This document shows positions 1-20,000 of a stretch of 20,000 bases of DNA, in pieces. The notes beneath the pieces were generated by a model. The model ran no database searches, was not told the origin of the DNA, and saw only the letters and a list, made by a program, of their open reading frames with translations. Origin of the DNA: an uncultured virus (IMG/VR IMGVR_UViG_3300029305_011619) (lineage: Duplodnaviria; Heunggongvirae; Uroviricota; Caudoviricetes); IMG/VR virus record IMGVR_UViG_3300029305_011619. One strand, written 5' to 3'. Position numbers and translations under genes: made by a program. The first letter of the stretch is position 1. Each line of letters starts with the position of its first letter.

Positions 1-852
1 ATTAGTGCGCCGAACAAACCTCTTATGGATAATTTAAGATACCTTAAGGAATTATTGGAGTCTATGATGCCTGCCACACATCATACATCTGCTTTTGCTT
101 ATGTGAATGGAAGATGTACCGTGGATGCAGTAAAGCGTCACCAGCAGAACGGGAGCAAATGGTTTGCAAAATTGGATTTCTCAGACTTTTTTGGTAGCAC
201 CACAGAAGAATTTGTACTGAAAATGTTTAGTATGATTTTCCCCTTTAGCGAGATTGTAAAGACAGAATCAGGATACAATGCATTAAAGACAGCATTAAGC
301 TTATGCTTCTTAGATGGCGGGCTCCCTCAAGGAACACCAATCTCTCCGTTTATTACCAATGTTATGATGATTCCTATTGATCACCATTTATACAACCAGT
401 TACGTAAGTCTGACGATAAATTGATATACACAAGATACGCTGATGATATTCTTGTGTCCTCAAGAAAAACATTTGATCATAAAAAAATTTCGAGTATTAT
501 TGTTGATACATTGCGTAAATTTGACGCCCCATTTTCTATCAATCATAAAAAAACCAGATACGGCTCTTCTTCTGGAAGAAATTGGAATCTTGGATTGATG
601 TTAAATAAAGATAATAATATCACTATCGGTTATAGAAACAAGAAATTTTTCAAAGCTATGTGTAATAACTATTTGCAAGATAAAGCAAATAATATAAATT
701 GGGATTTACATGATGTGCAAGTTTTTTCTGGTAAAATCTCATACTATCGTAGCATAGAGCCAGAATACATCGACTATTTAATTGGTCATTATAATCATAA
801 GTTTAATGCAGATATTCTTAGTCTTATTCATAACGATATTGTAAATTTGTAA
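1..852 (+). CDS. Retron-like reverse transcriptase (5'-truncated by window edge)
   Basis: Frame is open from base 1 (ISAPNKPL.., like the R-x-I-x-AP motif of retron RTs). Motifs: AFAYVNGR..DAVKRH (region X, NAxxH-like), KLDFSDFF, LPQGTPISP, YTRYADD (catalytic), INHKKT, and NLGL where retrons have VTGL. Confidence 0.92.
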   Translation: MSAPNKPLMDNLRYLKELLESMMPATHHTSAFAYVNGRCTVDAVKRHQQNGSKWFAKLDFSDFFGSTTEEFVLKMFSMIFPFSEIVKTESGYNALKTALSLCFLDGGLPQGTPISPFITNVMMIPIDHHLYNQLRKSDDKLIYTRYADDILVSSRKTFDHKKISSIIVDTLRKFDAPFSINHKKTRYGSSSGRNWNLGLMLNKDNNITIGYRNKKFFKAMCNNYLQDKANNINWDLHDVQVFSGKISYYRSIEPEYIDYLIGHYNHKFNADILSLIHNDIVNL

Positions 853-859
853 TTTTTTT

Positions 860-1143
860 TATGGTGTTTATAAAAAAGAATGCGATGAAGATTTATAATA
901 GTACTTCTGTATTGTTATATCTTTGTGTTTTTAGCCAAAGAAATACTAAGTCGAATACTCATTCTCAAACTGAGGTTAATCCTAGCTACCTCCATACCAG
1001 CGAAGACTCCATCAAAGATGGAAGTCGATGCTGGTACAGGAGGATGCTAGATTAACCCTCATCAGCGAATACACCTCAGGCATTAAAATAAAAAGCAGGA
1101 CGATTTTTATTTTTAATAGATTGCATTCTTTGCAAACACCATA
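860..1143 (+). ncRNA. Putative retron msr-msd-like ncRNA, copy 1
   Basis: Inverted repeats aaagaatgcgat (875-886)/attgcattcttt (1120-1131), extended by tatggtgttt (860-869)/aaacaccata (1134-1143). Unpaired G887. Conserved hairpin 921-940. Long imperfect hairpin 971-1061 and AT-rich hairpin 1082-1117. Starts 8 nt after the RT stop. Confidence 0.8.
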
Positions 1144-1149
1144 CAATAT

Positions 1150-1225
1150 TGGGATATCGCCAAGTCGGTAAGGCACAGGACTTTGACTCCTGCATTCGCT
1201 GGTTCGAGTCCAGCTATCCCAGCCA
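1150..1225 (+). tRNA. tRNA-Gln(UUG)
   Basis: Acceptor tgggata/tatccca, anticodon arm cagga-ctTTGac-tcctg, GTTCGAGTC T-loop, encoded CCA. Confidence 0.95.
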
Positions 1226-1479
1226 ATAATATACAATGTAGATTCCCTATAATACATAAGTAAAATAAAAGGGGCTTCGTGTTACAAGCCGAAGTATAAA
1301 AATGTTAAGAGTCTCCGCCTTTGCCAGACGCTTTCAGGCTCCCGAGCCTGAAAAGCTCTTCGCCAAGGCTTCCTGCTTAACGCATTTTTAATATAAATTA
1401 AATTTGCTAATCCATGCGGCGGAATCCGCCGCTTGTATAGCAATTTCTAATTTAGTATTAATAACAGATTGTATATTAT
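1226..1479 (+). ncRNA. Putative retron msr-msd-like ncRNA, copy 2
   Basis: Perfect 12-bp inverted repeat ataatatacaat (1226-1237)/attgtatattat (1468-1479), G1238, AG at 1466-1467. Conserved hairpin cttcg-tgttacaagc-cgaag at 1275-1294. Two long hairpins at 1297-1390 and about 1389-1460. Confidence 0.8.
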
Positions 1480-1484
1480 ATTAT

Positions 1485-1567
<83 letters not shown>

Positions 1568-1668
1568 CAAATTCAGTAGTGAGTACAAAGCCTTACTGAT
1601 TATGCCACAACGTACACCCTTTGCTTAAATCGTCTGTACAACGATGAGCTTAGGAGTGGCAGAGATTA

Positions 1669-1742
1669 GGAATGGTGGTGTAAAGGTAGCATACCCTCGA
1701 CATATAGGGAGGTTTCGGGTTCAAGTCCCAACCATCCGACCA
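1669..1742 (+). pseudogene. Degenerate tRNA-like element
   Basis: D-arm-like gtgtaaaggtagcat, T-loop GTTCAAGTC and ACCA end are present. Acceptor and T stems are mismatched and the anticodon arm is irregular (ccct-cgacatat-aggg). Confidence 0.55.
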
Positions 1743-1914
1743 AAAAGAAAATCTCTTAAAAGTATGAAGTATGAAAAAACGGATTAAATAATAGGATGAC
1801 GACGTGGTTTTGGTTCCACCGAACAAGATAAAAAACCAAGCGAGTAACGATACTGCAGGTCAAACCTCGCATCCGTTCCTATAGGTGAAAGTCCTATGGC
1901 TGAATTTCTAATAC

Positions 1915-1991
1915 GGGCATTTAGCTGAGTTGGTTACAGCACCCGGCTCATAACCGGTAGATCCAAGGTTCGAGTCCTTGAATGCCCACCA
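1915..1991 (+). tRNA. tRNA-Ile2/Met (CAU), probably lysidine-type Ile2
   Basis: Acceptor gggcatt/aatgccc; ccgg-ctCATaa-ccgg arm resembles Firmicutes tRNA-Ile2; CCA. Confidence 0.9.
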
Positions 1992-2019
1992 CTATACGAC
2001 AATACACTGTCGTGTAAAC

Positions 2020-2145
2020 ACCTCTCTTTAGGAGCACCGGTTATTTGTAGTTAGTGTATCAATGCTACAAGAAAGAAACTCCAGGGATAGTGCCGCCCTA
2101 TGTGTGAGCTCGCACACAGCTTTTGCTGGGAAATTCAAGAGAGGT
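2020..2145 (+). ncRNA. Unidentified multibranch structured RNA in a tRNA spacer
   Basis: Closing 9-bp stem acctctctt/aagagaggt. It encloses ggag/ctcc, ttgtagt/gctacaa, aggg/ccct, tgtgtga/tcgcaca and cagc-tttt-gctg helices. Confidence 0.45.
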
Positions 2146-2151
2146 CAATAT

Positions 2152-2394
2152 GCGCCACTAACTCAGTTGGTTAGAGTACCTGGATTTATTAAGGGGGTGT
2201 ACCCAAGTGGTGATGGGGCTGGTCTTATACACCAGTTGCCGACTGTTCGATTCAGTCCACCCCTACCAAATTATTTTTAGGAGAATGCCTATGAAATACG
2301 AATAAGACATAGAGAAGAGTTCTTAATAGACAATGTGTTGTCTAAAAATACTAAATCCAGTTAGTGCGAGGTTCGAGTCCTCGGTGGCGTACCA
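2152..2394 (+). tRNA. Split/interrupted tRNA (anticodon undetermined) with an insertion of about 163 nt in the anticodon arm
   Basis: 5' half gcgccac-ta-actcagttggttagagt-a-cctggattta (2152-2188). 3' half taaatccagt-tagtg-cgaggttcgagtcctcg-gtggcgt-acca (2352-2394). Acceptor, D and T arms are intact; ctggattta/taaatccag pair perfectly. Confidence 0.75.
2193..2268 (+). tRNA. tRNA-Ile(UAU), nested within the split tRNA
   Basis: Acceptor gggggtg/cacccct, anticodon arm ctggt-ctTATac-accag, T arm gactg-ttcgatt-cagtc, ACCA end. Confidence 0.85.
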
Positions 2395-2616
2395 GTTGGA
2401 GAGATGGTAGCATCCCTGACTTCACTCCGTAGGGTGACTCCTACATCAAAGATTATCGGATGCGCATTTTTGGTTTAGAATAAGACTTTTTACGTTGTTA
2501 GGGAAGAAAGGAAATTCAGATTGCAATCGAGTTGGTAAGCTTCACGTTTTAGGTGAAGATTCCACTCAGGTTCCGATACGCCTCTTCACAATGCGTACCA
2601 GATCGGAGCCGCCTCT

Positions 2617-2693
2617 CGAGGTGTAGAACAACTTGGTAGTTCGCTACATTTGGGATGTAGAAGTCGCAGGTTCGAATCCTGTCACCTCGACCA
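2617..2693 (+). tRNA. tRNA-Pro(UGG)
   Basis: Acceptor cgaggtg/cacctcg, ctaca-ttTGGga-tgtag, GTTCGAATC, CCA. Confidence 0.94.
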
Positions 2694-2837
2694 TTGGGTT
2701 TGACTGTACCCTGCCACACAGTTGGGTTTCCTCAGCCATATAAGAGAGGTGCGGCAGCGCGCAGGAGGTTATGCGAGCTAAGCGTCGGTGCTACAGCGAT
2801 GTGATACCAAGTACTGGCAATACACTGTAGTAAATAC

Positions 2838-2924
2838 GGAGAGATGTCCGAGTGGTTTAAGGAGCTAGTCTTGAAAACTAGTGACTCGAAAGAGCCCAGA
2901 GTTCGAATCTCTGTCTCTCCGCCA
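2838..2924 (+). tRNA. tRNA-Ser(UGA)
   Basis: Acceptor ggagaga/tctctcc, ctagt-ctTGAaa-actag, long variable arm, G discriminator and CCA. Confidence 0.95.
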
Positions 2925-2984
2925 TTGCCGGCTTGAGACTCCTCGAGGAGCATCGGCTTCATGAACCGATATGCCGGCCACCAT

Positions 2985-3060
2985 GCTATCGTAGCTCAAT
3001 CGGTAGAGCGACGTATTTGTAATGCGTATGTAGTGAGTTCGAATCTCACCGATAGCTCCA
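2985..3060 (+). tRNA. tRNA-Thr(UGU)
   Basis: Acceptor gctatcg/cgatagc, acgta-ttTGTaa-tgcgt, CCA. Confidence 0.94.
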
Positions 3061-3061
3061 A

Positions 3062-3264
3062 TTTACAATGCATTCGTTTGATTTTTTCAAACACTTTGTG
3101 TTTTTAGCCAAAGAAACGATTTGATGAGGGAATAGTAACGAGATGAGGCGATGCATGACAGCCGGAAGACGCGGACTCAAGAGACAAAAATATACTGCCA
3201 CGACGCCCACGGCCCCTGTACAGCCTTCTCCAGAAGCCCGCTCGAAATATATTTAGATTGTAGA
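3062..3264 (+). ncRNA. Putative retron msr-msd-like ncRNA, copy 3
   Basis: Inverted repeat tttacaat (3062-3069)/attgtaga (3257-3264, one G-U), G3070, AG at 3255-3256. Stem-loop gtttga/tcaaac. Hairpin ctttgtgtttttagccaaag (3094-3113) is identical to 921-940. The GC-rich cargo pairs less clearly than in the other copies. Confidence 0.7.
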
Positions 3265-3281
3265 AAGGAGAATACATATTT

Positions 3282-3632
3282 ATGAGAAGTAGAAATGAAT
3301 TAATACGCTCACTATCAAGGTATTCGTTTACAAATGAGTGTGGAGGAATTTTATTATGGATTCCAAAGTTTGAAGAATTTCTATCCGTATCTTTTGGAGA
3401 TGGTTCTAATTGTGATGATGAGTTTAACGATTATTTACTCATAACAACGTACTCGTTCTGCGATAGCGTAGTATCGCCAGACCATTTTTTAGAAAAGGAT
3501 GGGGGACAACTCGATTTTAAAGAATCTGAAGCTATGTACAAGAATGATATAACGAATACCGTATTTGATGCGTTAGATTTTATGTACGGAGAAGTTTGTG
3601 ATTTTATACCACTAAAAACATATTTGCATTAA
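3282..3632 (+). CDS. Hypothetical protein (acidic)
   Basis: 116-aa ORF with aaggag RBS. Confidence 0.8.
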   Translation: MRSRNELIRSLSRYSFTNECGGILLWIPKFEEFLSVSFGDGSNCDDEFNDYLLITTYSFCDSVVSPDHFLEKDGGQLDFKESEAMYKNDITNTVFDALDFMYGEVCDFIPLKTYLH

Positions 3633-3644
3633 TCGGAGGATTTT

Positions 3645-4199
3645 ATGATTAAACTTAATATCACCGTTGAAGATTTTGATACTCATGCAACATACTATAT
3701 TCAATTACCGTGTCAAATAAAAGATGTTTTGAATTTATCGCATGATTTACAGATTACTGAATGGGATTCATCTATGATGCTTGATTATTGCTCAGATATC
3801 GAATCTCTTAATAAGGTAATCGAAGACATTAACTGCGAAAACCCAAATATGACATTAGAAATTTTAGAAGATATTCTTAAAGCTACATGTTGCAAACTTA
3901 GTGATAAGTTTTTTATAGATAAACTATGTAGTAATGACTTCATGTTGGAGGAAGTCGATACGTCAGGTTATGATATTGATTTAATTTCAGACTCTGAGAG
4001 ATGCGCTCATTATATGGTAACTGAACTTGAGATTCCGTTTGCCAAAAACCTCGGAGGTAAGATGAGCGAAATGAAAATTCGTCCAAAATCTTTTTATGAC
4101 TGGAGAGTTGTTTGGGGTTTATACTCCAAGATGGGATTTCAGTTGTTGAGAATAGGCAGAAACTTATATGTCTTCAACTGGAGAAATGCTTGTGTTTAA
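3645..4199 (+). CDS. Hypothetical protein, possibly ArdA-like antirestriction protein
   Basis: 184 aa, ggagg RBS. The N-terminal pattern LP..ITEWD..DYCSDIESLN..IE recalls the ArdA N-terminus; judged by eye only. Confidence 0.45.
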   Translation: MIKLNITVEDFDTHATYYIQLPCQIKDVLNLSHDLQITEWDSSMMLDYCSDIESLNKVIEDINCENPNMTLEILEDILKATCCKLSDKFFIDKLCSNDFMLEEVDTSGYDIDLISDSERCAHYMVTELEIPFAKNLGGKMSEMKIRPKSFYDWRVVWGLYSKMGFQLLRIGRNLYVFNWRNACV

Positions 4200-4336
4200 T
4201 AACACTATCATCTACGGTACAAATAGACAACAATTCATCTTGTTATTACTACATGTAAAAAAATGGTAAATCTCTCTTTGGGAAGCATTTTGAAGAATTC
4301 AGTGTTTTCAAGGGCTCTAAGGGGGTAAATTTTTAA

Positions 4337-4361
4337 TTTTAGTACCGGGTTGGTACTAAAA
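4337..4361. repeat. Perfect 10-bp inverted repeat in a 250-nt intergenic gap
   Basis: ttttagtacc-gggtt-ggtactaaaa. Confidence 0.6.
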
Positions 4362-4449
4362 ATATTATTTTATTAATGAAATTTGAAGGTTTTGTGATGG
4401 AAAAATTTTTACCAACCAGAATTAAAATATCTTTAAAAGGAAGTAGATT

Positions 4450-4881
4450 ATGAGACACTTTTCAAAAGAAGAATGGTACTTTAATGGGTATACATGGTGT
4501 GGATTGGATAAAAATGCAAATTATTGGTATCCATTCTCTTACGACGACTACGGAACAGCGTATCGTATGACTTTAAATATTAATGATTGTTTAAATCATA
4601 TGACAATAAAAAGAGCTAAAGACCAGATTAAATCAGAGATTAAAAAGAGCCCGTTTTTCAAATATAGATATGAAAAAATCTATATAGTAAATATAAAAGA
4701 GTACCCGACCTTCTATTTTGATTATCTCACCATCGCAAGGAAACATAGAATTAATATAAATCACTTACATAACCAAGACGAAATCGTTAGCCGTTTAGAA
4801 AAGTATGGGTTTACTCCAATTTCTGATAATCAAAAAATTATAGAAATTAGTAAAGAAGAAATTAATCTAGATAATCTATAA
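4450..4881 (+). CDS. Hypothetical protein
   Basis: 143-aa ORF, aaggaag RBS. Confidence 0.75.
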   Translation: MRHFSKEEWYFNGYTWCGLDKNANYWYPFSYDDYGTAYRMTLNINDCLNHMTIKRAKDQIKSEIKKSPFFKYRYEKIYIVNIKEYPTFYFDYLTIARKHRININHLHNQDEIVSRLEKYGFTPISDNQKIIEISKEEINLDNL

Positions 4882-4924
4882 GGACAATTCAATGAACGGA
4901 TATTCTTATATAGGAGGTATTATA

Positions 4925-5245
4925 ATGATAATTCAAATTTGGAATAGCGAAGACGAAATAGGATATAAGCAGATAACCACATTTTATTCAGATTTTTCAA
5001 TAGCAGATATTTTTGGTGTTGACGGTGTAAAAGACACATTTAACAGAGCGTTTGAGAATTGGAAAGATGACTATAAATATCTAACAGAGCTTATTTTAGT
5101 TCTTAACAGAAAAAGCTGGTATTATGTAGATGATAATAAGGAGTTGTCGTCGTTGTACACCGAGTTGTATTATAAGGCTTCTGAATATGCGATAGCAACA
5201 TTAAAGGGAGAAGAATTAAAATACTATCTTGATATTACAGATTAA
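4925..5245 (+). CDS. Phage hypothetical protein
   Basis: Start moved to ATG 4925, behind a ggaggt RBS. TTFYSDFSIADIFG..KDTFNRAF..WK.DYKYLTEL pattern; no function assigned. Confidence 0.8.
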   Translation: MIIQIWNSEDEIGYKQITTFYSDFSIADIFGVDGVKDTFNRAFENWKDDYKYLTELILVLNRKSWYYVDDNKELSSLYTELYYKASEYAIATLKGEELKYYLDITD

Positions 5246-5271
5246 GAGTTTTATACTAGGAGGTTTAAGGA

Positions 5272-5514
5272 ATGAGCTCACCAAAAAAGTCAAACGGTAG
5301 AAAAAATAAATTATGTTTCACAATAGAATCTCTATATGATAATGGCTCTGGTATGAGATATACAAGTAAAGAGGATTTTCTAAACGAATTATCACTAATG
5401 ATTGACGACTGTATTAATAATGGGGGGTCATTTTTTGACGCTGTTATAGATTCAAACGCTAGTTGCTTTTGCACAGTAGGCGAATATGAACAAAAGATAG
5501 GATTTGACGACTAA
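5272..5514 (+). CDS. Hypothetical protein
   Basis: 80-aa ORF, aggagg RBS. Confidence 0.7.
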   Translation: MSSPKKSNGRKNKLCFTIESLYDNGSGMRYTSKEDFLNELSLMIDDCINNGGSFFDAVIDSNASCFCTVGEYEQKIGFDD

Positions 5515-5567
5515 GAGGAATACGAATTTGATATAGATAACGAGATATTTATGAATGTAATACAATA

Positions 5568-5781
5568 ACATACAATGTATATTTCTGGTAATAGATACAT
5601 ATTTTCAGAGCTTTATGTGTTTCGCTAAAGTAAGTGCTTGGTATTTTAATAAAACTAGAGCCTCGCTCGCCGCACTACCACAATATAACAAGTGCAACCC
5701 ACGATGCGTCCAGAGCTCCTAGAAGGAGCTCACGGACGACTGCAGGGTTGCACTGTTCTATTATAGTAGCAGATTGTATGT
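5568..5781 (+). ncRNA. Putative retron msr-msd-like ncRNA, copy 4
   Basis: Perfect inverted repeat acatacaat (5568-5576)/attgtatgt (5773-5781), G5577, AG at 5771-5772. Stem-loop ttctgg/tcagag. Conserved hairpin cttta-tgtgtttcgc-taaag at 5611-5630. Long hairpin about 5675-5769 (agtgcaaccc/gggttgcact, cgtcc/ggacg, gagctcct/aggagctc). Confidence 0.8.
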
Positions 5782-5810
5782 AAAATAAGATAATAATAAA
5801 GGAGAAAATT

Positions 5811-6359
5811 ATGAAAAAAGTTTTAGTAGTTGTTGATATGCAACACGATTTTATCGATGGGGCATTAGGAAGTGAAGACGCTCGTCAGATTGTAGATAAT
5901 GTTGCAGAAAAAATCAAAGGATTTGACGGAGATATCGTATTCACAATGGATACACATTCAGAAAAATACTTAACTACACAAGAAGGATATAAACTTCCTG
6001 TTCCGCATTGCATTAAAGATACTGACGGATGGGCTTTAAATGATGTTGTTTGTGTAGCAACCAAACAAAAGAGAGTTGGCTATAAAGTATTTATGAAAGA
6101 TACATTTGGTTCTATGGAGCTTGCAAAGTTTTTAGCCGACCATCAGTATTGCTATGTTGAATTTGTAGGTTTATGCACAGACATTTGTGTTATCTCAAAC
6201 GCTATGTTAGCCAAAGCCTCTGTTCCGGAAGCACAAATTGTAGTAGATGCTTCTTGTTGTGCCGGAGTGACTCAAGAGAGCCATAAAAATGCATTAGCCG
6301 CTATGAGTCAATGTCAAATTGAGATTGTTAATTATAATATCTTAAATAAAGATAATTAA
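5811..6359 (+). CDS. pncA: Nicotinamidase/pyrazinamidase (isochorismatase-family cysteine hydrolase)
   Basis: VVVDMQHDF, MDTH, PHC, K, and GLCTDICV catalytic and metal motifs. Confidence 0.88.
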   Translation: MKKVLVVVDMQHDFIDGALGSEDARQIVDNVAEKIKGFDGDIVFTMDTHSEKYLTTQEGYKLPVPHCIKDTDGWALNDVVCVATKQKRVGYKVFMKDTFGSMELAKFLADHQYCYVEFVGLCTDICVISNAMLAKASVPEAQIVVDASCCAGVTQESHKNALAAMSQCQIEIVNYNILNKDN

Positions 6360-6394
6360 AATTCTTATTTTATTGACAAAAAGGAGGTCGTGAG

Positions 6395-6964
6395 ATGGGC
6401 AAATGGGGATTGTATTGCGAATTTGAACAGAATCCAACATTAAAAATTAAATCAATTAAAGATAGGTGGGTAAAAGCAAAACATGATTTAGAAGATGCTA
6501 AATATGTCGAAGATCTAATTCATTTAGACTTTATCAAGACTATCAAAAATTATCAGACTACCTGGGATTATCGTTTGCCAACAATTAAATCCGCAGTTGA
6601 TGAATTGAAGATAACAGATGGTCGCAAGAAAAAGCCTTCTCTTAATTGCCTTAATACTTGGATAAAAAAAGATTTTTTCCCGGAAGTCAATGTTGATATT
6701 AAAGTAAACAACATAATCTCATATGGTTACGAAGGCTATCATTGGCAAATGGATTTTGATGTAAGTGGTGAGACGTATTCTATAAGCATCCCAGATAAAA
6801 AATTAATCAATTCAGAAAATTTATCTCATGCTTATGAGGGTAAGTTTGCTTTTATGCACAGAACAGGTAAAAGTTCTATAAGTGTAGAACACACCGACTA
6901 CACTGAAGAAGGCATGGCTAAATTTATAAAAGCGTATTTTGATGAATTATTTAAAGGGGTATGA
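6395..6964 (+). CDS. Hypothetical protein
   Basis: 189 aa, aggaggt RBS. Confidence 0.8.
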   Translation: MGKWGLYCEFEQNPTLKIKSIKDRWVKAKHDLEDAKYVEDLIHLDFIKTIKNYQTTWDYRLPTIKSAVDELKITDGRKKKPSLNCLNTWIKKDFFPEVNVDIKVNNIISYGYEGYHWQMDFDVSGETYSISIPDKKLINSENLSHAYEGKFAFMHRTGKSSISVEHTDYTEEGMAKFIKAYFDELFKGV

Positions 6965-6968
6965 AATT

Positions 6969-7640
6969 ATGACAAGTAAATGGGATATGAAACAGTATAT
7001 CAAGAAAAATCCTGACAAGTTCCCCTACTTATACAAGGAAGATGAAGATGCTTTGTATGGTAAAGATGATAATAATTATATCTGTTCATTAGATACATTT
7101 CTTGAAGTTTTTCGTAAAAAAGCAGGGGAATCTTTTGAGTGTATATACGACGAACATGCTTCCCTATTTTCTGTTATTAGATGTACTGAGTGTGGTACGG
7201 TTATCTTTACGCACGATGACGAAAGGTATGAGCTTCATCTGAGGTGTCCGACTTGCACTGATTATAAGACTGCATTTACATACTGGACAAAAGAAGATAT
7301 TGAATCTGACGAAGCCAAAAAGTCACAAGTTGAACTTTATGAGTCGATGGGTAAAGCGCAAGACGAAGCTTATGAGCGCCGAAAGAAAAGAAACGGAAAA
7401 TACGACTGGGAAATTGGAAGTTTCAAAATCAAGTTCAAACTGCTTACTGCGAAATTTTCTTTGGAATGTAACGACATTACTGAATCTTATATAAAGGGCT
7501 TAAGATTGGATGTTAATATCTGGAAAAAAGAAACTCCAGATGATCCCTGTAGCACGTTTTATAAAGGTTTTGTTATTCCTTTAAGTTGGTCACAGTTGAA
7601 ACTTAGATTTAGGATATGGGACGAAAGGAGAAAAAAATGA
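6969..7640 (+). CDS. Hypothetical protein with CxxC..CxxC zinc-ribbon motif
   Basis: CTECG..CPTC; start placed at ATG 6969 after aaggggt. Confidence 0.75.
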   Translation: MTSKWDMKQYIKKNPDKFPYLYKEDEDALYGKDDNNYICSLDTFLEVFRKKAGESFECIYDEHASLFSVIRCTECGTVIFTHDDERYELHLRCPTCTDYKTAFTYWTKEDIESDEAKKSQVELYESMGKAQDEAYERRKKRNGKYDWEIGSFKIKFKLLTAKFSLECNDITESYIKGLRLDVNIWKKETPDDPCSTFYKGFVIPLSWSQLKLRFRIWDERRKK

Positions 7641-7915
7641 AGCCAGTATTTAAGTGTGATTATTGCTCTATGATGGGTACTGAAGAAAAAATTAGAGAGC
7701 ACGAGCCTAAGTGTACGGATAATTATGACAGGAAAAGTTGTTATACCTGTCAACATAAAAAATTAAGCTCAAAAGATAAGAAATGGATTTACAAATGTAA
7801 AGCAGGTAAGGAAATCCCAGAAGGAAAAATCTTTGAATTTTGTGACTTATATATAAGAAAAAACAAATCTGAGGATCAGATAACAGATTTGTTTAAAGAT
7901 ATGTTTAGTCTTTAA
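7637..7915 (+). CDS. Cys-rich hypothetical protein
   Basis: CDYC..HEPKC..CYTC; aaggag RBS before ATG 7637. Confidence 0.75.
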   Translation: MKPVFKCDYCSMMGTEEKIREHEPKCTDNYDRKSCYTCQHKKLSSKDKKWIYKCKAGKEIPEGKIFEFCDLYIRKNKSEDQITDLFKDMFSL

Positions 7916-7936
7916 AGAAAGGTTTTATGGTGATTT

Positions 7937-8362
7937 ATGAAGATAGATAAGATAGAAATAACAAAAGATCAGGCGGAAGCACTTAAAGATTTGATAGATA
8001 TTTGGTTCTTTCGAGAAGTTAGAGAAAATGAGGATATAGATAATACGATGTGGGCTTGGAATATTCTTGATATTTATAAACAATGTCAGGAAATCATTGA
8101 CGGCTATAATACGAAAGCACAACCATCCAATCCCGAAAACAATATTGCAGAAAATAGCGATGACATTATCGACGAATTATTAGAAGTTCATCTCAAGGTA
8201 AAAACAAAGTCTTGTAAAAACAAAATGCTTTCTTGGTTTAATTTTAAAAATTCGGAAGATACATTTGTTGAATTGTTTGGGGACGATAAAGAAAATCCAA
8301 AGAAGAAACTATCGTTCTCTATGAAGTGTGATGGTTATGATACATGTATTAGTGATGTGTAA
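7937..8362 (+). CDS. Hypothetical protein
   Basis: 141-aa ORF in an operon-like run. Confidence 0.7.
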   Translation: MKIDKIEITKDQAEALKDLIDIWFFREVRENEDIDNTMWAWNILDIYKQCQEIIDGYNTKAQPSNPENNIAENSDDIIDELLEVHLKVKTKSCKNKMLSWFNFKNSEDTFVELFGDDKENPKKKLSFSMKCDGYDTCISDV

Positions 8363-8374
8363 AAGGGTGGTTTT

Positions 8375-8755
8375 ATGAATAAAACATTTATATTTTTACT
8401 GATGATATTTTGCCATATCGTAGATGACTATTATCTACAGGGTTGGCTTGCATCAGCAAAACAAAAGAAGTATTGGGCAGAAAATGCTCCTGATAAGATG
8501 TATAGGTACGATTACATATGTGCTTTGATTATTCATAGTTTTAGTTGGGCGTTTATGATTATGCTTCCGGTTGCATTCTTTATAAACTTTAATATCAATT
8601 TGGGGTTTGTAGCGATGTTTGTATGGAATGTTATGATTCATGGCGTTACAGATGATGCTAAAGCAAACAAAAAGAAGATTAATTTAATCCAAGATCAAAT
8701 AATTCATCTTGCTCAGATTGTTTTAACATTTTTATTTTTAGTTGTTGGATTTTAA
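8375..8755 (+). CDS. DUF3307-like membrane protein
   Basis: HIVDDYYLQ, IHS, IHGVTD, DQIIH pattern with hydrophobic helices. Confidence 0.75.
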   Translation: MNKTFIFLLMIFCHIVDDYYLQGWLASAKQKKYWAENAPDKMYRYDYICALIIHSFSWAFMIMLPVAFFINFNINLGFVAMFVWNVMIHGVTDDAKANKKKINLIQDQIIHLAQIVLTFLFLVVGF

Positions 8756-8769
8756 AGGAGAATAATTAT

Positions 8770-9006
8770 ATGAAAGTATCAGAAATGATTAAAAACTTGC
8801 AGGATTTTATGGAAGAAAACGGCGATACTGATTGTTATTATGCTTTCGATGATGAGGGTAATGGCTATAAAGAGGTTTATTATAAACCAACTTTGATGCT
8901 TGAAAATCCCTATGGAGATTTATATTCGGTTAAAGAGATTGAAGAAGACGACAGCTTAGATGAAGACGAAAGAGCTGAATTCAAAAAAGTCTGCATTGTG
9001 AACTGA
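8770..9006 (+). CDS. Hypothetical protein (acidic)
   Basis: 78 aa, aaggag RBS. Confidence 0.75.
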   Translation: MKVSEMIKNLQDFMEENGDTDCYYAFDDEGNGYKEVYYKPTLMLENPYGDLYSVKEIEEDDSLDEDERAEFKKVCIVN

Positions 9007-9094
9007 TGAAAGATGATTTTTAAGAAAGTATTAGTGGTAGACTGATTAAGAAATTTGATGTGACTGAAGTTCATAAATAAAGGGGTCGCTGAAT

Positions 9095-9286
9095 ATGAGA
9101 GCAACAGGAATTGTAAGAAGGATTGATGATTTAGGAAGAATTGTAATCCCGAAAGAAGTAAGGAAGAAAGCGTTTGGAACAGAAGAAGATGCTTTAGGAA
9201 AACCTATGGAAATATTTTACCAGTCAAACGGAACGATTATTTTAAAGCCTTATGAATTCAAAGATGAAACAAAATCAGAGTTTTAA
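9095..9286 (+). CDS. AbrB/SpoVT-family DNA-binding protein
   Basis: MRATGIVRRIDDLGRIVIPKEVR matches the AbrB/SpoVT N-terminal signature. Confidence 0.9.
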   Translation: MRATGIVRRIDDLGRIVIPKEVRKKAFGTEEDALGKPMEIFYQSNGTIILKPYEFKDETKSEF

Positions 9287-9300
9287 AAGGAGAAATTGTT

Positions 9301-9588
9301 ATGGAATATAAGATTGGAGAAAAGGTTTGTATTAGCATTGATACAATGATAAACGGTGATGCCGATATGGATTATGTTGATATTATGACAGACCATGACG
9401 GAGACGAAACATTTTATATGTTGCTTAACGAGTTTGGAGAGGTGTGTTGTCTTGACGGAGAAGAATGTACGATAGACCATATTGTAGCCGGAACGGAAGA
9501 TGTTTTCGATTTAGTAAACAATAGTGGAGAAACATCAGTACATTTTATGTTGAGCAAAAATGATTTGGATATTGCGGTATTCAGATAG
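9301..9588 (+). CDS. Hypothetical protein (acidic)
   Basis: 95 aa, aaggag RBS. Confidence 0.75.
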   Translation: MEYKIGEKVCISIDTMINGDADMDYVDIMTDHDGDETFYMLLNEFGEVCCLDGEECTIDHIVAGTEDVFDLVNNSGETSVHFMLSKNDLDIAVFR

Positions 9589-9619
9589 TAATTGAATCAG
9601 GATTTTAAGGAGGTTTAGT

Positions 9620-9841
9620 ATGGGAATAAGAGATAAAAATTATAATTGGGAGCAAGAAGCACTAGATTTTAGTCAAGTAGTCGGACAGGTATTAAAACCA
9701 ATTTTTAATGAGTATAAAGATAAATTTACTTTTGAAGAAATGTATTATCTTGTTTGTACTGAATTTCACGAAATAATTTTGGATGAATGTTTAGGACTTA
9801 AACATCCAGACTCAACATATGCGAGATACATAAAAGAGTGA
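9620..9841 (+). CDS. Hypothetical protein
   Basis: 73 aa, aaggagg RBS. Confidence 0.75.
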   Translation: MGIRDKNYNWEQEALDFSQVVGQVLKPIFNEYKDKFTFEEMYYLVCTEFHEIILDECLGLKHPDSTYARYIKE

Positions 9842-9860
9842 TTTTAAGGAGGAAAATATT

Positions 9861-10337
9861 ATGAGTATGAATACTTGGATTGTATACGGAACCGGTTTTA
9901 ATGTTGATCAAGTAAAACCTTTGACGATGATAGATTTTATCAAGAAACACAAGAAAACATTTTGTCAGAGCGAAACGGAAAATAGAATATACGAGAACTT
10001 AACAGACACAGACGATGGGATTTTTGCTTATAACTATATGGATGATTTCTTTACTGATTATGGTTATTCATGTGAATGTTCAGGATACGAAGGGTTTGGA
10101 GCAGTTATTTCAAACATAATGAGTAGAGAGACTGGAATTAGATTTGAGTTTCAGCGAGGTTGTGACGATTGTGGCAGTGAGCCTTCAGTTTTATTTTCAG
10201 ATGCACCTATTTGGTGTTATAACGAAACGGAAAAATGCTTGACAGAAGACGAGTTTATGGAAATTTGTGATAAGTATATGCAAGAACTTGAAATTGAGGG
10301 CAGAGCAGAATTTTTAAGCCTTGAGTATTACGGATAA
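9861..10337 (+). CDS. Hypothetical protein
   Basis: 158 aa, aaggagg RBS. Confidence 0.8.
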   Translation: MSMNTWIVYGTGFNVDQVKPLTMIDFIKKHKKTFCQSETENRIYENLTDTDDGIFAYNYMDDFFTDYGYSCECSGYEGFGAVISNIMSRETGIRFEFQRGCDDCGSEPSVLFSDAPIWCYNETEKCLTEDEFMEICDKYMQELEIEGRAEFLSLEYYG

Positions 10338-10370
10338 AAAACAATAAAATCGGAATTTTAGGAGGTAATT

Positions 10371-10541
10371 ATGGGTTATCGGCACGAAATTAAAGTTACA
10401 TTTGAGGATGGAGATTTTCTTTACACAACAATAAACGGAAGTAAAGAAGATATCAGAACGTATTATGTTGGAAAGTTCTTTAACTGCGGAACGGTTGAGG
10501 ATAAAATGAAAAAATGTGTTAGTATTGAATTTTTGAATTGA
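10371..10541 (+). CDS. Small hypothetical protein (56 aa, not in ORF track)
   Basis: aggaggt RBS; MGYRHEIKVTFEDGD...; fills the gap between neighbours. Confidence 0.7.
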   Translation: MGYRHEIKVTFEDGDFLYTTINGSKEDIRTYYVGKFFNCGTVEDKMKKCVSIEFLN

Positions 10542-10554
10542 TAGGTGATAGATT

Positions 10555-10830
10555 ATGAATGAATTCAAGGTAGGAGACAGAGTTATCGGAACGGGAATCT
10601 CTTATAGTCTTAATATTGAAGGATATGTCGGTACTGTACGTAGTGTCGATAGTGACTATGATTCCATACTAGTTTATTTCGACGAAGAGTTTGATGATTC
10701 TCTTCATTCGTTTGATAATAGATGCTGGTATGTAGGTAGTGAAGAAATTGAATTATATTTCGACGAGTCCGATTCAGAACAATATATTTATACAATTAAT
10801 CAAGAATCATTCAATAATATCATCGGGTAA
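10555..10830 (+). CDS. SH3/KOW-like small protein, paralog A
   Basis: FKVGDRV..G.VG.V..LVYFDE.F..LH..RCW.V pattern, shared with the 11946 and 12435 ORFs. Confidence 0.7.
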   Translation: MNEFKVGDRVIGTGISYSLNIEGYVGTVRSVDSDYDSILVYFDEEFDDSLHSFDNRCWYVGSEEIELYFDESDSEQYIYTINQESFNNIIG

Positions 10831-10846
10831 ATTATTGGGGTGAGTT

Positions 10847-10996
10847 ATGGATAACGAAATTGTTGTTTTAACCTTTACAAAAGATGAAATCCGTAGGCTT
10901 GTTATTGGAACAGGGATGAAAATAACAAATAACGATAGCTTACAGACAGCTGTTAAGATTGCACTTGGAGCTTTTATGTCAAACATTAAAGAATAA
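10847..10996 (+). CDS. Small hypothetical protein (49 aa)
   Basis: ggggtg RBS; MDNEIVVLTFTK... Confidence 0.55.
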   Translation: MDNEIVVLTFTKDEIRRLVIGTGMKITNNDSLQTAVKIALGAFMSNIKE

Positions 10997-11017
10997 TTAT
11001 ACATATGAGGTGACTAC

Positions 11018-11173
11018 ATGAAAGAAATTGTAAAAGAATTACAAGAATACTGCGCTGAATACACCAACTTCATAGAAAGCTTTGGCAATGAATGTGCTTA
11101 TACTGATCGTTTAGTTGAGAAAATCATTAACAAGGCAGAAGATTTAAAAAATAAGTATAATAAAGAGGTTTAG
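11018..11173 (+). CDS. Small hypothetical protein (51 aa)
   Basis: gaggtg RBS; MKEIVKELQEYC... Confidence 0.6.
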   Translation: MKEIVKELQEYCAEYTNFIESFGNECAYTDRLVEKIINKAEDLKNKYNKEV

Positions 11174-11187
11174 GGAGGAGTTTTACT

Positions 11188-11817
11188 ATGTTTACAGATT
11201 ATGAAATTCGCGATAGTTACAACGAAGATACTGCGGGTAGAAAGTACCATGCTCCAATTGTATCGTCTAAAACATTGCCTTTTAAAACAGAAAAGCCTAA
11301 AACAACTGCAGATTTCTCTCTTAATAAACCTATGTCGTTTAATGAATTTTTAAAGCTCAGTGACGACCTGCAGAAGATGTACCTTTCTTCTTTGCATACC
11401 AAATTCAATGCGAATGCAACAGATATCAGATTGATGTTTGGAGTTAGTAAAACTTGTTTTAATATGAGGGTTATCAGACGTCTTAAACTTCAAGGTACTT
11501 TTGAAAAAGGTAAAAGAATGCCTTCTGAGGATAGAGAAAAATGGAATGAGTTTTTAGGTATCAATACAAATGCACAAGACAGTAAAAAAGATGTAGTAGT
11601 TGTACCTAAAAATCAACAATCTCATGAAACCAGCCAAGAATCCAATAAAACAGTATCGGCTCCTACTAAATTTAGTATGGATGCAATGAGCACTTCTATG
11701 ACATTACAAGGTAATATGAATGCAAGCGAAATCGCCAATCGGTTATCTGCGATTATTCCTGATGGGGTTAAATGCAGTATAACAATTCATATTACAAGAA
11801 GTGAGGAGGTAGTGTAA
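11188..11817 (+). CDS. Hypothetical protein (possible HTH-like region)
   Basis: 209 aa, ggagg RBS. The ATDIRLMFGVSKT segment is weakly HTH-like. Confidence 0.75.
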   Translation: MFTDYEIRDSYNEDTAGRKYHAPIVSSKTLPFKTEKPKTTADFSLNKPMSFNEFLKLSDDLQKMYLSSLHTKFNANATDIRLMFGVSKTCFNMRVIRRLKLQGTFEKGKRMPSEDREKWNEFLGINTNAQDSKKDVVVVPKNQQSHETSQESNKTVSAPTKFSMDAMSTSMTLQGNMNASEIANRLSAIIPDGVKCSITIHITRSEEVV

Positions 11818-11945
11818 ATGACGCCAAATCAGTTTTGTCATCTCAACACATCGATGTTATTTATCAATGGCTGGATAAGCCTATGGAAAACTATTTATAA
11901 AACCCGTGTTTTATAATTCATTTTAGGTATAATTTGGAGGATATA

Positions 11946-12212
11946 ATGAAAATTGGTACAAGAGTAATTGGCGTTGGAAGCTTCGAGAACGTTACCATCG
12001 ATGGACAGCACGGTATTATTATTAACCAAGAGTATATAGATGGTAGTGTAAGGTATAAAGTCTTGTTCGATAAAAGGTTTGATAAACTATTACATAGCAA
12101 ATGGATGAGGTGTTGGATTGTGAAACCAGAAAATCTTATTAAAGAGGAATCAGAGGTTTTCCCGCAAGAAGAATTTAATATCGAAAAGGCATTATTTGAA
12201 TTACTAGTCTAA
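11946..12212 (+). CDS. SH3/KOW-like small protein, paralog B
   Basis: MKIGTRV..IDGQHG.I..VLFDKRF..LH..RCWIV; ggagg RBS. Confidence 0.7.
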   Translation: MKIGTRVIGVGSFENVTIDGQHGIIINQEYIDGSVRYKVLFDKRFDKLLHSKWMRCWIVKPENLIKEESEVFPQEEFNIEKALFELLV

Positions 12213-12219
12213 TAGGGAG

Positions 12220-12432
12220 ATGGATATAATGAAGAAGTTTATTGTTATTATAGAAGAGCATATCTCACAGAAGTTTCAAGTAGAAGCAGAAACATTAGAA
12301 GAAGCTATGCAGACTGCAGAGAAAAAATATCATAACGGGGAGTTTGTTGTAGAGCCAAGTACTCCTACAGCAAGGCTTATGGGAGCCCATACTGATGACT
12401 TCTCTGAGTATTCTGAGTGGAAGGAGTTTTAG
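12220..12432 (+). CDS. DpnD/PcfM-like small protein
   Basis: KKF.V.IEE..S..F.VEAETLEEA...AE.KY..GE.V pattern. Confidence 0.6.
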   Translation: MDIMKKFIVIIEEHISQKFQVEAETLEEAMQTAEKKYHNGEFVVEPSTPTARLMGAHTDDFSEYSEWKEF

Positions 12433-12434
12433 GT

Positions 12435-12722
12435 ATGGAATACAGCGTAGGAGATATAGTTGTATGTACTGGCGTGTATGATAAGTTAGATATAGACGGT
12501 CGTGTCGGTAAAATTGTTGGCTTTTTACACGATGATAAAGTATTAGTTGAATTTAATGAAAGATTTAGTCCGTCATTACATAAAGGAAATGCTACAGTTC
12601 AAGGCAAAAGAAATTCATGCTGGTTTGTTCCATTTGATAGGATTAGTAAGACTGGTATATATAATGAAGATTCTTATACATACAATGTTGATTTAGAAGT
12701 ATTTAATCAATTAATTACATAG
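12435..12722 (+). CDS. SH3/KOW-like small protein, paralog C
   Basis: YSVGDIV..IDGRVGKIV..VLVEFNERF..LH..CWFV; aaggag RBS. Confidence 0.7.
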   Translation: MEYSVGDIVVCTGVYDKLDIDGRVGKIVGFLHDDKVLVEFNERFSPSLHKGNATVQGKRNSCWFVPFDRISKTGIYNEDSYTYNVDLEVFNQLIT

Positions 12723-12740
12723 TAATAACGAGGTTTTTAT

Positions 12741-12926
12741 ATGTTAAAAGAATATACGGTGGTTGTTGACGCAGTTCTTTCAGGAGAAGTGAAAGTTAAA
12801 GCTAAAAGTAGAGACGAGGCAATTAGTATTGTAAATAATATGTACCAGTCAGGTTCATTTACACCGGAAGAACAACAAGTAGACATCTACACAAAACAGT
12901 TTTGTTTATCTACAGAATATCGGTAA
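12741..12926 (+). CDS. DpnD/PcfM-like small protein
   Basis: KEYTV.V...LS..VKVKAKSRDEAI..V..MY..G pattern. Confidence 0.55.
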   Translation: MLKEYTVVVDAVLSGEVKVKAKSRDEAISIVNNMYQSGSFTPEEQQVDIYTKQFCLSTEYR

Positions 12927-12938
12927 AGGAGATAAAAT

Positions 12939-13382
12939 ATGAAAGAATTTTCAATTCTTGTTTTTGAAGGAGCGAATTTTTATTTAAGTAATTTCTATAA
13001 CGCTCCTGTAATGTATGAAGGAATCTTATACCAGAATAACGAGGCTGCATTTCAATCAGCAAAAACATTAGATATGTCTAAAAGACGGTATTTTGCTAAA
13101 TTGAATCCTTCTGATGCAAAGAAAGAAGGACGAAGAATTAAGTTAAGAGAGGACTGGGAACACGTCAAATTCGATGTTATGTATCAAATTTGTCTTGATA
13201 AATTCCAGCGAAACGAGGAACTTCGGAAGAAGTTGCTATCAACAAAAGATGCATATCTTGTAGAGGGCAATACATGGCACGATAATTGTTGGGGTAATTG
13301 TCATTGCCAGAAATGTATAGATATCCCCGGTGACAACTTATTAGGGCAAATACTTATGAAAGTTCGAGAAGAACTGCGATAA
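12939..13382 (+). CDS. NADAR family protein (YbiA/RibX-like)
   Basis: YLSNFY, NEAAFQSAK, AKKEGR, DWE..K..VM, KF.RN, LVEGN.W.D..WG, G.NLLG.ILM.VR. Confidence 0.9.
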   Translation: MKEFSILVFEGANFYLSNFYNAPVMYEGILYQNNEAAFQSAKTLDMSKRRYFAKLNPSDAKKEGRRIKLREDWEHVKFDVMYQICLDKFQRNEELRKKLLSTKDAYLVEGNTWHDNCWGNCHCQKCIDIPGDNLLGQILMKVREELR

Positions 13383-13396
13383 GAGGGAAGTAAGTT

Positions 13397-13669
13397 ATGA
13401 AGTTTTTTCTTTCGAATTTATTAAAAATGAGAAAAGGCAGATTAGTATGTGTTACCGTACCAGACTGCTTTTTAGGGTACGTAAGAATATTAAAGAATCG
13501 AATTTACAAATGGTATGTTGAAATTGTTGATGTTAGCACGTGTTATCCATCTCAAGAACCAATAAATCCAGGTGAAAGAATGTGGTTAACATATAATGAT
13601 TTATACAAAGAAGGAAATAATATACAAAAGAGTAAGAAAAAATATATTGATGACGAGTTGCCATTTTAA
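13397..13669 (+). CDS. Hypothetical protein
   Basis: 90 aa; ends in DDELPF, an SSB-like acidic tail. Confidence 0.6.
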   Translation: MKFFLSNLLKMRKGRLVCVTVPDCFLGYVRILKNRIYKWYVEIVDVSTCYPSQEPINPGERMWLTYNDLYKEGNNIQKSKKKYIDDELPF

Positions 13670-13681
13670 TTAGGAGGAATT

Positions 13682-13840
13682 ATGAAAGATAAGATTATTT
13701 TGTACGCAGATGAATTCCCAGATGAAGTATGGAGTGACTATTGTGAAATTTGCGATGTTCCAGAAACAGCGTGTCAAATCACAATATTTTTCGACAGTAA
13801 AGAAGTAGAATATAAAGAATATGGTGAAGATGATGAATAA
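13682..13840 (+). CDS. Small acidic hypothetical protein (52 aa)
   Basis: aggagg RBS; MKDKIILYADEFPDEVW... Confidence 0.65.
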   Translation: MKDKIILYADEFPDEVWSDYCEICDVPETACQITIFFDSKEVEYKEYGEDDE

Positions 13841-13886
13841 TACAAATCCAATGTTGCTTATTGATTTTTACAAGGAGGGATAATCG

Positions 13887-14576
13887 GTGGTTTACATTAC
13901 TGGAGATACGCATCGAGAATTTGATAGAATTAAGAAATTCTGTAAAAAGAACAAAACAACAAAAGATGATATTCTGATTATTACAGGAGACGCCGGTATT
14001 AACTATTTCGGCGGGGAGGATGATAGAGAGCTTAAGAAGGAATTATCTACTCTTCCAATCACAATGGTTTGTGTTAGAGGAAACCACGAACGAAGACCAG
14101 AAGAAATCGAAACTTACCAAATCAAAATGTTTGCCGACGGTATCGTATATTATGAAAAAGATTTTGAAAATTTGTTATTCGCAAAAGACGGAGAGATATA
14201 TACCTTTAACAGCAAAAAATATATGGTAATCGGCGGCGCTTACAGTGTTGATAAACCGCATAGAATTTCGAGAGGATGGCATTGGTTCCCAAATGAGCAG
14301 TTAGACTCCACAGAGAAATCTCTAATCGAAGCTAAACTTGAGTCTATGGATTTACAGATTTACGGTATCTTATCTCATACTTGTCCTCAAAAATTCACAC
14401 CAAAAGAATTATTTCTTCCGGGAATCGATCAATCAAAAGTTGATACATCAATGGAAGATTGGTTGGACTCCATAGAAGATAAATTATCCTACGAAAAGTG
14501 GTATTGTGGACATTATCATACTAATAAAAATGTTAATAAAATGAGGTTTTTATTTACAGATATTATCGAATTATAA
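13887..14576 (+). CDS. Calcineurin-like metallophosphoesterase
   Basis: GDTH, GDAG, RGNHE, SHTCP and GHYH motifs. Confidence 0.92.
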   Translation: MVYITGDTHREFDRIKKFCKKNKTTKDDILIITGDAGINYFGGEDDRELKKELSTLPITMVCVRGNHERRPEEIETYQIKMFADGIVYYEKDFENLLFAKDGEIYTFNSKKYMVIGGAYSVDKPHRISRGWHWFPNEQLDSTEKSLIEAKLESMDLQIYGILSHTCPQKFTPKELFLPGIDQSKVDTSMEDWLDSIEDKLSYEKWYCGHYHTNKNVNKMRFLFTDIIEL

Positions 14577-14589
14577 GAGGTGTTATGTA

Positions 14590-15048
14590 ATGATAATCAA
14601 CGAAAAATCATCGATTTCTCTCATTAAAGACTTCGTACATAAAGAGGTAAAAGCTAATATATCAGACATGACTGAATTTCTATTCGCATGGGGTGATACC
14701 AAATACGCATCGTATGATGAATGGGAGAATATGTATGAGCCGATATGCCCTGTTTGCGGAGAACTTCTGGAGGTTTCAGAGAATTCTCCTATTATTTGTG
14801 ATTGTTGTAATGAAAATATTGACGCAGATTCTGTAAATATGGAGCAGGTAGAAATTTGTGAGTACTGGCTAGTATCGCAGTTCTTGGGTGAAATGCTGCT
14901 TAAGCACGGAGAACCAATATATAAGAGGAATGGTAGTTGGGTATGGGGTCGTAAATGTACAGGACAAGCAATATTTCTCGATGGAGTAATACAAGAAATT
15001 GCTCGTAAGGTTACACTATTAATTTCCGAAGGAGTATATACGGAGTAA
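14590..15048 (+). CDS. Hypothetical protein with zinc-ribbon insert
   Basis: CPVCG..CDCC, followed by EYWLVS..L..HGEP..WVWGR..TGQAI.LD.VI. Confidence 0.75.
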   Translation: MIINEKSSISLIKDFVHKEVKANISDMTEFLFAWGDTKYASYDEWENMYEPICPVCGELLEVSENSPIICDCCNENIDADSVNMEQVEICEYWLVSQFLGEMLLKHGEPIYKRNGSWVWGRKCTGQAIFLDGVIQEIARKVTLLISEGVYTE

Positions 15049-15260
15049 TGACTGTACCTGAATTAGATTTCTATAAATGGAGACAGATGCGCAATCCAAA
15101 TAAATGTATTTGTGGAAGCTGTGATATTGAAATTGCGGAATCGTATCCCCATTTTACGATTCGATGTAAAAAATGCAATAGGGAAATAAAAAGAAAAACT
15201 TATAAGAGTGCAGAAAAAGCGTGGAACAAAAATAATCCGAGTAAAGGTGGTGGCGAATAA
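15048..15260 (+). CDS. Lar (restriction alleviation)-like zinc-finger protein
   Basis: CICG..I.CKKC..A.KAWN pattern. Confidence 0.5.
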   Translation: MTVPELDFYKWRQMRNPNKCICGSCDIEIAESYPHFTIRCKKCNREIKRKTYKSAEKAWNKNNPSKGGGE

Positions 15261-15262
15261 CG

Positions 15263-15412
15263 ATGGATAGATTAAACGCTGAAAAACTTTCTGAAATTGA
15301 AAAAAGACTGGTAATTGTCGAGAATGTATTAAGTAAATTGATTGATATACTAAACAAGAGAGAAGATATGATTGAGGAGTTCTTGGCAAAAAGAAGTAAA
15401 AGGCGGTGTTGA
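15263..15412 (+). CDS. Small coiled-coil-like hypothetical protein (49 aa)
   Basis: MDRLNAEKLSEIEKRL...; fills the gap in a tightly packed run. Confidence 0.5.
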   Translation: MDRLNAEKLSEIEKRLVIVENVLSKLIDILNKREDMIEEFLAKRSKRRC

Positions 15413-15415
15413 GCG

Positions 15416-15679
15416 ATGGAAGAAAATAGACTGACTTTTGTAGAATATCATTTTAGTAAAAAATTATCTCATATTGATAAGTGTAAAATAGCAGTACATT
15501 TTTCAAACGACTATAAGGTTGATGAAATGTTTTTATTACAGCATAAAAGTAACGATATGCGTATCCAGATAGAAAAATATCGAATAATCTTTTTTGATAT
15601 GAATGCAAAAGAAGCGTTGAAGAAATATGAAGAAATTGCGATTATTCTATCTATTAAAGATGCCGGAGGTGCTGAGTGA
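15416..15679 (+). CDS. Hypothetical protein
   Basis: 87-aa ORF; stop overlaps the next start. Confidence 0.65.
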   Translation: MEENRLTFVEYHFSKKLSHIDKCKIAVHFSNDYKVDEMFLLQHKSNDMRIQIEKYRIIFFDMNAKEALKKYEEIAIILSIKDAGGAE

Positions 15680-15849
15680 TGGCGAAGCACGGAGAGTGGA
15701 TAAAACTTGATGGTGAGTGGCGAGAGCAAGGTACAAATAAACCACTCATAATACACCAATGTTCTCTCTGCGGTACATTTTATCAAAATGCACCATACAA
15801 CTATTGCCCAAACTGCGGTGCAAAAATGGACGGAAGGAGAGATACATAA
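15679..15849 (+). CDS. Phage zinc-ribbon protein (56 aa)
   Basis: MAKHGEW..CSLCG..YCPNCGAKMDG; ggaggt RBS; TGATG coupling. Confidence 0.75.
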   Translation: MAKHGEWIKLDGEWREQGTNKPLIIHQCSLCGTFYQNAPYNYCPNCGAKMDGRRDT

Positions 15850-15995
15850 TGGCTGAAAGTGTTACAAGATTTAGATTGTGTGGAACTGAGTGGCGTTACT
15901 GTAATGGATTTTGCGCTCAGTGTCCTTTGTCCAAATTAGAGTATTCTACAACTACGAGCACACCAAAAAAAGAGAGGTGTGCGGACAATGACTGA
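15849..15995 (+). CDS. Small Cys-rich protein
   Basis: MAESVTRFRLCG..CNGFCAQC; aaggag RBS; TAATG coupling. Confidence 0.6.
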   Translation: MAESVTRFRLCGTEWRYCNGFCAQCPLSKLEYSTTTSTPKKERCADND

Positions 15996-16167
15996 TATGA
16001 CAAATTATGAAAAAATGAAAAATATGAGCGTTACAGAAATGACTGCTTTCATAACAAAACTTGCATTTTCCCCTTGTGAGTTGTGCGAAAGAGAACATAA
16101 TGCAAGTTGCACACACGAAGATTGTTTTAATATTCACAAACAATGGCTTGAAAGTGAGGCTGAATAA
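15988..16167 (+). CDS. Small phage protein (MTNYEK.K.MS..EM..WL family pattern)
   Basis: gaggtg RBS; Cys cluster; ends WLESEAE. Confidence 0.7.
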   Translation: MTDMTNYEKMKNMSVTEMTAFITKLAFSPCELCEREHNASCTHEDCFNIHKQWLESEAE

Positions 16168-16373
16168 TGGCTGATATAACTTATTGTGTAAATTCCGATT
16201 GTCCTTTTTCAAAAGATTTTAATATTATTCAAAAGTATTTAAAGAAATATGGAATAGAAATTAAAGATGGAGATTTTGAACATAGAGAAGGATTTATGTA
16301 TGTGAAAGATAATCAAAGTGGAAAGGGATTTTATGTATCAAAAGAATTCATCGAAGACTATTTATTAAAATAA
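16167..16373 (+). CDS. Hypothetical protein
   Basis: 68 aa, TAATG coupled. Confidence 0.65.
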   Translation: MADITYCVNSDCPFSKDFNIIQKYLKKYGIEIKDGDFEHREGFMYVKDNQSGKGFYVSKEFIEDYLLK

Positions 16374-16499
16374 AGAGGTGATACAAAATGCTAGATATTA
16401 TATCATGGATTTTATTTTTTATGTCTATTTTTCTTTGCCTATGCGGAATTTCGACTTTGTTGTATATGATGTTTTCGTTTATAAAGGAGGAAAGAAAAC

Positions 16500-16898
16500 A
16501 TGACAGATAACGAGATTATTAAATCATTGTCAGTTCATAGAGATAGATTCGATTATAATTGCTTTGGTTGTTCATATCGAGGAATAAAATGTTCTTTTGA
16601 TTTGGCTGGTGACGCGTTTGACCTCATCAACCGCCAAAAGGCAGAGATTGAGAGGTTGCAAGCAGAAAATACTGACTTAAAAAAATCCATTGAAACTATG
16701 ACAAATGAACATATAAAGTTGGGATTTGAAGCGAAGAAACGGATTGAAAATGCCAAATCCGAAGCAATCAAAGAGTTTTGGAAGATGTTGAAAAGGAAAG
16801 CCTTTGGAATTATTGACCCAGATAGCAGTATCAAGGTAGTTGATGTTGCAGATGGGGACAACCTTGTAAAAGAAATGGAGGGTGGCACAAATGAGTGA
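16500..16898 (+). CDS. Phage Cys-rich/coiled-coil protein, paralog 1
   Basis: MTDNEIIK..DLINRQKAEIERL..KSEAIKEF..DNLVKE. Confidence 0.75.
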   Translation: MTDNEIIKSLSVHRDRFDYNCFGCSYRGIKCSFDLAGDAFDLINRQKAEIERLQAENTDLKKSIETMTNEHIKLGFEAKKRIENAKSEAIKEFWKMLKRKAFGIIDPDSSIKVVDVADGDNLVKEMEGGTNE

Positions 16899-17091
16899 TG
16901 TTAGTTTAATCGACGGTCACATTGATGATAAACATGATGATAAACATGATGAGAAGAAGCACGGCAAGTGGTTGCCTCAGCTTCTCTTAGGGCAGAAAGT
17001 GTGGGATTGTAGCGAGTGCAAAACGCTTGGCAGTCCGAGCTGGAATTGGTGTCCTGTTTGCGGTGCTGATATGCGAGGTGAAACAAAATGA
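16891..17091 (+). CDS. Phage zinc-ribbon protein with HDDK repeat
   Basis: KHGKW..CSEC..WCPVCGADMRG; paralog of the 15679 ORF. Confidence 0.75.
   Translation: MSDVSLIDGHIDDKHDDKHDEKKHGKWLPQLLLGQKVWDCSECKTLGSPSWNWCPVCGADMRGETK
16923..16952 (+). repeat. 12-bp in-frame tandem repeat (tgatgataaaca x2.5)
   Basis: Encodes DDKH-DDKH-DE. Confidence 0.8.
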
Positions 17092-17696
17092 AAGCTAAAA
17101 TAACAGATGAACAGATTTTCAAGGCTTTGGAGTGTTGTGCTAAAGAGGAAGATGGGAATTGTGCGATTCGTGGTTGTCCCTTGCACAAACATTGTGAAAA
17201 AGATATTCACACACTTGAAAAATCTGCTCTTGACCTCATCAAACGACAAGAGGCAGAGATTGAAAATTTGAAAATGCAGTTCAGCTATCTTGATAATGAG
17301 TGTTCCCGGCTTGAAAAAGAAACCGAGGAACAAATGGCAGAGATTGAGAGGTTGAATGCTAATTATGAAAAATTGCAATTAAAATATGAGAATGCGGTTA
17401 ATGATAATAAATTTTTAAAAAGGAAGAATAAAAAAGCCGAATCAGAAGCAATCAAAGAGTTTGCTGAGCGGGTACAAGAAGAAATTGCCGATTCTTTACA
17501 CAGCACTTACAAAGCAAGAGGTGAAAAGGCACAGGAAATACCGATTTATACTGAAAGTGAATTTTTAAGTTATTGTTCAGGAAAAATAGATTGTTTACTT
17601 GGTTTGGGTGATTTCATAGACAACCTTGTAAAAGAACTTGAAGCAGTTAAAGAATTAAATGAACGAGAGGATGTAAGTGATGGGACGGAATCGTAG
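17088..17696 (+). CDS. Phage Cys-rich/coiled-coil protein, paralog 2
   Basis: ITDEQIFKALECC..DLIKRQEAEIE..ESEAIKEFAER..DNLVKE. Confidence 0.75.
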   Translation: MKAKITDEQIFKALECCAKEEDGNCAIRGCPLHKHCEKDIHTLEKSALDLIKRQEAEIENLKMQFSYLDNECSRLEKETEEQMAEIERLNANYEKLQLKYENAVNDNKFLKRKNKKAESEAIKEFAERVQEEIADSLHSTYKARGEKAQEIPIYTESEFLSYCSGKIDCLLGLGDFIDNLVKELEAVKELNEREDVSDGTES

Positions 17697-17886
17697 CTAT
17701 GAGCGTAATCATAAGTTTGAAATTACAGTAGACGAAGCTGTATGTCTGGTAGAGTTTTTAGAAGCAGAATTTATACAAGGAATTGGTAGCGACCCAGACT
17801 GCATAGATCTATGGTATGTTAAAAACATACGTTCTGTATATGATAAACTCCAACAATTCACTGACATACATAATGGGGGTAATTAA
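17677..17886 (+). CDS. Hypothetical protein
   Basis: 69 aa, gagagg RBS. Confidence 0.6.
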   Translation: MMGRNRSYERNHKFEITVDEAVCLVEFLEAEFIQGIGSDPDCIDLWYVKNIRSVYDKLQQFTDIHNGGN

Positions 17887-17887
17887 T

Positions 17888-18355
17888 TTGATTAAGCATA
17901 TTAAATGCGATGTATTAAAAGCAGAAGCAGACGTTATTTGTCATCAGGTAAATTGCCAAGGTGTTATGGGAAGCGGAGTGGCTAAACAAATCAGAAATAA
18001 ATATCCTGAGGTTTTTGAAAAATATAATAAGTTTTGCTCCCACTTTGATAAAACTGATACCGAAAAAATGCTTGGTATGGTAGTTCCTGTAATGGTAGAA
18101 GATAACCGGAAGTTAGTTTGTAATCTGTTTTCTCAGAATAATTTTGGCTATGACGGTGGTCTATACACGGATTATAAAGCAATGAAGAAGTGTTTAAAGT
18201 ATGTAAGAGAAAATATCTCTCACGATCATGTAATTGCAATTCCATATTTAATGGGTTGTTATAGAGGCGGAGGAGATTGGAGTGTAGTATATAAATTAAT
18301 AGAAGAAATTTTAGGAGATAGAGAGGTGTTAATTTGTGAGTATGACGGAAAATAA
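17888..18355 (+). CDS. Macro domain protein (ADP-ribose binding/hydrolase)
   Basis: ICHQVNCQGVMGSGVAKQI and IAIPY.MGC.RGGGDW..V. Likely TTG start at 17888 after gggggt. Confidence 0.88.
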   Translation: MIKHIKCDVLKAEADVICHQVNCQGVMGSGVAKQIRNKYPEVFEKYNKFCSHFDKTDTEKMLGMVVPVMVEDNRKLVCNLFSQNNFGYDGGLYTDYKAMKKCLKYVRENISHDHVIAIPYLMGCYRGGGDWSVVYKLIEEILGDREVLICEYDGK

Positions 18356-19082
18356 ATTTGATCCAAAAATGGTCAAAGAAAGAATTATTAAGTGGATTCG
18401 GGAATGGTTTGAAGTAAACGGTAACGGATGCAATGCCGTTATAGGAATCTCAGGGGGGAAAGATAGTTCGATTTGCGCGGCTCTATGTGTAGAGGCGTTA
18501 GGAAAAGATAGAGTAGTTGGTGTTTTGATGCCGAATATAACACAAGATGATATTATTGATAGTTATAGAGTGGTTGAATTTTTAGGTATTCAATCTTACA
18601 CAATCCCGATTACTTTACCAGTTGCTAGTATACATAGTCAACTGGAGTATAGTGGTATGAATGTTACAAACCAAACCGCAATTAACCTACCGGCTAGGAT
18701 TAGAATGTCTGTTTTGTACGCTGTATCTCAATCATTAAACGGTAGAGTTATAAATACGTGTAATTTATCAGAAAATTGGATTGGGTATTCTACAAGATAT
18801 GGTGATGATGCAGGAGACATGTCTCCATTAGGAGATTTAACTGTCAAAGAAATCAAAATGTTAGGAAGAGAATTGGGCTTACCTATTGATCTTGTTGATA
18901 AAACACCGTCAGACGGTTTGTGCGGGAAAACAGACGAAGATAATTTTGGGTTTAGTTATGATGCTTTAGATAATTATATTCTTAACGGTGAATGCAGTGA
19001 CGAAGAAATCCGGGCTAAGATAGATGATTTACACAAGAAAAATCTATTTAAAACAAGACCTATGCCAACTTTTATAATGTAA
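18342..19082 (+). CDS. nadE: NH3-dependent NAD+ synthetase
   Basis: GISGGKDS PP-loop, NLPARIRM, NLSE..IGYSTRYGD, PSDGL, DE..FGFSY..LD. Confidence 0.93.
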   Translation: MTENKFDPKMVKERIIKWIREWFEVNGNGCNAVIGISGGKDSSICAALCVEALGKDRVVGVLMPNITQDDIIDSYRVVEFLGIQSYTIPITLPVASIHSQLEYSGMNVTNQTAINLPARIRMSVLYAVSQSLNGRVINTCNLSENWIGYSTRYGDDAGDMSPLGDLTVKEIKMLGRELGLPIDLVDKTPSDGLCGKTDEDNFGFSYDALDNYILNGECSDEEIRAKIDDLHKKNLFKTRPMPTFIM

Positions 19083-19094
19083 GGAGTTTTGTTT

Positions 19095-20000
19095 ATGATT
19101 TATTTAGATAATGCTGCTACAACACGAGTGTATCCAGCACTAAGGGGTACTATAGATAAATATATGTATGAAGAATATGGTAATCCTGGGAGCGCACACA
19201 AGTATGGAGAGATGGCAAAGGAAGCTATATGTAATTCGAGAAAAATAATTGGCGAATTTATCAACGCTGCGCCGGATAATATTACATTCACATCCTCTGG
19301 ATCAGAGGCGAACACATTGGCAATCCTTGGGCTGGAAAAATATTTAAAAAAATGTAAAAAGACTCATATAATTACATCTAAGTACGAGCATCATTCTGTT
19401 TTAAATGCATTTCATGAAATGGAACGAAGAGGATTTAGGGTTACATACATAGAACCGCATCGCGGTTATATCAGAGCCGATGATGTGAAAAATGCAATCA
19501 GACATAAAACAGGATTCGTTTCTATAATGTATGTAAATAATGAAATAGGAACTGTTAATGATATTAGCGCGATATACAACATATGCAAAGAGAGAGGTGT
19601 TATTTTCCATTCAGATTGCGTTCAGGCAGCAGGTACTTACAAAATACACGCAGAAGAAATGGCGGATATGATTTCTATATCAGGCCACAAGCTCCATGCT
19701 CCAAAGGGGACAGGTTGCTTATATGCTACTTGTATGGATTTACTATCTAATATTATATTTGGAGGAAACCAAGAAGCCGGTATTCGCCCTGGCACTGAAA
19801 ACGTGGCTGGAATAGTTGCACTTGGAGATGCGATAAGCCGTAATAATGTCTCGATTGAGAGAAATCATTCTGACACACTTAAAGGGTATTTTATTCAAAA
19901 ATTATTCCAGGAATGTGCCAAAAATGGTGTACGAGTTAGAGTTAACGAATTTCCTAAAAAAGTGTCTCCTAAAATAATAAGTATAACATTCCCTGATATC
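19095..20000 (+). CDS. iscS: Cysteine desulfurase (IscS/NifS family), 3'-truncated by window edge
   Basis: MIYLDNAATT, YGNPGSAH, FTSSGSEAN, EHHSV, NNEIG, FHSDCVQA, SGHKLHAPKG (PLP lysine), RPGTENV. Confidence 0.92.
   Translation, partial: MIYLDNAATTRVYPALRGTIDKYMYEEYGNPGSAHKYGEMAKEAICNSRKIIGEFINAAPDNITFTSSGSEANTLAILGLEKYLKKCKKTHIITSKYEHHSVLNAFHEMERRGFRVTYIEPHRGYIRADDVKNAIRHKTGFVSIMYVNNEIGTVNDISAIYNICKERGVIFHSDCVQAAGTYKIHAEEMADMISISGHKLHAPKGTGCLYATCMDLLSNIIFGGNQEAGIRPGTENVAGIVALGDAISRNNVSIERNHSDTLKGYFIQKLFQECAKNGVRVRVNEFPKKVSPKIISITFPDI

Follow-up and report, generated by a model that had tools for sequence, protein, structure and literature searches.

A complete tRNA-Ile(UAU) gene lies inside the anticodon loop of a second tRNA gene in the tRNA cluster of a gut phage, and the arrangement is best read as the outcome of a DNA insertion in which the inner tRNA-Ile would work, the outer gene would be a dead shell and no new spliced or two-piece tRNA would be made. 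We give this reading a probability of roughly 0.6. The original prediction had leaned towards an outer tRNA that is processed into two pieces or spliced, for which we find less support than for an insertion scar. As a scar, the locus would be a clean snapshot of gene gain and loss in phage tRNA clusters, with a whole tRNA gene caught within the anticodon of another; no tRNA gene inside a tRNA gene was found in searches of the literature on nested and interrupted tRNA genes and on insertions in phage tRNA clusters.

The stretch of DNA analysed, called here the window (20,000 nucleotides), is the final 20 kb of a 46.4-kb IMG/VR virus record (GC content 35%) whose completeness is put at 39% by CheckV; the full genome is predicted to be roughly 115-120 kb, as in complete relatives. 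Besides many small ORFs, the record codes for a portal protein, a large terminase, two tyrosine integrases and a GIY-YIG homing endonuclease, a gene content that identifies it as a tailed phage. The tRNA cluster extends over positions 1150-3060 and comprises seven genes called by both ARAGORN and Rfam, each with an encoded CCA. Also present, at 1669-1742, is a degenerate tRNA-like gene that ARAGORN calls at a lowered threshold only; its anticodon loop (acat) has 8 nt, its T arm is good and ACCA is encoded. Upstream of the cluster lies the gene of a retron-type reverse transcriptase, RT (genome positions 26090-27256, window 1-852, with the gene end at 852). Its best NCBIfam match is the retron St85 family (E 1.4e-55, 188.7 bits, below the model cut-off of 235 bits) and its best PADLOC match is RT_II-A (177.6 bits). 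A ThiF/E1-like gene and a weakly JAB-like gene are located directly upstream of it. Relatives of this RT (L037-L102), 36-59% identical, were recovered from 14 viral and 51 metagenome loci, and several of them lie within a few kb of a tRNA cluster.

The outer gene is divided into a 5' part (2152..2188) and a 3' part (2353..2394), all of its elements being on the plus strand. The acceptor strands are located at 2152-2158 and 2384-2390, the D arm at 2161-2177, the anticodon-stem strands at 2180-2184 and 2356-2360, the variable region at 2361-2366 and the T arm at 2367-2383, followed by A73 (2391) and CCA (2392-2394). The first four bases of the anticodon loop, TTTA, occupy 2185-2188 and the last three, AAA, occupy 2353-2355. 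All stems and conserved bases are intact: the acceptor stem has 7 bp including a G1-U72 pair, the D stem 4 bp and the T stem 5 bp, and the T loop reads TTCGAGT. Hence the complete acceptor, D and T arms with ACCA that were first described for this gene are borne out by the sequence and by ARAGORN on closed-up slices. With the insert sliced out in one register, ARAGORN called a tRNA in eight of eight closures (77 nt, anticodon taa or tta), and in the other register it called 79-nt tRNAs with anticodon taa or tat; when the inner tRNA alone was deleted, the outer gene was read as an intron-bearing tRNA. On the native sequence with introns allowed, ARAGORN reports only the inner tRNA-Ile(tat) and leaves the outer gene uncalled, so that genes of this kind are missed by standard tRNA finders. 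The minimum free energy (MFE) fold of 2152-2394 retains the outer acceptor stem, the D arm, a 9-bp stem at the junction and the T arm (z = -3.04; none of 200 shuffles was as stable).

The anticodon of the outer gene cannot be read with certainty, as had been stated at the outset, since closures giving UAA, UAU (TTTAT+AA) and UUA were all accepted by ARAGORN. The most economical closure joins TTTA to AAA and yields the loop TTTAAAA, with anticodon UAA, on the stem CTGGA/TCCAG. Besides parsimony, two lines of evidence favour it. The closest tRNA to the outer gene, in a comparison set of 112 tRNAs (70 unique) from related loci and records plus the seven of the window, is an uninterrupted 77-nt tRNA(UAA) at L056 2981-3057. 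Its identity is 75%, where the 77 unique tRNAs compared average 61% (sd 4%); this is a modest similarity, and its margin follows in part from the loop closure chosen. Over the 42 nt of the 3' part the identity is 78.6%. Both genes have the AATAT leader and the arm TGGATTTAAAATCCA, and the L056 tRNA has a GCGCC... acceptor, A73 and CCA. In addition, class II tRNA-Leu(UAA) genes of the relatives carry arms of the type GGA-TTTAAAA-TCC. The body of the outer gene is class I, which makes its amino-acid identity ambiguous, and a BLAST search of the outer halves against phage records returned mixed isotypes, with tRNA-Lys among the most frequent in the matches listed. Most likely the outer gene, whose class I body bears an anticodon arm of the Leu(UAA) type, was a reader of UUA codons; the inner (UAU) and outer (UAA) anticodons probably differ. 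The L056 gene is located 470 nt downstream of a homologous RT gene, whose product is 51% identical to that of the window phage and thus marks a distant relative. An uninterrupted allele, suggested earlier as something to look for, has therefore a distant counterpart near an RT gene, and no close relative carrying the locus was found in the scans of viral, metagenome and genome collections.

Under the UAA closure the insert spans 2189..2352 (plus strand), its boundary being set by comparison with the uninterrupted L056 tRNA(UAA), and it would separate anticodon positions A35 and A36. Its length is then 164 nt, close to the 163 nt first given for the replacement of the loop, and its boundaries move by 1-2 nt under the other closures. 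Of this length, 76 nt are the inner tRNA-Ile(UAU) (2193..2268, plus strand), complete with CCA, with its anticodon at 2226-2228, a G1-U72 wobble pair and A73. ARAGORN (tRNA-Ile(tat)) and Rfam (RF00005, 64.4 bits, E 3.4e-12) concur with the first reading of this segment as a whole tRNA. The insert contains no ORF of at least 60 aa of its own.

The remainder of the insert is dominated by a spacer unit of 79 nt (2272..2350, plus strand), retrieved by a repeat search and bounded by a perfect, AU-rich 9-bp terminal inverted repeat (2272-2280/2342-2350). The repeat is not due to chance, as a terminal stem of at least 9 bp appeared in 41 of 200,000 shuffles; the record as a whole has 0.71 perfect inverted repeats of 9 bp per kb. 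The second stem proposed at these positions is thus exact as a repeat, but it is missing from the MFE folds, and the fold of the spacer has z = -1.6. The repeat could mark both ends of a small DNA element, or it could be a weak helix in the RNA. Terminal inverted repeats are a hallmark of transposons and MITEs; neither multiple copies nor a target-site duplication, which would support that status, was found in the 46-kb record and the 66 related loci, where no second copy of the unit is present. An AAT repeat flanking the unit fits only if the right end is moved by 3 nt. With the outer stem, the spacer repeat would enclose the inner tRNA in a neat three-way junction. A search of the spacer for a sigma-70-type promoter found none.

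The pairing at the junction had been taken as an argument against a random insertion, and this argument does not hold. The 9-bp complement 2180-2188/2352-2360 is indeed exact and uninterrupted, as first described. Nevertheless, five of its nine pairs (2180-2184/2356-2360) are the ordinary anticodon stem, and three more (2185:2355, 2186:2354 and 2187:2353) are U32-A38, U33-A37 and U34-A36 of the palindromic loop TTTAAAA, split centrally, which leaves 2188:2352 as the sole pair that uses a base of the insert. What was called an extension of the stem consists therefore of three loop-palindrome pairs and one pair with an insert base. For five extra pairs a naive shuffle of the flanks gave P = 0.007, under a null model that is blind to the loop palindrome. 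Since the palindrome supplies three of the four pairs beyond the stem, the pairing is no evidence of design, and much of the design-like pairing at junctions of this kind can stem from a palindromic anticodon loop.

Comparison with related loci points to the nested gene as extra material. Immediately before it, between two tRNA genes, lies a conserved structured non-coding element (1992..2151, plus strand), with a mean column identity of 92% in the alignment and 5 of 50 pairs covarying in the consensus fold. It is 160 nt long in the window (about 155 nt across loci) and adopts a multi-stem fold with an 8-bp closing helix, ACCTCTCTT/AAGAGAGGT. Its counterparts are at L042 9751-9905, L063 about 8749-8905 and L065 about 8718-8875, loci in which the RT proteins are only 55-56% identical to that of the window phage despite the 92% identity of the element. 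In these three loci the end of the element directly abuts the 5' end of a tRNA-Pro gene, whereas in the window it abuts the 5' end of the outer tRNA and tRNA-Pro comes 465 nt later. Because the relatives pass directly from element to tRNA-Pro, the nested gene and the 222 nt that follow it (2152-2616 in total) are extra in the window. Moreover, a test in which each tRNA was deleted and the sequence scanned anew, a procedure that does bring out the outer gene here, gave no nested case for the 86 tRNAs of the 66 related loci; by this test the nested layout is not a feature of the lineage.

In wider searches, the exact patterns of the outer 5' half, the closed-up outer arm and the inner tRNA had no match in viral contigs, nor did those of the outer 5' half and the inner tRNA in genome contigs. 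BLAST of the outer halves and the insert against 50,697 phage records returned generic tRNA similarity only, and in the RT-linked loci (14 viral, 51 metagenome) blastn-short detected nothing homologous to the halves, to the inner tRNA or to the spacer. A 26-mer of the T arm and acceptor matched 33 loci, all of which proved to be unrelated tRNAs flanking prophage-type records, and a scan with a pattern of the conserved element returned only the contig already known.

Codon use is consistent with a useful inner tRNA. The counts were confined to ORFs of 120 aa or longer, 38 in all, that lie on the dominant strand in each half of the record. Among their 830 Ile codons, 252 are AUA (25 per 1000 codons), a frequency at which a tRNA-Ile(UAU) is clearly of use. 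UUA is the commonest Leu codon (315) and TAA the commonest stop (22 of the 38 ORFs). An active suppressor with anticodon UUA would be harmful, and under the UAA reading the outer tRNA would be useful but broken.

The reading as an insertion scar brings these observations together: the layout is real, the palindrome explains the pairing, the L056 tRNA gives an uninterrupted counterpart, the nested gene belongs to extra material, no splicing machinery was found and the inner tRNA is useful. The further debris in the cluster (1669-1742) and the lack of the layout among 86 tRNAs in 66 loci point the same way. Under this reading a gene of the tRNA(UAA) type in the phage cluster would have been broken at the DNA level by a segment of about 164 bp that entered its anticodon centrally, separating A35 from A36, and the inserted tRNA alone would still be functional. 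The segment would have brought a complete tRNA-Ile(UAU) and the 79-bp unit with its 9-bp terminal inverted repeats, the latter perhaps as a second, separate small insertion. Precursors of tRNAs are commonly matured by RNase P and by 3' processing. The cluster would be transcribed as a single precursor, from which RNase P and 3' processing would free the inner tRNA-Ile for AUA codons; the outer halves, devoid of an anticodon loop, would be a non-decoding relic that provides at most sites for RNase P and CCA-end processing.

As to the route of arrival, gene conversion after a double-strand break, in the style of the free-standing homing endonucleases, or an illegitimate recombination of tRNA cassettes would be most likely. 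The nearest documented process would be the conversion driven by T4 SegB, which, according to PMC2330249, is a free-standing homing endonuclease in a phage tRNA cluster that recognises a motif of the T stem-loop. The likeness to that account lies in the turnover of tRNA genes at the DNA level within a phage cluster, in a target placed in a tRNA gene and in tRNA genes that travel along; it differs in that the site here is the anticodon and not the T stem-loop, that the insert neither contains nor adjoins a nuclease gene and that no relative displays the site in empty or filled form. In the tRNA-dependent lysogeny of actinobacteriophages, as outlined in PMC10865867, a whole prophage enters a host tRNA gene by means of a tyrosine integrase and carries a tRNA whose isotype is the same. 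In both cases a tRNA gene is disrupted by entering DNA that fails to restore it and that brings a tRNA gene along; here only 164 bp have entered a tRNA gene of the phage itself, the isotypes probably differ and no att-like repeats were seen. Direct repeats of the 3' part of the tRNA (attL/attR) are absent around the insert, the sole repeats being generic T-arm families, and with no repeat of the 3' half the mark of an integrase-mediated insertion is missing.

Several observations count against the reading as a scar. The outer stems and conserved bases are all intact, which implies either a recent insertion or selection acting on the shell. Neither the insert nor the cluster contains a nuclease gene, and no target-site duplication (TA, TTAA or AAAT) was recognised by eye at the insert ends without moving an end. 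As the record holds no second copy of the spacer, the mechanism of insertion stays conjectural. The spacer repeat is non-random and could form a three-way junction with the outer stem. Finally, one relative has four interrupted tRNA-like genes, which raises the possibility that interrupted tRNAs are kept for a reason.

These four genes lie in tandem on the minus strand of the relative G002 (L104, G002:C1:61500-62800), at 930-812, 715-599, about 590-490 and 473-351. In each the acceptor, D and T arms are intact and the anticodon arm is interrupted by an insert of 40-58 nt; the Rfam tRNA model gives three of them 38.6-49.8 bits, and the fourth was read by eye. ARAGORN placed introns inconsistently in them and its intron models were left unused. 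The inserts have a common hairpin followed by ACAGCAAT, a module also found in intergenic spacers, and the record (79% complete) holds no RtcB, RNA ligase or EndA.

A functional RNA module is the alternative that survives best, if only as a tentative one. The shell, folded around the insert, would have its acceptor/T-arm helix recognised by RNase P and the 3'-end enzymes and, once the inner tRNA is freed, would persist as a nicked, anticodon-less RNA resembling a tRNA. It might then be a decoy or sponge directed at tRNA-targeting nucleases of the host or at enzymes that bind tRNA, or else a scaffold for processing on which the tRNA-Ile yield depends. The intact outer cloverleaf, the fold stability (z = -3.04), the non-random spacer repeat that abuts the outer stem with a 1-nt offset and the four G002 genes speak for it, as do an RtcB gene in the related record G001 and an RNA ligase gene in G004, a sign that tRNA-cleaving defences press on phages of this group. 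On the other hand, the layout is kept in none of the 66 related loci, the AU stem of 9 bp has little strength and does not appear in the MFE fold (spacer z = -1.6), and the junction pairing is that of the loop palindrome. The G002 inserts, moreover, have no sequence in common with the 164-nt insert, and the ACAGCAAT motif that they carry is present no more than 1 + 2 times in the record of the window. The roles first suggested for the outer halves, namely decoy, scaffold or substrate for ligation, find no support, as neither ligase nor EndA was found in the 46-kb fragment (39% of the genome) and none of the 86 tRNAs is nested; they retain a low probability, given the RNA-repair genes of the two relatives. 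It is a comparably speculative proposal that the lineage deliberately keeps interrupted tRNA genes, the shell and the four G002 genes then being working RNAs, as anticodon-less tRNA mimics that absorb or divert tRNA-cleaving host defences or as two-in-one precursors with an inner cargo freed by RNase P, or that new small tRNA-carrying cassettes home to the centre of anticodon loops. If true, the shell would represent a new phage tRNA mimic, or the insert a new mobile element targeting anticodon loops, and either would bear on the arms race over tRNA-cleaving defences.

A like-for-like cut and replacement is unlikely. The outer gene would here have been a tRNA-Ile(UAU) cut by a homing endonuclease, and the insert would be a nuclease-free remnant that supplies a cleavage-resistant tRNA-Ile. 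The closure TTTAT+AA does give a canonical loop with anticodon UAU that ARAGORN accepts, but it needs two chance pairs with insert bases against one for UAA, and the closest uninterrupted tRNA carries UAA. Of the eight genes in the cluster, only the inner and the outer one combine the G1-U72 wobble with A73; nonetheless their identity is only 53%, which unrelated tRNAs of the cluster reach as well, and the CTGG/CCAG stem core is found as well in the tRNA-Leu(UAG) of the cluster. A GIY-YIG homing endonuclease gene does exist elsewhere in the record, but it is the sole one and lies about 18 kb from the insert, no HNH, GIY-YIG or LAGLIDADG gene being found in or beside the insert; the ORFs flanking the cluster have no nuclease match in PHROG or Pfam.

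Removal of the insert at the RNA level, by cleavage near the junctions and ligation of the RtcB or Rnl type to give two tRNAs per precursor, is improbable. Its attraction is that closure at a single point restores a canonical 7-nt loop on a 5-bp stem and that RNA ligases occur in two relatives. An intervening sequence in the anticodon loop of a UAA tRNA resembles a group I intron, and the insert site is one base from the classical intron site of tRNA-Leu(UAA), CUU/.../AAAA (10.1101/2020.01.27.920355). The insert differs from such introns, however, in that it has no catalytic core, has the wrong bases at -1 and omega and consists of 164 nt that include a 76-nt tRNA. In agreement with the earlier statement that no group I core is present, Rfam at E <= 5 found neither Intron_gpI nor any ribozyme on either strand of 900-3300. 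The rule given by Williams (10.1101/2020.01.27.920355) places U at -1 and G as the last base of group I introns, whereas the UAA closure has A2188 and T2352 at these positions and the UUA closure in the same register has T2187 and C2351, neither pair agreeing with the rule. Self-splicing of the insert is not expected.

In archaea, intron-containing and split tRNA genes are interrupted in the anticodon arm and a helix joins the halves. The phage locus resembles them in both respects, but no bulge-helix-bulge (two 3-nt bulges, 4-bp helix) was seen by eye at the junction, where the helix consists of nine unbroken pairs; EndA (PF01974) has no match in the 46-kb record (39% complete) or in four related records, and the gene content is that of a tailed phage. 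A search for RtcB or Rnl-type ligases, suggested together with the split-tRNA reading, found neither RtcB nor RNA ligases of two families in the 46-kb fragment, the blank for PF09511 being uninformative because this control was silent in 14 of 14 control genomes; the RtcB of G001 and the RNA ligase of G004 come from among the four related records. Cuts by RNase P and at the 3' end around the inner tRNA would leave TTAA and 84 nt in the loop instead of 7 nt, and a product with anticodon UUA would read TAA, the commonest stop of the phage.

The nested layout is confirmed as real. For window positions 1000-5000, a share of 0.48 or more of the words sampled was matched in each of six DNA runs, with no RNA run among the matches listed, and Logan contigs from four of them were compared with the region, the best-matching run being left out as the possible source sample. 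The 5' junction is covered with 0 differences by contigs of X3 (2149-2350) and X5 (2137-2314), and the 3' junction, also with 0 differences, by contigs of X2 (2239-2686) and X5 (2308-2686); no contig of the four runs joins across the insert. These contigs have low depth (2-5x), are identical in sequence and may come from one sampling campaign, so they show presence and are uninformative on variation. A joint from 1957 to 2147 in run X6 was considered as an alternative allele and rejected, as its letters come from the tRNA of another organism. A chimeric join of tRNA genes, conceivable because tRNA clusters are rich in repeats and the window comes from a metagenome assembly, and named at the outset as what might undo the finding, can be dismissed given that both junctions were reproduced at 100% identity in three other runs.

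Several features of the surroundings deserve mention. The conserved element at 1992-2151, which has no Rfam match, might be the RNA of the neighbouring RT, given that this is of the retron type; its position, however, is 1.1-2.4 kb downstream of the RT gene, not immediately upstream of it. In the 222-nt spacer that follows the nested gene there are a sub-threshold match to the abiF RNA motif RF03085 (2572-2608; E 0.006, with 30.7 bits where the gathering score is 37) and a 7-bp acceptor-like pairing (2462-2468/2590-2596) followed by ACCA. The region 2400-2620 was considered as a paralogue of the nested unit and rejected, with a local score of 29 against a shuffle mean of 26.8 and common 9-mers at the level of chance. 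Among the relatives, two otherwise class I tRNAs carry a hairpin insert in the variable region, a tRNA-Phe(GAA)-like gene at L105 1469-1363 (minus strand; 35 extra nt) and a 96-nt tRNA-Ile(UAU) at L106 124-219. Suppressor-type tRNAs were also observed, at L038 10260-10333 (the same gene in L057 and L117) and L054 7288-7363, one lineage having the anticodon UCA and a second one UUA; stop codons may be reassigned in the phage group, and the present record reads well with the standard code. Finally, NAD-related genes are dispersed in the window at 12939-13382, 17816-18355, 18336-19082 and 5811-6359, a set comprising a NADAR protein, a weak Macro-domain match, an NAD synthase and an isochorismatase-family protein, which possibly serve as a counter-measure against NAD-depleting defences.
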